Shown: positions 1-64,000 of the stretch, piece by piece
Layout: the number at the start of each line of letters is the position of its first letter
How positions within the stretch are numbered: position 1 is the first letter of the stretch
Origin: a virus
Lineage: Duplodnaviria; Caudoviricetes
IMG/VR virus record: IMGVR_UViG_3300028591_000183
Span: 10,239-74,238 of that record
DNA: 64,000 nt
Direction: 5' to 3' (one strand)
Position numbers and translations under genes: made by a program
Notes under the pieces: model-generated
Databases searched by the model: none
Told to the model about the DNA's origin: nothing
What the model saw: only the letters and a program-made list of their open reading frames with translations

Positions 1-269
1 AACTCCATATTGAAAATGGCATATTAAGGGGACTAAGACCTGTTATTTGGGATAATTTAAAGGTAGAAAAAGATTCGCATACTAATAAATTTATTTATTC
101 TGTAGATGTTTGGATGTGATACGCAAGCAGAAAGCGAGGAAGTAAATGACTTTTGAAGAGTATAAAAATTTCTGTGAGTGCTTGATAGATTGTGATGCAA
201 GCGATTGTCATGATTGTGGTTTATGGAGAGAGTGGAAAAGAGGACAACTACAGGAAGAAGCGAGGGAAT

Positions 270-3200
270 ATGACTAAAGCAGAACTTATGAATTTGGTAG
301 GAAAAAAGGTAACAGTTACTTTTAAAGACGGGGATAAGATATGTGGCATCCTTGGATATGCAGACGAGTTTTCAGCTAAACATAATTATATAAAGCTAAA
401 TGATTTTTACATTGGTAATATGACATTCAGAGTGAGCCATATTAAGAAAGCAGAGAGTGAGATAGCATGAGCGAAGAAAATGGAAAAGTTTGCTGTAATT
501 GTAGACACAATATAAGAGAGGGTGAGGATGCAGATATTCATTGTCGCTGTGAAATATGGAATGAGTATCTATCTTATCTCACGGTTATGACATATTCGTG
601 TAGAAGATGGAGTAAGGAGAGAAAAGATGGCTGAATATCATGTAGGTTGTGGGATGGCGAGAATATATGCAGGGACTTTAAACAAACAAGGCAACTTGTG
701 GACACGGAAATCAGACGTAACGGATGAAGCGATAAGTGCAGTTGCTCAGTATCTTTTAGAGTATGATGAAGCACTTGAATTTACTTATAGAGGAAAGCGT
801 TATAGATTGGCTGTTTCAAAAAAGGAGTAAATATGGGAACAATACGAAATGAAATGACAATAGTGCATCATTGGAAAAAGGATGAATTGGAGAAAGTAAG
901 AGAAGATGCCATAAAAGTGTTTAGCCAAATTGCTAGGCAAGATGCAGGAGTTGAGGAATATATTGAAAGTATGATAAGTCCTATAATGAGTACCTATATA
1001 AATCAAGAATATACTTTCGTTATAAATGGAGATTGTTCAAAAATTGGGTGGGAAACGTCTGAGCGATTCCATGAAACAAGAATGAAGTGGTGTGAAAAGC
1101 ATAAGCATGATGTACAAAATATCATAGTGATAAATTTTGGTGAAGGTGACGAGCCTTGTCGCATAGTTTTTGATGATAAAGCAGAAAATGAGGAATAAAC
1201 ATGGAAGAAATAGAGCTAGTAGTTAAAATACCCAAATATATGTTTGAAGATATTCAAGACAGGTATGAGCATCCTAATAAAGGGGACGGAATAAATCTAC
1301 TTGAATATGCAGTAGTAAATGGCACACCACTTCCTAAAGGGCATGGAAAGCTTATAACTGAGCCGACAGAGGAAGATATTACAAAAACAGTAGGCGGTCA
1401 AAATGATTTTGCTGAATGTATCAAAGATGCAGTTAAAGCAGTATTTGACAACGCAGACGCAATCATAGAAGCAGATAAGGAATAGAAAGATGAATAGAAA
1501 ATTTTGTGATAGATGTGGTAAAGAGATAAACATAAATCCTATTGTACAAGTCCAAAATCCATTATTTGAAATAAGACAGATTTATCCACGAGGGTTAATG
1601 CCTATTGATTTATGTGAGGATTGTTCCAAGAAGTTTGTTGAATGGGTAAAGGAGCAGGAAGATGCAGGTAATAATTGATATACCAAGTCACATATACAAA
1701 ACTCTCATAGAAACAGGAACGTATGGATATTATAAGTTTGATTCCAAGAATGCAATCAAGAATGGCATACCCCTTCCTAAAGGACACGGAGCAATAAAAG
1801 ATGTTTCGCAGATTGAAATACCCATGTGTGAGGATAGGGCGTATGAAAGATGGGTACAGGTAGCCATAGATTCTGCACCGACAATTATAGAAGCAAGCAA
1901 GGGGCAGGAAAATGATTGATTATCTTTTAGTGGCATGGATTTTGGTCGGTATATTTTGTCTTGGCTTTTATCATGGATACAGATTTAGAAAATGGATGGA
2001 TAAGGAGAAAACAAAATGATTTATGGAAACATGAAAGAACACAAATACGAGGTAGAGGGTATTAAACCACAGATTATGACAGAGATAACAACTTTGTTAC
2101 ATACATGTTGTGAGAAAGGATTATTTAACAAAGATGATGTATATAAGATAGCAGAGATGGCTTGTATGTCAAATGAGGATGTGCATGATGAAGCCATGAA
2201 TAAGTTAGATTCACTTATGTCTACTGTTTTGGATAAGATGGTTGATGATGCTAAACATGGTAAGCAGGAAGCCATTGATGCTTTGGCTATGCTTGCAGAT
2301 ATGGTTTTAAAGGATATGAGGGATAAGGAGCAGGAATGAATGATGAAGAAGTAATGATTATTTCATTGTTTATCAACCTTTTAATCTATTTATTTTATAT
2401 AGCTTTATTTTTCGCATAGGAGATAAAAGATGGAAATGACGATTGAGGAAATTAGGTATAGATTGCAAGCCATGACTACAATGTGTACTTTTCAAGATGC
2501 AGTAGGGCATGATTTATCACAAAAAGAAATCAAATTGTATAATCAAGCAAAGGACGAAGCAATAAAAATCATGCGCAAGTATCAGAAGATAGAGCAGATA
2601 GTAAACGGGAATATCAATGGTGCTTATTCTAATGTTGCTGAAATACGGAGGATAATAAATGGGAATGACAATTAATGACAAAGATTTGGCATCGGGTTTA
2701 ACTGCACTAGCTATCATGTGTGCAAGCGAAGGAACAGACGGATGTGATATTACTATAACTACAACAAAGGGCAAGATTAACTGTCACATAGAATTTTCGG
2801 GGGTAGAAGATGGAAAAATCACTTGATTTTGTTGAACAATGGGCAGAAGAAAATAATTATGTAATCGTATCTAGCGATATGTGGGCTATTGCACAAGATA
2901 TCATGAGCAAGTATCAGAAGATACAGGAAATAATTGATAATTGGACTAAACCCGAAGAAATCGAATGGGCGATACGAGAGGTATTAGAAGATGACAAGAT
3001 TTGATGCTATTAAGCAAATGAATGTTGAAGATTTAGCTTTCTTTCTGAGTATTGTTGAATTAGGTGATTTAAACTCTATTCCCAATATAACTAACAAAGA
3101 CATTGATTATTATATGAATTATTTTAAAGAAGAAGATGGTAGTGATTTGATAAATACTTTACATGAATTGAATAGAAGTCGGCATGACTATAAGGAGATA

Positions 3201-3456
3201 GAAAATGGAAAGACCGATTGAAAAACTAAGACAGTTGCAAGAAGATGTTGACAAAGAGCATAAGGACTTAATTATTGAGTGTGATATGTTGCAAGGCAAT
3301 ATCAATCGCATGATGACTACTCATGACCACGAGGAACTACTTACAATGTTCGCCTACGCTCATAAAAGATTAGGTGATATTTTTTGGAAGAATAAGAAAA
3401 GAATAAATATGGAGAATATAGAAGATGAAAATGACACAACAAATGTCAATAGGTGA
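270..3456 (+). CDS. Cluster of about 12 small co-oriented hypothetical phage proteins (270-470, 627-830, 833-1198, 1201-1485, 1490-1678, 1662-1919, 2016-2339, 2430-2675, 2810-3004, 2991-3221, 3205-3456)
   Basis: Tightly packed or overlapping ORFs with AGGAG/GGAG-type RBS; no recognisable catalytic motifs. Confidence 0.75.
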
Positions 3457-4937
3457 TTTTATTAGACACATGAATGATGCTCAGTTGGCTAATGTATTGT
3501 TGGATACCATCACGGCAAATGCAGATTATTGTGAGGAATATCGCATAGATTTGGGTGGCTATATCAGCTTTAATGTCGTTGATGAAGTACCGATTAAATG
3601 GGATTTGAAATATTATAAGAAAGGATATATTTGGATATGGCAGGTGGCAATTTTGATAGTGCAAAGAATGGCAAGAATGATGAGTTTTATACACAGCTCA
3701 CAGATGTATCAAAGGAGCTGATGCACTACAAGGAGCATTTCAAGGATAAAATTGTTCTGTGTAACTGTGATGACCCTACATGGTCTGCGTTTTGGAAGTA
3801 TTTCCATCTGAATTTCTCGGCTTTGGGATTAAAGAAACTGATTTCCACACATTATGACCGCAATAATCCCACCTATAAAATGGTTTATGAGGGTGGTGAT
3901 GATAATAATATCGAAGTGGGTGTAATTACACCACTTGAAGGTAATGGTGATTTCAGAAATCAGGAATGTATTGACCTCTTAAAAGAGAGCGACATTGTAG
4001 TAACAAATCCACCATTCTCTCTGTTTAGAGAATATATCGCACAGTTAATGGAATACGAAAAGAAATTTATCGTATGGAGCAATACAAATGCTATAACATA
4101 TAAAGAATTTTTCCCTTTACTGAAAGATGGTAAAGTGTGGGCTGGATATTTGTTTAACAGCACTTGCGTTTTTAGGGTTGGTGATGGATATAAATATGAT
4201 GAAAAAGTTACTCAGCAGATAAATGATGGATATAAATACGGAAAAGTTCCGAGTATTGCAACATTTACTAATTTAGATATAAAGAAACGCCATGAGAATT
4301 TAATTCTTTGGAAGAATTATACACCTGAAGAATATTCTGATTACGATAATTATGACGCTATCAATGTTAATAAAGTGACAGATATTCCTGTTGATTATGA
4401 TGGAATATTGGGTGTGCCTATTACTTTCCTTGATAAGTATAATCCTGAACAGTTTGAAATTGTTGGATTGGTGAATGGCAAAGATAATTTAGCGGGTATT
4501 AAAACCACTCGTGATTATTCTGCATTTTCTGAAACTCGACAAGATTCAACAAAAACAGGAGCAAGTGGTAAAAAAATCAATGGTAATCCTGTTATAAAAG
4601 GCAAACCAACCAAAGGTAATTATTTTACTTTTGGTTCTGAAGTCGTATATTCAGCGTATGCTCGAATCTTTATCCGTCTAAAGCATGGAAGAAAGGCGTA
4701 GAAGAAGGATTTAATCATGGTTGGGATAGAGGATATAAAAATTCATCTGAATTAACACAGAAAATCTGTGAAAAAGCAACTGATAGAATCCTTAATGCTG
4801 AATCAACTTCTTATGACGCAGGATTTAAGAAAGCGTTAATGATGGCTCAATGGTACAACAAAATCTTTCTTGGAATTGATACCGAGTATGATGTAGAAAA
4901 GATTATGAGGTTATATAAGAAGTACAAAGGAGAATGA
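3425..4937 (+). pseudogene. Phage gene interrupted by the methyltransferase cassette (N-part 3425-3624, C-part 4697-4937)
   Basis: AAGAAAGG direct repeat at 3617-3624 and 4689-4696; deleting the insert gives an in-frame ORF ...KYYKKG|VEEGFNHGWDRGY...KYKGE* whose stop overlaps the next ATG (ATGA at 4934-4937). Confidence 0.7.
3637..4701 (+). CDS. Adenine-specific DNA methyltransferase, EcoRI_methylase-like family
   Basis: KNDEFYT, VLCNCDDP and catalytic DIVVTNPPFSLFREY motifs; RBS AAGAAAGGA. Confidence 0.9.
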   Translation: MAGGNFDSAKNGKNDEFYTQLTDVSKELMHYKEHFKDKIVLCNCDDPTWSAFWKYFHLNFSALGLKKLISTHYDRNNPTYKMVYEGGDDNNIEVGVITPLEGNGDFRNQECIDLLKESDIVVTNPPFSLFREYIAQLMEYEKKFIVWSNTNAITYKEFFPLLKDGKVWAGYLFNSTCVFRVGDGYKYDEKVTQQINDGYKYGKVPSIATFTNLDIKKRHENLILWKNYTPEEYSDYDNYDAINVNKVTDIPVDYDGILGVPITFLDKYNPEQFEIVGLVNGKDNLAGIKTTRDYSAFSETRQDSTKTGASGKKINGNPVIKGKPTKGNYFTFGSEVVYSAYARIFIRLKHGRKA

Positions 4938-5487
4938 AGATGGCAATAAGTGAGAGAGAACACCACATCAAAGTATTAGAACAATTTCTACATGATTATC
5001 AAGAATGGGGAGAAGATTTTGAACTAGAGAAAACCATTAAGTATGCCATATCCTCACTTAAAACAGACCTTAAATACGACTTGATGTATGAGGGTGAAGA
5101 TGTTTATACCAAGGATGAAGTAATAGCTATGCTAGAAGATTTAAAGGCAGATATTGAGGTAAAGACGAACTACTACGAACAAGCGTATAAAGAGCCATCA
5201 AATTTAATACATGAAACCGCTATATGTGGAAGAATGTTTGGTTGTGGAGAATGTAAAGAGCTTATTCAACAGAAAATCGACAAGTTAGAGGGGAATAAAC
5301 AACTATGACCGACTTGCTATATGTGAGTTATGACAATGACGAAAAAAGAAATGAAATAGGAATATGTATAGGCAGAATCAATGAAACAGGCAAGCATGAA
5401 ATTCTAAAGATGGAATTGGATGAACAGGCAGAAGTCTTGTATAAGGTACTGACAGACCAATCAATTAAAATCGACAAGCTGAGATGA
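4934..5487 (+). CDS. Two hypothetical proteins (4934-5308, 5305-5487)
   Basis: ORF track, overlapping start/stop codons. Confidence 0.7.
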
Positions 5488-5543
5488 AAAGGATGTAAGT
5501 TGATAAAATAGGTAAACCATGATAGTGTGGAAGTGAGGTAATT

Positions 5544-5873
5544 ATGAAAAATATTTCAATGTCAGATTTAGGGCTTAACGAGCTAGATAGTAAGGATAGA
5601 GCTTTGTATTTTATGTGGGAAAGTTCCCACGCTAGAGCGGAAAGAACTGTTGTGAGATTGTGGATTGTTGTATTGGTTCTTATTGTAGCTTTATTAGGAA
5701 CTAATGCGGGATGGATATACTACGAATCACAATTCGAGGATGTAGTAACAAATACGGAAACAGTTACACAAGAAGCTACGGCAGATAGAGATGGCGAGAT
5801 TCGATTGATTGGCGGTGACTACTATGGCGACAAGAGCGAAACAGACAGTAACCAAAACAACAACCAAGACTAG
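5544..5873 (+). CDS. Single-pass membrane protein
   Basis: Hydrophobic LWIVVLVLIVALLGTNAGWIYY segment; RBS GAGGT. Confidence 0.7.
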   Translation: MKNISMSDLGLNELDSKDRALYFMWESSHARAERTVVRLWIVVLVLIVALLGTNAGWIYYESQFEDVVTNTETVTQEATADRDGEIRLIGGDYYGDKSETDSNQNNNQD

Positions 5874-5964
5874 GCAAAAGAAAACACCCGAGGGTAATTT
5901 GACCTGCCCTATATGTGGTGGCAAGGGAAGTGTCCCTAGAGGATATAATAAGAAGAAATCTTAA
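5824..5964 (+). CDS. Small basic protein with CxxCxGxG motif (46 aa, not in ORF track)
   Basis: Translated by hand: MATRAKQTVTKTTTKTRQKKTPEGNLTCPICGGKGSVPRGYNKKKS; followed directly by a terminator. Confidence 0.55.
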   Translation: MATRAKQTVTKTTTKTRQKKTPEGNLTCPICGGKGSVPRGYNKKKS

Positions 5965-5991
5965 AGACTAGCTAATCGGCTAGTCTTTTTT
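5964..5991 (+). terminator. Intrinsic terminator
   Basis: AAGACTAGC-taatcg-GCTAGTCTT then T-run. Confidence 0.8.
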
Positions 5992-6015
5992 AGTAAACCA
6001 TTGTAAAATTGAATA

Positions 6016-6057
6016 AGAGCCAAAGAGCCGATTTCTTAACAGGAATTGGCTCTTTTT
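6016..6057 (+). promoter_or_regulatory. GAGCC-GAGCC hairpin element (copy 1 of 4)
   Basis: AGAGCC-aaa-GAGCCGATTTC...GAATTGGCTC-TTTTT upstream of the RBS of 6077. Confidence 0.6.
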
Positions 6058-6076
6058 GTATGTTTGAGGGGAATTT

Positions 6077-6349
6077 ATGCGGGTTAAAGACTACATCTAT
6101 AGCAATTCAGAAATGGAAACTATCATCAATGAATACATCCACTCACAGAGGGATAGACTTGTCTGTAAGCTGTGTTTCATTGATGGAATCACTCATGAGA
6201 AGATAGCGGAGCATCCCGATGTAGATTTAACTCCTAGACAAGTGAGCAATATTATAAGTAAGTCATCTATTATTATTTCAGATAGATTAGAAGCGAGAAA
6301 TGCAGGGGAGGACAAGATATGCCTAATTCCACAAATGAAGTTATCGTGA
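6077..6349 (+). CDS. Sigma-70 region 4-like HTH protein
   Basis: RDRLVCKLCFIDGITHEKIAE...LTPRQVSNII pattern typical of sigma4-like HTH. Confidence 0.6.
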   Translation: MRVKDYIYSNSEMETIINEYIHSQRDRLVCKLCFIDGITHEKIAEHPDVDLTPRQVSNIISKSSIIISDRLEARNAGEDKICLIPQMKLS

Positions 6350-9300
6350 ATGGTCGGGTAGTTATGAGTGTCCGTGGTGATACTGTAACAGAAAATACTC
6401 TTGTACAGGGCGAAACAGCACATGACAAAACGGGTAAAGAAATAGTAGGTAATCTTAATCCTCAATCTTCTGAGGAACTAAATGAGCTAAGAGAACGGGT
6501 TGATGCTCTCGATGAAGAAGCCTATAGAGTATTGGACAGAGTGGAAGAAATAGAAGAAGAAGACTATATCCCATTTAATGATTCGGATGATGAAGAACAT
6601 CCTAAAAAGAAGACATTATTTGCTTCTATTATAGAAAAATTAAAGTCTATTTTTGTTCAGAAATCAGAGTTGAAGAAACATACTTTTGAAGTAGGTACAG
6701 ATATCCCTGCTGATTCAGACTTAAACACCTATGTAACAGAGGGTGTTTATAAAATTGCGCCCGATACAACTGCACAAACTATTTCTAATGTCCCTGTAGC
6801 TAGTGGTGACGCAAAAGCAGGTGGAAAACTCATAGTAAACAAGGGGCTTTCATTGAATGAAACCTATGTCTTACAAATCTATATCAACAACGCAGGACAT
6901 ATTTTTAAGCGCAAAACTACCAATAATGGAACTACGTGGGATGGTTGGACTCAATTAGCAACTATGGGTGCTATTACACCTTCTCAAATAGGTGATGGCT
7001 ATGCTACGGCTACTGTAAGTGGTTCTGTTATTACAGCTACAATAAGCGGATTCCAATTAAGAGCAGGGGTCATTGTTGCTCTTTATTTTCCAAGCAATGT
7101 TACTACTGCATGTACACTAAATATTAGTAATACAGGTGCTAAAGCTATAAAGAATTGGACTTCGCATGACCCGTCTGTTGGTCATTCGATAAGAGAAGGT
7201 GTAAATACTTTCATATATGATGGCACTCTATATAGGGCTATTGCATTTGAAAAGAGTCCTCGTATTGTATTGCAAGACTATGTGGCAGACACTAGCGGTA
7301 ACTTGATTACTGAATGGGGTTATGACGCTAATAAAGCTCAGATAAAATATAGCTTGCTCTATGATAAGTTGAGATGGAATCACTATAAAAATTCAGCTTG
7401 GAAGGGTGATGTTGTACTTGCAGATTATAATGATATTAAACATCAAACAGTAGGCATCGATATCCCTGCTAATTCAGACCTAAATAACTACACCACTAAT
7501 GGAATTTATTGTGTTGCTCAGAATACTACTGCTGTAACTTTAGTTAATTGTCCAAGCTCTTATGCAGGAAAGTTAGTAGTTGAGAGAATAGCAGGAAATA
7601 GTTATATTGTTCAGACCTATTATACTTATCATCAAGATTTAGCGGGATTTGGCGGTGTATTTAGAAGGTCTTATGCGAGTTCATGGCAACCGTGGGTATA
7701 TATAGCTAATATCCAAAATGACGGAGGAAATAGATACCTTTATTTAATGGGCGAAACAACAACAGCAAACGATAAAGGTGTTGGAATCAAAGCAAGGATA
7801 AAAGATACTACCACTAATGGGGACTATACAAGGCAAATTTTAAGAGCATTTCAAGACCACCAAGCCACGCCTACGGGATTTAATCTTGTAATAGATGGTG
7901 GCGGTGCGTTAATTCTCGGTGGTGGCGAAGCAGGACAGGCGCATTACGGGGCTTTAACAAAACCTTATGCTAGTGAACAGGTATATATCACATCTGATGG
8001 AAATATATACTTACAAGCCAATGCTACTCCAATAGCTAATAGGATAGGATATGTAATAGATGCAAATGGCAATTTAATACCATGTAAGGCTGACGCAAAA
8101 GTTGACAATCAAGGCAATATAGGTTGGTCTGATAAAAAACTTGCAGGAGTATGGACATATAAGATAAATGGAGAAGATGTTGTAAATGCATCTACAATGA
8201 AAGATACTTCATTGGATAAAACTCTGCGTCTTGGTGGATTGGCTACAAGACGTATCGAGATACCCGATAATAGTGGATGGGCTAAGTATATTAAGTTTTG
8301 TGATGTAACTACATGGTACACTTCAACCACTACAGGACAATCAGTATTATCGTTTGTAGGATGGTTACTAACTGCAAGAGAAGGAGGTTATGCATCAAGA
8401 AGTGAAGTAACAGAACTTGAACTTGCTGTAGGCTATGAAAAAAGCACAACACCGAATAGTGGTTCACTTATATTATCAACAAGTAATGGTACTTACATGC
8501 CTGTAGTCTTAAAAGAAGTTTTAAATAATGTTACAAAATATTATTTAGCATTAAGAGTGGATGGTTCGGGTAGGCAAGGATTTCTTTTAGGTCATTTTAA
8601 AATGAATGATTATTCGGGTGATTTATTTGATGGTAATTGGGTAAATTGTACCGATGCGAATGGAACATTACCTACAGGATATTCAGTAGAGATAAATGGA
8701 AGACTTAAACGAAATGATGCTATTTTTGCAACATGTACCACGGCGGGTGACCAACAAAACAAGGTAGCGACAATAGATGACCCTTTTTGGCAACTAAGAA
8801 ATGGGCGTATTGTAGGCGTAAAGTTTACTAATACTAATACCTTTAATTCAACAGCCACAAACAAGATTACTCTTAATGTAAATAATACAGGCGCAAAACC
8901 AATCTATTATAACACAGGATATCCAACAGGCACTAACACCGCAGTATTCGGTTATGCAAATAGACTTCATTTCTATATGTATGATGGCACTAATTGGGTT
9001 TGGATAAGTGCAGGTTACGCTCCCGATAGTAATAACCGTAAATCATTTTATGGAACATGTTCAACAGCAGGTGACCAACGAGTAAAAGTTGTTACTTTAG
9101 CTGATACAAACGGGTGGGAACTTCGTGCAGGAACTATTGTAGGTGTTAAATTTACCAATTCAAATACGTATAGTGCTACCTCAGATAATAAGATACAGCT
9201 TAATGTTAATAATTCGGGCGCAAAGAATATTTACTACAACACAGGTTATCCAACGGGAACGAGTCAATATGTTTGTGGTTATGCAAATAGAACACAGTAT

Positions 9301-9966
9301 TACATGTATAATGGAACTGATTGGGTATGGATAAGCGCAGGTGTTGAAGTCGATACTGTAGACCCGAGAGCATTAGGTTCGGGCTATGGAATATGTGAAA
9401 CGGCAGAAGCAACTACAGCCAAAGTAGCTACCCTTGCTTCATACACGTTAAGAACAGGTGGAATAGTTTCTGTAAGATTTGCTTATAACGTTCCTGCAAA
9501 TTCAACCTTAAATATAAATTCCCGTGGAGCAAAACCTATATATCAAAGAACATGGGCTATTCCTGCGGACGTTATAAAAACGGGCGATATAGCTACTTTT
9601 GTATATGATGGTAGTCATTATGTTCTACTAGGAACAGATAGAACAGAAAGACAGTTTGCAAATTATAGATATGCTAATTCAGCAGGTACACCCGATACAA
9701 CTTATCTAACAAGAAATGATACTAGCGTTTTATTCCCCGAATTATCGTATATAAAACGTGGTGATGTTGTTATGTTTGGGTGTATAGTAAAATTTGCTTC
9801 AAGCAAAACCTATTCAGCAGGTACAAAAATAGCAACATTGGCGTATTCGTCATTGCAAATATGTTATCCTCATGCTTCATTCTATATAGGCGGAAATGGA
9901 TTATATATAAGAAATGGAACATATAATGGAAATTATTATTTACAATGTACATATATCGGAATATAA
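6319..9966 (+). CDS. Tail fibre / receptor-binding protein (1215 aa) with two pyocin-knob-like domains and four repeated beta modules
   Basis: DIPADSDLNTYVTEGVY and DIPANSDLNNYTTNGIY knob-type starts; repeated (Y/F)xTCxTA...LNVNNxGAK.IY...YDGxxW modules; T/N/G-rich. Confidence 0.8.
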   Translation: MPNSTNEVIVNGRVVMSVRGDTVTENTLVQGETAHDKTGKEIVGNLNPQSSEELNELRERVDALDEEAYRVLDRVEEIEEEDYIPFNDSDDEEHPKKKTLFASIIEKLKSIFVQKSELKKHTFEVGTDIPADSDLNTYVTEGVYKIAPDTTAQTISNVPVASGDAKAGGKLIVNKGLSLNETYVLQIYINNAGHIFKRKTTNNGTTWDGWTQLATMGAITPSQIGDGYATATVSGSVITATISGFQLRAGVIVALYFPSNVTTACTLNISNTGAKAIKNWTSHDPSVGHSIREGVNTFIYDGTLYRAIAFEKSPRIVLQDYVADTSGNLITEWGYDANKAQIKYSLLYDKLRWNHYKNSAWKGDVVLADYNDIKHQTVGIDIPANSDLNNYTTNGIYCVAQNTTAVTLVNCPSSYAGKLVVERIAGNSYIVQTYYTYHQDLAGFGGVFRRSYASSWQPWVYIANIQNDGGNRYLYLMGETTTANDKGVGIKARIKDTTTNGDYTRQILRAFQDHQATPTGFNLVIDGGGALILGGGEAGQAHYGALTKPYASEQVYITSDGNIYLQANATPIANRIGYVIDANGNLIPCKADAKVDNQGNIGWSDKKLAGVWTYKINGEDVVNASTMKDTSLDKTLRLGGLATRRIEIPDNSGWAKYIKFCDVTTWYTSTTTGQSVLSFVGWLLTAREGGYASRSEVTELELAVGYEKSTTPNSGSLILSTSNGTYMPVVLKEVLNNVTKYYLALRVDGSGRQGFLLGHFKMNDYSGDLFDGNWVNCTDANGTLPTGYSVEINGRLKRNDAIFATCTTAGDQQNKVATIDDPFWQLRNGRIVGVKFTNTNTFNSTATNKITLNVNNTGAKPIYYNTGYPTGTNTAVFGYANRLHFYMYDGTNWVWISAGYAPDSNNRKSFYGTCSTAGDQRVKVVTLADTNGWELRAGTIVGVKFTNSNTYSATSDNKIQLNVNNSGAKNIYYNTGYPTGTSQYVCGYANRTQYYMYNGTDWVWISAGVEVDTVDPRALGSGYGICETAEATTAKVATLASYTLRTGGIVSVRFAYNVPANSTLNINSRGAKPIYQRTWAIPADVIKTGDIATFVYDGSHYVLLGTDRTERQFANYRYANSAGTPDTTYLTRNDTSVLFPELSYIKRGDVVMFGCIVKFASSKTYSAGTKIATLAYSSLQICYPHASFYIGGNGLYIRNGTYNGNYYLQCTYIGI

Positions 9967-10000
9967 CAGATTGATTTTATTTAAAAGGAGGAATAAATGT

Positions 10001-10384
10001 ATGAGGTTTTACTTATTTAAGGTTGCTTATAATAAAGTAGCCTGTGCAGAGGACAGACCACAACCATCTGCTTACGACAGTTATGATGAAACTAAGAAAG
10101 CGCAGTATCAGTACATGGGACAGAATGTGCTTGGTGCAACAATCGGATGGGTAATGACTAAGATTGTCTGTGAGAATGGAGTCTGCAATGCTACGGATGA
10201 TACTTATTGGGAAGACCCTAATATCATCCCATATTACAGAGATTTGATTCTTGCAGGAACAATCAACGCTAAGACTAACAAGCCTTGGGCTGTAGAGGAT
10301 GTATCTGAGAGATGGCGTTCTGCCGTAGCTGAGTATGTCGTACAACATACTCCTGTAGAAGAACAGGAGGTAACAAATGAGTAA
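10001..10384 (+). CDS. Hypothetical protein with C-terminal CD1375-like segment
   Basis: YRDLILAG...VEDVSERWRSAV resembles the small tail-associated CD1375 family; RBS AAGGAGG. Confidence 0.5.
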   Translation: MRFYLFKVAYNKVACAEDRPQPSAYDSYDETKKAQYQYMGQNVLGATIGWVMTKIVCENGVCNATDDTYWEDPNIIPYYRDLILAGTINAKTNKPWAVEDVSERWRSAVAEYVVQHTPVEEQEVTNE

Positions 10385-10673
10385 GTTTCTTTTTATTAGT
10401 CAGCCAATGAGAGATAAGACAAATGAAGAAATCAAGGAAGAAAGGGATAGGGCTATTAGGCTTTGTAAGAAGTATCTTGGGGATGATATAAAGGTACTTG
10501 ATTCTTTCTTTGAGGATGCACCTCATGATGCAAAACCTCTGTGGTTTTTAGGAAAGTCTATCGAAATGTTATCTCACGCTGATTATGCTTTCTTCTGTGA
10601 CGGATGGGAAGATGCTCGTGGATGTGTCATCGAACATGAATGTGCGGAGAAATATGGAATCCATATTGTCTGA
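10377..10673 (+). CDS. DUF4406 / nucleoside deoxyribosyltransferase-like protein
   Basis: FISQPMR...LSHADYAFFCDGWEDARGCVIEH. Confidence 0.7.
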   Translation: MSKFLFISQPMRDKTNEEIKEERDRAIRLCKKYLGDDIKVLDSFFEDAPHDAKPLWFLGKSIEMLSHADYAFFCDGWEDARGCVIEHECAEKYGIHIV

Positions 10674-10793
10674 GAAAAATGAACTGAAATTGAAATGAAT
10701 TAAACTTTTTGGCTTGAAAAAGTGTAATTCAAACAGAAAAATTGGTTGAAAAAGTGGCATAAAAAAAATGAATTAAACTAAGGAGGTGTTGTT

Positions 10794-11048
10794 ATGGAAT
10801 TAAGAGATACTGTTGATTTGATGTTGAGTGATGACTACAAGGATAGATTTAAGGCTGAGTATCTACAGCTTAAAATCAGATATGAGAAACTTAAGGTGAT
10901 GTTAGATAAGTGGGACAATGACGAATTGGATTTCACACCTACTTGTCCAAGAGAAATTTATGACGAACAGATAGATGGAATGGAAACCTATCTTGATGTG
11001 CTTGTAGACAGGGCAAATATAGAAGGAATTGATTTGTCGGATTTCTAA
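10794..11048 (+). CDS. crAss001_48-related phage protein
   Basis: MLSDDYKDRFKAEYLQLKIRYEKL...LDFTPTCP...M..YL.VL..RA.IEGIDL. Confidence 0.75.
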   Translation: MELRDTVDLMLSDDYKDRFKAEYLQLKIRYEKLKVMLDKWDNDELDFTPTCPREIYDEQIDGMETYLDVLVDRANIEGIDLSDF

Positions 11049-11124
11049 TCTTCCTTCTAATCCAATTTGTTATTTTGATGTGTAACAGGTTGAAACAAAG
11101 AATAAATAAAATCAAAGAAAACCC

Positions 11125-11153
11125 TTGACACATCTAACAAATTGATATAAACT
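11125..11153 (+). promoter_or_regulatory. Sigma-A-type promoter facing attP
   Basis: TTGACA-17 nt-TAAACT. Confidence 0.55.
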
Positions 11154-11175
11154 GAAACACGTTGACACATGATTT

Positions 11176-11222
11176 ATCGCCCTTTCACGGCGGTAACACG
11201 AGTTCGATTCTCGTCGGAGTCA
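11176..11222 (+). mobile_element. attP: attP core: 3' two-thirds of tRNA-Glu(TTC)
   Basis: Anticodon arm TCGCC-CTTTCAC-GGCGG, T arm ACGAG-TTCGATT-CTCGT and 3' acceptor strand CGGAGTCA present; 5' acceptor strand and D arm absent. Confidence 0.8.
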
Positions 11223-11232
11223 TATTGAAAAT

Positions 11233-11278
11233 AAAGGCTTAACCAAGCGGATTCGCAGGGTTGAGCCTTTTGTTTTTC
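11233..11278 (+). terminator. Terminator downstream of attP (replacement tRNA terminator)
   Basis: AAAGGCTTAACC...GGTTGAGCCTTT then T-rich tail. Confidence 0.7.
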
Positions 11279-11382
11279 TTGATGTTATTTAACCTAAAAT
11301 TTTGCATTTCTTGTCTTTTTTCTAGTCTGTTTTTATGTTACAATATCTTTAGAATAGATTTGGGGACACCTCACATCCGTTC

Positions 11383-11486
11383 GGGCAGGTATGAGATATC
11401 TGCCCTCCTTTCTAAAAGTCAACAGGTTCATGTTTTTTATCATCAAGGGCGGTATTCGGCACAAGTACCGCCCCTCCTTTCTAAAA
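11383..11486. repeat. Two GC hairpins each followed by TCCTTTCTAAAA
   Basis: GGGCAG...CTGCCC-TCCTTTCTAAAA (11383-11417); GGGCGGTA...TACCGCCC-CTCCTTTCTAAAA (11447-11486). Confidence 0.7.
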
Positions 11487-11487
11487 T

Positions 11488-11519
11488 AAAAGCGAACGAG
11501 AAATTTTCCGTTCGCTTTT
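11488..11519 (-). terminator. Bidirectional terminator-like hairpin after the 11537-11719 ORF
   Basis: AAAAGCGAACG...CGTTCGCTTTT, 11-bp stem. Confidence 0.7.
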
Positions 11520-11536
11520 CGTTCGTTATGCGGTTG

Positions 11537-11719
11537 TTACTTCCCACTTCCCACTTCTTTGTCTTTAGGCACTTCTCGTTTCCCGAAATAAAGTCGTTCC
11601 ATTTTATCACGATTTGCTTTCTGCATTGTTTCAGCGTATTGTGCGTCATCCATAGCTTCTTTCAGCCTTTGCGCTGTTATATCCCTGTCATTGTCATAGT
11701 TTATCTGCCTTTTATTCAT
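11537..11719 (-). pseudogene. 60-aa ORF at the cI position; probable fusion of a repressor N-terminus and an integrase C-terminus
   Basis: Good RBS (GAGGT) and promoter; ITAQRLKEAM resembles the XRE repressor first helix; QYAETMQKANRDKMERLYF resembles an integrase tail; lies between attP and cro. Confidence 0.45.
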
Positions 11720-11738
11720 ATCGTTTACCTCTAACCCT

Positions 11739-11827
11739 ATTATACTCTAATGTTTACATTTAGTAAAATAAAATTTAATCAAAAATAAAAAATAATCCTT
11801 GACAAAAAAGTTTATTGCAAATAAACT
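11739..11827. promoter_or_regulatory. Divergent promoter pair with operator-like inverted repeats (genetic switch)
   Basis: Plus: TTGACA(11799)-17-TAAACT(11822); minus: TTTACT-17-TATAAT(11739-11744); GTTTAY-N5-RTAAA(C/A) at 11752-11768 and 11810-11826. Confidence 0.7.
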
Positions 11828-11869
11828 AGACTTATCTTGAAAAATTCGATTCAAGGGAAAGGAGTAGAA

Positions 11870-12106
11870 ATGGTAGCAGAAAATCCTATTGTTCGTGATG
11901 ATTTCCTATACCCGAAACTTAGAGGACGTATAGTTGAAAAATTTCAGAACGTAGCTAACTTTGCAAGAACTATCGGCGTAGAGCCTAATGTCATATCACG
12001 GAAACTTAGTGGTAAGATTGGTCTTACAAAGAATGACATTAAGCTATGGAGCAATCTGTTAGAGATACCACTTGAAGAAATCGGTATATATTTTTTTACA
12101 GATTGA
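11870..12106 (+). CDS. Cro-like HTH protein (DUF739 family)
   Basis: FLYPKLRGRIVEKF...FARTIG...ISRKLSGK...IGIYFF. Confidence 0.8.
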   Translation: MVAENPIVRDDFLYPKLRGRIVEKFQNVANFARTIGVEPNVISRKLSGKIGLTKNDIKLWSNLLEIPLEEIGIYFFTD

Positions 12107-12127
12107 GTTTATCAAACATAAACAGGT

Positions 12128-12313
12128 GTGCTTATGAAAAAGTTTATTACTGTAGCTGAACTGCATGAATTAACGGGGCTTAGTGTTCACACAATAAGAA
12201 ACCGTGTTCAAAAAGGCACTTACAAGACTCTTACTAGAAGCTCTAAGAATGAAAAAATTTTGATTTACTACGATTCGATATTTGCTGATGGAGAGTTGAA
12301 ACAGACGGAATGA
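12128..12313 (+). CDS. Excisionase-like HTH DNA-binding protein
   Basis: FITVAELHELTGLSVHTIRNRVQKG; position after cro. Confidence 0.6.
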   Translation: MLMKKFITVAELHELTGLSVHTIRNRVQKGTYKTLTRSSKNEKILIYYDSIFADGELKQTE

Positions 12314-12319
12314 GGGGAA

Positions 12320-12871
12320 ATGAAAAGGTTTATCGGACTATTGATGTGTCTGCTTCTGATAGCAGGATGTTTGTCCGTATCTCAAACAGACGAGGGAGAT
12401 GAAAAGGTAGCAGTTGTTGATACTAAGAAAATTGAATATTTGACAGATGAACAACTTTCACTTCTTTATTCCTGTAAGCAGGATATCAGAAAAAAGGATG
12501 ATTCTATCGTTGAATTATCGCAATCCGATGCATGGCTGTTGATGCAGGTTGGCAGATGTGAGGGTGGAGCTTCTTTAATCGGACAGATGTGGGCTATGAG
12601 AACCATCTTAAACCGATTAGATGCAGGATGGTCTGATTCTCTGTTAGGCGTTCTTACAATGGATAACCAATTTGAGGTTATTTCAAGCGGAAAGTACAAG
12701 AGTGCAGATATCAATGTTGAAACTCATTTGGCTTTGGCTTGTATCGAGAGCGGTTGGGATGACACCGAAGGAGCTTTGTATTGGGAATCCAATACTAATT
12801 CAGATGAATCATGGCACAAGAAGAATCTAACGTTCATCAAAGAAGTTGCAGGAAACATTTATTACAGGTAA
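12320..12871 (+). CDS. SleB-like cell wall hydrolase (Hydrolase_2) with lipoprotein-type signal
   Basis: LLMQVGRCEGG...ILNR...QFE...ALYW; N-terminal LLIAGC lipobox. Confidence 0.7.
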   Translation: MKRFIGLLMCLLLIAGCLSVSQTDEGDEKVAVVDTKKIEYLTDEQLSLLYSCKQDIRKKDDSIVELSQSDAWLLMQVGRCEGGASLIGQMWAMRTILNRLDAGWSDSLLGVLTMDNQFEVISSGKYKSADINVETHLALACIESGWDDTEGALYWESNTNSDESWHKKNLTFIKEVAGNIYYR

Positions 12872-12954
12872 CTAGAAATATTTGTCTGTATCATTGGTGG
12901 GTTGTTACCCATCAATGTATTAATCCTTTCAGAAAGAAAACAAAATTATAAAGT

Positions 12955-13090
12955 TTCCGTGCCTAGCCATACCCAACTAAGTCAATTAACATGATGGCTC
13001 TAATAGCACATACTATAAAGAACAGGACAATATAGGACAATACAGGAAAAGACAGGACAAGACAATATATAAAAAATTAACAACTCACCT
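12955..13090 (-). repeat. Degenerate pentamer-periodic tract in inverted orientation relative to the main array
   Basis: Minus strand reads AGGTGAGTTGTT (identical to 14251-14262), then TGT-NN pentamers (13020-13070) and ...TTAGT TGGGT ATGGC TAGGC AC. Confidence 0.55.
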
Positions 13091-13218
13091 GTGATGCAGA
13101 CAAATAAAAAGCGATTAAGTTCGCACCTTAACCGCTTTTAGGAGTTGGAATTACTATCAGTATGATTTCTAACTCCGATTCTAACACATTATTTCAAATT
13201 AGAAAAGGAGAAAAAATT

Positions 13219-13890
13219 ATGGCAACAAAGAAAACAGAAAGTAACGTATTTGAGATTAAACCCTTGGATATTCAGAAGTTATCAATTCGTATTAAGGGTG
13301 ACTCGCCATTGATTGTTCACGCTTGGAGCGAAAAAGCAAAAAAACAAATTCTTGATAAACAGATGAAGATTACAAAAACTTCTGCGAAAGAAGCACGAAA
13401 TCCATATCGAGAGTTTATTGATTCAATGTATTGGCTTACGCCAAAGCCCGAAGCTACACCCGATGCGTTTGCAGAAGCCGTAAAGAATGGCGCAAAGTGG
13501 GGTTTTCCTGTGACGGGAATTAAGCAAAGTGCTAATTCAACAGCATACAGACTTGGTTGGACTCCTAATCAAACCATGCTTAGATGCGCTTATTTTATAG
13601 AGAGTGAGTATGGAGAATTGTTTGAAATCAAGGGTTCAATTCCCGAAATACGTGAAGATAACGTCACAATCGGCATGGGAACTGCGGATTTGCGTTATCG
13701 TGCAGAATATAAAGATTGGTATGCAGATATTGTTGTAAGTTATAACAGGTCGGGTGCATTAACACTTGAACAGATACTTAACATAATCAACGCAGGTGGC
13801 TATTCGTGCGGACTTGGCGAATGGAGAGCCGAAAAAGACGGTATTTTTGGGCGTTATCATATTGAGTCTAGCAACACTATTAGCGATTAA
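13219..13890 (+). CDS. Cas7/RAMP-like phage protein (Vipr-like putative RNA-guided effector)
   Basis: IRIKGDSPLIVHAW N-terminal strand, LRYRAEY, C-terminal glycine loop AGGYSCGLGEWRAEKDGIFGRY; abuts the pentamer array; RBS AAGGAG. Confidence 0.7.
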   Translation: MATKKTESNVFEIKPLDIQKLSIRIKGDSPLIVHAWSEKAKKQILDKQMKITKTSAKEARNPYREFIDSMYWLTPKPEATPDAFAEAVKNGAKWGFPVTGIKQSANSTAYRLGWTPNQTMLRCAYFIESEYGELFEIKGSIPEIREDNVTIGMGTADLRYRAEYKDWYADIVVSYNRSGALTLEQILNIINAGGYSCGLGEWRAEKDGIFGRYHIESSNTISD

Positions 13891-13897
13891 GCGATTT

Positions 13898-14330
13898 GGC
13901 AGTTTTGGTATGGTTCTCTATGGTGGGTTTTGTTATGGTTACGTTGGTTTTGGCAGTTATGGTGCGTTATGTTGCGTTAAGGAAAGGTGCGCTATGGCGG
14001 GATTTGGTAAGGCAGTTAAGGCGAGGTGCGGTTAGGTATGGTAGTTTCGGGTTTGTTAAGTTGAGGTATGGTGAGTTATGGCAGTTACGGCACGTTAAGT
14101 TCAGTTGAGGTAAGTTCAGTTTCGGTGAGGTTTGTTATGGTATGGCAGTTTTGGTGGGTCATGTTATGGCAGGGTCTTGTACGGTCTTGTTAGGTTTGTT
14201 GGGATAAGGCAGTTAAGGTTAGGTGAGTCGAGGTTTGTTTAGTCGAGGTTAGGTGAGTTGTTGCAGTTATGGTGTGTTTAGGTAGATTTGGGTAAGTTAT
14301 GATTAGGTCAGTTTAGGCAAGGCGTGGTTC
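13898..14330 (+). ncRNA. Array of 7 pentamer-coded units (putative guide RNA array)
   Basis: Units start at (G/T)GCAGTT: 13898, 13952, 14011, 14080, 14144, 14208, 14262; spacings 54/59/69/64/64/54 are all 5n+4; bodies are 10-13 NN-G(G/T)Y pentamers. Confidence 0.85.
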
Positions 14331-14357
14331 TTATTAAATTTAAAAAGGAGTTTGGAT

Positions 14358-14852
14358 ATGGTTTATTCATGGAAAACATTTCAATATTCTGTTTCTGCTG
14401 ATGTTGCAGGAAAAGAATTTGAAAAGATTGAAAAAAAATACGGGAAAGTTACATCGGAACTGCTTTTGCAAAACGCAGAACCTATAGAATCCCCACTACA
14501 TGAGCTTTTCGAGTGGGATGATGCTGTAGCAGGTCGTAAATACCGACTTTCACAGGCTACAAATATTATCATCAATCTTGCTGTAGAGGTTGAAAAGGAA
14601 CAGAAACCTAAGAAAATCCGTGCGTATTATAACGTGAGTGATACCGAGAAAAAGGGACGTTTTATTAACGCTGAAACAGCATTTTCAAATCCCGATACAA
14701 AAGAAATTATTCTGAAAAGAGCTTATCGTGAAATGCAATCTTTTGTGCAGAAATACGAGAACCTTACAGAATTTGCGCCTGTATTTAAGGCGATAGAATC
14801 AATCAAAAAAGACATATTAGGAGATGAAGCAGATGAACAACTTGAAGATTGA
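14358..14852 (+). CDS. Conserved phage protein downstream of the array (putative accessory gene)
   Basis: MVYSWK...PLHELFEWDDAVAGRKYRLSQA; RBS AAGGAG 7 nt before ATG 14358. Confidence 0.75.
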   Translation: MVYSWKTFQYSVSADVAGKEFEKIEKKYGKVTSELLLQNAEPIESPLHELFEWDDAVAGRKYRLSQATNIIINLAVEVEKEQKPKKIRAYYNVSDTEKKGRFINAETAFSNPDTKEIILKRAYREMQSFVQKYENLTEFAPVFKAIESIKKDILGDEADEQLED

Positions 14853-15651
14853 ACAACAGCAGGGACTTATCACCACTAACCTTGACGCTATCGAAACTGA
14901 AATAAAAGAAAAGATGGCTGAATACAAGGATTATGTAGTCAGCGAGGATTCGATTAAGTCCGACAAAAAGGTTTTAGCAGATTTGCGTAAGACCAAAAAG
15001 GAACTTGATGACGCAAGGAAAGAAGTCAAAAAGGCTTGGTTAGAGCCGTATGAGAAGTTTGAGGAACGCTGTAAGGCAGTAATAGCCTTGGTTGACGAGC
15101 CTATCAACCTCATAAATGACCAATTAAAGCTGTTTGACGAAGAACGTGTCGCAAGAAAACGTGAACACGTCAAAGAACTTTATGACGAAGTTATGAGCAA
15201 GCAAGGCTTAGAGCGTTTTTTGCCACTTGAAAAAATCTACGATTCAAAGTGGGATAACGTTTCTGTAAAAGACCAAGATATCCTGTTTGATATTGACGGG
15301 ATGGTGCTGAAAGTCAAGAACGACTTAACAGCTATTAGAGCTTTAAACTCTGAAATCGAAGACGAGTGTATTGAAACTTATTTGAGATTCAATAACGACT
15401 TGTCAATGGCGATTCAGAGAAATTCACAGTATCTTGCAGATAAACAGAAGATTGCTGAACAGGCTAAAGAAGTGGCTAATCCCGAACCTCAAACAGAAGT
15501 AGTTGAGGAAACTCCTAAGTCTGCACCATTACAGCAGTTGGATGACCTTGCTAAGACTATCCGTATGCACCACTTCATTGTAAGCGAAGCAGATGCAGAG
15601 GAAGTTAGAAACTTGCTTAATTTAAGCGGAATAACATTTAGGGAGGAATAA
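14824..15651 (+). CDS. DUF1351 family protein
   Basis: Coiled-coil, KKVLADLRKTKKELDDARKEVKKAWLEPYEKFE. Confidence 0.75.
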   Translation: MKQMNNLKIEQQQGLITTNLDAIETEIKEKMAEYKDYVVSEDSIKSDKKVLADLRKTKKELDDARKEVKKAWLEPYEKFEERCKAVIALVDEPINLINDQLKLFDEERVARKREHVKELYDEVMSKQGLERFLPLEKIYDSKWDNVSVKDQDILFDIDGMVLKVKNDLTAIRALNSEIEDECIETYLRFNNDLSMAIQRNSQYLADKQKIAEQAKEVANPEPQTEVVEETPKSAPLQQLDDLAKTIRMHHFIVSEADAEEVRNLLNLSGITFREE

Positions 15652-15656
15652 AAAGT

Positions 15657-16409
15657 ATGAACGTGTATGAAAAGTTATTGGTTGTACAAAAGAAGCTAAA
15701 CGCCCCCAAATCGAAGTTCAATAAGTTTGGGGGATACAACTATCGTTCTTGCGAAGATATTTTGGACGGTGTGAAACCTTTACTTGTTGAGGTTAAAGCC
15801 ACATTATTCATGACCGATGATGTGGTTCAGATAGCAGAGAGAATCTATGTAAAGACCACGGCTAAGTTTGTTGACATTGAAAGCGGAGAAGCCGTTGAAA
15901 ACACGGCATTTGCAAGAGAACCTTTGGCTATGAAGGGCATGGCAGACAGCCAAATTACAGGAGCATCTTCCACTTATGCTAGAAAGTATGCGCTAAATGG
16001 ACTTTTCTGCATTGATGATACTGTAGACGAGGACACAAGCGAAGTATCTGATGAAGAAAGAAAAAAGGCTGAACAGGCTAAGAAACAGGCTGATAAAGAA
16101 GCCCAAGATAAGCAAAAAGCTCAAAGACAGGAGCAGATAAAGAATGAGCAGGATGCTCAAAAGACGGATGAACAGAAAAATCAAGAAATGATAAATTCTG
16201 TAGACCCTAGACTTCTTCCTACCGAGGATGATGTTATGTCAAGGGCGCAGTATGACTTCTTGATGGAGCAGATTCAGCGTACAGGAGCGCATGATGATGT
16301 TGTTAAGTACGCTAAAACAGATGATTTAAGCAAGCTCAATTCTAAGAAGTGCGTGGCTATTCTTATCGGACTTTTGAAACGCCCTACTAAGGAGCAGACT
16401 AATGGCTGA
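15657..16409 (+). CDS. erf: ERF family single-strand annealing protein
   Basis: NKFGGYNYRSCEDIL...QITGASSTYARKYALNGLFCIDD. Confidence 0.9.
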   Translation: MNVYEKLLVVQKKLNAPKSKFNKFGGYNYRSCEDILDGVKPLLVEVKATLFMTDDVVQIAERIYVKTTAKFVDIESGEAVENTAFAREPLAMKGMADSQITGASSTYARKYALNGLFCIDDTVDEDTSEVSDEERKKAEQAKKQADKEAQDKQKAQRQEQIKNEQDAQKTDEQKNQEMINSVDPRLLPTEDDVMSRAQYDFLMEQIQRTGAHDDVVKYAKTDDLSKLNSKKCVAILIGLLKRPTKEQTNG

Positions 16410-16986
16410 GTTTACAGGAAATGCGTTACAAATCGTATCTTTTCTGATGGGTGATGGGGTAGATAAAAGTGCTTTATGGGATTTATCTACCCATAAAGAA
16501 GCCCATACAAACCAACAGAGAAAATATTTCCACAGGCTTGTTGGACTTTTGGCAAGAGGTGAACAGCAAACCTTTAATGAGAAGAAAAACGAGCTTATAA
16601 GACATTACGGAAACCAAAAATTTCTTTTCGACAAGGAAGGTAAGCCCGTAGTGGTTTATCTTCCCGATAACGACAACTACAAATATTCTGAAAGCCATTA
16701 TTATCCACTAAATTATGGTGGAAAAGTGCAAAACGATAAAGGCAGGGGAATAGTTGTAAGAGCTTTTCTTCAATTAGAGGGAACAAGTCGCTACAACATC
16801 AAGGAATACTTGGAACTTATAGATGGTACAAGAAATGAGTGTCTAGGCTCGGGTATCCCAATGAGCGAAGTGGAAACCTTTGAGGAAAAAAGGCTTATGG
16901 ATATGTTGCGATTACAGGCTGAAAAAGAGGAAAAGAAAAACAATGGGGCAGAGGGAACTAAGCAAGAGCATAATCCCGAACAATGA
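16402..16986 (+). CDS. Hypothetical protein, possibly NinB-like
   Basis: TNQQRKYFHRLVGLLA resembles the NinB-type N-terminal motif; position in recombination module. Confidence 0.45.
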   Translation: MAEFTGNALQIVSFLMGDGVDKSALWDLSTHKEAHTNQQRKYFHRLVGLLARGEQQTFNEKKNELIRHYGNQKFLFDKEGKPVVVYLPDNDNYKYSESHYYPLNYGGKVQNDKGRGIVVRAFLQLEGTSRYNIKEYLELIDGTRNECLGSGIPMSEVETFEEKRLMDMLRLQAEKEEKKNNGAEGTKQEHNPEQ

Positions 16987-17245
16987 CGAGTATTGCTATC
17001 TTTGTAAGCAGGTTGGGCGATACATCGAGGGAACTGATTCTCACCACATGTTATTTGGAAACAAAAAAGCATTTGCGGATAAAGATGGTTTAACCATTCA
17101 GCTTTGCCATAGACACCACATGCGATTACACCAACAGCAGGAACATCAATTAGAGTTGAAACAACTAGCAGAGCGTGTGTGGTTAGAGCATTACAACAAA
17201 ACTATTGATGATTGGATAGAGAGGTACGGGAAGAATTTCCTGTAA
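16943..17245 (+). CDS. HNH-like zinc-binding phage protein
   Basis: CYLC...HHMLFG...LCHRHH. Confidence 0.6.
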   Translation: MGQRELSKSIIPNNDEYCYLCKQVGRYIEGTDSHHMLFGNKKAFADKDGLTIQLCHRHHMRLHQQQEHQLELKQLAERVWLEHYNKTIDDWIERYGKNFL

Positions 17246-17566
17246 ATGGGAAAAGGAATGATTAAGTGTGATAAAGGCGTAATTGAAATCAAAGGAACTT
17301 CTGCACAGTTACTTTCAGAAGCTATAGGCATCCTTAAATCTCTTGTTGCAGATAAAGTAATAGAACCAATGGGCGTTATGGCTATAGCGAGTATTGTTTT
17401 AGAAGATGCAGGATTTAAGGTTGTTCGTGGGACAGAAGAAGATTTAAAGAGAATCTTTGAAGAAACGTTAGATGATGATGACGATTCGGATGATTCGGAT
17501 GACTCAGATGATTCAGATGGATTTGATGAAGATGATATTTTCAAATTCTTAAGAGGTGACAAATGA
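17246..17566 (+). CDS. Hypothetical protein with acidic DDS repeats
   Basis: GATGATTCG/GATTCA tandem repeats near 17470-17535. Confidence 0.6.
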   Translation: MGKGMIKCDKGVIEIKGTSAQLLSEAIGILKSLVADKVIEPMGVMAIASIVLEDAGFKVVRGTEEDLKRIFEETLDDDDDSDDSDDSDDSDGFDEDDIFKFLRGDK

Positions 17567-17970
17567 GTAGTCTAAGCATTGGAAATATGCAGGATATGAT
17601 AAACGACTTTTCAAGTGGGCTATACAACTTCACTAAGGACGGAAAATGTAGTGAATGCGGTTCATGTTGTTCACGCTATCTTGCCATGAATCAGAAGGAA
17701 ATCAATACCATCCGAGAGTATATCAAAAGGCATGGGATAAAACAGCAGAAACACGCTATTTTCGTGCATAAAGACCCGCTTTTTGATGCGACCTGCCCGT
17801 TTTTGGATGACACAAAACCAAACCATAAGTGCCTTATCTATCCCGTAAGACCGCTTATCTGTAGGGAATTTCGGTGCGACAAGTGGCATGAAATAGATAA
17901 GGACAGCGTGTTATATAAGTCTAATTTACACCCTGTAGATGTGACAGAGGTGTTCTTTGGAAAAGGTTGA
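17563..17970 (+). CDS. YkgJ-family cysteine cluster protein
   Basis: CSECGSCC...CPFL...CLIYPVRPLICREF. Confidence 0.85.
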   Translation: MSSLSIGNMQDMINDFSSGLYNFTKDGKCSECGSCCSRYLAMNQKEINTIREYIKRHGIKQQKHAIFVHKDPLFDATCPFLDDTKPNHKCLIYPVRPLICREFRCDKWHEIDKDSVLYKSNLHPVDVTEVFFGKG

Positions 17971-18428
17971 AACACCGAGGGGAATCCCTAAAAGAAACTA
18001 CTCCTAATTGGCTCAAAATAAGGAATTATCACAGGATTCTATCAAAACTATTTGTGAAAGCCATTGTAAAATCCGATGGCTTTATCAGAGCCATCGGTGA
18101 TTGGAGGTGTTAATGAATCCTTTATACAGATTTTACTTGGATGAAGAAACAGGAGAGATTACTAGAACTGTAATCGATAATTACCATACGGTTCATCCAT
18201 CTAAATATCTTCCAAACAAAGTACATTACGTGTACAGGAATAAGAATGGAATCAGCCATGATGTTCATGGTGAAAACATAGATAAATTCGTGAATTGGCA
18301 GGTCTACTCATTTTCTGAAAGCGAAGAAAATGCAAGGGCTGTTATCTTAGATAATTTAAGAATGCGCTACAAGAAAGCGATTTTGGATACTAAGAGATTT
18401 GCTACTGTAATTGACAAGTTAGGGGGAT

Positions 18429-18797
18429 TTGGAAATGGGGAAAATCAACAGCAAAGCTAAAGGTGCTAGGTATGAAAGAGAGTTAGCATCTAAGCTATCA
18501 GATTATGGTTATGATGCAAGAAGAACAGCACAGTATTGTGGTAATACAGGTGATGCATCTGATGTTATTGGGTTAGACGGGATACACATAGAAGCTAAAC
18601 ATCAAGAAAAAATCAGTATCTATGATTGGATGGCACAGGCTATTCATGATAGCGGAGAGAACGGGAAAGGAAATCTCCCTGCTGTATTTTTCAGAAAAAA
18701 CAATGCGGAAACTTTAGTTTGCATGAGATTAGAAGATTGGATTCAACTCTATAGAGAGTGGGATTCGTCTAACAAGATTGGGAGAAAAGATGGTTAA
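18429..18797 (+). CDS. Holliday junction resolvase (PD-(D/E)XK, Hjc-like)
   Basis: SKAKGARYERELA...DVIGLDGIHIEAK. Confidence 0.85.
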   Translation: MEMGKINSKAKGARYERELASKLSDYGYDARRTAQYCGNTGDASDVIGLDGIHIEAKHQEKISIYDWMAQAIHDSGENGKGNLPAVFFRKNNAETLVCMRLEDWIQLYREWDSSNKIGRKDG

Positions 18798-19068
18798 ATC
18801 ATTCATTTTTGATTCAGATAATGTAAGCCCTGTCTATAAAGTAATAGGGATTGTATATACAGAAAATGGGTGTTGTAAAGATAAGCCTGTTTTGATAACG
18901 AAGAATAATTATCATGGGGGAGTTAATTATTCATGCCAATGTATTTGTGGAACGTGGTGTACGACAGGACACCCGACACCAACAGGGGCGTTGAAAGACT
19001 ACCAAACAATGTCGAATGGGGGAATACCATTAAATGACAACTATGATTAAGCAGAGGGGGAAACGCTG

Positions 19069-19917
19069 ATGGGGCAACAAAAACAGGTCAAGAGGTACTA
19101 TTGGTTGAAACTTAAGGAAGAATTTTTTCAAGATAAAGAAGTTAAGAAATTAAGGAAGATAGCAGGTGGAGATACCTATACTGTTATCTATTTGAAGCTC
19201 ATGTTATTGAGTCTTAAAAGTGATGGAAGGTTGTATTTTGATGGTGTTGAAGAAACTTTCCATGAGGAACTTGCCCTTGAAATAGACGAAGATGCAGAGA
19301 ACGTAAGGATTACCCTTATGTATCTTGAAAAGATGGGCTTAGTTCAGATGAAAGATGATGACGAGATGTATCTCACACAGATGGACTCATTGATTCTATC
19401 TGAAAGTGAATCTGCACAGAGGGTTCGTAAACATAGAGCCAAGATGAAACAGATAGAACTTGGTAACGGACAACAGTTAGCTGAAATCGGGATGAATGAT
19501 GAACCCGAAAGCCCCATCGAAGCACCGCAACCTGTACTTGAAGAACCAAGTAACGATGATGTAACAAACAGTAACACATATACAGAGATAGATACAGAAG
19601 CAGAGAAAAAAGCAGAAGAAGAAAAGAAAAAGAAGAAGGAAACAAAACATATCTTTGGTGAGTATTCTCATGTACGTTTGACGGATACAGAGTATGAACG
19701 TCTTTGTAGTGACTATGGAGAGGATGCTGTAAAAGACGGAATAGACAACGTAGACAAGTATTGTCAAATGTCGGGCAGGACGTATAAGGATTACAACCTT
19801 GTACTTCGCAGTTGGGGTATTAAATCACCCAAATTAAAGAAACCCATGAATGCATTACCGCCGAAGGAAGATGATGATACGCCAAGTGATGAATGGACTA
19901 GACATTTTGAGGATTAA
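19069..19917 (+). CDS. Phage replisome organiser / replication initiator
   Basis: KRYYWLKLKEEFF..KEVKKLRKIAGGDTYTVIYLKL N-terminal domain; helical C-terminal domain ending YKDYNLVLRSW. Confidence 0.9.
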   Translation: MGQQKQVKRYYWLKLKEEFFQDKEVKKLRKIAGGDTYTVIYLKLMLLSLKSDGRLYFDGVEETFHEELALEIDEDAENVRITLMYLEKMGLVQMKDDDEMYLTQMDSLILSESESAQRVRKHRAKMKQIELGNGQQLAEIGMNDEPESPIEAPQPVLEEPSNDDVTNSNTYTEIDTEAEKKAEEEKKKKKETKHIFGEYSHVRLTDTEYERLCSDYGEDAVKDGIDNVDKYCQMSGRTYKDYNLVLRSWGIKSPKLKKPMNALPPKEDDDTPSDEWTRHFED

Positions 19918-19919
19918 GG

Positions 19920-21773
19920 ATGGGAATGTATGAATTTAAACCCGAAGATGCATACGATTTTGCCCGTCACATGGGAATAAAGACGTATGAGAGGAACGGG
20001 AAATTACACTTTCAGAAATGCCCTATGTGTAACAGGGCTACCAATGATAAAAAGACATTCGCTATAAGCCTTAAGACGGGACAATTTAAGTGTCTTAGGG
20101 AAACATGCGGATACCAAGGAAACATGCTTACATTGGCGAAAGATTTTGATTTTTCGCTTGGAAATATAACTGATGAATACTATAGACCAAAGAGAAAGTT
20201 TAGAACTTTTAAGACACCCGAAAAAGCGATAGAGCCTAAAGAACCTGCGATTGCTTACTTAGAATCGAGGGGAATTAGTGCGGAGATTGCAAGGAAGTAT
20301 GAGATAACCACACAGACAGGAAAAGATAATATCTTGGTTTTTCCGTTTTTTAACGGGAATGAAAAGCTAGAGTTTATCAAGTATCGTAAGACGGATTTTG
20401 ATAAGTCTAAAGATGCTAATAAAGAGTGGTGCGAAGCAGATAGTAAGCCCATCTTATTCGGGATGAAACAATGCAACCTTGAAAATAAAACACTCATAAT
20501 ATGCGAAGGGCAAATTGATTCACTTTCTGTAGCACAGGCAGGAATTGAAAACGCCGTATCCGTTCCGAATGGTGCGAAGGGCTTTACTTGGATTTCCTAC
20601 TGTTGGGATTGGGTTAATCAGTTTGATACGCTTATTGTTTTTGGTGATTACGAAAAGGGTCGCATAACTCTCTTAGATGAACTGAAACAACGTTTTTCAA
20701 GACTAAGGATTAAGCATGTAAGAGAAGAAGATTATAAAGATTGCAAGGACGCTAATGCGATACTTCAAAAGTATGGCGAAGCTCATGTAAGAACTTGTGT
20801 GGAGAACGCTGTAGACGTTCCTGTAGAGCAGGTCATAGAACTAGCAGATGTGCAGGACGTAAATATCTACGATATCGAAAAGATGAAATCGGGTATCAAT
20901 GATTTGGACGCTATGTTATATGGCGGTCTGTTTTTCGGTGGAGTAACGATAATTAGTGGACGTAGCGGAAAAGGTAAGAGTAGCCTTGCAAGTCAAATTC
21001 TTGCGAATGCTTTGGAGCAGAAATATAAGTGCTTTGCCTATTCGGGAGAGCTTGCGAACCATCTTTTCAAGGCATGGCTTGATTATCAGCTTGCAGGAAA
21101 GAACCATATTCAGACATACACAACAAGGTACGGCTCAGAAGGATACAAGATATCCGATGCTAATAAGAGCTTAATTAAGGAGTGGTACAGGGATTACATC
21201 TACATCTATGATTCATCTGCTGTAGAAGATGAAACCAAAGGACTTGTAGAACTTGTCGAAGAAGTAATATCCCGATACGGAGTAAGAGTTATCTTGATTG
21301 ATAATCTTATGACCGCACTTGATTTGGATATCAGCAAGGAGAACGACAAATACGAGCGACAGAGTAAGTTTGTAAAAGCTCTTGTAAGAATAGCCATGAA
21401 ATACAACGTGCTTATCCTGTTGGTGGCTCATAAGCGTAAGAATATGGCTTATGGAATTGAGGAAAGTGACGAGGTAAGTGGTTCTTCCGATATCACTAAT
21501 TTAGCTTCAATAACACTTAGCTACGATATGGGTAGCAAGAAGGAGATTGAGCAGGGAGAGATTCTTCCCGAGCAGAGGAAACTTAAACTTCTGAAAAACA
21601 GGGTATTTGGTGTTACTAATCCCGAAGGATGGGTACTTGATTTTGAACCTAAATCCAAAAGGATATACGGAGAGCATGATGACCCTAACAGAGAGTACGG
21701 ATGGACAAAAGAACTTGATGATGGATTCGATACAGCCGAAGGAATGGATATTCCGTGGGAGATGAATGAATGA
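19920..21773 (+). CDS. Fused primase-helicase (T7 gp4/Twinkle-like)
   Basis: CPMC zinc region, Toprim ICEGQIDSLS, GDYEKG, Walker A SGRSGKGKS, ILIDNL, LVAH. Confidence 0.9.
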   Translation: MGMYEFKPEDAYDFARHMGIKTYERNGKLHFQKCPMCNRATNDKKTFAISLKTGQFKCLRETCGYQGNMLTLAKDFDFSLGNITDEYYRPKRKFRTFKTPEKAIEPKEPAIAYLESRGISAEIARKYEITTQTGKDNILVFPFFNGNEKLEFIKYRKTDFDKSKDANKEWCEADSKPILFGMKQCNLENKTLIICEGQIDSLSVAQAGIENAVSVPNGAKGFTWISYCWDWVNQFDTLIVFGDYEKGRITLLDELKQRFSRLRIKHVREEDYKDCKDANAILQKYGEAHVRTCVENAVDVPVEQVIELADVQDVNIYDIEKMKSGINDLDAMLYGGLFFGGVTIISGRSGKGKSSLASQILANALEQKYKCFAYSGELANHLFKAWLDYQLAGKNHIQTYTTRYGSEGYKISDANKSLIKEWYRDYIYIYDSSAVEDETKGLVELVEEVISRYGVRVILIDNLMTALDLDISKENDKYERQSKFVKALVRIAMKYNVLILLVAHKRKNMAYGIEESDEVSGSSDITNLASITLSYDMGSKKEIEQGEILPEQRKLKLLKNRVFGVTNPEGWVLDFEPKSKRIYGEHDDPNREYGWTKELDDGFDTAEGMDIPWEMNE

Positions 21774-24456
21774 ATAAAGAACAGCTAGGTAAATTCAAAG
21801 AAAAACTATATGAACCTTACTTAGAAGCGTGGGGTATTGTGGCTACATTAAGAGAAGCAGATTTGTCGCAGGATGATGTTTGGAATAAGTATTTTGAATC
21901 CTGTAATGCTTTCTACGACAAGTATAAAAATTCTTTCCATCCCGCTATGCGAGAGTTTTGTTCATCTCTTTACAGAGTGATGTTAGATGCAGGAGATTGT
22001 GCAAAGAAGGTGTGGGATGGCGAAATGTAGCAAGGATTGTTTAAATTGTCCGCTTAAACGCTGTAAGTACGACTTAAAAGATGAAAAGGAGCTTTTCAGA
22101 GATACTTCACCTAATCCTGTAAAGGAAAAGAAGGGAAAAAGCCGTGAGATAGTCGTAAATCATAAGCGTGGCAGACCTAAAAAAGAGCGTGAGATATCTT
22201 ATTGGGATGAATGGTACGCAAAGAATAAAGAAAGATGCAAGGCAAGAAGTAAAGCCCGATATCAGCTTAAAAAAGATGAAATAAAAGAAAAGAGTCGGGA
22301 ATGGCGCAGAAACCATAAGGATTATTACAAAAATTGGTACAGGAAAAGAAAGGAGAAGGAACATGACAACAACAGAGAGAGTGAGAGCCTTATTGGGTAA
22401 TCTTAAGAATTGGTCTTGGGACATAGAACCTCAATTTAGGATAGAAAAAGAAGATGCAGACGCATTAAGGGAGTATTTGGCAGATGATAAAGAAGTTACT
22501 TCAAACGCTACGTGCAGAGCTGACAACTAAGAAAATCAATAGGTGCAGGAAGAACTGCTGTGATTGCAAACACTTAGAGATGATACCCTTTGATGACTTT
22601 CGTTGCATGAATCCTAAGAGTGAACTGTTTCATTGTAACGTAGACCCATTAGAGGATATTTGTAAAGATTTTGTAGAAAAGGAGTAAGGGGAGATTATGA
22701 AAGCATTTATCAAAGACAGAACAGTAAAAACAAAGACAACAAAATCAAGTGAGGTGCTTAAGCACTTAAAGGTGAAGGGACATATCACTTCACTTGAAGC
22801 CTTTCAGCTTTATGGAGCGACTAGATTATCCGCTATCATATTTGAGCTTAGAAAAAAGGGCTACAACATCAAGACTACTGATGGTACTTGTATTGACAGG
22901 TACGGGCATAAGTGCAATTTTGCAAAGTATGTGCTAATTGAGGATTAAGTATGGAATTTTGCGCATGGTGCGGACGAGAGCTAAATGGATGGTATTTAAA
23001 ATATCATGAAAAGAAATTCTGTAGGTATGGCAATGATATTTGTCTTAAGAATTATCTGTTTGACGAAGCAGATGATGAAATCGAAATGGATAAGTATACG
23101 GACGATGACTACAGGATGGACTATGTAACATGGATGGAAGATAGGGGTCTTGATTGACCCTTATCTGAAACAGGAGATTGGAATGGATACGCAGAATTGG
23201 ATTTTCACCTTTGGATACGGTCAAAAACATGCAGGATATTATGTCAAAATTCACGGAACATATAGTGAAGCTAGGCAGGAAATGATAAGCAGATACGGCA
23301 CACAATTTGCATTTCAGTATTCAGAAGAAGAATGGGACAAATGGGTGAAACAGGCAGAGGAACAGGCTATTGCAATATATGGAGATAAGAGATTTGCCAT
23401 GATTGAGAAGGAGCTTAAATGACAGGTAAAGAAGCGTGGAATCTTATTCAAGATAAAATAGACCCTATGGAACACCCCGAATTTAATAATGCTGAAATGG
23501 CAGAAGCCTTTTGTCTTTGCTACATAGCATTTAAGGAATACGACAAAAATCACGAGCCTAAGAAAAAGTGTAGGGATTGTAAGTGGTTGACGGGACGATA
23601 TTCAATCGTTGGTATTGAATGTTTGAATCCTCAAAAACATTTCAGAAATAAGTCTACTGCTTGTTTTAAGTATCCTCATACACCTGCTTGTAAATTATAT
23701 GAAGAAAGAGGGAATTGATATGGATGCTTATTTCAAACTGAAATTTTTCGAGGAAATCATTGGATTTGTTTTTGTTTTTGCTGTAATCATATTTATGATT
23801 TGGCAATGGCGCAGATAGGAGTTGAGAATGGAAAAAGTTATCATACAAGTATTTGCTGTAATTGCGATTTTTTTAATTGGTTATCGAATGGGCTTTATCG
23901 CCTGTTTTAAATACCTTGAAAAAGAATTAAAGGAGCATAAAAATGAGCAGAGTCACGGCAACAGCATGGGGACTAATCAAAAAGTGGGATAAACAACAGA
24001 CAGGAAGGAAGATAAAGAATGGGGAATTACCAAAGCCTAAACGTATTAAATCAAAGGTCATTTTTAGATGATTTAAGAGATATAGATGCGGTGAGTGAAG
24101 TAACTGCCATGATAAGTGCATCGGGCAACAGAAGCACCCGTAGAAGGGTTGAAAAAGCCCTAAATAAGACACAGAATATCACCCGTCATGCTGATAAAAA
24201 GGCAACAGAGAGAGCCAATAAAAAACTTGCTGATAAGGCAGAAGAAGATATGGTTTGGCTATATTCTATGGCAGGGCTAACACTTTTTAAAAAATATCAT
24301 TGGAGCAATGATGGTGAACACGGACAGATAGAAGCGTTTTTTGACAAGATGACTTCGTTAATGAATCAGTACAATGATATGGGTTATACAGTTAATGATT
24401 GTGCTAAAGAACTTGAAGAACTTACGGGAATACAACTTGTAACGGAGAAACACTAA
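21770..24456 (+). CDS. Cluster of small hypothetical proteins, including an HTH protein at 22697-22948
   Basis: ORF track; HITSLEAFQLYGATRLSAIIFELRKKG is an HTH_39-type motif. Confidence 0.65.
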
Positions 24457-24618
24457 CATGGAAATAAAACTAGGGATGAAATTTTCTTGTTTCGCCTGTA
24501 ATAGAACAATAGAAGTTACAGAGAAGAGTCTTTTAAGATGTTGGGACGGGATGTATCTCACCTGTCCTTATTGTAGAAGAAGCATTAGTATAGAAAGCTA
24601 TAAAAGTAGGGGAAAGAT

Positions 24619-25413
24619 ATGCGAATAAAACTTCATAGTCCTTATCATCATTTTCCACATCATGAACCTGTTGAGGGAAAAGATTATATTGATTGCTATA
24701 ACGACAGCTTTGTAATGAGTGAGAAACCCGAAAATTGGGAGAAAAGCATAGCACTTCTCATAGAACCTAGACCACTTCAACCTAAAGTCTATGAGTTTGT
24801 TGAGCATAATTACGGCAGGTTTAAATATGTTTTTACCCATGACTCTATTCTTCTGAATAAACTGCCTAATGCAAAGATGATTATTTGGGGTGGTGTATAT
24901 GATTGGAGTGACGAGCCAAAGGATTTCACACGCCCGATTTCTATGGTGGCTAGTTGGAAGGAACAAGCCCCTGTAAGGATTCAGAGAAAACAACTTGCAT
25001 TTGAGCTTAAAGGGAAGATAGATACTTACGGAACATTTGATGGTGGCGAAATGGCTACTACTAAACAGATATATGGGAAGTATCCTTTTTCTGTTGTTAT
25101 AGAAAATCACATTGATGATTGGTGGGTAACAGAAAAGATATGTAACTGTTTTGCCTGTAGGACAGTACCGATTTATTATGGTGCTAGAAAAATCGGAAAA
25201 CTCTTTAATTCAGATGGAATAATAATCTGTAATAGTATTGATGAAGTAAGAAATGCTGTAGATTATGTTTTACTTCATGCAAGGCAGGAATACTACTTAA
25301 GAAAAAAGGCAATAGAATGTAACTTTATTGCTGTTGAAGATTATTCTTCATTTGAGAATTGGTTTTATGTACATTATGGGGAATTACTTGACAAAATGGG
25401 GGAGAGTAAATGA
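24619..25413 (+). CDS. Glycosyltransferase family 10-like (fucosyltransferase-type)
   Basis: YPFSVVIEN...WVTEKICNCF...VPIYYG. Confidence 0.8.
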   Translation: MRIKLHSPYHHFPHHEPVEGKDYIDCYNDSFVMSEKPENWEKSIALLIEPRPLQPKVYEFVEHNYGRFKYVFTHDSILLNKLPNAKMIIWGGVYDWSDEPKDFTRPISMVASWKEQAPVRIQRKQLAFELKGKIDTYGTFDGGEMATTKQIYGKYPFSVVIENHIDDWWVTEKICNCFACRTVPIYYGARKIGKLFNSDGIIICNSIDEVRNAVDYVLLHARQEYYLRKKAIECNFIAVEDYSSFENWFYVHYGELLDKMGESK

Positions 25414-27329
25414 AGCTGAGTATTATTATTCCGTATTACAATTTAAAGCCATATACAGATGAATTATTGGATTGTCTTGAACCTCAAATCACGGATGATG
25501 TTGAGGTTCTTGTCGTAGATGATGGGTCAAAGATTCCTTATAAGACAAAGTATAAATGGGTTGAAATAATCCGCAAAGAGAATGGCGGTGTATCTTCCGC
25601 TAGAAACTTGGGAATTGAGAAAGCCCGTGGAGAATATATTTCTTTTATTGATGCCGATGATTTGGTGGCGGTTGATTATGTGAAACAGATACTTGACAAG
25701 ATAGACACCGAACATTTTGATTATCTTGAAATGTCATGGAAGTCACTTGCAGGTGGCGCACAATGGAGTCAAAAACTGAACAGTATCAAGGATAGTCTAC
25801 CCAATCCTAGTGTTTGTACAAGAGTATTCAAGAAATCTTTTATAGGTGATGTTAGATTTAATGAAAAAAAGTTTTCCACGGAAGATGATGAATTTAAGAG
25901 GAAACTTTATTACTACATTGGTGAGAATACTAAAAAGGCTGTAATAACAGACTATCTATATTTCTACAGGACAGCCGTTGAAGATTCAAAATCGAAAAGA
26001 TTCTTAAAGGGAGAACTCCCAACTAAGAGGATTATTTATTACTTCAATCATATTACGGCTGATATGAAGTACCTTATTGACGAGGTTGCTAAAGAAGATG
26101 AATTAAATGAGGTATGGGTATTAACCAATCAGAATGATATCCCCGAACTTGAATACTATGCTCATGTAAAGAAGCCTTTTAGGGTTGCAGGAATGGAACT
26201 GCGTGGAGAGCCTTATAATAACTTTACTCTTATACCGCAAGCCCTGTTTACGCAGGTAGCCATTTGGACGAACAAGACTCTTGAAATTGGCGGTATAGAG
26301 TCATTCATTTATAATTTTTGTGTGAGCCTAAAGAACGACTACGATATTACTGTTCTATACGGCGATATGTCTGATAAGCAGAGGTACAGGCTTGAAGAAC
26401 ATGTTGAGGTTGTTAAGAATAACCCGAAACGTACTGTAATCTGTGACACTCTTATAGTTAATAGGCTAAAAGATACTATTCCGAGTAATATAAAGGCAAA
26501 AAGAGTAATTCAGATGTGCCATACTTGTGTTAGAGATGATATGCATATCCCGCAGGACAGAGATGAAATTGTATGCGTATCGGATGCGTCTAAGGAGAGT
26601 TTTGCGGAAGAAGCAAAGGATAGCATTGTACTTCATAATCTTTTTGTTAAACCCAAAATAACAAAGCCACTTCTTTTAGTATCTGCCACAAGACTTGATA
26701 CAAAAGACAAAGGGCAAAAGAGGATGCTTAAACTTGCAAGGGAAATGAACAACAGGGGGATACCCTTTGTATGGCTTTACTTCTCCAATGTGAAACTTGA
26801 TAATACACCGCCCAATATGGTATGTATGCCACCTACCCTTGACGTAGTTAATTACATTTCTATGGCTGATTATTTAGTACAATTATCTTCAAGTGAATCC
26901 TTCTGTTATTCAATAATAGAGAGTCTTACCTGTGGCGTTCCTGTACTGTGTACAGACCTTCCTGTTTTATCTGAATTAAACATCAAGGATGGAGAAAATG
27001 CTTATGTCTTCCCGTTGGAAATGGATGAACCTTATGACATTGACAGGATATTCAAAAATCAATTAAAAGGCACTTTTAAGTACGATTATGATAACAAGAA
27101 GATAATAAAGCAATGGAAGAAAATACTTGGAAATACGAAGCCTACAGGACGATATAACCCATCTGCAACTCCGAGGGTTATGGTTAAGGTTAATGTGAAA
27201 TATAATGACCTTGTTTTGAACAGGATTCTATATCCGAATGATATTCTAATGATGAAAACAGAAAGGGCATATTATCTTCAAAACACTAAGAAGTTTGTTA
27301 CTGTTGTCGATGATGGTAAACTAATGTAA
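25410..27329 (+). CDS. Two-domain glycosyltransferase (GT2 + GT4-like)
   Basis: SIIIPYYN, VVDDGS, NGGVSSARNLG, FIDADD; then GGIESF and SSSESFCYSIIESLTCGVPVL. Confidence 0.85.
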   Translation: MKLSIIIPYYNLKPYTDELLDCLEPQITDDVEVLVVDDGSKIPYKTKYKWVEIIRKENGGVSSARNLGIEKARGEYISFIDADDLVAVDYVKQILDKIDTEHFDYLEMSWKSLAGGAQWSQKLNSIKDSLPNPSVCTRVFKKSFIGDVRFNEKKFSTEDDEFKRKLYYYIGENTKKAVITDYLYFYRTAVEDSKSKRFLKGELPTKRIIYYFNHITADMKYLIDEVAKEDELNEVWVLTNQNDIPELEYYAHVKKPFRVAGMELRGEPYNNFTLIPQALFTQVAIWTNKTLEIGGIESFIYNFCVSLKNDYDITVLYGDMSDKQRYRLEEHVEVVKNNPKRTVICDTLIVNRLKDTIPSNIKAKRVIQMCHTCVRDDMHIPQDRDEIVCVSDASKESFAEEAKDSIVLHNLFVKPKITKPLLLVSATRLDTKDKGQKRMLKLAREMNNRGIPFVWLYFSNVKLDNTPPNMVCMPPTLDVVNYISMADYLVQLSSSESFCYSIIESLTCGVPVLCTDLPVLSELNIKDGENAYVFPLEMDEPYDIDRIFKNQLKGTFKYDYDNKKIIKQWKKILGNTKPTGRYNPSATPRVMVKVNVKYNDLVLNRILYPNDILMMKTERAYYLQNTKKFVTVVDDGKLM

Positions 27330-27338
27330 AATATCTGT

Positions 27339-27378
27339 AGAGCCGTTGAGCCGATTACATTTTGTAGTCGGCTTTTTT
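27339..27378 (+). promoter_or_regulatory. GAGCC-GAGCC hairpin element (copy 2), upstream of holin
   Basis: AGAGCC-gtt-GAGCCGATTACA-ttt-TGTAGTCGGCT-TTTTT. Confidence 0.65.
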
Positions 27379-27401
27379 GTTTATGAAAGAGAGGTAATCT
27401 T

Positions 27402-27725
27402 ATGCAATGGATTAGCGATAATTGGAGCTTATTAGTTGTCATAGCTGTTATTTGCGTTTACTTTATTTTCGCAGGTAAAAAGTCAGTAATGAAATGGCTT
27501 CTTTACGCTGTTTCTATGGCAGAATCCGACCTTGGTGGTGGTGTTGGTAAACTGAAATTAGTGCAGGTTTATAATGACTTCATTGCCCGTTATCCAATTT
27601 TATCTAAGATTTTACCGTTTTCCGTATTCAGCCTATGGGTTGATGAAGTTCTCGTTGAAATGAGGAAACTCATAGAAGAAAATGTGAAATTTAAAGAGAT
27701 TATTGAAGGTGGTTCAGAGCTATGA
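27402..27725 (+). CDS. Holin (LL-H-like)
   Basis: N-terminal TM; KWLLYAVSMAE..LGGGVGKLKL..VY; precedes lysin. Confidence 0.7.
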   Translation: MQWISDNWSLLVVIAVICVYFIFAGKKSVMKWLLYAVSMAESDLGGGVGKLKLVQVYNDFIARYPILSKILPFSVFSLWVDEVLVEMRKLIEENVKFKEIIEGGSEL

Positions 27726-27765
27726 GTTATATTCCCGATTACAAAGATGAAAGGGGGAATAACCT

Positions 27766-29031
27766 ATGGCTGTTTTAATCGCACACGCTAGTTCAGATGA
27801 AAATAAAAGTGCAAAAGGCGGTCAAGCGGGCGACCAAACAGGGAGAGAGGTCTGCATACGTGAATGGTACAATAAGCCGTGGAACGTGATGATAAGATTT
27901 AAAGACCCTGTAATGGCAAATAAAGTTGCCGATTGCATGGAGATGGCTTGTGACAATAATTTTCTTGGTTACGACCAAAATCAACGCAATTCCCTGTTGG
28001 TTAAAGCAAGAAAGTACAACTACAATGTTTCAAAAGTTACTGAACCATGCGAAACAGATTGTAGCGCACTTGTTTCCGTAGCCTGTATGTATGCAGGAAT
28101 CCCCGAGAGTACACTTACACTTCATGGTAATTGCGCCACAACAAGAACCTTAAGACAGATACTTAAATCCACGGGCGAAGTGGAGATTTATACTACACCC
28201 TCGTATACTTCTAAATCAGATAAATTAAAGAGGGGCGACATTCTTCTAAAAGAGGGCGCACACGTTGTCGTGGTTGTTAAAACAGAAGGAAACCCATACA
28301 GGTTATCTTCATCACTCCTTAAGGAAGGAAGTATGGGTGAATCTGTAAAGTGGTTACAGTATGAGCTTAACGCTAACGGAGCTAAATTAAACGTTGACGG
28401 GGCGTTTGGAAAGCAGACAAAACTTGCCGTACTTCTTTATCAAAAAGACCACGGACTTGTATGTGATGGGGTTGTTGGTGTTAAGACATTAGAAGCTCTG
28501 AAAAACAAGAAACCTGTGAAAAAATCTTCCGACAATGAGAAGGTTATTTGGGATTATTTAATCAAGAAAATACCAAACCCTTATGCCGTTGCAGGACTCA
28601 TGGGTAATTTAAGAGCGGAGAGTGGACTTAATCCTAAGAATCTTCAAAACACTACTGAAAAGAAATTAGGAATGAATGACGAACAGTACACATCTGCTGT
28701 AGACAATCAGACCTATAAACATTTTACTTCCGATAATTGCGGATATGGTATTGCTCAATGGACTTCATCGGGAAGAAAAAAAGCCCTGTATGAGTTCCGT
28801 GGTAATCGCTCTATAGGAAGTTTGGAAATGCAATTAGACTTCCTGTGGCATGAGCTTAATACATCCTATAAGAAAGTGCTTAACGGAATTTTATCTTCAA
28901 ATTCCGTAAGAGAAGCATCGGATATTGTTCTAACTAAATTTGAAAGACCAAAAATTCAATCCGAAGCTGTAAAAATAAAACGTGCCAATTTAAGCATGGA
29001 ATACTTTAACAAATATGGAGGGAAACTTTAA
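27766..29031 (+). CDS. Endolysin: NlpC/P60-like peptidase + PG-binding domain + phage tail-lysozyme domain
   Basis: DCSALV...H; LKEGSMGESVKWLQ..DG.FG; AGLMGNLRAESGLNP...GYGIAQWT. Confidence 0.85.
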   Translation: MAVLIAHASSDENKSAKGGQAGDQTGREVCIREWYNKPWNVMIRFKDPVMANKVADCMEMACDNNFLGYDQNQRNSLLVKARKYNYNVSKVTEPCETDCSALVSVACMYAGIPESTLTLHGNCATTRTLRQILKSTGEVEIYTTPSYTSKSDKLKRGDILLKEGAHVVVVVKTEGNPYRLSSSLLKEGSMGESVKWLQYELNANGAKLNVDGAFGKQTKLAVLLYQKDHGLVCDGVVGVKTLEALKNKKPVKKSSDNEKVIWDYLIKKIPNPYAVAGLMGNLRAESGLNPKNLQNTTEKKLGMNDEQYTSAVDNQTYKHFTSDNCGYGIAQWTSSGRKKALYEFRGNRSIGSLEMQLDFLWHELNTSYKKVLNGILSSNSVREASDIVLTKFERPKIQSEAVKIKRANLSMEYFNKYGGKL

Positions 29032-29363
29032 TGGGAAGAAGAAAGAAAACTGAGATTGTTGAGAATCCAACACCTATGAAAGAGGAAGATATGAATACAC
29101 CTGTTGTTTCAGATGAAACAGAGGTTGCAGAGCCTATGCAGGTAGATGAACCTATACAGGAAGAAACTCCTGTGGAAGAAAAACCTGCGCCCGTAGCAAA
29201 AAGGCTGAAATCAAATTCCACTCTCATAAATGTTCGTGAGTCACCGAATGGAGAAGTGCTTTTCCGTCTGAATAGGGGACAGAAAGTTATGGTTGAAGAA
29301 GAGAAGGACGGATGGACAAAGATTTGTGCATACGTCATGACCGAACTTGTCGGAGAGCTTTAA
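29031..29363 (+). CDS. Small SH3b-like domain protein with acidic linker
   Basis: INVRESPNGEVLFRLNRGQKVMVEEEKDGWTKI. Confidence 0.6.
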   Translation: MGRRKKTEIVENPTPMKEEDMNTPVVSDETEVAEPMQVDEPIQEETPVEEKPAPVAKRLKSNSTLINVRESPNGEVLFRLNRGQKVMVEEEKDGWTKICAYVMTELVGEL

Positions 29364-29368
29364 TGTGT

Positions 29369-29396
29369 AAGAGCCTAGATTATTCTAGGCTCTTTT
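29369..29396. terminator. Bidirectional terminator between convergent operons
   Basis: AAGAGCCTAGA-ttat-TCTAGGCTCTT. Confidence 0.8.
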
Positions 29397-30102
29397 AATT
29401 TTTATCAGATTTTAAAATATAATCTTTACTCGTTGCTTTAGTTTCGCCTGTCCTGTTAGTTCCCGTGGAATAAGGTCTGACCCAACCAACCTTACCACTT
29501 TTATAATGTCTGAATTTTCCACGAACATCCCAACCACTTTTATGCCTGTTATATTTCCGTTTTAGAGCGTTTTCTTTCTTCTGATATATTTTTATGGCAT
29601 CCAAAAGAGAATGCTCTTTTTGACGGGAATTTTTAGATTTCGAGGTACTTTTACCTTGTCTTGAACTTTCGGATTCTACATATTCGTAGGGGCGATTTTT
29701 AGATTCGATTATCATGTACTGAATGAATGACATAGGGGGTACAATGTCTATGAAATCATTATTGTCCTTGTATAATTCTTCAAAGGATTTCTCCCTTGCT
29801 GTAGTAACAAATTTTGTAAGGGTTTCAAGATAACTCACCACATTGATTTCATGAGTGTATGTTTTAACGGGAAGTCCGTAATTGTCTAACTGAGCTTTAA
29901 CAATCTTGATTTTCTGTTCATCACCCCTGCCGATTATCTCAACTTTGTATCGTTGAGTAAGCTCTGTGACATACAACATGAATGTATCCCATAAGAAGCC
30001 GTTAGTAAGTATATGCATCCAAGTGTCAAACAATTCCTGTTTGTCTTTTGGCAAGTGCATCATTGATTCAAGTTCCTTCATGGATATTCTGATTCGTTCC
30101 AT
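29395..30102 (-). CDS. Conserved hypothetical phage protein
   Basis: C-terminal WDVRGKFRHYKSGKVGWVRPY motif. Confidence 0.7.
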   Translation of the reverse strand: MERIRISMKELESMMHLPKDKQELFDTWMHILTNGFLWDTFMLYVTELTQRYKVEIIGRGDEQKIKIVKAQLDNYGLPVKTYTHEINVVSYLETLTKFVTTAREKSFEELYKDNNDFIDIVPPMSFIQYMIIESKNRPYEYVESESSRQGKSTSKSKNSRQKEHSLLDAIKIYQKKENALKRKYNRHKSGWDVRGKFRHYKSGKVGWVRPYSTGTNRTGETKATSKDYILKSDKN

Positions 30103-30164
30103 AATATTCTCCTAAATGAAAAGCCCCGTTCAAAAGAACGGGACTTAATTCTACCTAAATGTAT

Positions 30165-30542
30165 TTAATCAATTCTGCCGTAATTTCCTGCTTGTGTATA
30201 TCCTGTATTCGGGTTTGTAGGCAGACCAACGATGTGCAATTCATCAACGCTGTAAACATATCCGTGCGCTTCGCCTGTGTAGCTGTAGCTACTTGCAGAA
30301 CTCTGTGACTTCTTACCGCTAGTCTTTTCAGATTTCTTCCTCTTGGTGAATGCTCCGTTATTTGCATCGGAGTACAGCCCTTCTTCCTCTGCTTCATCGT
30401 CAAGGCACATATATTTCTTGTAGAATGCATCGGGGTCACGCTTGTAAAGGTCTGTTGCTGATTCTTCACTTGCGAAAGAAGTGATTGTTGTTAACTGAGC
30501 TACGATAAGAACTGCCATAAGTGCTGATATAATTTTCTTCAT
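30165..30542 (-). CDS. Secreted hypothetical protein
   Basis: MKKIISALMAVLIVAQLTTITSFA signal peptide. Confidence 0.65.
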   Translation of the reverse strand: MKKIISALMAVLIVAQLTTITSFASEESATDLYKRDPDAFYKKYMCLDDEAEEEGLYSDANNGAFTKRKKSEKTSGKKSQSSASSYSYTGEAHGYVYSVDELHIVGLPTNPNTGYTQAGNYGRID

Positions 30543-30991
30543 GATATTTTCTCCTTAGATTGAAATAATTAACGTGTTATCTCTTACAAGAAGCATCATT
30601 ACTTTACGTGATAATACTTCTTCTGAAAGCTGATATGTAACATTACTGTTCCAATGGCTTTCAATCCTGTATTCAGTTGTATTTAATGTAATTGAAATAA
30701 TATCCTGTACTGTCATCCACATTCACATTCTGAACCTGTAATTTGCATGAATTTTTCTTTTGTCAACTTTACATATCTGTTTGTTCTCTCGTTTAAAACA
30801 AACATAGGAAAGTATTCCAATCCGTTGATTGATTGTGATTCTATGTCTTGCTTTAATTCCAAGAAGGTTTCCCATGCATCCTTTGGTTTATTCCTGCTTT
30901 CAATAAAATTGTTAATATCTTTTTGTAAATCTAGCGTAATATTCATGTGATGATACCACCAATAATAAAAGCTATCCATTATATAATCTCC

Positions 30992-31576
30992 TTATCCTGC
31001 AAATGGAATACGGTATTTATCCTTAAGGATTGTGTTTATATCTTCTTCATCGACTCTTAGATATCTTTGAGTGATGTTGATTGAAGAATGGTTAAGGAAA
31101 CGGCGTGTAAGCTCTATATCATTACCGCTTTCCCTGTAAATCGTCATTCCTGCATGTTTTCTGAATGAGTGGGTTGATATGTTCTCGTAACCATCTCCAA
31201 GACATTTACATACCTGTTGGATTTTCCATTGAAGAGTACGGATGTTGGTATCAAATATATAATCATTCGGCAATTTGTTGCGCCCTACAGCGTAAGCAAT
31301 AACCATGTTATATATCTGTGACGGGATAAGGGTAGAACGGGTTTTCCCTGTCTTTTCCTCCTTGATATTGTAGTAGCAATCATTTCCGTGTTTGATAAAA
31401 GAGTTCATTGTGAGCTTCAAACAATCTCCGATACGCAACCCGCAATTTCCTGTAACTGTAAGGATAAGTGCCATTTCCTTATTTGGCTTTATCTTACCAT
31501 TACCCTTGTATAAGAGATTGATGATAGCATCAAACTGTTCATCGGTGATACATGTTGTTTTCTTATTCATAATCAA
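30992..31576 (-). CDS. Short tyrosine recombinase (catalytic domain only)
   Basis: GLRIGD, EEKTGK, THSFRK, FLNHSS, TQRYL: full R-K-H-R-H-Y set; 194 aa. Confidence 0.9.
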   Translation of the reverse strand: MIMNKKTTCITDEQFDAIINLLYKGNGKIKPNKEMALILTVTGNCGLRIGDCLKLTMNSFIKHGNDCYYNIKEEKTGKTRSTLIPSQIYNMVIAYAVGRNKLPNDYIFDTNIRTLQWKIQQVCKCLGDGYENISTHSFRKHAGMTIYRESGNDIELTRRFLNHSSINITQRYLRVDEEDINTILKDKYRIPFAG

Positions 31577-31703
31577 TTCTCCTTATATCCCATGATATCT
31601 GCCATTCTTTCTGCTTCTTCACGGGTCATATCTGCTGTAAGTGTAAGCCATAAAACATAATCATTACGGTCATAGAATATAACATTAAGTACCTTATCCA
31701 TAA

Positions 31704-33044
31704 TTACCTCCCATAGTATTTAAGAAAATCGTTACCAAAACTTGAAAGCTGTTCGTTTGTGAAGTCGTGCTGATTGTTAAGCTGTAAATCCATGACTACG
31801 TTGCAAATCTCGCTGTCTGTAAGTAGACCGCCCTGCAATCTCTGTGGCTTTTTGTTGTTCATGCCATCAAGGTAGAGCATATCGCCGTGTCCCTGTAACA
31901 TCTCTGCACCGATTTGGTCTAACACTACCATAGAGTCTGTTCTTGACATAACAGACAGACAAACCCTAGCAGGAATGTTGGCTTTTATCTGACCCGAAAT
32001 AACCTTAACAGTAGGACGCTGTGTTGCAAGTACCATGTGGATACCACTAGCTCTTGCTTTCTGTGCAAGTCTTACGATATTAGATTCAACAGATTTCTTG
32101 TAAGCTGACTCCATCATATCTGCCATCTCGTCAATCACAAGGACAATCTTAGGAAGTCTGTTGTCGGGATTTCTTCTGTTGTAATCATCAATTTCACGGC
32201 TACCTGCATTTGCCATAACTGCATAGCGTCTGTCCATCTCTTTACACAGCTTAGATAAGAGCGAGATAGCTTTCTGTGTATCAGTAATGTATTTGCAGTA
32301 GTGAAGATGTGAATAACGTCTGAACTCAACCATCTTAGGGTCAATGAGGAAAAGCTGTAAATCATCGGGAGTGTTACGCATAAGCAGGGAAGTAATAACA
32401 CCATTGAGGAATACAGATTTACCACTTCCTGTTGTACCTGCAACAAGGAGGTGTGGCATCTTGGCAAGGTCACCATAGATGTTCTCACCTTTTGCATTCT
32501 GACCGATAGGAATGATTGTCTTTGAACGTTCCATCTTGTATCTGTTATCATGCATGAAGTCACCGAAAAGAACGGTAGAAGACTTCTGAGGGACTTCAAC
32601 AACAATCTTTGCACCGTCATTGAATATCCTTGTTTCTTCGTTGTCTGTAGCGTATTTAATCTGTCTTGACAGCTTGTATGCCTTATTGATATTGTTCATG
32701 GGTCTGAACTTCATTGTGATAACGGATGCACCGTTAACACATTCAACGGGAAGGAGAGTAACATTCTCATTAAGTTCGATTGAGCGACGTATCTTTTCTG
32801 CATAAACCTGCGCCATGTTTGAGCTACCCTTTGAGGTATGATATTTGAATGTATTACCATATACAGGGTTGTATAACTTAGGAAGTCTGAATGGATAATC
32901 ATATTCGTAGTTGTCAAACAAAGGGCTGTTATCTGTTGCTCCACTTACGCCTGTAAGAGTCCTTCCAAGTGCCATCAATCCTATTGAAAACTTCATCATT
33001 TTATTTGTATTTATCATTGTACGTATCCTTTCATCTTTAACCAT
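31704..33044 (-). CDS. FtsK/SpoIIIE-family DNA translocase, no obvious gamma domain
   Basis: PHLLVAGTTGSGKS, LIDPK, VIDEMAD, LAQKARASGIH, ATQRP, GAEMLQGHGDML. Confidence 0.9.
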   Translation of the reverse strand: MVKDERIRTMINTNKMMKFSIGLMALGRTLTGVSGATDNSPLFDNYEYDYPFRLPKLYNPVYGNTFKYHTSKGSSNMAQVYAEKIRRSIELNENVTLLPVECVNGASVITMKFRPMNNINKAYKLSRQIKYATDNEETRIFNDGAKIVVEVPQKSSTVLFGDFMHDNRYKMERSKTIIPIGQNAKGENIYGDLAKMPHLLVAGTTGSGKSVFLNGVITSLLMRNTPDDLQLFLIDPKMVEFRRYSHLHYCKYITDTQKAISLLSKLCKEMDRRYAVMANAGSREIDDYNRRNPDNRLPKIVLVIDEMADMMESAYKKSVESNIVRLAQKARASGIHMVLATQRPTVKVISGQIKANIPARVCLSVMSRTDSMVVLDQIGAEMLQGHGDMLYLDGMNNKKPQRLQGGLLTDSEICNVVMDLQLNNQHDFTNEQLSSFGNDFLKYYGR

Positions 33045-33781
33045 GATTCATAATCACATTGACGTAACTTATTAGCATAATATCTTAATGATTTGTTGAA
33101 CTGTTCTGTGTATATCTTTTCCATCATACCGTTTATGTCATCGGGTTTGATGAACTCTAAAGTCTGTTTATGTTCCTTAATCAGCTTTATAACTTCCTGT
33201 CGGATTTTTGCGCTTTCCTGTTCGTTGGTGTAATCAGAAATTGCTTTAGCTTCTTCACTAGGAACTACACATGCTTTAAATTCATGGTACGGGTCATCAT
33301 CGTATGTGTAATGATTAAGTCTGTCCATACACCATTCAACATCATCCATTGTGAGATTACAGTATTTAATAATTTCTTCCATCATTGTCTTACGTTCATA
33401 AGTACCGTTCCAATGATGCTGTTCAAACATGTATGTTGCAAGTTCTTCTCTTGTAACATTTGTCCTGCCTTTGAACTGTCTTAAATCTGTGTTACGGATG
33501 ATATCATTGTGTTCATCGATGGTCTGTTGAGCTTCGGAGATTGTAGCCTGTACGTACTGATAGTCAATCGGTTCTGCTTCAACCCGAGGTCTTGGCTTTT
33601 TGGGTTCTTCAACAGGCTTTTTATGGTTCTTATGTACGATATAGAGGATAGCCCCGATTACAAGAATAAGAGGGAAATATTTATAGAATAAGATAAGTAG
33701 CGTTACCGTAAACACGATAAGCAGGATTCTTTTTGTCTTCATGATTGATACCTCTCTGTAAATCATTGCGTATTTTGTCAA
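33014..33781 (-). CDS. Membrane-anchored hypothetical protein upstream of FtsK
   Basis: N-terminal hydrophobic helices. Confidence 0.65.
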   Translation of the reverse strand: MTKYAMIYREVSIMKTKRILLIVFTVTLLILFYKYFPLILVIGAILYIVHKNHKKPVEEPKKPRPRVEAEPIDYQYVQATISEAQQTIDEHNDIIRNTDLRQFKGRTNVTREELATYMFEQHHWNGTYERKTMMEEIIKYCNLTMDDVEWCMDRLNHYTYDDDPYHEFKACVVPSEEAKAISDYTNEQESAKIRQEVIKLIKEHKQTLEFIKPDDINGMMEKIYTEQFNKSLRYYANKLRQCDYESWLKMKGYVQ

Positions 33782-33807
33782 TTCAAGTATAATATTGAAT
33801 AACTACT

Positions 33808-33843
33808 AAAGGCTATAAACTATTTATAAAGTTTATAGCCTTT
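33808..33843. terminator. 14-bp hairpin terminator
   Basis: AAAGGCTATAAACT...AGTTTATAGCCTTT. Confidence 0.75.
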
Positions 33844-33888
33844 CGCATCGTTATTTCATGAGGGATATAAAAGATTGTAATTTACTTT

Positions 33889-36040
33889 TTAGTAGTATTC
33901 ATCAATACATTCGTCTGCTTCGGTGTAATACTGCCCGTCGTACCCTTCATCCATTATCTTGTCGTAACAATCCAAACAGACAAGCCTAAAAGGAATACCG
34001 TGGCAATCTCTTGTGAACTGCATATCGTTTCGTTCTACCTGCTTACCACAGCAAGCACATTCTCTGATATCTGACATAATCAATTCTCCTTGTTTAATCT
34101 TCTTAATACTTTTTAAACTCTGTATATAGTTCTTCATCTTCTCTATTCATTTGCTTTTCCAAGTAAATCATATTATCTAGTGCTTGGAGTGCTATCAACA
34201 TTGCTATATCTTTGTCTGTTCGTGGTATTTTGTCCTGTTGATAACCTATTGATAGAAAATTTTCTTCAATTTTTTTGTATGCTTCTTTTCTTGTCATAAT
34301 CAATCCTCCTTAATTAACTCAATCTTAATATCGGTTGCTTTCCATTCTTCAAGGTTTTTTAATTGATGTGTAATGATATCTGCTGTAAAAATTTGATTTT
34401 CGATTTTTTCACCTTTTGAAGTTCTCCAACTCATTCTGTATTTATACATTAAGCATTAACCTCCTTGCTATCAATTTTTATTTTGATAAAGTCCGTTTTA
34501 GTATTCGATTTTGAATACATCCTTATTACAGGATAATTGAAGTATTTTTTATAATCTTCGTTTGTTTCATAGCGGTTATCTGAAATAAGAACTCCGTCTT
34601 TAACTACTATGAAATAATCATCCTCATGTATAATATTGTTTTCAAATAAATCTCTAAGTAATATCATTAACTTACCTCCTGTAACATAATATTCAATTCG
34701 TAACCTTCGATAATTTCTAATAGCTTATCTGCAAGTTCCCTACGATTAAGGGTGTTTGTGGTGTAGTAGTAATAGCTCTTTTTGCCGTTGTCGTTATCTT
34801 CAACGCATATTGTGAAGTGTTTGTACTCAAATACTTCATCATTCATATCACGGCAAACTGCAAAGGTAACAGTACGTTCATAATCTCTGAACTGATTTTC
34901 GCTGTCATACACACAGTACCAACCCTCCACATCGTCAAGGGTAAAACCTGCATTTCTGTAAATCTCATTGGCAATAGACTTAACTATTTTCTTATTGATA
35001 AAGTACATATTAACCTCCAATCTTAATTGAATAACCGTTGTTGTGAAGTTCATCCATAAGCAGGTCAAAATCCTGTTTTCTTAAAAGTTTGATAGACTTA
35101 GGAAGACTTTCCTCTGTCTTAAAATAGAGAAAGTCCATATCTGCTGTATCAATAAATACAGTAGGATATTCATTTGCTGTAGTGTTAGTAAACTGAAATG
35201 TGAGCTTCATAATCAATCCTCCTTAATCAATGTTCCCTGCCTGTCCTGCTGATTGTAAAACAATCGCTTCAAAATCATTGCCCCAAAAAGCTATGATATT
35301 TCTTTTCTTGCACCCATTAAAGGTTATGTCTTCTGCATAATTGGAGTTCTCGGGCTTAAACATGATTCTTGCATTGTCGGGCAATTCATTTAACCAATAC
35401 TTCATTTCCTGTACTGTCATAATCAATCCTCCTTATATGATACTTCCATGAATTTAAAGATATCTGCCAAATCTGCTATGATGTGATACTGTTTGTTTGT
35501 GTAGTTCTTATTATGGGTTGCAAGATAATCAAGGTTGTCTTTTATTGCCTGTAAGAAGTCATCACCAAGAAAATTATCATTCAAGTGATACTCTTTTAAG
35601 AAAGAATCGGGACTACAATACTGCTGTTTAAATTCCTTCTCTTTAAAACGTAAAGTGATTTCATTAGCCATGTTGTTACCTCCTTAATATCCGTAGTGTA
35701 AAACAACAATCTCATTATTCCATTCAGATTGATTAAATCCATTTAATAGTGCTAAACATGGCGCATACCGCCTGTAGTCGTCATACTGCATGGCATTGGC
35801 TATCATGTTTATCATTTCCTTAAGTGGGATTTCCTTTAGCTTTTCACCATATTTGTCTTTATAGATAAAGCTGTCACCTTCAAGGAAATAAGCATCCGTT
35901 TCCTTTGCTTTCATGATTGCTGACAAAAGGTTGTTGCCTACACAACAAAGATTAAAACTTGCTATCATATCAGCCCAATAGCCATTTTCATCTTTTGTAG
36001 AAGACTTCCTTACTACATATAACCTGCTTTCATATCCCAT
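33889..36040 (-). CDS. Cluster of small leftward hypothetical genes (33889-34137, 34103-34303, 34449-34667, 34667-35008, 35010-35216, 35223-35426, 35423-35671, 35684-36040)
   Basis: ORF track; several share a GGAG(G/A)ATTGATTATG start module. Confidence 0.7.
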
Positions 36041-36114
36041 ATCATTACCTCCTTAATTGAAACTAATTAACAGTAAAAGCACTTACAGGCTGTGACACCT
36101 GTAAGTGCTGATTC

Positions 36115-39100
36115 TTAAAATGTTATGTTTGGCTTTTCCACAGCTTCAATAGCTTTTTCTATCCTGTGGTAGTAGTCAGAGAGTAGCTTTAATTCATCAA
36201 GAGTTAATTTTCTTGTTGAATTATCGTCGTTGGCTATTTCAACTATATCTGAGTTATGCCATAAACTACAGTTGGGGCGTGGCAGATTCACGCTATTACT
36301 TAAATAGTAGTTTACTTCTTTAGTGAGTATTGAGTATTCATCATGTTCTTTAAACCATGATTCTTCCTTGTCTGCTAAATTAGATATCATGCGAGTGAAT
36401 GAATGAGTTATAACCTCATTTATCTCTTTTGTATCCATTGTGAGCCATAATGAGTATGGATGACTCCATGATGATACATAGTAAATATCAAATCTCATAC
36501 ATTCTTGCGGACTTCGGTAAGAAGGAACGTTTACACCGTTACGCTTTAACCATGCTTTAAGTGAATTTGTGTTGTATCTTGGTGAACCATCCCATGTTGT
36601 ACCTTGACTTTTGATAGTGCTTTTCTCCTGCTGAAATTTCTTATATACATTCCAAAACTTATCAAAGTCAAAGTTTGCGTATTCATGCAGGGCTTCCTGC
36701 TGTTCTTCAAGAGTGTAGCCATCTGATACAAATTTCTTTTCAAAATCATTCATATTCCTGTACTTCATTTCTTCCACATTCCAAACGAATTTTGCCATAT
36801 TTTTTCCTCCTTAAATTAAATAAATTAACAGCAAAACCGCCTGTAAGCTGTGACACTTACAAGCGGTAGTAATTAAACCAAATCCATGATATCTACGATT
36901 TCTGTATCGGGCTTTTCAAGTTTGAACTCACCCCAACAAGTACAATCCGAGTTTTTTAACACGGTCTTTTGGACAAGTGCCATAAGAACGATATTGAGAT
37001 AGCAGGTTACTTTTTTGCTCAATTCATCATCCTCAATCTGATATTTTATTGAGCTAAAGAACTCAGATATCTCTTTTACAATCTGATTCTCTGTCCCGTG
37101 GTATACAGCCTGTTTTCCGATTTTCTTGTATTCCTTAAAATCGTCGCTGTAGTCGTTTGTATCAGATTCGCAAGTATCATCGTGATATTGCTTCTGAACT
37201 GACTTTGCATTGGCTTCATAAAGCCAAGTAAAGAGTTCCTTGTAGTCATCCTCATTGAAATTGCGGTTATCCCTGTGGTTGTATATCCACAAGGGTTCAC
37301 GATAGAACCCTTCGGACATTCCTACAATAGCTCCTGCACATCTCATGTAATTTACTTTACCGATAACAAAACTGCTCATTTTCTTACCTCCATTCATTGT
37401 TATTTGTTTACAGGAAAAAAGGGTTAAAGCTGTGACACCTTAACCCCTTACACTTATTCGTACTGTTTAAGCTTATCTAAATCCCATTCGTATAAATCAT
37501 AGGTACAATAACCGCTAGTCTGATAATAACCTGTAGGCTTGCCAAGTTCGTACTTCTTTACAAAATCTGCGCCCCAAGGACAATTATTAGAGTCAAGATA
37601 AGACCTGTTATTCTTCAAGTAGTCTTCATAATCATCATCGTTTTCAAAGTCTTCACGCTGTACATTCAAACATACTGTAAGAGTGGCAAAGGGTTCTTCA
37701 AAACCGCCATAATCGGGACAAAAACTGTAAAGCTGTATTGCCAACGTATTATCGGCTGTGTACCTGTTCAACTCGATTCTTGTGATTTTGAATACTTCAC
37801 CATAAAGATTTACTTCCATGCTTTTTACCTCCATTATTTAAGCTAAATTAACAGAAAATAAGAGCTATAGCTGTGATACTATAGCCCCTCATAATTACAG
37901 GTTATAAGCCTGTTTAAATGCATCCTCAAACGGGATACCTGCATTCTGTAAAGACTCAATCTGTACATATTTTGTAGCCCTATCAATGCATTCAGATTGA
38001 GTTTTACTTGCAAAAGTTTGTAGTCCGTTAAGTTGCTGTGTTAACCGCCCGTCACTATCGACGTACTTGTGATTTATAGCACAGTAATAACCTTTGTACT
38101 GTACTATTTCAAAAACCTGCCCTTCAACGTGTAACTGTGTGATATGCTTCATTTTTCTACCTCCATTCATTGTGATTTTTAACAGGAAAAAGAGGTTAGA
38201 ACTGTGACATTCTAACCTCTTATCATTAAGCTGTAGCCTTAAGTTTATTGAAGGCTGTAGCTATTTGAACTATGGATTCTTTATTACTTTCAAGTGTCTT
38301 AAGATATCCTATGAATACTTCCGATAACTTATCCTCAATATCATTTAAAGCCCCTGTGAAGTGGGTCATAGGTAGTCCCAACACGGGGTCAATGATAAAG
38401 ATGGTAGTATTAAGATTTTTCCTACACCATCCGTCTGTGGTGTACGCCTGTAAAGGCATACCACGATATTCAAAATGATAACCGATATGGTTTTCTATCT
38501 TGCCATTCTCCCAAACGGGCTTAAGCTGTGTAGGAATAAAACGTATCACGTTACACTTCTTAAGTTCTGTGATATTTTCTGTAGGTTCAATTACTTCTGT
38601 ATCCTGCTTAACCTCATTAAGTGGTGATACATTAAATGCTTTTACTAAAAAGTCGTTTCGCTTTTCTAACCACTTATTGATAATGGATACATCATCGTCA
38701 TTATCTTTAAGTTTGTTGGAAAAACAATCGTACACTTTTTTGATTAAGGAATTTACATAACCTGCTAAAACAGGCGGGTTATCACTTCCTTCAATCATGG
38801 TTACAACCTTTTTAAATTCCGTCTGATTAAAGATTGTAATAAGAGTTGCACTATCAATCTTAAAGTGTCCCTTACCCTGCTTATAGGTGATTTCTACAAC
38901 CTCATTGTCGGATAAAGCGTCGTTAACCCACTTATAATAAAGAGTGGAAGACTTTCCAAAAGGTTTTGAACTAAAAGTTAACATATACTTACCTCCATTT
39001 TCATTGTGTGCTTATTTAAGGTGAAATAGGGATACAGGCTGTGACCCCTGTATCCCTCATGATTAAGCGGTTTTTGTAATAGACTTAAACAGGCATTCGC

Positions 39101-42100
39101 CCTTAACCTCTATATACTGACCGCCGTTTCCGTTCAATATCTGACGGATAAGTTCTTTACTTATCTCTTCAATAGTGTAGCGGTTATCGCTTCTCGCCTG
39201 TACTGTAGCCACTTTTGTGTTACTTCTTACTTCTGTTTTTCCGTACTTCTTGGGGCTGTAAGACTTGCCATTATTTGACGTTGTAGCGGGCTTTTTAGGC
39301 TTGTTGTCAACGGGGGCGGGGGTTGTTACCTGTGTGGTAGTAGGGGCGGGAATAGCGTCTATTTTGCGCCTTGTACCTGTAATTTTGCCCCCGCTAAACT
39401 TAAGCGTGTAAACGTGGTAGTCATCCTGCACAATCAAGTTCCCTTCATTCATATATGGGGCTACTTTTTCAAGTACATCCTTAAATGCTACATGTACGGG
39501 AATATCCTTCACTACAGGATAAAAACGATTGTCCTTAAGGGTAAATTTGATATTGAAAATATCAAATATTTCCTTAACAGACTTTGCACTTGTCAAAGTG
39601 TCGTACCACTCACAATTACTTGCGTACTTGTATCCCAACATAGCAGACTTAACAAGCCCTGCCACTACGGGTACATTCTTTACTTCAATACTTGTTGTAG
39701 CGGGTGAATACTCATTGAATGTGTTTGTCATAATTAAACCTCCATTTATTAAATCATTGTTTTTAGTTACTTCCTTAATAGGAAAACCCCGCATAAGCTG
39801 TGACACTTACACGGGGTTATTACTTAAGCGGGTAGTAACATTCTCATTGTGTTATCAAGAAGGTCATTCCCTGCTAAAGTATTCTTAAAGCGGTTTTCAT
39901 TGTAGTTTTTGGTTTTTCGGAATGGCTCAATGTGGCTTGTAGTATCCGCTACAGCCTGTACAAGCCTTGCGCCTGTATATTCAAGTTCCCTTAAATCGGG
40001 GGCATTCTTGAAGCGATAAAGGATATCGTCACGGATTGTCTTATTGTTTTCCTGCTGTGATTTACCCATATCCTCATCGATGGGTACAACCTTGTTAAGA
40101 ATTGACCTTACCTCAAAATCAGATAACTTGATTTTATACAGGTCTTCAAAAGTATCATTGACCGCCTGCATATACTCATGCGCAAATTGTAAAGTCTGCT
40201 CAGCTTCACGGAGTTTAGCATCAATACTTCCAACATGACGTGCGCTCCATGTACGTTTTGCACTCTTTAAAGCCATGTTAAGTGTATTCTGACAAACAAC
40301 CCTTACAGGGGTCATAGCTACTTTGACCGCCCCGCTTCCATCATGCGTGTTTGTAAAGCAGATATACGGGTCAACTTTATCGCCAAGGATTGTGTACTTA
40401 TCGGGCATTTTAGCAAGTAGCCATATTGTCTTACCATCGTTAAGACTTCCCGCCGTTTCATAAGTAACACCTTCACCAAGTAAAGAGTCCGTGAACTTGA
40501 ATGCATCGATATTCTGCACAATCTGATAACGCTTACCGACTACACCAAGAACTTTACCGTCACTACTTCTGACATTGGCGTAGTTATCGGGAACTACTAC
40601 AGCGTCTTCTGTTATGAGTCGCTTCTGTAATACTTTCCAATTAAGACCCGCATAGATTATAGCGTCTTCACTTGTCGGCGCATTCTCTACCTGTGTACCC
40701 ATTCCATGCCACGGAGTCTGCCTACCTGCAAAAAACATCGTTTCAACGTTAGCACTCATTCTTTTTACCTCCATTTTTAAAAAAGATTATTTGTACCATA
40801 TTTAGTTGTAATAGCCCCCTACGGGGCTTAATCCCTGCCATAGCTGTGACACTATAACAGGGCTTTAAATTACATGGAATAAGCTATTACTTCACATCCG
40901 AACTGAATTTTATTTTCAAGTTCAATTTCTTTTTCAAGTTCGTCGTTAGCAAGCAGGTTGTCATTTTCGTTTGAAATAAACTCTTCAAGGGCTTCAACCT
41001 GTGATTTTTTAAAGCCGTCAATATAATCGGCTACTTGCACAGCATCATTCATGTACTTTTTTACATCGTAAATAAAATCCTTTACGATGTATTCAAATTG
41101 CCATTGTGAGTCTTCAATCAATTCGTTTTCGCTGTAATAGTCACTCCATGTGAGGGGCTTAACGGTCAAGTCGTCGTTAAACTCTAAATCAATACTTGGA
41201 TAAATTTCTGATAACAGGTTGTAAAGAATGTTTACGGGTTTATTATCATGTATATTTGTGAGATAGAACGTACTTGTGCGCCCCACATATACACGGGGGT
41301 CTTCAATATTGTCTTCTTTCATCCATTCTGTAAAGCAGGTGTACTCCATATCACAAAAATCATAATAAATATCATTTTCGTTATAGGATTCTTTAACACG
41401 GGGGTATTTCTCTAAAAGTTCGTCGCACTTAAAAAAAGCGTCATACAATTTCAAAGTACGGTCTTCACCCCACACATGAGATATACTTGACATATACCCC
41501 ATAACATTCTTAACCGCCTTGTTTACATCTTTATAAGTATATTTTTTACTCATAAAATTACCTCCATTTATTGAAAATCATTGTGTTTAGTTGCTTCCAT
41601 ATAGGAAAAACCCTTGTAAGCTGTGATACTTACAAGGGTTAACGGTTACGGGATAATATTATTGTCCTGTAATACTTGTGTTACTACTTCTTTAAACCGC
41701 TTTAAAATAGCAGGTTTTGAGGACTTCACAATATTTGTGGCGTTTTTTGTCCCATAGTCATATACGGTGTATACACCCTGCATTTTATCGTCACTTGATT
41801 GAGTAATGAGAAAATAGCAGGTAGTATCACTTTCAAGTCGTACTTCAACGTCATAGACTTTACTACTTGAAAAGACCTTTACAGCCGTTTTGAATGCATT
41901 CATATACTCATTCAAATATTCATGAGTCTTTTCGGGGGTTGTGCAAAAATCAAAAAACAAATACTTGTTTTCGTCAACCCTTTTGGATGTGATAAAACCC
42001 TTTTCTTGATATCTCAAAGTAATTAATAGTTCCTGCATAACTTAACCTCCATTCATTATTATTTTTGTTAACAGGTAAACCCCCGCTATACTGTGACATA

Positions 42101-44641
42101 TAACAGGGGTGTATATTATCTAAAATCACGTATTTCAATATAATGGTTAACCCAATAACCGTTTATATTTTGGGCTTTTTGTGGGTCTTCAATTGCCCTG
42201 TATCCCAACATAAAAAGCCCTTTTAATACACCCCGTTGGTATGTATCCCAATGGTTGTATTTATCCATATCGCCCGCCAAAATAGCATTTTTTATTCTAC
42301 TTTCAATGGTATTAAGTTCGTTTAATATAGATTTTTCTCTTGTCATATAAAGCCCTCCATTAAATCATTGTTTTTAGTAGGTATACCCCCTACGGAGGTA
42401 TAGAAAACCCTGCTAAACTGTGATATTTAGCAGGGTTAAAAGTTTAAGCATAGATAAACCAATTTTCATTCACCCACTTTAAAGCACTTTTTATAGTGCT
42501 AAAAGTTGCGCTTGTTGGGATATCATTTACAAATAGTCCGTACTTTTGCCCCCGTTCAAATTGATTTTTGCGGGGTATTCTGTTAACTACTTCAAAGTTT
42601 ATCCCGTGAATGTTTACAACCCTATTCATATAAAGCCCTCCATTTTTTAAATCATTAAAATTGTGATATACCCTGTGAGGATACACCCCCACAGAAAAAC
42701 CGCCCAAAATCCGTGAAAATTTAAAGCGGTAAACCCTGCCACAAAAATAGAAATAAGTTAACAGGGGCGAAAAGTCCCGTGTAAACCTGCATAAAATAGC
42801 AGGGTTAAAACCTGCCACAGTAAAAACCCGCTTAAACTATGACATTTAAGCGGGTTAAGATATTAAATATATGGGTTGTAAGCATCATTTATATAATAAG
42901 ACGACTTAAAACTCATGGATACATTAAGAACGTTGGCGGGTATATCCTTCCCGTTGTTTACTTCCAATTTGTCCCACTCTTTTTTATTAAGGGACTCAAA
43001 ACCATATAAAGCCCTAAAATCATTTATATGATTTTGTGTAGTGGGGCTGTAACTATCCCAAAATCTTATAAATTCACCGTCGCAAGTTACGGCGCAAACT
43101 ATAGTATTATAGCTTTTTAAATACTTTACCCCGTCGGACTCTATAACCTTGGCTTTACCATAATAAGACTTGTTACGACTTACAACGGGCTTTAAAATTG
43201 ATACATTCATTTTGTTAACCTCCATTTTAAAAAATCATTGTTATTAGTTGTCTATATCCCTATGGGATATATAAAACCCTGTAAAGCTGTGACACTTTAC
43301 AGGGCTATTTTTATTTTGTATATATATTCAATTTGCCTGTGTGGCTTGTACTAACTAAATCGATGTTTTTATTAAGAACGTCGGCAGGAACTTGTACCCA
43401 ATGGGTATATTCTATCCAATTATCTGTAATTTGGCGGGGGTTAATTTCACCCCGTAACATGTTTATGTCATGAGATATTAAAAGCCCGTCGGCTTTTTTA
43501 ACTAATATTTCTATTTTTGTGGCGTTACATACATTTAAAAGACTTTTTACTTTCATTGTCTTAACCTCCATTAAATCATTGTTTACTTGTTAAGCCCTGC
43601 ATAGCAGGAAAAAAGCGGGTAAACTGTGACATTTACCCGCCTTACATAGATATTAAATTTTTGTACCCTGTAAAACACCCTTGTTTTCTATCTCTTGGAT
43701 GATATCGAGTAAATCGGTGTTTTCGTCGGTGTATTCATTTAATAATGCAATTACATTATAGTTATCAATCATTTTTAAGCCCTCCATAATATCATTGTTT
43801 GCATGGTTTAATAGTTTACATACGGTGTATTAAGTAACCACTTAACGCCGTTGTAATTGTCTTTTTTTGTAAACATTGAAAAAAGTTTTTTAAGCATTCT
43901 TTAAACCTCCATTTTTTTAGTTCGTTGTCATTGGTTAACCCTGCGTTTTAGCAGGTAAAAAGCGGTTTAAGCTGTGATACTTAAACCGCCTGCAATTACT
44001 TGTTATTGTTTTCGTGATACTTAACAATGTTTTCGCACTCGCCAAGTTCTCCGCAAAAATGCCCTGTGAAGGTATACACAGGACTATAAAAACAATCTGT
44101 ACCACTACCCAAACAAATTAGTGTAGCTTTATAACGGGGGTTGCCGTTATAGTCATTCTTTAACCCTTCAAGAGTGACAATATACTCGCCGTTAACGCCT
44201 GTTATTTTGTAGCTACTTACATTGTTTTTTCTTCTTGTCATTGTTTTGACCTCCATTTATAAATCATTGTTTTTTAGTATCCTCTTTTAATAACCGTTCT
44301 GCCCCGTGCTATAGCCCGACAAGGACAAAACGTAGTTTAAAAGATAAAACCCCGTTAAGCTGTGATACTTAACAGGGTTGTTTTTAGGCTTCAATATAAA
44401 ATTTTGTATATTTGCCAAGTTCGTTGTACTGACAATTATAATACTCAAAATTGTTTAAAAACTTGTCAAACTGTAAATTATCCTCATTGTCACGGAAAAC
44501 TATAAAGCCCCAAGGGCTTAAGGGGTTCGCTTTAACAGGACAAAACCCAACGGATACACCGTTATTAAACGCCTTGCGGGCTGTGGTTTTGTTTACCCTC
44601 TTATAATTGATGCCTTCAATTTTAATAAGTTCGTTATTCAT
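36115..44641 (-). CDS. About 17 small hypothetical genes separated by the hairpins (36115-36798, 36873-37379, 37895-38152, 38226-38984, 39063-39731, 40870-41553, 41646-42038, 42116-42346, 42444-42629, 42863-43210, 43311-43556, 43996-44241, 44384-44641 and smaller)
   Basis: Mostly one ORF per hairpin interval, each with ATGGAGG(T)/AAGGAGG RBS; putative early or host-takeover genes (inference). Confidence 0.7.
37454..37819 (-). CDS. DUF4313-like protein
   Basis: LAIQL...EEPFATLTVCL...YLDSNNCP...LGKPTG...SGYCTY. Confidence 0.65.
   Translation of the reverse strand: MEVNLYGEVFKITRIELNRYTADNTLAIQLYSFCPDYGGFEEPFATLTVCLNVQREDFENDDDYEDYLKNNRSYLDSNNCPWGADFVKKYELGKPTGYYQTSGYCTYDLYEWDLDKLKQYE
39824..40759 (-). 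CDS. DUF932 / TIGR03299 family phage protein
   Basis: MSANVETMF..RQTPWHGMG...AGLNWKV...RVVCQNTL. Confidence 0.9.
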   Translation of the reverse strand: MSANVETMFFAGRQTPWHGMGTQVENAPTSEDAIIYAGLNWKVLQKRLITEDAVVVPDNYANVRSSDGKVLGVVGKRYQIVQNIDAFKFTDSLLGEGVTYETAGSLNDGKTIWLLAKMPDKYTILGDKVDPYICFTNTHDGSGAVKVAMTPVRVVCQNTLNMALKSAKRTWSARHVGSIDAKLREAEQTLQFAHEYMQAVNDTFEDLYKIKLSDFEVRSILNKVVPIDEDMGKSQQENNKTIRDDILYRFKNAPDLRELEYTGARLVQAVADTTSHIEPFRKTKNYNENRFKNTLAGNDLLDNTMRMLLPA

Positions 44642-45319
44642 AAATTAACCTCCATTTTTAAATCATTGTTTTCAGTTCCTGCTGTAGCAGGTAAAACAGG
44701 GGGCGACGTTTGACCGTCACAAGTTGTCAGTATGATGTAATATAACCCCCCTACGATTCACAAAGTATGTAAAAAGTACGGTTTAAAAACCGTCAAAAGT
44801 TCGATAAATTGGAGTTTAAATGGAGTTTTTAACAGGTCTGTTTTTACGATTCATCGTTATAGTTAACCGCCCGATATAAAACCGCCAAGTTTTAAGCCAA
44901 GTTTTAAAGGCTTCAATAAAGAAGCGGGTTAACAAGGTACACAAAATAGGTTTACTAATTTTAAGACCCTATAAACCTATCTTTTTAATGTTGCGTTCAT
45001 GGGGCTATTTGTCCCACGTTTACTCACGGATAAAGCCGATATAATCGGCGAGTAAATGCCTTTTTTTGCGACGGTCTGCACGTTCTAAGACCTGTAGCAT
45101 AAACGGTTAATTATCGAGGTTTTGAATGGCTTAAGACTTCAATCCCTTGTTTTTGCCGTTAAGCCCCTGCGGGCTTTTTATACTCCATTAACTACGCTTT
45201 TGGAGTGTCGGGGCGGTAACTTTTTCGCCCCCGTTGAAGCTGTGCTAACTGCCGACGGGCTTCAATCCATATAAACGGCTTGCGCCGTGGGTCGTATTGA
45301 TTAACTACGACTTAACACC

Positions 45320-45348
45320 ATACTACGTATGGGGTAAAACCTTGTCAA
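45320..45348 (-). promoter_or_regulatory. Sigma-A-type promoter for the leftward block
   Basis: Minus strand TTGACA-17 nt-TAGTAT. Confidence 0.6.
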
Positions 45349-45783
45349 GCGGTTTATTGTTTTATAACAAATTATTTAGCACGTATTTAATAACTACATA
45401 ATTTATTTATAAAACTTTATACATTATATATTGCATTTTATAGAATGTAAAGTATTGGTTAACTATTAGTTTATAATGTTTATAAATAGTTAATCATTAT
45501 AAACAAATTATCGCCGTTTTAGTGTACTATTTATTGGACTCAATCCGATAAATTATCGTCAATCCTAGTATTTATGCAGGGTTGCGGGTGTTTTTAAAAT
45601 ACGCAATGTTTTTAGATATTTATTAACTACATATAAAATCATGTTTATATTTTGTTTATTTTTGAGGTGTTTTTAGGGGTTACAAAATACGTAAAACCCT
45701 TTATTTATGCAGGTTATACGTGTTATAATTATTTTATAAATTAAGTGATTTTACCCTGTTTTTGGGCTATTTTTTGGGATTTT

Positions 45784-46156
45784 TTGACCGTTAAGGTCAA
45801 AATAGACAACCCGCAACCGTAGCATTTATGCGGGTTGTAAGAACGTGTTAAAATTTACCCCCTAATTTCAATTTTTTGATAGTTAACCAATATAATTATC
45901 ATTTAAGGGGTAAAATTGAATTTAGGGGCAAAGAAAACGCTTTCCTTGGCTATAACGATTTTTCGTTTATGTCAACGTATAAACTTTTTATAAACTCATT
46001 TTTACAGATAAAGCCATATAAAACAGGATACGAAACAAGGTTTTGATATATCCTCACATCATGACATAGTATTTAAAACTACGTACAAAAATTGACCTGC
46101 GGTCAAAAAAGAAATTGACCTACGGTCACAGGGTCAAAAAATGACGGGAGGTCAAT
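45784..46156. repeat. TGACC-N3/5-GGTCA inverted repeats
   Basis: 45784-45800, 46092-46106, 46115-46129, degenerate 46141-46156. Confidence 0.65.
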
Positions 46157-46606
46157 AATCAAAAAATTGATTGTAAGCATGAAATATTGATTTAAAACAA
46201 GTTTGTGGCTTTATCTGTATAACAGGAACTAAACAACCCCGCCAAAACTCCGATAAATGCAGGGCTTAACAGTACAACTCATTTAAAGCCCGTTTTAGGC
46301 GTTTTTAGCAGGGTAGTAATATAAGAGTTTAATAAAGGGGGTATAAACTCAAATAAACCCCTTTAAATGCTAAATAAAGGGTATTTAATCAATATGAGTA
46401 TTTAAGCGGGTTTTGAGTCCCTGTATAGCTTCAAATATAGGTAAATGCAGGGCTTAAACGGGACTATTTAAAGCTAAATAAGACACGGGAACGGATAAAG
46501 ACCCGTTTACAGGCATTTAAACCCCTGTAAAGCTGTAAAGAGTAGTTTAAAGCCCGATTGAGTACAATAAAACGGATTTAATTATTATTGATTATTAAGG
46601 GCTATT

Positions 46607-46863
46607 TAAGGGACTTGTTAAGAGTCCTTTTTTTGTGGGTAGTTTATAGGACTCATTAAACAAGTACAATAAACGGGACAATATAAACAAGGGTGTTTTA
46701 TGGGACTTATTAAACAAGTCTAAATTATGGGACTTATTCAATGAGGTCAATTTATGGGACTTGATTGTGATTTTAATTGAGTCCGTTTTATGGGTCATTC
46801 TGTAAATTAAGGGTAATAAATGGGACTTAATCACGGGGTAATTGAGGGCGGTTTATGGGACTT
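46607..46863 (+). repeat. Iteron-like direct repeats ATGGGACTT
   Basis: Exact copies at 46700, 46727, 46754, 46820, 46855; variants at 46607, 46646, 46673, 46788. Confidence 0.8.
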
Positions 46864-47378
46864 GATTTAGGGCGGGTTAAAAAGGAAAAAGCAACCCCTG
46901 TAAATACCATTGTTTATAAAAAATAGGGGCTTGAACTGCCCTATTTATGCGGGCTTCGGGATTTTGAATTTTTAAAACCCGCATGTTTACAGGGCTTGCA
47001 GGTTGTCTGTTACGTATTGCGTAAAATGTGGATTATACGCAACTACAATATATTGTGGTTAATATGCCTGTGATATACAATCCCTAGTACGGGGGTTTAT
47101 CCCTGCCCCCGCTTGCGCCCCCTAACCCCCTCGACCTCCCGAAAAACCAAAAAGCTCCATTAACGGAATTACGACAACCCTCAAAATACCTTCAACCCCG
47201 CATGGTTAGTGGACTTCGGAGATTTCACTCAAAATAAAGGGTGTCAAAAATCTCGGGGAAATATAAAAAGGGTCAAGATATGATAGACGGGATTACGATA
47301 ACTTCAAAGGTGTTGGCATTATTTAATCAATATGGTAGTATTGAGAAAAATAATAGTTAATCCAATGGAGGAAAAGAG

Positions 47379-47681
47379 ATGAAAGCGAAGAAAGTACCGA
47401 GTGATAAGTGGGAGATAGAGGTGTATGTAGGGACAGAGGATGGAGAGAAGAAGTATGAGAGGATAGAGGGGGATAGTGAAGAAGATGTAAAAGCGAAAGC
47501 GAAAGCGTTCAGAAGGAAGAGGATGTTGGACAGACAGAATAAGTGGCAGGGGGAGAATAAGGAGAGGTTGAGTATTGTGTTTGATAAAGGGACGAAGGAG
47601 AGGATAAGTGGGAGTGGAATGACGGTGAATAGCTTCATAAGAACGGCTGTAGAGAACGAGCTAAACAAACGAGGGCTTTAA
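47379..47681 (+). CDS. DNA-binding protein: integrase arm-binding-like N-terminus + ribbon-helix-helix-like C-terminus
   Basis: MKAKKVPSDKWEIEVYVG..DGEKKY; ERLSIVFDKGTKERI...TVNSFIRTAVENEL. Confidence 0.5.
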   Translation: MKAKKVPSDKWEIEVYVGTEDGEKKYERIEGDSEEDVKAKAKAFRRKRMLDRQNKWQGENKERLSIVFDKGTKERISGSGMTVNSFIRTAVENELNKRGL

Positions 47682-48010
47682 AGGGGTCTATTTTGGATTT
47701 TTAGATAGCGAATGATAAAATATACCTCAAAAGGATAAAAATTGAAATTAGACCCCTTACAGCGACGAAAAAGGGCATCCTAGACTCACAGAGTTTATCA
47801 AACTTTAACAGAGGGAGATAGGCTAGTGAGAACGGGATGCCCTTGTTGACGTTATTGCGTAAATTCAGAGAAACACCTATAAACCGCATGGTTGACAGCA
47901 AAAGTGACAATCTAATAAAAAGTGAGGTATCAAAAATCTCGGGGAAATACAAAAAGGAATTTTTTAGGTATGACGGAATTGTGATAACTATAGTCGAAAA
48001 GAAGGTGAAA

Positions 48011-48135
48011 GTTACAGAAGCGTTACACAATGTTACATTGTAACACCTGTGTAACTTTGCGTAACACATATACATATATATATACAGATACAGAAGTAGA
48101 TTAATATACAGAGAGAAGAAAAGAGAAAAGATAAA
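48011..48135. promoter_or_regulatory. Candidate replication origin: phased GTTAC x3 / GTAAC x3 plus AT-rich tract
   Basis: GTTAC at 48011, 48022, 48032; GTAAC at 48040, 48051, 48061; GTAACACATATACA shared with 19571 inside the initiator gene. Confidence 0.5.
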
Positions 48136-48386
48136 AAGAGAAAGCCCGTGTTACACACGGTCTGTAATTTATTTATCAAAAATAAACTAAAGTTCTTGAA
48201 ACGTGAACTTTGTAGTGATACAATTTCTCTTGTGGGGGAAATGTATGTGGATTGTAAAGAGAGAACAGCTTTATAAGTGGCGTGGATATGAAGAATGGAG
48301 AGAGGAACGGACTTGTAGTAAGTGTGGGTTTGTAACCGAGGAAGACTATAACTACTGTCCGAAGTGTGGCGAGTATGGACATGGTG

Positions 48387-48605
48387 ATGAAACCGCAGGA
48401 CAAGAAGCTGTTGGAATACATAAAGGGATTCATGCTTGAAAATAACTATCCTCCGACAATGGATGATATGGTGGCAGGAATGGGCGCAAAAAGTAAAAGT
48501 ACAGTATACGTACACTATATGCGACTAATCGGGCTTGGCTATATCGAACAGTTTGGACGTACAAGGTACAGAGTAAAGGGGATGAAATACATTGAGGTGT
48601 CCTAA
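48387..48605 (+). CDS. LexA DNA-binding-domain-like protein
   Basis: LLEYIKGFMLENNYPPTMDDM..GMG.KSKSTVYVH...L..LGYI. Confidence 0.75.
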   Translation: MKPQDKKLLEYIKGFMLENNYPPTMDDMVAGMGAKSKSTVYVHYMRLIGLGYIEQFGRTRYRVKGMKYIEVS

Positions 48606-48694
48606 GTGCGGTCAATGGAGAGCGGTGAGGACTAATTTTCGGGTAGATGGCGGTGTTTTGTGTAAGTGTTTAAATTGCGGGAGATGTTTTACGG

Positions 48695-50690
48695 ATGACA
48701 GACGTAGAAAAGACCTTAGAGATATTAAACGGCATGGCAGAGATGGCAAAGGCTGACAGGTTAAATCAGCTTAAAATGGGTGCTGTGATGCAGAAAGAGC
48801 TGTATGACTCTTATATTGGCGCAGGATTTAGTAGTTCAGAAGCATTGGAACTTACAAAGGCTTTTGTGGTTACTGCGCTTATGAAAGTACCGAGGTGAGT
48901 ATGATAAAAGTTTTGGAGCTTGTCTTGTGGATTTTGGCAGGGTGTTTGGTCTTGGTTAGACATTCAAAGCCATCGAAAATCGAATACCTGTTGGTTTGGG
49001 TCTGTTTACTTCTCAGCCTTGCCATGAGGATAAAATCGTGAGAGAAAAAGAAATCTTGGAGTATGCGGACAGTTTAAGCCGTGAGTATTATGGACTTCCC
49101 TTAGTGGTAGTCTATAACGGGGATGGAAAGATTTTATCTCTTGTGAGAGAAGTTTTGGAGGAATACGAGATTTCTAGTGACTTCATACCTCACAGGATGT
49201 GCGTAACGGATTACTGTAAAAAGGCTTTCGGGCTTAAAGGGAATGTAAAAGAGAATGATTTGTTCTTTGACTTTGAGCATACCAAAGAGGTCTTTGATGA
49301 AGCTGTAGGGGACGATGTTTTGGATTGCTTTATCGTAACGGGAGTCAGAAACAGGATGAATGTGATGGTGAATCCTTATGGCAGATGAACTGTATTTTGG
49401 AGATGCCGATGGAAACATAATCGGGAAACTTGGAAGTATAAGTGAAGTAGAGCTTACTTCGGATGATTATGACGATAAAACGCTTTTGGGTTCTACAGAG
49501 ATGACATTTGAGGGTAGATTTACTGCTGACCCAACGAGAGCATTTCTTCCGCAGGGGCTATACAACGGATATGTTTTAAAACGGGATGGTTATTTGAGTC
49601 CTAAGAACGGATGGATATGATGAAAAAGATTAGGTTTTACAAAAGGCTTTTAACTGAGGTTATTGAAACTCTGATAACGATTTGTATGGTACTTTCGAGG
49701 GATACGAGAGGAACTTACGGGAGCAGGTATAGGAATATTCTTGAGGGTCACATAAATGAGCTTGGAAAATATTCTCACACACTAAGAGCAGATGGCAAAA
49801 AAGATTCTGTATAAGGTCACAGCATATCATTGTCCTAGATGTGGTGGTGTGACTAAACCAACAAAGAAATACTGCGATTACTGTAGCCGTGACCTTAATA
49901 TCCGCAGGGAAAAACATAATTGCATTGCGAGAATGTTGATTGATTGCGGTGAATACGTATTCTTTGACGAGATAAAGCAGATAGAAACCTTTCAGACTCC
50001 ATCGATTGATTGTACAACGCTAGAAGATAGCAGGAGAATTTGTATCAAGGGTGCTGTAACGGATAATAAAATATCCGTGGTGATGGATACTAATACTGAC
50101 AGGAGCAGAGAACTTTTAAGTTTAGCTTATAACGGTATCCATAAAGTCCGATTTGAACTACTTGGAGCTGATTTAGGTTTTGAACAGGAGTGTTATATAT
50201 CCGATATTCAGAACGATGTGTATAGTCCAAGGGCTAGGTTGGAGCAGAAAATTAACTTTGTCGGTATAGGTGAGATGAAACAAGGTGGTGCAATACCGCA
50301 GGAAGTTTTAGCTGAATTTAGATGCCCTAACTGTGGCGCACCGATATTATCCCGATACGGGGCGTGTGATTATTGTTCGGGATGGAGCGAAATTTTATGG
50401 TAATCTGTGAAGAAATGCAAAAGCTGAGAGATTGGCTTGATGATGAAGGTATTGAGTGGTATGACGACTCGGATGAATTAGAAATGTTTTGGATGGTTAG
50501 AACTAAATTCGCCGTAAATAGCACTACGTTTTCTGTAATCAATGGAGTTGGCTCATACGGGGGATGTATGTTTGGGAATAGTGATAACCAAGGACTCTTG
50601 GAATGCATGATTGACAGGAACGAACCCTATGGGTATTTAACCGCAGAGGATGTAGAAGAATTTATTGAGAAGGTAAGACACAGGGGATGA
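48695..50690 (+). CDS. Cluster of small hypothetical proteins, some with CxxC zinc ribbons
   Basis: ORF track (48695-48898, 48996-49388, 49378-49620, 49611-49814, 49792-50403, 50397-50690). Confidence 0.65.
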
Positions 50691-50859
50691 AACATTGTAA
50701 GAACTGTGAATACTGTGAACTTGACTTAGTATCTCACTATATCACGGGAATTAAGGTTCACAGATGTTTACTAACGGGGAGTGTAATAACAGAACCATTT
50801 TGGAATAAATGTGATAAGTATACACGTAAGTATACAAAAGACAGGAATTTCATAAAACT

Positions 50860-51086
50860 TCGGTGATTACGCAAAAGCGTTTCACATAAAGTGGGTTACT
50901 TGGCGGTAATCTTAGCGGTGATAACAGGCATATCACCGTAGGGTAATGTCAATATCAACCAAAGCCTAACTATAGTACGGGTGATAAGGAGAGAGTCAAA
51001 CCTTAAGGAGTTTAAGGCGTGGAAAGAGAAGCACGATATAAACACTCCTACGAACTAGGAGAAAAGAAGTGGCTCAAAGACATTGA
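50860..51086 (+). ncRNA. Unidentified multi-stem structured RNA
   Basis: GATTAC/GTAATC, CGGTGATA/TATCACCG, AATGTC/GACATT, GAGTC/GGCTC enclosing three hairpins; no ORF. Confidence 0.45.
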
Positions 51087-51177
51087 TAGTGTGTGCAGTT
51101 GTGGCAACAGGCAAATAGGTTAAGATGGAGAACTATTTCTATTTACTTCTCTAGGGGTTCGATTCCCCCACACATTA
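51087..51177 (+). ncRNA. tRNA-like element (possibly Leu-UAA-derived) with unpaired anticodon arm
   Basis: TAGTGTGTG/CACACATTA acceptor-like stem abutting a GGGG-TTCGATT-CCCC T arm. Confidence 0.45.
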
Positions 51178-51284
51178 TTTAGGGATGAAAGATACATACA
51201 GCAATTATTTGCAGAGGACTTTTAACCCTTTTTTGTATCTTGTAGGATGGTTTTAACTGTCCTATCCCCTCTTTAGGAGATGGT

Positions 51285-51800
51285 ATGAAGTTAGAAGATG
51301 TAATGAAACCTAGTAATACGGATGAATGGAAAACGCATAAGCAAACTGTAGAGCTTATAGTACCTTATCTAATCAAGAATGGATATAAAAGAATACTTTG
51401 TCCGTTTGATAGAGAAGATAGTAATTTCGTTATAATTCTACGACAGCATGGTTTAGATGTTACATGTAGCCATATTGCAACAGGAACAGATTTTTTTGAT
51501 ATAGAAAATTTAAGTGATTATGATGCAGTAGTAAGCAATCCTCCATTCAGCAAAAGACAAGAGGTACTATATAGACTATTTGAAGCAGATGTGCCATTTG
51601 CGATAATCGTAAATTCTATTGGATTGTTTGACAGCAAAGGGAGGTATGAACTTTTCAAGAATAATGAGTTTGAATTGTTAATACCGAATGGAAGGATAAA
51701 GTTTTTTAACGACAATATGATTGGCAAATCTCCTAACTTTCAATCTATATTCGTCTGCAAAAAGATGGCTACAAGACAAATTGAATTTATAGGGATTTAA
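51285..51800 (+). CDS. Small phage N6-adenine methyltransferase
   Basis: DEWKT, ILCPFD, DFF, VVSNPPFS, GRIKF. Confidence 0.8.
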   Translation: MKLEDVMKPSNTDEWKTHKQTVELIVPYLIKNGYKRILCPFDREDSNFVIILRQHGLDVTCSHIATGTDFFDIENLSDYDAVVSNPPFSKRQEVLYRLFEADVPFAIIVNSIGLFDSKGRYELFKNNEFELLIPNGRIKFFNDNMIGKSPNFQSIFVCKKMATRQIEFIGI

Positions 51801-51805
51801 TTCTT

Positions 51806-51876
51806 AGGGCTATAGCGTATTGGTAGCGCAACGGACTTTGACTCCGTATGAGAGTGTTCGACTCACTCTAGTCCTG
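51806..51876 (+). tRNA. trnQ: tRNA-Gln(TTG)
   Basis: Full cloverleaf: AGGGCTA/TAGTCCT, GCGT/GCGC D stem, ACGGA-CTTTGAC-TCCGT, GAGTG-TTCGACT-CACTC; no encoded CCA. Confidence 0.92.
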
Positions 51877-51878
51877 CT

Positions 51879-52200
51879 GTAATATGGTGTGTTTAAAGAA
51901 GTCGTAATCTAGTAGTCGATAACCGAACACTTAATAATCTAGGCTAAACTAAATCTCAATAGTGGTACGGAGAGGACTAAACGTGGAGATTGTGAATCGT
52001 CCCAAACGTCACGAAAAGAAGATTACCATATTACCTTATAAGTGATGGAGATGCCGTTCTTAAACAGATACTAATGGCGATAAGTTGTTAGGGGCAAAGA
52101 GAACGTATACTAGGTGTATCTGCCATCAAAGTCCATATAGACGGGGCGTAGGAGGGAAACGCCGAAGCAACACCTACAAAGGACTATAAATACGGTGATT
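51879..52200 (+). ncRNA. Unidentified structured RNA(s) directly after tRNA-Gln
   Basis: GTAATATGGT/ACCATATTAC 10-bp closure; GATGG-AGATGC/GTATCT-G-CCATC; AGTCC/GGACT with competing GGCGT/ACGCC and GTAGG/CCTAC. Confidence 0.45.
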
Positions 52201-52235
52201 GGGTGGCAATGCTTGGTCTTAAATCAGACAAGGTT

Positions 52236-52312
52236 AGGGCGGTAGCTCAGTTGGCTAGAGAGAATTGGTTTGAAAACCTTTTGAGTCGCAGGTTCGAGTC
52301 CTGCTCGTCCTA
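52236..52312 (+). tRNA. tRNA-like gene (Phe-like) with aberrant anticodon arm
   Basis: AGGGCGG/TCGTCCT acceptor, GCTC D stem, GCAGG-TTCGAGT-CCTGC; anticodon arm 20 nt instead of 17, containing TTGAAAA. Confidence 0.55.
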
Positions 52313-52554
52313 TTGCACATGAACGGTGTGCAACCCAACAAAGAATCATCCCGACAGTATTATTTATTTACTATTGGATAAACGCTGTTAAAAAACTTGC
52401 TTACATTTGTAACTGTTCTGTTACCAATAGAACAGAACCGATAACGCATTTAGTGTTTATTGTCTATGGCAACATCATGTAAGCTATATGTCTAAGTTAC
52501 AACCCATTGTTTTTGTCAGACCCGACTTTAGATGGGGGTTTATAAGACATATTT

Positions 52555-52644
52555 GCGAGGGTAGTTCAAAAGGTTAAGAACACGCCAATACCTACGGTCG
52601 CTTGGCTTGTAAAAGGAATCTGAGTTCGATTCTCAGCCCTCGAT
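52555..52644 (+). tRNA. tRNA-like gene with 13-nt anticodon loop
   Basis: CGAGGG/CCCTCG acceptor, GTTC/GAAC D stem, GCCAA/TTGGC stem with 13-nt loop, CTGAG-TTCGATT-CTCAG. Confidence 0.55.
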
Positions 52645-52922
52645 TCAGCTTGGATACGCCCCAAGTTGACACAACATTTAATGCATCTTTAGCCGATGTA
52701 TTGCTAAACCTCTAGGTCTTTAAGGTGTTAAAGCCTTATAGACCATTAGGAACTATTCTAGTTCCTCCTTCATGATTGAGGGTGGCAGAAACCCATCCTT
52801 TCTGTCGCCCATTAGCCCGAAAGGGCGAGTGTTCGTTAGGGAGCATTGACAGGGTTGTTGGTGCTTAGACAAGCCCCCTTCGCTCATATAAGTATCAACA
52901 GCCCAACCTCAAAGGAGAAGAT

Positions 52923-53291
52923 ATGGAAATCGCAGAAGTAGTAAGTGCTTTTAATTTATCCGATATAGGAGATTTTTCAGACGGGTATCATACCTTTAAT
53001 CAGCTTTATCATCAAAGGGCTGTTCTTTTTGCTACAATCGTAAATCAAAATCCCGATATATCATGGAAATCACTTCGTCATGGTGATGGAAAGTTTTGTT
53101 TTGACAGCGAAGGAGAGTGGTTTATTGTCGGAATTGACACTCCCGAAGGGACATACACTTATCACTACGAAACTGCGAAGTATTTTGATATGTTCCATTG
53201 CAAGGAAGTGATGTATGCTCCTATGTGGGATGGACATACTGAAAAAGACGTTACAAGATTACTGAGTTTGGAGAAAAGGAATGAAAATTAA
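52923..53291 (+). CDS. Conserved phage protein with WDGH motif
   Basis: SDGYHTFNQLYHQR...WFIVGIDTPEG.YTYHY...WDGHT. Confidence 0.7.
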   Translation: MEIAEVVSAFNLSDIGDFSDGYHTFNQLYHQRAVLFATIVNQNPDISWKSLRHGDGKFCFDSEGEWFIVGIDTPEGTYTYHYETAKYFDMFHCKEVMYAPMWDGHTEKDVTRLLSLEKRNEN

Positions 53292-53709
53292 AATCAGATA
53301 CGCCGATAAAGAAATAGACAGGCTTGAAAAGATTTCTGTGGGTGACCTTATTGACCTGCGCTGTGCAGAAGATGTTGATATGAAACAGGGTGAGTATAAA
53401 CTTATTTCGCTTGGTGTAGCTATGAAGCTCCCCGAAGGATATGAAGCTCATGTATATGCGAGAAGCAGTACACCGAAAAAACATGGAATAATGGTTGCTA
53501 ATTCAGTTGGAATAATAGATTCTAGCTACTGCGGTAACAATGATATTTGGCAGATGCCCGCTTATGCTATCCGTGATACTCATATAGACAAGAACACAAG
53601 AATAGCACAGTTTAGGATTGTTAAAAATCAACCCGAAATCGAGTTTGAAGAAGTAGAAGAACTTGAAGATGCAGACAGAGGTGGTATTGGTTCTACGGGA
53701 GTCAAATAA
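53281..53709 (+). CDS. dut: Trimeric dUTPase
   Basis: IDL, ARSS, GIIDSSYCG, RIAQF, RGGIGSTG. Confidence 0.92.
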   Translation: MKIKIRYADKEIDRLEKISVGDLIDLRCAEDVDMKQGEYKLISLGVAMKLPEGYEAHVYARSSTPKKHGIMVANSVGIIDSSYCGNNDIWQMPAYAIRDTHIDKNTRIAQFRIVKNQPEIEFEEVEELEDADRGGIGSTGVK

Positions 53710-53888
53710 TGAGTGGGATGTATGAATGTTTTCATTGCTGTACTAAATCTGTAATATGGGATAATGATTTCAGTTATGAGGATATGGGGTACGAGGGCGA
53801 GGGAATAGTCCATATCTGCCATTGTACGAACTGTGGAGCTGAAATTGAATATCGAGTTCCATTAGATGAAGGGGAAAATGATGCTTAA
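53709..53888 (+). CDS. Small cysteine-rich protein (59 aa, not in ORF track)
   Basis: MSGMYECFHCCTKSVIWDNDF...CHCTNCGAEIEY; overlaps the dut stop codon. Confidence 0.6.
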   Translation: MSGMYECFHCCTKSVIWDNDFSYEDMGYEGEGIVHICHCTNCGAEIEYRVPLDEGENDA

Positions 53889-54280
53889 TGGATATTGTCT
53901 TATTGCAAGGGATTATAAAGCAGAGATAGTTGAATTTCAGACTATATCCATTGTAAATATGCCCGATGATTCTAAACTTTATTTAGTCCACACTAAGTAT
54001 GGTGATGATTACAAGAACGAATCTGATTTATCACCTACTAGGGAGAGGTTTGAAGAAGAGTGCAAAGCAATCAATGAATCGTTTGCTAAGATTAAGGGGG
54101 ATGAACGTGGAGCAGAAAAACGGATATATAAGCCAAGATAATATTGGCAGGAGATGGGTAGTATGTCCCTACTGCCAAAAAAGAATTATACAGCTTCGGA
54201 GTGACACGCAGAGAGTGAATCTCCCGTATAAATGTAAGAACAATCGTTGTAAACAGATATTTATGATAAACGTGTAAAGT

Positions 54281-54330
54281 AGAGCCTTATGAGCCGATTA
54301 TTCCGTAACAGGAATAGTCGGTTTTTCTTT
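54281..54330 (+). promoter_or_regulatory. GAGCC-GAGCC hairpin element (copy 3), upstream of terS
   Basis: AGAGCC-ttat-GAGCCGATTATTCC...GGAATAGTCGGT-TTTTCTTT. Confidence 0.65.
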
Positions 54331-54340
54331 TGGAGGATTT

Positions 54341-54928
54341 ATGGCACATTACGGAAAAAAGCGTGGTGTTGATTATGATGGAGAAAAAATGTCCCTTGAT
54401 GAAAAGCGTAGGCAATGGAATATTGACCTTGCTTCAAGGACACTTGAAAACATGTTTGGACAGGTAGAAGTTGGTGATGATGTAATTATTCATAATCTCA
54501 AAAGGAAACGTGTCACATATACTCCACAAACATTGTATGAGAAAGCGCAGGAATATTTTGAGAATATTGTTGATGCGAATAAAGAAGGGGTGACTATTAT
54601 CCCCGATATTGAGGATTTTTGCGTATTTGCGCATATATCAAGAGATATGTTTATGAAATATAGACGTTCTGATGATGCAGAAATGGCAGGAGTGGCAAAC
54701 AATATTGCCACAGCTATTGCTAGTTGTAAGAAACAGAATGCTTATGCAGGACTAATTAACCCGATATCATTTGCTATGGATATGAATAATAACCATGATT
54801 ATGTTCAATCTAAGACAGAAGCGACGATTAACTCTAACTTCTCTTTAAAACAGATAGAAACAAATGTAGAGGATATAGCAAGTCGCTTACCTGTAGAAGA
54901 TATAAAGCGATTAAAAGGGGATAAATAA
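54341..54928 (+). CDS. terS: Terminase small subunit
   Basis: TPQTLYEKAQEYF...PDIEDFCVFAHISR; upstream of terL. Confidence 0.65.
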   Translation: MAHYGKKRGVDYDGEKMSLDEKRRQWNIDLASRTLENMFGQVEVGDDVIIHNLKRKRVTYTPQTLYEKAQEYFENIVDANKEGVTIIPDIEDFCVFAHISRDMFMKYRRSDDAEMAGVANNIATAIASCKKQNAYAGLINPISFAMDMNNNHDYVQSKTEATINSNFSLKQIETNVEDIASRLPVEDIKRLKGDK

Positions 54929-54939
54929 AGGGGGTAATT

Positions 54940-55260
54940 ATGTCAAAATCCATAACTGTAGCTAGTAAATTTTCAGAGGAAGAACTTGATAGGATTGATT
55001 GGTTTGTAAAGAAAAATGAAACTACAAGAAGTGCGCTTTTTCATGACCTTGTAATGCAGGGTGTAAGTGGTGAAGTCCAAACTAATCATGATATTCCTGC
55101 CAATGTAAAAGAAGTAACTTTCCGTTTCACGGAAGACTTTGCTTATTTTTGGAAGGACAGAGAGTATAAGGGAATCATCAATGGGGATGATGCTAGTGTG
55201 TATTTTGGAGGGGAATGGAAGTCGTATAGACTTAAAGACCTTCCCGTGGAGGTTGTATGA
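54940..55260 (+). CDS. RHH/CopG-like DNA-binding protein
   Basis: SITVASKFSEEELDRID...TTRSALFHDLV. Confidence 0.5.
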   Translation: MSKSITVASKFSEEELDRIDWFVKKNETTRSALFHDLVMQGVSGEVQTNHDIPANVKEVTFRFTEDFAYFWKDREYKGIINGDDASVYFGGEWKSYRLKDLPVEVV

Positions 55261-55616
55261 AATTTTCAGTAGGTATTGTTAATGGGGCTAAAGTAGTTCC
55301 GTTAAGTGAAGTTGAAAAGTTAGTTGAGGAACTTAATGCCTATAAGATTGCCAATAAAAACTTACAGACTATGCTCGATATAGCTTTATCGGCAAAGGGG
55401 GAGAAAAGTGTTTCTAAGGACGCAGAATGATGACGCTATTGTAGACCTTGATAAGTTTACAGCTATTGTAGCGGAAGATGGAAAAGTTTTTATACATTTG
55501 TATGACGGAAATAGCCTACTTGCAGGAGAGTATAAAGACCAAGAAAGGGCAAAAGAGGTCTTGCAGGAAATATATGCGACTCTTGATGTTATGAGTAGGT
55601 ATGAGATGCCTGTAGT

Positions 55617-57281
55617 ATGACAAATAAAGAGATAATCGAAAAACTTGAAAATTCATCTGATTTAAGGAAAAACCCTAAAAGACTTAAAGACTTTATCGAG
55701 ATGGGACAGAATATTTTCTTGATGGAGAATAATTTTAAAGAGGGAAAAAGGATTTGTCTTAAGGGTAGAGATATTGCTTTAAAAAAGGCATATAAAGATG
55801 CTACTTTTTACGAAGAATATCTAATAGCATTAAAATACCTAGCAAGATATTTTAATGATTTTGATTCTTATATGATTTTCTTGGAGTGTAAAAGGGATGC
55901 AGAAGCGCAGTTTTATTTACCTAGAAGGGAAATCTTGAAAAATAAGCTAAATGTTGTTCAAGGTTTTCAAGATATCTTGGACGATAAGTTAGATATCCTT
56001 ACTGTTTCACTTCCTGCGGGGGTAGGAAAGACAACGCTTTGCGAGTTTTTCTTATCTTACTATATGGGGCTTTATCCCGATAAGTGTAACCTATATGTTT
56101 CATATACGGGTACAATTACAGATATGTTCCACAGGGCTATGTGTGACATTATTTTAAGCGGAGAATATGCATGGCATGAAGTATTTCCGAATGTTGTGCT
56201 TGAATCTAAATCTGATAAAGAAAAGTATATCAATTTAGGTTCGTTTAAACCGTTCAAATCTCTTACGTGCCGTTCTATAGATGCTTCAATGACAGGTGTA
56301 ACGAGAGCGGAAGGTGTCATAATAAGTGATGACCTTGTATCGGGTACAGAAGAAGCATTGAATGTACAGCGACTTGAAAATCTGTATCAGAAATATGTGA
56401 ATGATGCTAAGTCAAGACGTAAGAAGGGCTGTAAAGAAATCTCTATTGCTACAAGATGGTCTGTTCATGACCCTATAGGACACTTCATTTTAGAAAATGA
56501 AGGAAATGATAGAGCGAGATTTATAGCTATACCGTGCTACGATGAAAAAGGCAGGAGTAATTTTGATTATAAGTATGACAAGGGTTTTGATACGGCATAC
56601 TTTAAAGAGATGCAAAATGTTATGGATGAAATAACATTTAGGTGTATGTATTTATCTGACCCTATCGAGAGAGAAGGACTTCTGTATCGTAAAGAAGAAT
56701 TGTCATTTTATTTGGGTGGACTTCCTGTTGATGATAAGGGAAACACACAAGAACCCGATGCTATTTTAGGGGTATGTGATACAAAAGACACAGGAATGGA
56801 TTTTAACTGTTTGCTTGTTGTATATCAATACGGACAGAAATATTATCTTGAAGATTTAGTTTATGATAATGGTTCGCCGTATATCTTGGATGAATTAAAT
56901 GCAAACTGCCTTGTAAAAAACAAAGTTCAGATGTGTCAATTTGAATCGAATAAAGAAGGTTCAAGGACAGGTAATGAGGTTCAGAAACTTATTGATGAAC
57001 GTGGTGGCAGGTGTACGATTGAAAAGAAGTATACAACTGCAAATAAAGAAACTAAGATAATTGTTAATTCAGATTGGGTAAAGAAGCATGTTATTTTTAA
57101 AGATGAATCTGAACAAAGTGAAATGTATCGTAAATTTATGCGGAGTGTTTATTCTTATGTTCAGATGGGTAAAAATAAACATGATGATAGTGTAGATGCT
57201 TTAGCTATGCTTGCTCTTTATATTCAATCTTTTGAAGGTGCTGTTGTTGAAGTTGTAAGTAGAAGAAGTTTAGGATTTTAA
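55617..57281 (+). CDS. terL: Terminase large subunit
   Basis: SLPAGVGKT Walker A, IISDDLV, ATRW, C-terminal nuclease with KHDDSVDA. Confidence 0.9.
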   Translation: MTNKEIIEKLENSSDLRKNPKRLKDFIEMGQNIFLMENNFKEGKRICLKGRDIALKKAYKDATFYEEYLIALKYLARYFNDFDSYMIFLECKRDAEAQFYLPRREILKNKLNVVQGFQDILDDKLDILTVSLPAGVGKTTLCEFFLSYYMGLYPDKCNLYVSYTGTITDMFHRAMCDIILSGEYAWHEVFPNVVLESKSDKEKYINLGSFKPFKSLTCRSIDASMTGVTRAEGVIISDDLVSGTEEALNVQRLENLYQKYVNDAKSRRKKGCKEISIATRWSVHDPIGHFILENEGNDRARFIAIPCYDEKGRSNFDYKYDKGFDTAYFKEMQNVMDEITFRCMYLSDPIEREGLLYRKEELSFYLGGLPVDDKGNTQEPDAILGVCDTKDTGMDFNCLLVVYQYGQKYYLEDLVYDNGSPYILDELNANCLVKNKVQMCQFESNKEGSRTGNEVQKLIDERGGRCTIEKKYTTANKETKIIVNSDWVKKHVIFKDESEQSEMYRKFMRSVYSYVQMGKNKHDDSVDALAMLALYIQSFEGAVVEVVSRRSLGF

Positions 57282-57289
57282 GGAAAGAT

Positions 57290-57793
57290 ATGACTTTTGG
57301 AGAATGGGTAAGACGAATTTCAAAGGAAACTGATTCAAAAATTCCGTATGCTTTAGTAAGAGATATTATGGCAACGGGTATTAGGATTATTGTGGAAGAA
57401 TTTTTAATAAATCCCGCAGAAGCCGATTTTGAAATTTTAGGTATTGGGAGATTTTATTTAAATCATAGAATCTGCCATAATAATTTTCCTGTTGATGAAG
57501 ATGGTGAGTATAAAGCATATTGGACGATACAATTTAAACCTTCAAACATATTAAAAGCTGTATTGAATGGGAAAAAAGACCCACATGAAATGTTGTTGGG
57601 TTATAAGACTCCTTTATATCCCGATTTCATTTATGACGAAAATGGAAAAGCAAAAAGAGGTCAAGATAAGGGAAAACTTGGAAATTATAAAGTTCAATAT
57701 GAGGTAAAGGTTATACAAAGCTATCGTACACTTTATCGGAAAGCAATGAAAGAAGCCTTGAAAAATAATTTACCAAAGGAAAAAGATGAATAA
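57290..57793 (+). CDS. HU/IHF-like DNA-binding protein
   Basis: ILGIGRFY...IQFKPSNILKAVLN. Confidence 0.5.
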   Translation: MTFGEWVRRISKETDSKIPYALVRDIMATGIRIIVEEFLINPAEADFEILGIGRFYLNHRICHNNFPVDEDGEYKAYWTIQFKPSNILKAVLNGKKDPHEMLLGYKTPLYPDFIYDENGKAKRGQDKGKLGNYKVQYEVKVIQSYRTLYRKAMKEALKNNLPKEKDE

Positions 57794-57995
57794 TATATTC
57801 GGGGAAAATCTGAAAAGAATACGGGAAGAAAAAGGTGTATCACAACGAGAATTGGCTAGGAAAATATCAATCAGTATCCCTAATATTAGCAGGTGGGAAA
57901 ATGGTAAAGCATACCCGCAGGTTATATGGGTTTATAGGATTGCAGAAGTATTAAAGATAACTCCCGAAGAATTGGTGGGGTTACATAATACGTAA
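57786..57995 (+). CDS. XRE-family HTH protein
   Basis: FGENLKRIREEKGVSQRELA...ISRWENG. Confidence 0.9.
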   Translation: MNNIFGENLKRIREEKGVSQRELARKISISIPNISRWENGKAYPQVIWVYRIAEVLKITPEELVGLHNT

Positions 57996-58034
57996 CCCCT
58001 TCTTTTTATTGGTAAACCTTGATAAACTTTATGT

Positions 58035-58078
58035 AGAGCCAAAGAGCCGAGTACATTGTACTTTGGCTCTTATTTTTT
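58035..58078 (+). promoter_or_regulatory. GAGCC-GAGCC hairpin element (copy 4), upstream of portal
   Basis: AGAGCC-aaa-GAGCCGAGTAC-att-GTACTTTGGCTCT-TATTTTTTT. Confidence 0.65.
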
Positions 58079-58089
58079 TGGAGGTAGAT

Positions 58090-59646
58090 ATGCTGATACC
58101 ATCTGTAGTATTTAATACGGATTCTGAATATGGACGCATAAAGATATTTACAGATGCAGATGAAATAACAGAAGCCAACGTGGTTGAGATTTTTAACACA
58201 GCGTATGACCTGCACCAAAATAACGCTATAAAAGAGGATTGGCTTTTTGCGTATGAGCGTGGCAAGCAAGCGATTTTGGATAGGGTTAAACCTATTAGGT
58301 CTGATATAAACGAGAAACTTGTTATCAATAAGGCATCACAAATTGTAGATATCCATGTTGGTTATTGTTTTGGAAATCCCATTACGTATGTACAGCGTGG
58401 GAAAGTAGAAGATGACGGACGAAAGCCCGAAACCACAAGTGATGATGATAACAGCTATATTGCCATGATAAACAAAATGATGGCAGAGCAGGGTAAAGCT
58501 AAGAAGGATGTTGAGCTTGCCCGTGACTATATGATATGCGGTCTTGGTTATCAGATGGTTTGGAAAAATGATAATGAAAGTCATTATTCACCATTTAAGA
58601 TAACAACGCTGAATCCACGTACAACATTTGTTGTTTATAAGAATGACGCTTTCAGAGAACCAATGATGGGATGTACATATTTCATCAATGCTGATGGAAG
58701 TATCACGGCAACAATGTATACGAAACATCTCTGTTTTAAGCTGAATAAGTTCGTTACGGAGGATGGTAAGTATCAAGGCTTAGAAGTAACGCCTAACCTT
58801 TTGGGAGAAATCCCGATTGTTGAATTTGAACATGTAGACAGGATGGGCGTGTTTGAAAAGGTTATTTCAATTCTTGATAGGGCTAACGTTCTTAATTCAG
58901 ATAGAGTTAACGATGTTGCTCAACATGTTCAATCATTGTTATGGCTACATAACTGCATGATTGATGATGATAAAAAGAAAAAGCTGATTGATGGTGACGG
59001 AGTTATCGTTACTAAATCGAATGGTGATGGTAAAGAAGCTAAGATAGCGTATTTGTCACAGGTTTTGAATCAATCAGAAGTGCAGACATTTGCAGATTTC
59101 TTGTACAGGCAGGTAGAGGAAATAACTTCTACTCCGTCATGGCAAGAAGCTAGTGGTGGTTCTACTACAGGAGCTATGCAGTTGTCTAATGGATGGCAGA
59201 GTTTGGAGCTTTCTGCTAAGAGCGTTGAACAATCATTTAGAGAACCCGAACTACAGATACTTAGACTTGTAGCGAAGGTTATTGAAAATGATAACCGTGG
59301 ATACATGAAGGTTAAAAAGATTGATGTTTCTGACATTGATATAGCAATGCCTAGAAATAAGAATTATGACCTGTTATCTAAGACAAATGCGTTGGCGACA
59401 ATGATTAACACGGGTGTTGATGGACTTTGGGCTTTCCAAACTGTAGGACTATTCTCTGATGCAGAACAGGCTTACATGGATTCTGAAAAGACCATAACAG
59501 CTTTACAGAAATCAAAAACAGAAAAGCCACAGAACAACGCTGATGCAAGTACGAGTGAAGATGGTAAAGGTGGGGCTAATAATGAGCCAACCGAGAAAGT
59601 TGATGAATCTGTACAGCCATCACAAGTAGCACAAGTTGAGGATTAA
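58090..59646 (+). CDS. Portal protein (SPP1 gp6-like)
   Basis: NEKLVINKASQIVD..VGYCFGNPITY; LGEIPIVEF; size and position. Confidence 0.9.
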   Translation: MLIPSVVFNTDSEYGRIKIFTDADEITEANVVEIFNTAYDLHQNNAIKEDWLFAYERGKQAILDRVKPIRSDINEKLVINKASQIVDIHVGYCFGNPITYVQRGKVEDDGRKPETTSDDDNSYIAMINKMMAEQGKAKKDVELARDYMICGLGYQMVWKNDNESHYSPFKITTLNPRTTFVVYKNDAFREPMMGCTYFINADGSITATMYTKHLCFKLNKFVTEDGKYQGLEVTPNLLGEIPIVEFEHVDRMGVFEKVISILDRANVLNSDRVNDVAQHVQSLLWLHNCMIDDDKKKKLIDGDGVIVTKSNGDGKEAKIAYLSQVLNQSEVQTFADFLYRQVEEITSTPSWQEASGGSTTGAMQLSNGWQSLELSAKSVEQSFREPELQILRLVAKVIENDNRGYMKVKKIDVSDIDIAMPRNKNYDLLSKTNALATMINTGVDGLWAFQTVGLFSDAEQAYMDSEKTITALQKSKTEKPQNNADASTSEDGKGGANNEPTEKVDESVQPSQVAQVED

Positions 59647-59648
59647 CC

Positions 59649-60335
59649 ATGAGTCCTGCACTATATTTTGCTGTAATGCTGATAACTGAGCCACAGAAAG
59701 CTAGAAGGATTCTGTTGGCAGAGGAACTTGAAAATTGGTTCATGGATTTATTCGATGATGAATTTGAGGATATCTTGGAAGGTAATTTTAAGGATAACCA
59801 AAGCGAATACGTGAGCCGTATTGTTGATAAATACCTTGAAATAACAAACGTGGAAGATAATCCTTCGGACGAGTATTCAAGGTCTGTTATAGAAAAGGCG
59901 GTCAAGACCGCTACAGAAATACAGGAAACCACTTGGAAAAATATCGTAACTATCCCGTTAAGGGAAGATACGGATGAAGATGTGTTAGCTGATTTTATAG
60001 TGAATGGAATTGCTATTGGAAGTGCGCTGTTTGCTACGGATAGCGTAAGGAGATGGCTTGGCAGAGATAGAGCCAACTTGATTGCGCTGAATGAAGCTAA
60101 TTGGAAGTGGAATAACGAGGAATACTTTGATGCCTTGTCAAGTAATAAAACAAAAACTTGGCATACGGCATTGGATGAACGGGTACGACTCACACACATG
60201 GCATTAGAAGGGGAAACAATAGCCGTAGATGAAATGTTTAATGTTGGCGGTTTTCCTGCGAGATATCCTTTAGATATTTCGCTACCCGCCCATGAGATTG
60301 TGAATTGTAGATGTTCTGTAAGTTATGGTAAATAG
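59649..60335 (+). CDS. Head morphogenesis protein (Mu F-like)
   Basis: KTWHTALDERVRLTH...EIVNCRCS. Confidence 0.85.
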   Translation: MSPALYFAVMLITEPQKARRILLAEELENWFMDLFDDEFEDILEGNFKDNQSEYVSRIVDKYLEITNVEDNPSDEYSRSVIEKAVKTATEIQETTWKNIVTIPLREDTDEDVLADFIVNGIAIGSALFATDSVRRWLGRDRANLIALNEANWKWNNEEYFDALSSNKTKTWHTALDERVRLTHMALEGETIAVDEMFNVGGFPARYPLDISLPAHEIVNCRCSVSYGK

Positions 60336-60365
60336 GCTAAACGCCTTTTACATAGATACTGTAGT

Positions 60366-60414
60366 ACGGCAGAGAAGCCGTTTAAATCGCCAACTTGTTA
60401 GAGAAAACAAGTTG
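60366..60414 (+). promoter_or_regulatory. Twin hairpins with identical AGAGAA loops upstream of scaffold gene
   Basis: ACGGC-AGAGAA-GCCGT; CAACTTGTT-AGAGAA-AACAAGTTG. Confidence 0.55.
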
Positions 60415-60449
60415 TAAAAAATCAAAAAAACGCAAAGGAGAAATTGAAT

Positions 60450-61124
60450 ATGGGTAATGACAATCAGAACGGAACTGTAAACGGAACAGAAGCACAGGCA
60501 CAGCAGACTAATCCGCAGACCAATCCGCAGACTAATCCTGCTCAACCTGCACAGGCAGAGCCACAGGGAACTACGGGCAAGGAAGATACTACTCCTAGCT
60601 TGGCAGACCTTATGAAAGAGAATGCAGAGCTTAAAGTTGATAACAGGCGACTTAAGAAAGCAAACGATTCTATTTCATCTGAAATTGCAAACATTAAGAA
60701 ACAGCTTAATGCGAAGATGACAGAGGAAGAACTTAAGGCTCAACAGAAGTCTGAGCAGGATGAAACTGTGTTAAATGAGCTTAAAGAGCTTCGTAAGGAA
60801 GTAGCTCTGACAAAGGCTACTAAGAGATATATGTCAATGAAGATGCCCGAAGATTTGGCTGAAAAAGTCGCACAGGCAGAGCTTGACGGAGATATGGACT
60901 TAGTAACACAGAGCATTAACTCCTTCATGGACGCACAACAGAAGGAAACTGAGGAAAAGGTCAAGGCAGATATTTATGCTAAGATGCCTACCCCTGTTTC
61001 GGGAAATGGTGACGGACAGGTTGATTACGAAAAGCAGTACAAGGAAAAGCTCGATGCAGGTGATATAACAGGTGCTATCCATGCACAGCTTATGGCATCG
61101 GCGCAAAAAGTAGCTAACCAATAA
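60450..61124 (+). CDS. Capsid scaffolding protein (DUF4355-like)
   Basis: Low-complexity N-terminus, coiled coil, position before the major capsid gene. Confidence 0.75.
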   Translation: MGNDNQNGTVNGTEAQAQQTNPQTNPQTNPAQPAQAEPQGTTGKEDTTPSLADLMKENAELKVDNRRLKKANDSISSEIANIKKQLNAKMTEEELKAQQKSEQDETVLNELKELRKEVALTKATKRYMSMKMPEDLAEKVAQAELDGDMDLVTQSINSFMDAQQKETEEKVKADIYAKMPTPVSGNGDGQVDYEKQYKEKLDAGDITGAIHAQLMASAQKVANQ

Positions 61125-61138
61125 GGAGGAAATGAAAA

Positions 61139-62104
61139 ATGGCAACTGCTATGAGTTTCGGTACTCCCAATTTTAGCGGAATGTTGTTCAGAAAAGGCGT
61201 TGAGAAAACACCTTTTTCAACAATCATCGGCGCAGGACGTGGGTTTACCAATCATGTAGAGTTCGTATGCGGACAGTATTACAACTCAATCCAAGGTTCA
61301 CAGCCAAACATTTCTGAGAGTGCATCACTTACAGCACCCGAAGCAAATGTGGCTACAAGAAGCCAACTTACAAACGTAACTCAGATTTTCCAAGAGTCTG
61401 TAAGCGTATCTTACGCTAAAGAGTCTAATATGGGAACAATGAGTGGCGTTAATGTTGCAGGACAGCAACCTAACCCTCAGAGTGAGTTGGAGTTCCAAAT
61501 TTCAAGAACAATGGCTAAGATTGCGCAGGACATTGAGTACACATTCATCAATGGTCAGTACAACAAGGCTACCAATGACAACGAAGTAAATAAGTCAAGA
61601 GGTATCCTTACAGCAATCACAACAAACGTCATCAATGCGGGCGGTGATGGGCTTACACGTAACCTCATTACCAAGGCTCTTATGGCTATCGCTAACGCAG
61701 GTGGTGATATCTCTAACATCATTGTTGGTGTTCCTGCTATCCACCTTGCACAGCTTGACTACGATGCAAACAAGAATGGCATGACAGCCGTTCCTAGAGA
61801 GCGTGAGATTAACGGTCTTAGGATTCAGACAGTTCTTACACCTCTTGGTGCAGTAGGCGTACAGCTTATGGAAACAATTCCTGTAGGCACAGCTCTTGTA
61901 TTTAATCCTACAGTTATGCGTCCTATGGAACAGCCTACACCGAATAAGGGTAACTTCTTCCTTGAGCCACTTGCAAAAGTTGGTGCAGGTGAGAACTACC
62001 AAATCTTCGGTCAGATTGGACTTGACCACGGCGCAGAGTGGGTATCTGCTAAGATTACAGGAATGTCTGAGGACTTCCCCGAAGACCCTGTTGTAAGTGG
62101 CTGA
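61139..62104 (+). CDS. Major capsid protein (SU10/DUF5309-like)
   Basis: TPFSTIIG...NVTQIFQESVSVS...DIEYTFING...YGQIG-like FGQIGLDHG. Confidence 0.85.
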   Translation: MATAMSFGTPNFSGMLFRKGVEKTPFSTIIGAGRGFTNHVEFVCGQYYNSIQGSQPNISESASLTAPEANVATRSQLTNVTQIFQESVSVSYAKESNMGTMSGVNVAGQQPNPQSELEFQISRTMAKIAQDIEYTFINGQYNKATNDNEVNKSRGILTAITTNVINAGGDGLTRNLITKALMAIANAGGDISNIIVGVPAIHLAQLDYDANKNGMTAVPREREINGLRIQTVLTPLGAVGVQLMETIPVGTALVFNPTVMRPMEQPTPNKGNFFLEPLAKVGAGENYQIFGQIGLDHGAEWVSAKITGMSEDFPEDPVVSG

Positions 62105-62130
62105 TAAAGCCTGTATGAAAAGGATGATAT

Positions 62131-62460
62131 ATGAACATAGCAACTTTTAGGACTATCTTAGGTGAAACAACTCTTACTGATGAACAGCTTGAAGTTTTAC
62201 TTGAAAGAGCAAAACGTATGGCTATCAATCATTATTTTTGGAAAGAGGATGACGAGCCTACAGAAGATGAAAAAGAAAAGTTCATAAATCGGTATGAGTA
62301 TGAAATCTATGACTATGCCAAGACCGTTGTGGATAGCTCTAAGCGTGATGGGATGATTGAGTTCTCTGAGCTTGGAGTTACAAGGCGGTGGGAGAGTGGC
62401 GGTGACAAGTCCGTGGATAATGCCTTGAATCTTATCCCTGTAAAGACATACATACTGTAG
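62131..62460 (+). CDS. Head-tail connector (adaptor)
   Basis: LEVLLERAK..AINH..; GMIEFSELGVTRRW; synteny. Confidence 0.7.
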   Translation: MNIATFRTILGETTLTDEQLEVLLERAKRMAINHYFWKEDDEPTEDEKEKFINRYEYEIYDYAKTVVDSSKRDGMIEFSELGVTRRWESGGDKSVDNALNLIPVKTYIL

Positions 62461-62469
62461 GAGGTTCTT

Positions 62470-62865
62470 ATGTTTGATTTAGAAGAAAATCAAAGAGAAT
62501 TTTACTATCAGTTATATGTTGCTGAAACAGATGGGTTAGATGAAGAAGGTTATTTCACGGGAGAAGCTAAGTCTTCTTATACAGCCCCAATTAAGGCAAA
62601 GGCTATGATTAGTGAGAATACTTCTGAAACGGCAGAAATGCCTTTTGGAAAAGACCTTGTTTATGACAAGATGATATCCACGGTGCAGGATTTACCGATA
62701 GACGAGTATTCAAGATTATTCATTGACGTTGTTCCCGTTCTTAATGAGGACGGGACAACGGATACTAAACCCGATTACAAGGTCAAAAAAGTTGCGAAGG
62801 GAATATATCAGAAGGTATGGGCTATCCAACGGGTAGATGGTTATGGAGAAGATAATCAAGGTTAA
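62470..62865 (+). CDS. Head closure / stopper protein
   Basis: Synteny; PIDEYSRLFID...PDYKVKKVA. Confidence 0.6.
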   Translation: MFDLEENQREFYYQLYVAETDGLDEEGYFTGEAKSSYTAPIKAKAMISENTSETAEMPFGKDLVYDKMISTVQDLPIDEYSRLFIDVVPVLNEDGTTDTKPDYKVKKVAKGIYQKVWAIQRVDGYGEDNQG

Positions 62866-63379
62866 TCCGTTAAAACTGTCTAGTATAAACAAGGCAATCA
62901 AAGACCTTGAACAGTATCGAAAGACGCTGAGAGAGTTTCCCGAAAAATATGTAAGAGCTTTGTCGGAGTTCTTTGCACAAACATTGAATATTGAAGCACC
63001 TAATATGACCTCTCATTGGGTGATGGATATAAGAGAAACCGATAAAGGTGTCGAAGGTGTTTTCATATTTGATGGACTTGTACAGTTTGTAGAGTTTGGT
63101 AGTGGGCTTGTAGGTAGCATGAATCACGAAGGAATAAATGATGAATGGCTATCTAAATTGCCCCCACCATATAATATAGGCTACGAATCGAATAAGGGTG
63201 GATTTGCTCACTATTTGGATAAACAGGGAGTTGACTATTGGGTTTATCCAAAAGACGGTCAATTCTATTCCACATACGGGCAGAAAGCTAACCCTTTTAT
63301 TTACAGGTCTGTAAATGAACTGCTTGAAAAGAGAGCAGAGATATTTGAGCAGGTAAGAAATGCAGGATTAGGAGTATGA
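62837..63379 (+). CDS. HK97 gp10-like neck protein
   Basis: FVEFGSG...GQKANPFIY; synteny. Confidence 0.6.
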   Translation: MVMEKIIKVNPLKLSSINKAIKDLEQYRKTLREFPEKYVRALSEFFAQTLNIEAPNMTSHWVMDIRETDKGVEGVFIFDGLVQFVEFGSGLVGSMNHEGINDEWLSKLPPPYNIGYESNKGGFAHYLDKQGVDYWVYPKDGQFYSTYGQKANPFIYRSVNELLEKRAEIFEQVRNAGLGV

Positions 63380-63380
63380 A

Positions 63381-63743
63381 ATGGTAAAAGATAAACATAA
63401 CCAAATCTATACCGAATTGATAACTTACATGCGAGAAATATACCCCTCTCTTAAGGGTGGAACTGTATATGACGAGAACCAACCGAAACTTCCTTTTTTG
63501 TATTTTTATCAAATAGATGGGTCTACAGGGTTGACGACATTATCTAATACAGAGGATGGAATAAATCTTGCTTTTCAAATTGAGATATATACGAAAGATG
63601 GAATGGATAAGGCAAGGGAAATGGCTAACTTGGTACGTAAATTTATGATTTCTAAGGGTTTTAGATGCCGAGCGTTTTTACCGATGGATGGTAATTCAAA
63701 TGTAAGTCGCTTTGTTGGACGGTATGGGCGACTTGATGTATAG
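63381..63743 (+). CDS. Tail terminator / completion protein
   Basis: PKLPFLYF...FQIEIYT...VRKFMISKGFR; synteny. Confidence 0.65.
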   Translation: MVKDKHNQIYTELITYMREIYPSLKGGTVYDENQPKLPFLYFYQIDGSTGLTTLSNTEDGINLAFQIEIYTKDGMDKAREMANLVRKFMISKGFRCRAFLPMDGNSNVSRFVGRYGRLDV

Positions 63744-63854
63744 GAACATTGGGCTGATAGGGGTGCGCACCCGAAAGCCGTAGCCTAGCGGTTTCAGCCC
63801 TAAAAATAGGCAAATCCCTACGGGCGTGGGAACACAACTATGGAGGATAAAAAG

Positions 63855-64000
63855 ATGGCAGTTTTATCAAATGTTTCTTACCTTTATCGTAAGGAAAATG
63901 GAACATCAACATTTGTCAAACTTGTAGATATCACTTCTGTACCCGACCTTGGTGGCGCACCCGAGCAGATTGATATTACAACTCTTTCTGCCAGAAAACA
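63855..64000 (+). CDS. Major tail protein (5' part, runs off the window)
   Basis: MAVLSNVSYLY...LVDITSVPDLGGAPEQIDITTLS; RBS GGAGG. Confidence 0.8.
   Translation, partial: MAVLSNVSYLYRKENGTSTFVKLVDITSVPDLGGAPEQIDITTLSARK

Follow-up and report, generated by a model that had tools for sequence, protein, structure and literature searches.

A phage vipr locus with a staggered array of pentamer-coded guides predicted to read conserved genes of rival phages

The vipr locus and its protein

The locus lies in a 64-kb window (64,000 nt, the whole stretch of DNA analysed) of an uncultured phage, whose source record, a virus contig of 74 kb, includes genes for terminase, portal and capsid. Three elements follow one another on its plus strand: vipr (13219..13890), which encodes a 223-aa Vipr protein predicted to be a minimal Cas7-like RAMP; a staggered array of vrRNA guides (13898..14333); and a vipr-associated accessory gene (14358..14852), whose 164-aa product belongs to phrog_15946. 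The neighbours of vipr are a cell-wall hydrolase gene upstream (12320-12871), the accessory gene, DUF1351 and ERF, and the locus stands at the head of a recombination/replication module. Between the hydrolase gene and vipr is a hairpin of 13 pairs (13107..13139), called on the minus strand in a scan for terminator-like elements and followed on the plus strand only by a short T run; it probably separates the vipr operon from the late/lysis genes. With respect to the gene itself, an AAAGGAG ribosome-binding site precedes the open reading frame at 13219-13890 (plus strand), and since Vipr homologues span 216-225 aa, 13219 is the right start and the longer start at 13162 is wrong.

VIPR (Viral Interference Programmable Repeat; bioRxiv 10.64898/2026.04.26.720920) is an RNA-guided silencer of DNA, related to CRISPR, whose first description dates from 2026 (bioRxiv 10.64898/2026.04.26.720920, 10.64898/2026.04.26.720927 and 10.64898/2026.10.15.759431); the published tree has seven VIPR types (data S4 of bioRxiv 10.64898/2026.04.26.720920). 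The closest system to the present locus is the type II VIPR of Escherichia phage SUSP1, which comprises Vipr, vap1 and vrRNAs (PDB 36pp; bioRxiv 10.64898/2026.04.26.720927). In a single-sequence phmmer search, the SUSP1 Vipr protein (36pp_D) was the sole PDB match of the 223-aa protein (E 6.2e-5); an 81-sequence Vipr family profile matched SUSP1 Vipr in the PDB at E 4.4e-14, and hhalign paired SUSP1 gp039 with the phage Vipr at 98.5% (E 1.9e-15). The hhalign alignment has about 30% identity and covers the C-terminal 67 residues only.

The preliminary description had proposed a 223-aa protein with a RAMP-type C-terminal glycine loop, and both elements stand, the frame being confirmed and the C-terminal glycines G194, G198, G200 and G211 being invariant. 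An AF2 model of Vipr (pLDDT 91.8) contains a beta-hairpin at residues 143-164, which forms the predicted thumb and holds the invariant R161, and a G-loop at residues 194-211 that includes C197-G-L-G-E201-W202-R203. The structural check against Cas7 and Csm3 that had been suggested for 13219-13890 returned a RAMP fold: the top Foldseek matches of the model were all Csm3/Cas7 (probability 1.0 to Csm3, E 1e-6), and the VIA structure search gave Z 11.4 with an rmsd of 3.4 Å over 155 residues, 50 of the 50 entries listed being Cas7-family proteins. Taken together, sequence and model identify the 223-aa protein as a homologue of SUSP1 Vipr with a predicted RAMP fold consisting of a single RRM core, a thumb and a glycine-rich loop.

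In SUSP1 Vipr, the GGY bases are contacted by H17, R138, D177, W178 and R179 (bioRxiv 10.64898/2026.04.26.720927). These residues align to H34, R161, E201, W202 and R203 of the phage protein, which has E201 in place of SUSP1 D177. Among the 81 family members, R161 and R203 are conserved in 81/81, E201 (as E or D) in 81/81, H34 in 74/81 and W202 in 61/81; the pairing of H34 with H17 falls in the N-terminal part of the alignment, which is not significant alone.

Cas7 proteins polymerise on their guide with a fixed step. The phage protein shares an RRM core, thumb hairpin and glycine-rich loop with the Csm3/Cas7 subunits of type III-A, type VII and type III-E systems (Z 9.3-11.4 over 129-166 residues), but has no detectable sequence similarity to them, and their step is 6 nt whereas that of the phage system is 5 nt. 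Among the flanking genes and the largest ORFs of the window, no cas10, cas5, cas6 or cas1/2 and no CRISPR array was found, in contrast to type III CRISPR-Cas loci; the earlier remark that cas1/cas2, a nuclease and canonical repeats are lacking holds for the same set of genes. The predicted target of the phage system also differs from that of CRISPR in being DNA, in a 2+1 reading. An identity as type III CRISPR-Cas (Csm3/Cmr4) was rejected, as only the fold is common and there are no cas operon neighbours and no repeat-spacer array.

Architecture of the guide array

The vipr stop ends at 13890 and the first GGCAGTT stands at 13898, which leaves the 7-nt gap that had been reported. From there the array runs as seven tail-less guides, each composed of a constant CAGTT pentamer, 10-13 NN-G[G/T]Y pentamers and a terminal NNGG, with GG|CAGTT as the junction motif between guides. 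All seven openers of the form (G/T)GCAGTT were recovered: GCAGTT is found at 13899, 13953, 14012, 14081, 14145, 14209 and 14263, and the base before it is G in six copies and T in the last (14263). The six spacings are 54, 59, 69, 64, 64 and 54, all of the form 5n+4, as first noted. This spacing would follow if each guide measured 5(n+1) nt and had one base, the C of GG-C-AGTT, in common with its neighbour; the legend to fig. S18 of the first VIPR paper describes 'staggered' vrRNA arrays with a 1-nt overlap (bioRxiv 10.64898/2026.04.26.720920).

When phased from AGTT, the array resolves into 81 pentamers in which a near-constant triplet accompanies a variable dinucleotide, as had been noticed at the outset. 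Specifically, positions 1 and 2 (NN) give 0.18 and 0.19 bits and the triplet positions 0.71-1.43 bits. Position 3 is G in 73/81 pentamers, position 4 is G in 48/81 and T in 28/81, position 5 is T in 64/81 and C in 15/81, and the most frequent triplets are GGT (32), GTT (22) and GGC (11). Compared with the published GGY, the triplet is looser, namely G[G/T]Y; related consensus forms of GGY are allowed in the first VIPR paper (bioRxiv 10.64898/2026.04.26.720920).

The lag-5 self-identity of the array is 0.462, compared with 0.312 ± 0.021 in shuffles (z = 7), and is the maximum among all 436-nt stretches of the window, in which a phase-aware pentamer detector found the array as the sole region. 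G+T amounts to 74% across 13891-14340, and no ORF extends across the whole array (the three longest that overlap it have 79, 70 and 41 aa), in agreement with its description as non-coding and G/T-rich. Because the NN vary, Tandem Repeats Finder detects fragments of the array only, and neither this program nor the pentamer analysis found CRISPR-type direct repeats in it. An Rfam search (E <= 1) over 12900-14500 gave nothing relevant, which argues against a ribozyme between the guides, and the predicted folding of the array was on a par with that of shuffled sequence (z 0.38). Ten related loci and two actinophages in culture show the same architecture beside vipr, on its 3' or 5' side.

Predicted targets of the seven guides

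Targets were read from the NN dinucleotides with the published 1-nt-skip rule. Read in this way, at least four guides (2, 3, 5 and 7) are predicted to spell conserved genes of rival phages. Guide 2 (13954..14012, plus strand, 11 NN) corresponds in sense orientation to the SPIAMAKNAIG motif of HK97-type portal genes (PF04860), its predicted target, with 19/22 NN matching; it had at least 115 IMG/VR matches, and the 115 analysed represent 101 distinct target sequences. Guide 3 (14013..14081, plus strand, 13 NN) is predicted to target Rha/antirepressor genes (PF09669), matching, on the sense strand and at 23-25/26 NN, the motif KEAYIxRFNEME, which lies at the Rha domain's C-terminal end. A related guide is carried by the Clostridia MAG locus L007, and the 10 NN common to the two copies served as the search seed, which gave 33 IMG/VR matches; an exact full-length scan of IMG/VR with all 13 NN gave 0. 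Guide 5 (14146..14209, plus strand, 12 NN) is predicted to target, in antisense, the PKYSVSLIIPK motif of Enc34-type ssDNA-binding protein (SSB) genes (PF10991), with 22/24 NN matching. It had at least 117 IMG/VR matches, and in 401 sampled Clostridia genomes it matched in 3, the reversed control in 0.

The IMG/VR matches of guides 2, 3 and 5 form, for each guide, one frame of one protein family, and the NN outside the search seed match in 33/33 targets for guide 3 and in 103-116/117 for guide 5. In all three guides, the skipped base lies on the wobble position and codon register is kept; the skip positions in the targets show 1.1-1.35 bits of entropy, and the number of distinct target sequences matched by one guide ranged from 25 to 101. 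The final one or two NN of these guides mismatch the targets found. The earlier proposal that the NN pairs form a discontinuous guide is thus borne out at the level of prediction: when one base is skipped, the pairs follow the codons of genes in other phages. With skip lengths of 0, 2 or 3, the phage's own genome and the Rha loci gave only noise or the array itself.

A separate control came from the relatives, where 57 other guides gave 429 matches at >=85% NN in 2.5 Mb of phage loci, compared with 15 for reversed guides and 13 for a 2-nt skip. Comparison of orthologous guides of related phages showed NN differences at 2/60 positions versus triplet differences at 24/87 (p 1e-4), which is what a specificity code in the NN predicts. 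The expectation that NN would vary across homologous loci therefore stands for different guides, between which they are hypervariable, but not for orthologous guides, in which they are more conserved than the triplet.

Guide 1 (13900..13953, plus strand, 10 NN) is common to relatives L005, L294 and L296, and its NN identity with the L005 copy is 19/20. Its 13 IMG/VR seed matches are about the chance number, the chance expectation being our own rough estimate; 10 of the 13 fall inside one 804-aa ORF, and a guide from relative L299, different from guide 1, matches the same ORF 270 nt away. The target is probably a VirB4/TraG-like ATPase gene on a different mobile element, in antisense and at the peptide QYINPMDIN. 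The other 3 matches, in a Fringe-like glycosyltransferase, were taken as chance. Guide 4 (14082..14145, plus strand, 12 NN) gave 2 IMG/VR seed matches, in unrelated ORFs and at chance level by the same estimate. Guide 6 (14210..14263, plus strand, 10 NN) has an identical NN string in L294 and is 20/20 identical in NN to its L005 copy, from which 10/29 of its triplet bases differ; an exact full-length scan of IMG/VR with its 10 NN gave 0 matches.

In terms of self-targeting, the phage's own genome contains no target at >=80% NN with a 1-nt skip, and no homologue of the portal (PF04860), Rha or Enc34-type SSB target families. The best self-match of guide 1 is 16/20 under the 1-nt skip and also 16/20 under other skip lengths. 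The published cut-off for VIPR targets is likewise >=80% NN, and no self-targets passed it (bioRxiv 10.64898/2026.04.26.720920).

Guide 7 (14264..14328, plus strand, 12 NN), which is preceded by a degenerate junction, TG|CAGTT, reads, in related phages, as codons 1-12 of the accessory gene (MVYSWKMYQY..V). It matches the accessory-gene starts of L294 and L296 at 22/24 NN, L299 at 21/24, L005 at 20/24 and the phage's own gene at 18/24, the own copy being the worst match among the five close relatives. A further match, in L295 (one of two in JGI metagenomes), contains in-frame stop codons and was taken as chance. Within the phage's 74-kb genome, guide 7 nonetheless matches best at the start codon of its neighbour, the accessory gene, at 20/26 when the trailing pentamer is counted, and this is what would be expected if the guide were autoregulatory, tuning the operon by partial pairing with its own accessory-gene start rather than acting as a weapon. 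We regard autoregulation as unlikely. The self-match lies below the published cut-off, the own gene has diverged at four codons, and at the serine codon it differs by a two-base synonymous switch (TCA versus AGT), a pattern of escape and not of maintained pairing; anti-VIPR guides have, moreover, been described in both Doudna-lab papers. Guide 7 is, on its sequence, most probably an anti-VIPR guide aimed at the accessory gene that related phages carry.

The accessory gene and the place of the locus among known systems

The accessory gene adjoins vipr and the array in L002-L005, L294, L296 and L299-L301, and its product has homologues in Gordonia phage UmaThurman (gp41, hhalign 99.6%) and Mycobacterium phage Donkeykong (gp50, 98.8%); by homology, it is conserved beside vipr across phyla. 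The protein carries an invariant H..FEWDD..A...YR..QA motif with H48, E52, D54 and D55 invariant. It matches no Pfam family and no PDB sequence, fold searches reached only E 1.5 (Foldseek best) and Z 4.8 (VIA-wide best), and the ESM Atlas gave no more than unnamed viral clusters. Alignment with SUSP1 vap1 by hhalign gave 1%, that is, no homology.

The invariant H48, E52, D54 and D55 in a protein of no recognisable fold, unrelated to the DNA-binding vap1, leave room for a VIPR-family system that damages its targets through the accessory protein, by cleavage, nicking or abortive toxicity, instead of merely repressing them, and some VIPR types do carry nuclease or helicase accessory genes (bioRxiv 10.64898/2026.04.26.720920). 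Those with nucleases are, however, mostly chromosomal defence-island systems and not phage operons (bioRxiv 10.64898/2026.04.26.720920). Searches of Pfam, PHROGs, PDB sequences and folds placed the accessory protein in no nuclease, helicase or other enzyme family, and its weak structural echoes are winged-helix DNA-binding domains (Z 3.3-4.6). We therefore consider target damage unlikely, and silencing, which the preliminary description had favoured, appears more likely than cleavage. Least probable by far is that the G/T-rich region is a simple-sequence repeat, an iteron field of a replication origin by the ERF/replication genes or low-complexity coding sequence, as its position at the head of the recombination/replication module, the short ORFs of 41-79 aa that overlap it and the annotation of its equivalents as genes in GenBank (UmaThurman gp40, Donkeykong gp48) might suggest, since the 5n+4 unit lengths break every reading frame, the array stays with vipr across phyla even where gene order is altered (L006 and Donkeykong), and its variable dinucleotides encode conserved foreign-gene motifs far above controls.

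Overall, we consider it very probable that the locus is a phage-encoded VIPR system with a staggered array that represses transcription of competitors. The VIPR reading was already put forward in the preliminary description, and it is upheld by the homology to SUSP1 Vipr, the RAMP fold, the YNNGG-type array and the foreign targets found under the 1-nt skip; every VIPR-defining feature of protein, array, targets and genomic context that can be examined from sequence alone is present. Like SUSP1 type II VIPR, the locus is a minimal, phage-borne pair of genes with guides on the same strand, a homologous Vipr with the same GGY-holding thumb and G-loop residues, and pentamer NN/GGY guides of 9-16 repeats. 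In both systems, the target skip is one base on the wobble position, either strand can be targeted, and the targets are competing mobile elements, including rival VIPR systems.

There are also differences from SUSP1. Vipr identity is about 30% and confined to the C-terminal third, the phage triplet is often GTT rather than GGY, and the array lies between vipr and the accessory gene. SUSP1 units are about 100 nt with tails between them, whereas the phage guides lie head to tail with 5n+4 spacing and have no 3' tail or pseudoknot. SUSP1 targets one satellite family, whereas the phage guides are predicted to target widely conserved hallmark genes of many phages. The locus should not be filed as type II VIPR, given its pentamer-only units, the lack of excess structure or an Rfam match in the array, and an accessory gene unrelated to vap1. 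It resembles the published staggered-array VIPR, as described in the legend to fig. S18, in that neighbouring guides meet without spacer or tail.

Expression, processing, RNP formation and repression at this locus are carried over by analogy from SUSP1. On that analogy, the vipr - array - accessory gene operon would be transcribed rightward, and cleavage of the array transcript at its GG|CAGTT junctions, or close to them, would release seven guides, each 55-70 nt long. Each pentamer would then be occupied by one Vipr protomer, with G-[G/T]-Y sequestered by H34, R161, E201, W202 and R203 and the two variable bases presented for pairing with double-stranded DNA, every third base being skipped. 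By sequence, guides 2, 3 and 5 encode in their variable bases the most conserved peptide motifs of the portal, Rha/antirepressor and SSB families. Guide 7 would act where the accessory gene of rival VIPR phages begins, a region in which the own copy has diverged, and guide 1 probably on the VirB4-like ATPase of another mobile element. The outcome would be transcriptional repression of competitors, both phages and mobile elements, in a host common to them, with each guide tolerant of synonymous variation and many rivals thereby covered. For this uncultured phage a Clostridia-type host is suggested by one Clostridia MAG relative.

VIPR itself is already published, and the phage locus is a further, decoded example. 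Experiments on VIPR have so far all been performed on Enterobacteria and Pseudomonas type II systems (bioRxiv 10.64898/2026.04.26.720920, 10.64898/2026.04.26.720927 and 10.64898/2026.10.15.759431). The present analysis indicates, by computation alone and with internal controls, that the 1-nt-skip code holds in a distant, tail-less clade of Gram-positive phages. It also points to the breadth of the guides, which read codon positions 1-2 of an invariant motif and so cover many target sequences each, and to a second case of VIPR-against-VIPR conflict, in which the carrier's copy is the worst match among close relatives.

It is possible, although we hold this only tentatively, that the Vipr clade with the FEWDD accessory protein, tail-less staggered guides and a constant, non-pairing CAGKY opener constitutes an uncharacterised VIPR type or mode, which would span Clostridia to cultured Gordonia and Mycobacterium phages and combine family-level weapon guides with self-protection of the carrier by a recoded accessory start. 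If so, the guides would be family-level weapons on invariant portal, SSB and Rha motifs, and one guide would reach hundreds of otherwise unrelated phages. Rival VIPR phages would fight through guides at the accessory-gene start, and the carrier would be protected by its recoded start, including the TCN/AGY serine switch. Cultured phages that infect Mycobacterium smegmatis and Gordonia terrae are tied to the clade, and in them the accessory protein and the processing of staggered arrays are testable; their arrays currently carry a hypothetical-protein annotation.

The Vipr protein and its locus

The locus is a VIPR (Viral Interference Programmable Repeat) system of a known kind, unusually well decoded; it resembles the published systems in its working and belongs among them by homology. 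It begins with vipr (13219-13890, + strand), a gene with a good ribosome-binding site in front; a hairpin separates it from the cell-wall hydrolase gene upstream. A G/T-rich stretch of 436 nt (13898-14333) sets in 7 bases past the vipr stop and is followed by an accessory gene of 164 aa (14358-14852, + strand) with its own ribosome-binding site, and then by DUF1351 and ERF recombination genes. All elements of the locus listed in the preliminary description were present on re-check, and its VIPR reading is supported by the Vipr homology, the staggered pentamer array and the targets found with a 1-nt skip.

The 223-aa product of vipr is a Vipr protein. It has no Pfam family and falls in phrog_4652, which is without annotation, and its sole match among all PDB sequences is the 'SUSP1 Vipr protein' (36pp, E 6e-5), from an Escherichia phage with a type II VIPR system. 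The family comprises 4725 hits in a word-indexed search (2541 representative clusters at 50% identity). With a profile from 81 diverse members, the SUSP1 match improves to E 4.4e-14 over residues 58-217, and hhalign against the SUSP1 vipr gene (NC_028808, 28474-29061, minus strand) returned 98.5% probability. Specifically, the residues that hold GGY in SUSP1 by cryo-EM (H17, R138, D177, W178 and R179; 10.64898/2026.04.26.720927) align with H34, R161, E201, W202 and R203. Across the 81 family members R161 and R203 never vary and only E or D occurs at position 201, whereas H34 is retained in 74 members and W202 in 61. The protein had been described as Cas7/RAMP-like, and structure prediction with a Foldseek comparison to Cas7/Csm3 indeed recovered a Cas7-family fold. 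AlphaFold modelled the protein with confidence (pLDDT 91.8), and the top-scoring structures for this model are without exception backbone subunits of the Cas7 family, namely Csm3, type VII Cas7 and gRAMP domains (Foldseek probability 1.0; VIA Z up to 11.4, rmsd 3.4 Å, 155 residues). This fold is the sole feature shared with CRISPR Cas7 proteins.

Array grammar and the position of the code

GCAGTT occurs seven times in the array, at spacings of 54, 59, 69, 64, 64 and 54, all 5n+4, as the preliminary description had it. Phased from these sites, the array resolves into 81 pentamers, whose positions 1 and 2 are nearly without information (0.18 and 0.19 bits), whereas position 3 is G in 73, position 4 is G/T in 76 and position 5 is T/C in 79. 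The 5-base periodicity exceeds that of shuffles by 7 standard deviations, the top value of the 64-kb window, in which a phase-aware detector found no second pentamer region. The array has no excess RNA structure relative to shuffled sequence (z 0.38) and no match to an Rfam family. Each unit consists of CAGTT, n copies of NN-G[G/T]Y, where NN is the variable dinucleotide, and a terminal NNGG; its length is one base under a multiple of five, as a C shared at GG-C-AGTT would give. Guides in the VIPR papers are built from 9-16 YNNGG repeats, with the protein binding GGY and NN pairing with DNA. One of them (bioRxiv 10.64898/2026.04.26.720920) describes, in a figure legend, 'staggered arrays', in which adjacent guides overlap by one base. 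That description fits the locus, and on its grammar the stretch at 13898-14333 is a staggered array of vrRNA (VIPR guide RNA).

Guide orthologues were compared for guides 1 (13900-13953) and 6 (14210-14263) with L005, a close relative whose Vipr is 86% identical, and for guide 3 (14013-14081) with L007, a Clostridia MAG locus. NN changed at 2 of 60 positions, whereas the 'constant' triplet changed at 24 of 87 (Fisher p 1e-4); in guide 6, NN are identical at 20/20 while triplet bases have drifted at 10/29, staying within G[G/T]Y. These comparisons indicate that the information of the array resides in the variable dinucleotides.

SUSP1 guides carry a structured 3′ tail, whereas those of the window do not; as the locus also lacks vap1, it is not type II, and that assignment was rejected. 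By analogy with SUSP1, the array would be transcribed and processed, with filament formation and silencing to follow.

Predicted targets of the guides

Targets were sought in IMG/VR by stringing the NN together, each separated from the next by a single wildcard, per the published rule; the chance level is roughly 2-3 hits per seed, an approximate figure given that the collection size is unstated. Guide 3, searched with the 10 NN common to L007, gave 33 exact hits, all 33 in frame at KEAYIxRFNEME, a motif at the C-terminal end of the Rha domain (PF09669) in Rha/antirepressor genes, and the next two NN, outside the search pattern, match in 33/33. The first 9 NN of guide 5 (14146-14209) gave at least 117 hits; those listed all read Enc34-type ssDNA-binding protein genes (PF10991) in antisense, at PKYSVSLIIPK, and 103-116 of these 117 also agree at the next two NN. 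Guide 2 (13954-14012) gave at least 115 hits, at SPIAMAKNAIG of HK97-type portal genes (PF04860). In the targets of all three guides, NN coincide with codon positions 1-2 and the skip lands on the wobble position, which varies freely (1.1-1.35 bits), so that a single guide matches 25-101 distinct sequences among the matches listed. The CA of the opening CAGTT is unmatched in the Rha targets, and this pentamer thus behaves as a handle rather than as guide sequence; guides 2, 3 and 5 are likewise unmatched at their final one or two NN.

The phage's own genome (a linear virus record of 74,238 bases, estimated completeness 81%) includes terminase, portal, capsid, replisome-organiser and primase/helicase genes. 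It contains no Rha, SSB or HK97-type portal family member, and tblastn recovered no homologue of the targets; the phage's portal is of a different family from the guide 2 target. With a 1-nt skip it holds no above-chance match except a guide 7 self-match; the best-scoring guides were guide 7, with 20/26, and guide 1, whose 16/20 was also reached under other skip lengths. Among 401 sampled Clostridia genomes, guide 5 matched in 3 and the reversed pattern in 0. As an independent control, 57 different guides from relatives' arrays were run at ≥85% NN against the 2.5 Mb of phage DNA gathered in these target searches, yielding 429 hits (390 without the shared guide 1); the guides in reverse gave 15, and a 2-nt skip gave 13. 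These guides match other conserved motifs in the same kinds of gene: portal, a 543-aa ORF adjoining portal, and an ORF of 662 aa in the vicinity of the SSB gene.

Guide 1, common to three relatives, gave 13 seed hits, about the chance number. Ten of the 13 fall, all in antisense orientation, within a single VirB4/TraG-like ATPase gene of 804 aa, which another guide, from the related locus L299, matches 270 nt away; this clustering makes the ATPase gene a probable target. Guide 1 and guides of two relatives match IMG/VR 'viral' contigs that carry this gene (L278, 4057-6468, and the similar L279-L289); these contigs seem closer in character to conjugative elements than to phages. No target was decoded for guides 4 (14082-14145) and 6 in the IMG/VR scans.

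In a metagenome scan with the first 10 NN of guide 7 (14264-14328), the match on contig L294 is the start of an accessory-gene homologue. Scored codon by codon over the first 12 accessory-gene codons, guide 7 matches 22/24 NN in L294 and L296, 21/24 in L299, 20/24 in L005 and 18/24 in the phage's own copy, which differs by a synonymous TCA-for-AGT serine codon, M7T, Y8F and codon 11. Guide 7 could alternatively be autoregulatory, and its best match anywhere in the phage's genome is the own accessory gene. Given the published target cut-off of 80% NN, the anti-VIPR guides reported in both Doudna-lab papers and the differences in the own copy, we read guide 7 as a putative weapon against rival VIPR systems of relatives, from which the own copy has diverged.

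The accessory gene and related loci

The accessory protein (phrog_15946) carries the invariant motif H..FEWDD..A...YR..QA. Neither a Pfam family, nor a PDB sequence match, nor a convincing fold was found for it (Foldseek best E 1.5; VIA best Z 4.8), with only faint winged-helix echoes at residues 9-77 in VIA, and it is unrelated to SUSP1 vap1 (1%). It is homologous to vipr-neighbour genes of Gordonia phage UmaThurman (gp41, 99.6%) and Mycobacterium phage Donkeykong (gp50, 98.8%), so the three-part module is conserved from Clostridia phages to actinophages.

The staggered grammar (junction GG|CAG[G/T][T/C]; units of 49-74, all 5n+4) recurs after vipr homologues in a comparison covering six IMG/VR phages, one Clostridia MAG contig and further Logan/ENA contigs; at one relative's locus the array lies downstream of the accessory gene. 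Pentamer arrays also adjoin the vipr homologues of UmaThurman and Donkeykong, and since both phages are in culture, the VIPR clade is open to bench tests. Two GenBank 'hypothetical proteins', UmaThurman gp40 (L008, 3571-3931) and Donkeykong gp48 (L009, 2511-2851), coincide with GGY/NN pentamer arrays and are probably guide arrays rather than genes.

Several minor features were also observed. In three relatives a short insert that does not follow the pentamer pattern and contains an inverted repeat, e.g. GTGGGATGC...GCATCCCAC, breaks the array near its start (L005, 3760-3800; L294, ~3190-3225; L296, ~1830-1870). The window's array lacks this insert, which may act as a promoter or terminator inside the array or in processing. 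L005 has an extra ORF of ~70 aa (4390-4600, start MTVLEF) between array and accessory gene, which are adjacent in the window without such an ORF. In L001, a related IMG/VR phage, a lone guide-like unit (448-520; CAGGT and ~13 NN-GGY pentamers) stands 2.5 kb upstream of vipr, separate from the main array. Within the window, a tandem repeat of ACAGGACAAT (4.3 copies, 84% matches; 13022-13064) lies between the hydrolase gene and the pre-vipr hairpin and could be an operator or protein-binding site of the early operon. Elsewhere the window encodes a 639-aa glycosyltransferase-like protein (25410-27329, + strand), an FtsK/SpoIIIE-like ATPase (31704-33044, − strand) and a second endolysin-like protein (27766-29031, + strand), distant from the hydrolase at 12320-12871.

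What the first reader, a model, noticed from the sequence alone, without database searches (positions are those of the whole stretch)
14262..14396. Array unit 7 decodes (read 2, skip 1) to the start of a homolog of the adjacent gene
Unit 7 dinucleotides are AT GT TA AG TG AA AT TA CA TA AA GT TC. The first two bases of codons 1-13 of the next gene (ATG GTT TAT TCA TGG AAA ACA TTT CAA TAT TCT GTT TCT, 14358-14396) are AT GT TA TC TG AA AC TT CA TA TC GT TC. That is 9/13 dinucleotides and 20/26 bases identical, starting exactly at the ATG, and one mismatch (AG vs TC) can still encode Ser. My rough binomial estimate is about 1e-6 per position; the match falls 28 nt from the array. The guide appears to specify MVY(S/R)(W/C)(K/N)(I/M)Y(Q/H)Y(K/N)VS, skipping wobble positions. 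It could target a rival phage's copy of this locus while the resident copy escapes, or weakly autoregulate (inference).
Basis: partly seen in the sequence, partly recalled or inferred. Interest (0 to 1): 0.9.

Follow-up and report, generated by a model that had tools for sequence, protein, structure and literature searches.

The report
VIPR guide aimed at relatives' vap
This repeat unit is a guide-RNA gene of a phage VIPR system, a CRISPR-related DNA silencer described in 2026; its two-letters-in-five code spells the start of the system's own accessory gene as related phages write it, not as this phage does, so it is a real but already known kind of phage-versus-phage weapon.

Summary
Observation confirmed. 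Unit 7 (14262-14330), read 2/skip 1, matches the start of the next gene at 9/13 dinucleotides and 20/26 bases. This is the best site in the 74-kb genome; shuffles reach 9/13 at this locus with frequency 2e-5.

The locus is a VIPR system: a Vipr protein (matches SUSP1 Vipr, Cas7-like fold), a staggered GGY/NN array, and an accessory gene (vap). The code is the published 1-nt skip rule.

The 13th dinucleotide is probably not read. Over the other 12, vap genes of related phages match 21-22/24 bases and the resident copy 18/24. The odd AG occurs as an AGT serine in one relative. No perfect target was found.

Relatives carry seven further guides that hit vipr genes in codon phase and match their own copy worse. 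Here, unit 3 decodes to Rha genes and unit 1 to a conjugative VirB4 gene.

Best reading (about 80%): the guide silences rival relatives' vap and spares its own. Binding and expression are untested. Guides against rival VIPR systems are in print, and this scan noted a vap-directed guide in another phage. New member of a known kind.

The parts
13219..13890 (+). vipr gene, 223 aa, RAMP/Cas7-like guide-binding protein
   Evidence: phmmer hit to PDB 36pp_D SUSP1 Vipr, E 6e-5; hhalign to a Felixounavirus Vipr 98.35%, E 1e-14, 173 columns; AlphaFold model matches type III Csm (Cas7-family) chains, E 3.5e-6
13898..14330 (+). vrRNA array of seven staggered units; spacings 54, 59, 69, 64, 64, 54 (all 5n-1)
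   Evidence: 70 of 81 constant triplets are GGT, GTT, GGC or GTC
14262..14328 (+). Unit 7: 7-nt junction plus 12 read dinucleotides; guide for codons 1-12 of vap. The TC at 14329-14330 is probably not read
   Evidence: near-identical guide in L015, L043, L044
14358..14393 (+). Resident copy of the unit-7 target: 18/24 bases, mismatches at dinucleotides 4, 7, 8, 11
14358..14852 (+). vap accessory gene, 164 aa, mostly helical, no Pfam or NCBIfam name
   Evidence: phrog_15946 E 9e-21; vipr and vap searches each return 33 phage records with the same genus tally, adjacent in the rows shown; model
14011..14079 (+). Unit 3: guide decoding to a conserved motif of Rha-family phage genes
   Evidence: 29 of 29 IMG/VR hits (20 distinct sequences) are sense, in frame and share one motif; 22-24/24 over 12 dinucleotides; PF09669 E 2e-34 for one of them; no Rha in own genome
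13898..13951 (+). Unit 1: guide decoding antisense to a VirB4-like conjugal transfer ATPase gene
   Evidence: 10 of 13 hits, only two distinct sequences; NF045971 CD1110 family, 1137 bits, for one of them
13654..13692 (+). Site in this phage's vipr that is matched 24/26 by the first guide of relative L015 (own copy 20/26)

Best explanation
Unit 7 encodes a VIPR guide RNA. Vipr subunits coat the RNA at its constant triplets and present the 12 dinucleotides to double-stranded DNA, skipping every third base. That mechanism is shown for SUSP1 and P. fulva VIPR and is inferred here from homology. The decoded target is codons 1-12 of the vap gene as found in related phages (shown by sequence: 21-22 of 24 bases, skips on wobble positions). 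Binding there would repress a co-infecting or resident relative's vap and so disarm its VIPR system (inferred). The early recombination genes that follow vap in the same direction might also be affected (inferred). The phage's own vap differs at four dinucleotides, three of them in the 3' half where SUSP1 R-loops begin, so it probably escapes (inferred). The match to the adjacent gene is residual homology to the real target.
For: Vipr homology and fold. Array grammar. Non-self vap alleles score higher than self, 22 and 21 versus 18 of 24, and 0 of 100,000 shuffles reach 21 or more in 12 vap genes. The AG at position 4 exists as an AGT serine in L041/L042. Dinucleotides 7-12 match 12/12 bases in L004 but 8/12 in self, and SUSP1 assembly runs 3' to 5'. 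Clade control: of 115 distinct guides, 6 reach 90% or more with skip 1 and none with skip 0, skip 2 or shuffling; all six lie in vipr or vap, sense and in codon phase. For all eight independent vipr- or vap-directed guides the own copy scores lower, usually below a dozen or more other loci. Units 3 and 1 decode to coherent gene families by the same rule. The guide is kept in three sister phages. SUSP1 needs vap1 as well as vipr against its satellite.
Against: No allele matches 24/24 (16, 32, 40, 66). In L043 and L044 dinucleotide 9 has drifted away from the target, which suggests relaxed selection. No binding, expression or mismatch-tolerance data exist for this system. Comparing self with the best of many non-self copies favours non-self by construction. 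Shared hosts of this phage and the matched relatives are not established. This vap shows no detectable homology to SUSP1-type vap1 (104), so its necessity is only inferred.
Confidence: 0.8

Rival explanations
1. Autoregulation: the guide is kept to bind the resident vap start weakly and damp expression of vap and the genes after it.
For: The site is 27 nt from the array end, covers the start codon and is the best site in the genome. All four carriers of the guide have the same 17-18/24 self site.
Against: 75% is below the 80% cut used for natural targets, and no self-targeting passed that cut in the published clades. The guide follows rival alleles at positions 7, 8 and 11. Other anti-VIPR guides in the clade also match self worse.
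Confidence: 0.08
2. Relic: the guide was acquired against a vap allele that has since changed or gone, and it now works poorly. Possibly it was once self-matching and the resident gene changed to escape.
For: No perfect target. Dinucleotide 9 differs among sister copies (CA, CA, CT, TA). L016 has the same resident allele, but its visible array end lacks the guide.
Against: Eleven of twelve dinucleotides and the scaffold are conserved in four phages. Present-day alleles still match 92%, similar to the 89% mean reported for a functional SUSP1 guide. The vap tree is unresolved at this node, so no order of events can be inferred.
Confidence: 0.1
3. Chance resemblance, or a local duplication of the gene start.
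For: The genome-wide shuffle rate is only 0.8-3%. Unrelated 20-22/26 hits arise in very large databases.
Against: Locus-level rate is 2e-5. Homologs match better than self. The likeness exists only in the gapped code, since skip 0 and 2 give nothing. The same rule decodes other units.
Confidence: 0.02

Closest known systems
VIPR systems (Vipr + vrRNA + vap); type II of Escherichia phage SUSP1 and the P. fulva prophage; bioRxiv 10.64898/2026.04.26.720920 and 10.64898/2026.04.26.720927; PDB 36pp
   Same: Homologous Vipr; pentamer guides with 10-13 repeats; 1-nt skip code with wobble alignment; phage-borne two-gene locus; some guides target other VIPR systems (reported for the P. fulva clade).
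   Different: The array lies between vipr and vap. Units abut with a 1-nt register shift (the paper's staggered arrays, fig. S18) and show no structured tail here. GTT is about as common as GGT. The vap is not detectably related to SUSP1-type vap1. The type could not be assigned.
Anti-VIPR vrRNAs of SUSP1-family phages; bioRxiv 10.64898/2026.10.15.759431
   Same: Guides aimed at rivals' VIPR genes, including early codons of vipr; wobble-aligned; lower self-match reported for the vrRNA-targeting guides.
   Different: Those are mostly solo guides in vipr-null phages aimed at vipr or vrRNAs. Here a complete system carries a guide against the vap start codon region, which the passages I read do not describe.
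Class 1 CRISPR Cas7/Csm3 backbone with crRNA spacers
   Same: RAMP fold; array of guides against mobile elements.
   Different: No CRISPR repeats or contiguous spacer pairing; the code is gapped.

Membership tests
VIPR system | Vipr protein: stand-alone RAMP homolog | tested here: met
VIPR system | vrRNA of 9-16 pentamers, constant GGY or related triplet alternating with variable NN | tested here: met
   10-13 dinucleotides per unit; 70 of 81 triplets GGT, GTT, GGC or GTC
VIPR system | Adjacent accessory gene (vap) that travels with vipr | tested here: met
VIPR system | Targets follow the 1-nt skip rule with skips on wobble positions | tested here: met
   6 of 115 guides at 90% or more with skip 1; none with skip 0, skip 2 or shuffles; units 3 and 7
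VIPR system | Phage or prophage location | tested here: met
   virus record of 74,238 bases; Erf and DUF1351 neighbours
VIPR system | vrRNAs are expressed and loaded on Vipr | not testable with these tools
   no RNA holder listed
VIPR system | Guide-directed dsDNA binding and transcriptional repression | not testable with these tools
   needs binding or reporter assays
VIPR type II (SUSP1 clade) | vap1 accessory protein | tested here: inconclusive
   hhalign of the vap alignment against one Felixounavirus vap1: probability 1%; a single-sequence template may miss remote homology
VIPR type II (SUSP1 clade) | Each vrRNA ends in a conserved structured 3' tail | tested here: not met
   units abut directly with 5n-1 spacing; a hairpin tail follows only the first unit in relatives and is absent here
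CRISPR-Cas class 1 | Direct repeats with contiguous spacers | tested here: not met
   the array is a pentamer code with no repeat-spacer structure; contiguous decoding gives no hits

The most novel reading that the evidence does not exclude
In this phage clade VIPR works as a systematic kin-discrimination weapon. Complete systems keep a first-position tailed guide against relatives' vipr and sometimes a last-position guide against the vap start, each matching its own copy worse. Close sisters target one another: L015 shares this phage's vap allele and unit 7, yet its first guide matches this phage's vipr at 24/26. The same array also aims at a conjugative-element VirB4 gene, which would extend VIPR targets beyond phages and satellites.
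Probability: 0.5. Interest if true: 0.5.

Novelty: new member of a known kind. Interest (0 to 1): 0.33.

Why it matters
It is an independent natural confirmation of the VIPR code in a lineage far from SUSP1, with staggered arrays that appear tail-less. It supplies a natural allele series for one guide (17 to 22 of 24 bases, self included) with which mismatch tolerance and self-avoidance can be measured; I found no such data in the preprint passages I read. Targeting the vap start suggests this uncharacterised accessory protein matters in competition. The code and the idea of anti-VIPR guides are already in print, so it does not open a new class.

Tried and rejected
Two partial patterns in metagenomes: 0 hits. 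Partial-pattern hits in GTDB genomes and IMG/VR (41, 42) were unrelated to vap or vipr and mostly ran into stop codons; rejected as chance.

Relatives cannot be drawn for a virus record.

Unit 1 as an anti-vipr guide (its reverse strand resembles the Vipr N-terminus): rejected, best 7/10 residues, and a better target family was found. Unit 6: no target found in IMG/VR, or in 31 related records at up to 2 mismatches. Unit 2's 18/22 hit in L007 is within the shuffle range.

Fold searches for vap gave nothing clear in the PDB, only unnamed viral relatives. No RNA holder was listed; the one run laid covers only 14331-14623 as a contig. The promoter and terminator scan was no better than shuffles. 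The vap tree (quick method, target residues left out) is unresolved at the relevant node and gives no order of events.

Full report
OBSERVATION. The tract 13898-14330 parses into seven units. Each opens with a 7-nt junction and continues as variable dinucleotides alternating with a constant triplet; start-to-start spacings are 54, 59, 69, 64, 64 and 54. Of 81 triplets, 70 are GGT, GTT, GGC or GTC. This is the best skip-1 site for the unit in the whole 74-kb record; skip 0 and skip 2 give at most 18 and 17. Shuffles reach 9 dinucleotides in 0.8% of cases genome-wide and in 2e-5 within the locus. The last dinucleotide is probably outside the guide: it is TT in three sister copies, and terminal dinucleotides across the clade are 75% TT, AT or AA. 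I therefore score on 12 dinucleotides, where self is 18/24.

WHAT THE LOCUS IS. The upstream 223-aa protein hits SUSP1 Vipr in the PDB (36pp_D, E 6e-5), aligns to a Felixounavirus Vipr at 98.35% probability over 173 columns, and its model matches Cas7-family chains of type III complexes. The downstream 164-aa gene accompanies it in the fetched relatives and in annotated phages. This is the VIPR architecture of bioRxiv 10.64898/2026.04.26.720920. That paper established the 1-nt skip rule in vitro and in vivo, wobble alignment, transcriptional repression, staggered arrays with 1-nt overlap, and guides against other VIPR systems. The 5n-1 spacing here fits the staggered form (inference from the figure legend). 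The vap shows no detectable likeness to SUSP1-type vap1, so the type is unassigned.

TARGET OF UNIT 7. No exact target was found. A protein search gave 66 vap homologs, several with N-termini closer to the decoded string than the resident one. At DNA level L004-L006 and L040 match 22/24, differing only at serine 4 (TC instead of AG). L041 and L042 also match 22/24 and do carry AGT at serine 4, differing by a GTG start and one base at codon 11. L007-L014 match 21/24, L001 20/24 and the resident allele 18/24. Every guide dinucleotide is thus seen in a natural allele. None of 100,000 shuffles reached 21 in a set of 12 vap genes. The resident's mismatches fall at 4, 7, 8 and 11: bases of dinucleotides 7-12 match 8/12 in self and 12/12 in L004. 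In SUSP1 the R-loop grows from the 3' end of the guide, so these mismatches are well placed for escape; this step is inference. The same guide sits last in the arrays of L015, L043 and L044, all with the same resident allele; position 9 has drifted in two of them.

CLADE CONTROL. I extracted 115 distinct guides from the fetched loci and scanned about 0.6 Mb of masked sequence, both strands counted. Six reached 90% or more with skip 1 and none with skip 0, skip 2 or 575 shuffles; all six lie in vipr or vap, sense and in codon phase. An 80% cut is not selective at this scale, since 18% of shuffles pass it. With later loci added, the first unit targets vipr in L001, L011, L012, L013, L015, L041 and L043 (88-96%), and the own copy is always lower (58-83%). 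Taking the best non-self copy inflates this gap, but self usually also ranks below a dozen or more loci. These first units are followed by a hairpin tail that the window's array lacks. L015's first guide matches this phage's vipr at 13654-13692 (24/26 against 20/26 for its own).

OTHER UNITS. A 21-base gapped pattern from unit 3 gave 29 IMG/VR hits, 20 distinct, all in frame in one motif, one of them 24/24. A representative is Rha family (PF09669) and this genome has no Rha. Sister copies of unit 3 vary at position 6 between AG, CG and TG, the same three forms seen in the targets. Unit 1 hits the antisense strand of a VirB4-like conjugal transfer ATPase gene (NF045971) in 10 of 13 hits, but these are only two distinct sequences, so this is a lead. 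Units 2, 4, 5 and 6 remain unassigned.

MECHANISM. Shown here: array grammar, Vipr homology, code, better-matching non-self alleles and the clade pattern. Taken from the preprints: filament assembly, dsDNA binding, repression, and the need for vap1 in SUSP1. Inferred: unit 7 is expressed, represses relatives' vap and spares self (0.8). Rivals are a relic guide (0.1), autoregulation (0.08) and chance (0.02). The vap tree does not resolve whether the resident allele changed after the guide arrived.

NOVELTY. The system, the code and anti-VIPR guides are published; bioRxiv 10.64898/2026.10.15.759431 describes guides on early vipr codons and lower self-match for vrRNA-targeting guides. A guide on the vap start in a complete system is not described in the passages I read, but this scan noted a vap-directed guide in another phage (unchecked here). 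Verdict: real, correctly decoded, a new member of a known kind; interest 0.33.

Noticed in passing
window 13898-13951 (unit 1): Decodes antisense to a motif in VirB4-like conjugal transfer ATPases (NF045971); the guide is conserved in nine fetched relative loci. Would be a phage guide against conjugative elements; only two distinct target sequences seen.
   Followed up: partly
window 14011-14079 (unit 3): Decodes to Rha-family phage genes (29 of 29 hits); position-6 variants in sister phages match the target variants.
   Followed up: yes
window 14208-14261 (unit 6): Most conserved guide of the clade (18 fetched loci), usually near the array's 3' end; no target found.
   Followed up: partly
L001:2069, L011:4149, L012:736, L013:3689, L015:1060, L041:9242, L043:1294: The first array unit is an anti-vipr guide followed by a hairpin tail, each at a different vipr site or variant; the window's array lacks such a unit.
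   Followed up: partly
window 12879-13106: A 228-bp insert with 29-nt inverted ends (86% complementary) upstream of vipr, absent from fetched relatives; its minus strand has a low-complexity pentamer tract and a hairpin. Possibly a MITE-like element or a decayed inverted guide.
   Followed up: partly
window 11537-11719: Only a 60-aa ORF lies where relatives L007, L011, L013 and L041 have an XRE repressor and an integrase, suggesting the lysogeny module is deleted.
   Followed up: no
L015 versus window 13219-14852: L015 has a vap 98% identical but a Vipr only 68% identical to this phage's, pointing to recombination within the array between vipr and vap.
   Followed up: no
L001:2764-2990 and L004:843-1184: Extra sequence lies between the array and vap in some relatives (a short ORF in L001, about 340 nt in L004 that the near-identical L005 lacks).
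   Followed up: no

Follow-up and report, generated by a model that had tools for sequence, protein, structure and literature searches.

Long operons of Gram-positive mobile elements contain many internal terminators, which are overridden by an antitermination system (PMC8191782, PMC8955417). In T4-type phages, ORFans are flanked by PeSL (promoter-early stem-loop) cassettes, in which intergenic stem-loop terminators are combined with a Shine-Dalgarno sequence; PeSL copies recombine with each other, and one such event lay within the loop (Arbiol et al., 2010; PMC2839356). Here we describe an uncultured gut phage with a long early operon in which a single kind of RNA hairpin stands behind 16 of the first 17 genes.

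As in the long operons of Firmicute mobile elements in which processive antitermination overrides the terminators (conAn of pLS20, PMC8191782, PMC8955417; Tn916, PMC11658703), a G+C stem-loop with a U-run follows genes of a long operon that opens with a small gene behind a long, putatively untranslated leader, and the presumed purpose is likewise to block unprogrammed transcription. The conAn-type systems, however, act whatever the terminator sequence and their terminators share no loop, whereas the phage has a terminator-like hairpin at nearly every junction, all with a common 8-nt loop. Neither a ConAn1-like protein nor a conAn2-like RNA was identified in the phage. PeSL is also a repeated intergenic module among small ORFan genes of a plastic region, ends in a Shine-Dalgarno site, and shows single-gene insertion, deletion and relocation between close relatives (PMC2839356). 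It differs by a strong sigma-70 promoter, which the phage hairpin modules lack, and by its conserved stems (GGGG..CCCC); the phage hairpins conserve the loop and vary the stems.

A first-pass annotation of this DNA had suggested boxB-like logic, and the comparison with lambda-type nut sites holds in part. A nut site is likewise a small RNA hairpin, whose loop is read by a phage factor (N on boxB) to suppress termination, and in both cases the small gene that opens the early operon is a possible regulator. Nut occurs once per operon, combines a boxA with a 5-bp stem under a GNRA-like pentaloop, and confers processive resistance on the polymerase; in the phage, by contrast, the hairpin recurs 16 times, its 12-bp stem carries an 8-nt loop, and each copy would itself be the terminator. 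Neither a convincing boxA nor an N-like protein turned up in the phage. The resemblance to terminators stands; the analogy with boxB is loose.

Layout of the array and of the operon start

The window (the whole 64,000-nt stretch analysed) holds 16 hairpins spanning 36,078-44,379, each folding on the minus (mRNA-sense) strand. All 16 were re-found where the first-pass annotation had placed them, and there are no further copies outside the array in the whole 74,238-bp phage genome. Among the first 18 leftward genes, 16 of the 17 junctions carry a hairpin, the sole exception being a 35-nt gap at 43,808. Stems are 11-13 bp long and uninterrupted once G-U pairs are allowed; they start 4-9 nt past the stop codon and end 37-195 nt ahead of the next ATG, in keeping with the annotated position between a stop codon and the next ribosome-binding site. 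The hairpins are given below with loop, stem length and score under covariance model R1.

44348..44379, minus strand: hairpin 1, after the 85-aa gene 44641-44384; loop TATCACAG; 12 bp; -17.7 kcal/mol; 58.9 bits
43960..43991, minus strand: hairpin 2; loop TATCACAG; 12 bp; 51.0 bits
43612..43643, minus strand: hairpin 3, with a CCTGC..GCAGG mini-hairpin after it; loop TGTCACAG; 12 bp; 55.9 bits
43275..43306, minus strand: hairpin 4; loop TGTCACAG; 12 bp; 54.5 bits
42825..42856, minus strand: hairpin 5; loop TGTCATAG; 12 bp; 54.5 bits
42686..42733, minus strand: weak 17th match; loop TTTCACGG; 28.7 bits
42406..42437, minus strand: hairpin 6; loop TATCACAG; 12 bp; 49.5 bits
42079..42110, minus strand: hairpin 7, with 2 internal G-U pairs; loop TGTCACAG; 12 bp; 54.7 bits
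41609..41640, minus strand: hairpin 8; loop TATCACAG; 12 bp; 55.6 bits
40833..40862, minus strand: hairpin 9; loop TGTCACAG; 11 bp; 39.9 bits
39785..39818, minus strand: hairpin 10, after the DUF932 gene; loop TGTCACAG; 13 bp; 58.1 bits
39028..39057, minus strand: hairpin 11; loop GGTCACAG; 11 bp; 47.2 bits
38190..38221, minus strand: hairpin 12; loop TGTCACAG; 12 bp; tail TTTTTCCTGTTAA; 58.1 bits
37860..37889, minus strand: hairpin 13; loop TATCACAG; 11 bp; 53.2 bits
37418..37449, minus strand: hairpin 14, after the DUF4313 gene; loop TGTCACAG; 12 bp; 56.8 bits
36836..36867, minus strand: hairpin 15; loop TGTCACAG; 12 bp; 59.1 bits
36078..36109, minus strand: hairpin 16, last of the array; loop TGTCACAG; 12 bp; 56.3 bits

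Hairpin 5 opens a 239-nt structured spacer (fold z = -4.8) that contains decayed copies, and the weak 17th match is probably the leftover of a lost cassette. Hairpin 9 is the only copy without a U-tract and has the tail ATTAAGCCCC and a second hairpin instead. Downstream of hairpin 16, genes are tightly packed, with a TAAGGAGG ribosome-binding site and no hairpins.

Strong, conserved candidate leftward promoters were found only at 45.3-45.45 kb. No promoter per cassette was found: there were 60 promoter-like sites where 59 would be expected, and the modules contain no conserved one. The operon start comprises:

45320..45348, minus strand: predicted leftward promoter, TTGACA-17-TAGTAT, from its consensus match and conservation in relatives L177 and L178
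45423-45451: second candidate leftward promoter
44642..45312, minus strand: putative untranslated leader of ~670 nt, in which a 5' hairpin and, at 44,828, a AAAAACTCCATTTA motif are both conserved

Stems vary while pairing and loop are kept

The covariance model found 116 copies in 11 sources (two contigs overlap), all related uncultured phages, with 115 of the 116 matching on the sense strand. Scores are 30-60 bits in the clade, against at most 26.8 bits for the best match in 670 kb of other phage DNA. The motif, which had not been recognised at first pass, is absent from RNA catalogues: searching Rfam with it returned only sub-threshold noise.

Alignment of the 16 window sequences reveals that 176 of 176 stem cells are paired, with double-sided changes at all 11 pairs; the covariation score is 1.10 versus 0.27 in shuffles, and 0 of 500 shuffles reach it. 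Family-wide (116 copies), 98.4% of 1216 cells are paired and all 11 stem pairs covary; scores over both alignments are 1.06-1.10 versus 0.24-0.27 shuffled. Junctions with near-identical flanks still differ in stem sequence, and the ortholog of hairpin 10 in L177 carries compensatory stem changes. The stem sequence is free to vary provided that pairing is kept, as had been claimed from the letters. In an ascertainment-neutral scan (at most two non-Watson-Crick cells of any type per 11), non-Watson-Crick stem cells comprised 16 G-U and 0 A-C in the window, and 106 G-U versus 20 A-C over six genomes. Since G-U is far commoner than A-C, the sense strand is the strand that folds. The internal mismatches described as G-U on the mRNA strand number at least 10 and fall in exactly the seven hairpins named; together with the covariation, this asymmetry upholds the view that selection acts on the folded transcript.

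The window loops are TGTCACAG (nine copies), TATCACAG (five), TGTCATAG and GGTCACAG (one each), with consensus NRTCAYAG. In the family, the loop is 8 nt long in 113 of 116 copies and five of its eight positions are near-invariant (U1 in 111 of 113, U3 and A5 in 112 each, A7 in 106 and G8 in 110), while G is never seen at positions 4 and 6. The near-invariant loop noted at first pass holds in the window but is not strictly kept across the clade, where remoter relatives carry UAUCAAAG, UGUUAAAG, UUUAACCG and others (family consensus U-D-U-H-A-H-A-G). The loop-closing U.G wobble, which encloses a D-U-H-A-H-A hexaloop, is conserved: it never becomes C-G, and becomes U-A in only 3 of 113. The preferred bases at positions 4-6 vary by genome, being CAC in the window, L177 and L178, CAA in L182, L185 and L188, and UAA in L181. 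Terminator loops without constraint usually drift faster than stems; here the pattern is the opposite: stems turn over, and what stays fixed is the 8-nt length together with five positions of the loop. Across related phages, about 110 copies show a loop maintained by selection.

Terminator anatomy and cassette shuffling

By their anatomy, the hairpins look like intrinsic terminators. Their free energies (-14.8 to -21.3 kcal/mol) match the range of the phage's late terminators, and the stem is followed by a tail UUUU-CCUGUUAA. The family tail consensus is W-U-U-U-C-C-U-G-U-U-A-A, with U at positions 2-3 in 114-116 of 116 members, which agrees with the terminator-like hairpins and broken U-tract of the first-pass annotation. 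At least four U lie within 8 nt past the G-C core in 14 of the 16 hairpins, a simple consensus terminator scan picks 11 of the 16, and the region holds 33 terminator-like sites against 10.4 expected. A small second hairpin often overlaps the U-tract, and a very strong GGAGG ribosome site follows.

Relatives gain, lose and relocate genes as single-gene units bounded by hairpin modules, which bears out the idea that the hairpins are cassette boundaries. Position changes involve F9 (DUF8033-like), F15, F20 and F29; many unique genes lie between hairpins, hairpin-only remnants occur, and hairpin 2 has an identical copy in another gene context in L184. In L179, F9 is inserted before F2, and hairpin and linker travel with the downstream gene. 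The module moves with the downstream gene in at least some rearrangements, which suits a 5'-UTR element no less than a terminator. Breakpoints of the rearrangements fall in linkers and close to stop codons, with no fixed loop position. A small 192-aa tyrosine recombinase is encoded downstream, beside an FtsK-like ATPase, and is conserved in every long relative.

Candidate roles of the hairpins

We lean, tentatively, towards the view that the hairpins act as terminators or insulators and that a dedicated factor, which controls read-through, recognises their U.G-closed loop. Known processive antiterminators need a single loading site and not one per terminator, and 8-nt loops are not optimal for termination; both points count against this reading, as do hairpin 9 with its missing U-tract and the travel of the module with the downstream gene. 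The block proteins gave no informative match to Pfam or PHROG; among them we found no candidate loop reader and no obvious arginine-rich RNA-binding N-terminus. We know of no characterised precedent for terminator-by-terminator control via the loop. In its favour we count the sense-strand structure, the terminator anatomy, the lack of a promoter per cassette, the selected loop with its genome-specific preference, the specificity of the motif for the clade, and the conAn-type precedent (PMC8191782, PMC8955417). Rather unlikely, in our view, is that the hairpins punctuate the RNA, marking cuts or exonuclease stops that turn each cistron into a separately stable mRNA, with the loop recognised by an endoribonuclease or by an RNA-binding protein that protects the message; such an arrangement would be a natural counterpart of the Csy4-hairpin cistron insulators of synthetic biology. 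Strand-specific structure and loop conservation would serve it equally well, as would the joint movement of hairpin, linker and downstream gene in L179, and a stable 3' hairpin, often a second small one, and then a strong GGAGG site is what a Firmicute mRNA would need against 3' exonucleases and, after a cut, 5'-to-3' RNase J. The near-invariant UUU right after the stem, however, would be superfluous for cleavage or binding and is rather a sign of RNA polymerase; within the block, no gene was recognised as a nuclease, and a loop mutation would hurt one cistron only, predicting weaker conservation than observed. The RNase III sites of T7 and SP82/SPO1, the former also invoked at first pass, are likewise intercistronic, punctuate early polycistronic RNA and, as 3' hairpins, stabilise the upstream message, but they are irregular helices of ~20 bp or longer with internal loops, whereas the phage has perfect 11-13 bp stems, a sequence-specific loop and a U-tract. 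They fit poorly because bacterial RNase III requires longer stems.

Less probable again is an account without a dedicated reader, in which the hairpins are simply leaky terminators or insulators and serve as recombination linkers as well. Slight attenuation at each hairpin would yield a 5'-to-3' expression gradient, conserved flanks would supply homology for cassette exchange, an idea already put forward for PeSL, and the loop would be kept intrinsically, by folding kinetics, a U-turn fold or contact with host NusA or RNA polymerase; U3-H4-A5 presumably fits a UNR U-turn. Terminator anatomy, the shuffled cassettes with their unique genes, the hairpin found in two contexts, the hairpin-only remnants and the PeSL precedent in T4-type phages (PMC2839356) all suit this account. 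It is less easily squared with a loop fixed while stems turn over, with a conserved U.G closing wobble typical of specific recognition and with a loop preference that differs by genome, and with 16 terminators in series, even mild efficiency at each would let little transcript reach the distal genes. An improbable reading places the function in DNA, the sense strand forming single-stranded attC-like recombination or nicking sites whose loop is read by a structure-specific enzyme, for example the 192-aa tyrosine recombinase. Integron attC arrays also have one structured site per promoter-less cassette in uniform orientation, are read from one upstream promoter, conserve structure over sequence and fold strand-specifically; the cassettes here are reshuffled, the 12-8-12 geometry recalls tyrosine-recombinase core sites, folded DNA also tolerates G-T wobble, and recombinase and ATPase persist in every long relative. 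Yet attC sites measure 57-141 nt, with R''/R' core sites, extrahelical bases and DNA recognition by IntI, whereas the hairpins measure 32 nt, lack extrahelical bases and have no RYYYAAC/GTTRRRY cores where the stem begins; neither IntI nor attI is present. In recombinase core sites it is the arms that are conserved, while the spacer is not, the reverse of what is seen here; the invariant U-run, fixed sense polarity and closeness to stop codons fit transcription, and breakpoints avoid any fixed place in the loop. Antisense promoters firing against the upstream gene are disfavoured and very improbable: the reverse complement of the loop consensus, (T/G)TGACA, does resemble a sigma-A -35 (perfect TTGACA from TGTCAAAG, GTGACA from TGTCACAG) and three such sites are in the promoter-scan list, but a -10 at 16-18 nt spacing occurs in 6-9 of 112, equal to control offsets, the sole -10 enrichment is at a non-functional 11-nt spacing, and stem covariation, G-U asymmetry and U-tract are left unexplained.

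If the hairpins are terminators with a factor-read loop, each would close one promoter-less single-gene cassette of the long leftward early operon, and the loop would serve a dedicated trans-acting factor as its address tag. Since genomes differ in the loop variant that they prefer, the factor would most likely be encoded by the phage. Sitting on the nascent hairpin, this factor would decide whether RNA polymerase stops or reads on: in its absence, transcription from the single upstream promoter would die within the first cassettes, and in its presence the entire 8-kb block would be expressed. A tag-less terminator would silence all genes behind it, which would explain why the loop is kept in every copy. 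Hairpin, U-tract and AACAATGATTTA..ATGGAGG ribosome site would also form a standard module that lets phages swap cassettes and leaves the neighbours undisturbed.

A hairpin motif in the leftward operon

The source genome is a single contig of 74,238 bp with 37% G+C, in which an SPP1-type portal, an endolysin, a DnaB-like helicase, an FtsK/SpoIIIE ATPase and a small tyrosine recombinase were recognised. The nearest matches of the portal, at about 34% identity, are from uncultured human-gut phages and a Clostridium innocuum phage. Small genes on the minus strand form a run that starts at 44,641 and reaches 29,395 or lower. Its first 17 genes (44,641-36,115) have the ribosome site (A)ATGGAGG and are separated by spacers of 80-240 nt, with the single exception of a 35-nt gap at 43,808 that carries no hairpin; beyond 36,040 the genes are densely packed and the ribosome site is TAAGGAGG. 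Most starts in the spacers at 36,040-44,641 are preceded by a motif common across the clade, AACAATGATTTA(A)..ATGGAGG (e.g., 43,575-43,557), and some copies of AACAATGATTTA hold a mini-ORF of two codons, ATG-ATT-TAA, which is not conserved (AACAACGATTTATGGAGG in the related contig L181). The run also includes the following pair of genes:

30,992-33,017, minus strand: FtsK/SpoIIIE-type ATPase (437 aa), then a 192-aa tyrosine-recombinase-family protein

This pair is kept in every long relative, and plasmid-like maintenance, dimer resolution or DNA transfer are candidate roles. Elsewhere in the window, ARAGORN reports a tRNA with a four-base anticodon (tgaa) at 52,235-52,313, between tRNA-Gln (51,806-51,877) and tRNA-Gly (52,555-52,644).

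An mRNA-sense hairpin occupies 16 of the 17 junctions among the first 18 leftward genes, with its stem starting 4-9 nt after the stop codon, and no further copies were found in the 74,238-bp genome outside this block. The stems have 11-13 unbroken pairs, G-U counted, and the loops follow the consensus NRTCAYAG (TGTCACAG nine times, TATCACAG five times, TGTCATAG and GGTCACAG once each). When the 16 copies were aligned without gaps, all 176 stem cells paired and 11 of 11 pairs showed changes on both sides, a result that no shuffled alignment or slid register approached. Stems differ at every position among copies, on which ground a CRISPR repeat or RNA anti-CRISPR mimic was rejected. A scan allowing any type of mismatch found 16 G-U and no A-C cells among the non-Watson-Crick cells. 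The existence of the hairpins, their sense-strand fold and the stem/loop pattern described in the first-pass annotation were thus borne out in every detail, and the seven hairpins in which it had placed internal mismatches, read as G-U on the mRNA, are the same seven that contain internal G-U pairs here. The motif is also absent from Rfam: a covariance search of 34,000-48,000 on both strands gave best scores of 14-32 bits against gathering scores of 38-167, with every E value at least 0.28. As a structured RNA motif, the window hairpins are real, strongly supported and so far uncatalogued.

The covariance family and its loop

Homologues of a 252-aa protein from the hairpin block were confined to gut metagenome assemblies from Logan and ENA, and a host search with the same protein in GTDB genomes, IMG/VR, PLSDB plasmids and GenBank phages returned no match. 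The relatives compared here (L177-L188) are metagenomic contigs throughout. They share the window's architecture, with small ORFans, then DUF932 and two conserved neighbours, DUF4313, DUF8033 and DUF6908 and, farther along, FtsK plus a 192-aa recombinase, and they carry the same hairpins. As proposed in the first-pass annotation, a covariance model was built, from the window's 16 copies, and searched against phage genomes. It set the window's relatives apart from other phages, with 116 matches in 170 kb of clade sources (115 on the sense strand) and nothing above 26.8 bits in 670 kb of other phage DNA. Among 111 distinct family copies, 98.4% of stem cells pair and all pairs covary, and the non-Watson-Crick stem cells over six genomes comprise 106 G-U and 20 A-C. 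The large excess of G-U over A-C, together with covariation across the family, indicates that selection acts on the folded sense strand, in agreement with the earlier claim of selection on the transcript. No such hairpins were present in 60 IMG/VR loci sharing only DUF932, no hairpin array was seen in MT835478 and MT835527, two gut phages that carry FtsK and are more distant, and DNA-pattern scans of IMG/VR for the hairpin gave chance matches only.

The loop is 8 nt long in 113 of the 116 copies. Across these 113 loops, numbered on the mRNA, U1, U3, A5, A7 and G8 are each retained in 106-112, C never occurs at position 2 and G never at positions 4 and 6. U1 and G8 are able to close the helix as a wobble pair, for which a Watson-Crick substitute almost never appears. 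Positions 4-6 favour CAC in the window, L177 and L178, CAA in L182, L185 and L188, and UAA in L181. Stems turn over despite near-identical flanks, as at the junction of gene families F25 and F10, which reads GGGGCTATAG in the window and GGGGTTAGGG in L178. Taken as a sequence pattern, a loop that is more conserved than its stem and drifts from genome to genome is the hallmark of sequence-specific recognition; we infer, as the simplest explanation, a reader that co-evolves with the phage. A pseudoknot between loop ACAG and downstream CUGU was rejected, since the flanking CTGT persists in relatives whose loops have no ACAG and a linker of 4-5 nt is too short to span a 12-bp helix. A search for an anti-loop RNA in the leader found no CTGTGAYA on the sense strand of 44.6-45.4 kb.

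Cassette shuffling and the predicted upstream leader

The first-pass annotation had also suggested that the hairpins mark boundaries for gene gain and loss, and comparison of gene order in relatives supports this: single-gene units come, go and move, and the linker and ribosome site move with the downstream gene. More specifically, in six genomes a conserved trio (DUF932 and gene families F1 and F2) stands among units gained, lost or moved singly. A DUF8033-like gene lies between F1 and F2 in L179 and far upstream in the other genomes, families F15, F20 and F29 also shift position, and many genes are confined to one genome; the sequence preceding F2 is the same whatever gene comes before it. 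The hairpin at 43,960-43,991 is identical in stem and loop to one at 811-858 of L184 that follows a different gene, which indicates that whole hairpins move between contexts. A structured spacer at 42,630-42,862 (fold z = -4.8) holds a decayed family member and other hairpins, and positions 4,388-4,565 of L177 contain two hairpins with no gene between them; both look like remnants of lost cassettes.

No promoter per cassette was detected, as promoter-like sites numbered 60 against 59 expected and the modules hold no conserved -35/-10. One transcript must therefore cross up to 16 terminator-like hairpins, which means either that the hairpins are weak or that some agent allows the polymerase past them. 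Predicted features ahead of the first gene are as follows:

45,451-45,423, minus strand: strong predicted leftward promoter
45,348-45,320, minus strand: strong predicted leftward promoter, kept in L177 and L178, ahead of an ORF-free leader of about 670 nt
44,642-45,312, minus strand: predicted untranslated leader of about 670 nt, placed from the predicted promoters

A hairpin at the 5' end of the leader (GTCGTA..TACGAC) is kept, with one compensatory change in L178; the leader RNA structure was compared in three sequences, which lend it weak support. Four phages keep the leader motif AAAAACTCCATTTA (44,828), the complement of the ribosome-site module TTAAATGGAG; its role might be to control translation or antitermination. 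About 2.7 kb upstream of the hairpin operon (44,650-47,350) are devoid of ORFs and contain 7-8 copies of a AAGTCCCATAAA-type repeat at 46,605-46,863 (minus strand), palindromes such as TTGACCGCAGGTCAA near 46,092-46,128, and two blocks kept in relatives (45,995-45,824 and 45,504-45,289). This is probably a replication-origin and operator region.

Terminator-like anatomy, rival readings and a possible loop reader

Hairpin free energies of -14.8 to -21.3 kcal/mol fall in the same range as those of the phage's late terminators, and 14 of the 16 window hairpins have at least 4 U within the first 8 nt past the G-C core. The family tail has the consensus W-U-U-U-C-C-U-G-U-U-A-A, with U at positions 2-3 in 114-116 of 116 copies, and a terminator consensus scan picks up 11 of the 16 window hairpins. 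The terminator-like anatomy with a broken U-tract noted earlier therefore holds for stem-loop stability and for the U-tract in 14 of 16, and fails at hairpin 40,833, which has no U-tract. By sequence, the hairpins have the anatomy of intrinsic (Rho-independent) terminators, a stable G+C stem-loop with a U-rich 3' tract. The late plus-strand terminators form a second repeat family, in which the stem and not the loop is conserved; they share a GAGCCGATT stem core and lie at about 1,050, 16,270, 37,600 and 64,540 of the whole genome record (about 6,035, 27,360 and 54,305 for those in the window).

The motif belongs to a known general kind, the terminator-type cassette elements that lie between genes in phage accessory regions, but its invariant loop is unusual and unexplained. 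A literature search for a described equivalent found nothing closer than two systems. In T4-type phages, promoter-early stem-loop (PeSL) cassettes contain a promoter, and it is their stem that is conserved (PMC2839356). Like them, the window modules flank ORFans with a terminator stem-loop and a Shine-Dalgarno site, and the genes are shuffled among relatives; unlike them, the modules have no sigma-70-type promoter and conserve the loop rather than the stem. Gram-positive conjugation operons have many internal terminators that are overridden by antitermination systems which disregard terminator sequence (PMC8191782, PMC8955417). The layout is compatible with that of conAn of pLS20 in its multiple internal terminator-like hairpins, predicted leader of about 670 nt and 85-aa first gene, a comparison of architecture only, as ConAn proteins are poorly conserved. 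Given that this antitermination ignores terminator sequence, loop-addressed terminators would be a new variant.

We tentatively read the hairpins as loop-addressed terminators, a reading we hold somewhat short of an even chance, in which they would halt or dampen transcription between promoter-less cassettes, with read-through governed by a dedicated factor that recognises the loop. Beyond anatomy, the main argument is selection: a terminator escaping the factor would be polar on all downstream genes, which would account for the tag being kept almost perfectly throughout the copies. A boxB-like version of this logic, raised in the first-pass annotation, fits only loosely. Lambda-type nut has one site near the operon start, a short stem, a GNRA-like pentaloop, boxA and an arginine-rich N-like protein; here there are 16 copies, each placed after a gene, whose stem has 12 bp and whose loop has 8 nt, the hairpin tail UUUCCUGUUAACAA weakly resembles boxA, and no arginine-rich small protein was seen. 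More doubtful is the narrower proposal that a phage protein recognises the U.G-closed D-U-H-A-H-A loop on each of the 16 otherwise unrelated hairpins and controls all of these terminators at once, whether by preventing termination at each one separately or by cleaving the transcript into single-gene messages. Reader and loop specificity would then co-evolve among sister phages, as the CAC, CAA and UAA variants may reflect; Pfam and PHROG scans of 37 distinct proteins found no antiterminator, sigma factor, nuclease or RNA-binding domain.

Selection on the folded transcript is equally what RNA punctuation for processing or stabilisation would leave, a reading we consider unlikely; its T7-type form, suggested earlier, fits poorly with stems of 11-13 bp, as T7/SP82 RNase III sites have about two helical turns of irregular dsRNA. 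Less probable again are plain leaky terminators that serve as linkers for recombination and whose loop is under an intrinsic constraint: the mobility of whole hairpins fits them, and the genome-specific loop drift points to recognition. A DNA-level, attC-like site is very improbable. Integron attC sites are 57-141 nt long, with RYYYAAC/GTTRRRY cores at the stem base and extrahelical bases; the window hairpins are perfect, bulge-free and 32 nt long, with no attC cores, and no IntI was found, only the 192-aa tyrosine recombinase about 5 kb downstream. Antisense promoters with the loop as -35 can be given next to no weight and were rejected, as no -10 element lies at 16-18 nt spacing.

The motif adds about 110 covarying examples of uncatalogued structured RNA. 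Should the loop prove to be read by a factor, operon control would take an undescribed form here, with many different terminators addressed via one shared loop tag, in contrast to polymerase being made resistant at a single loading site. The hairpins would then also offer compact natural parts for engineering in Gram-positive hosts, in which orthogonal stems are combined with a shared tag and a standard ribosome site. Should the reader be a phage protein, the hairpins would form a sequence-addressed 'terminator regulon' into which promoter-less cassettes are plug-and-play. The accessory genes in the array (DUF932, DUF4313 and many ORFans) are possibly host-takeover or anti-defence genes, and even on the plain reading the hairpins show how a phage insulates exchangeable accessory genes that have no promoters from one another within a long array.
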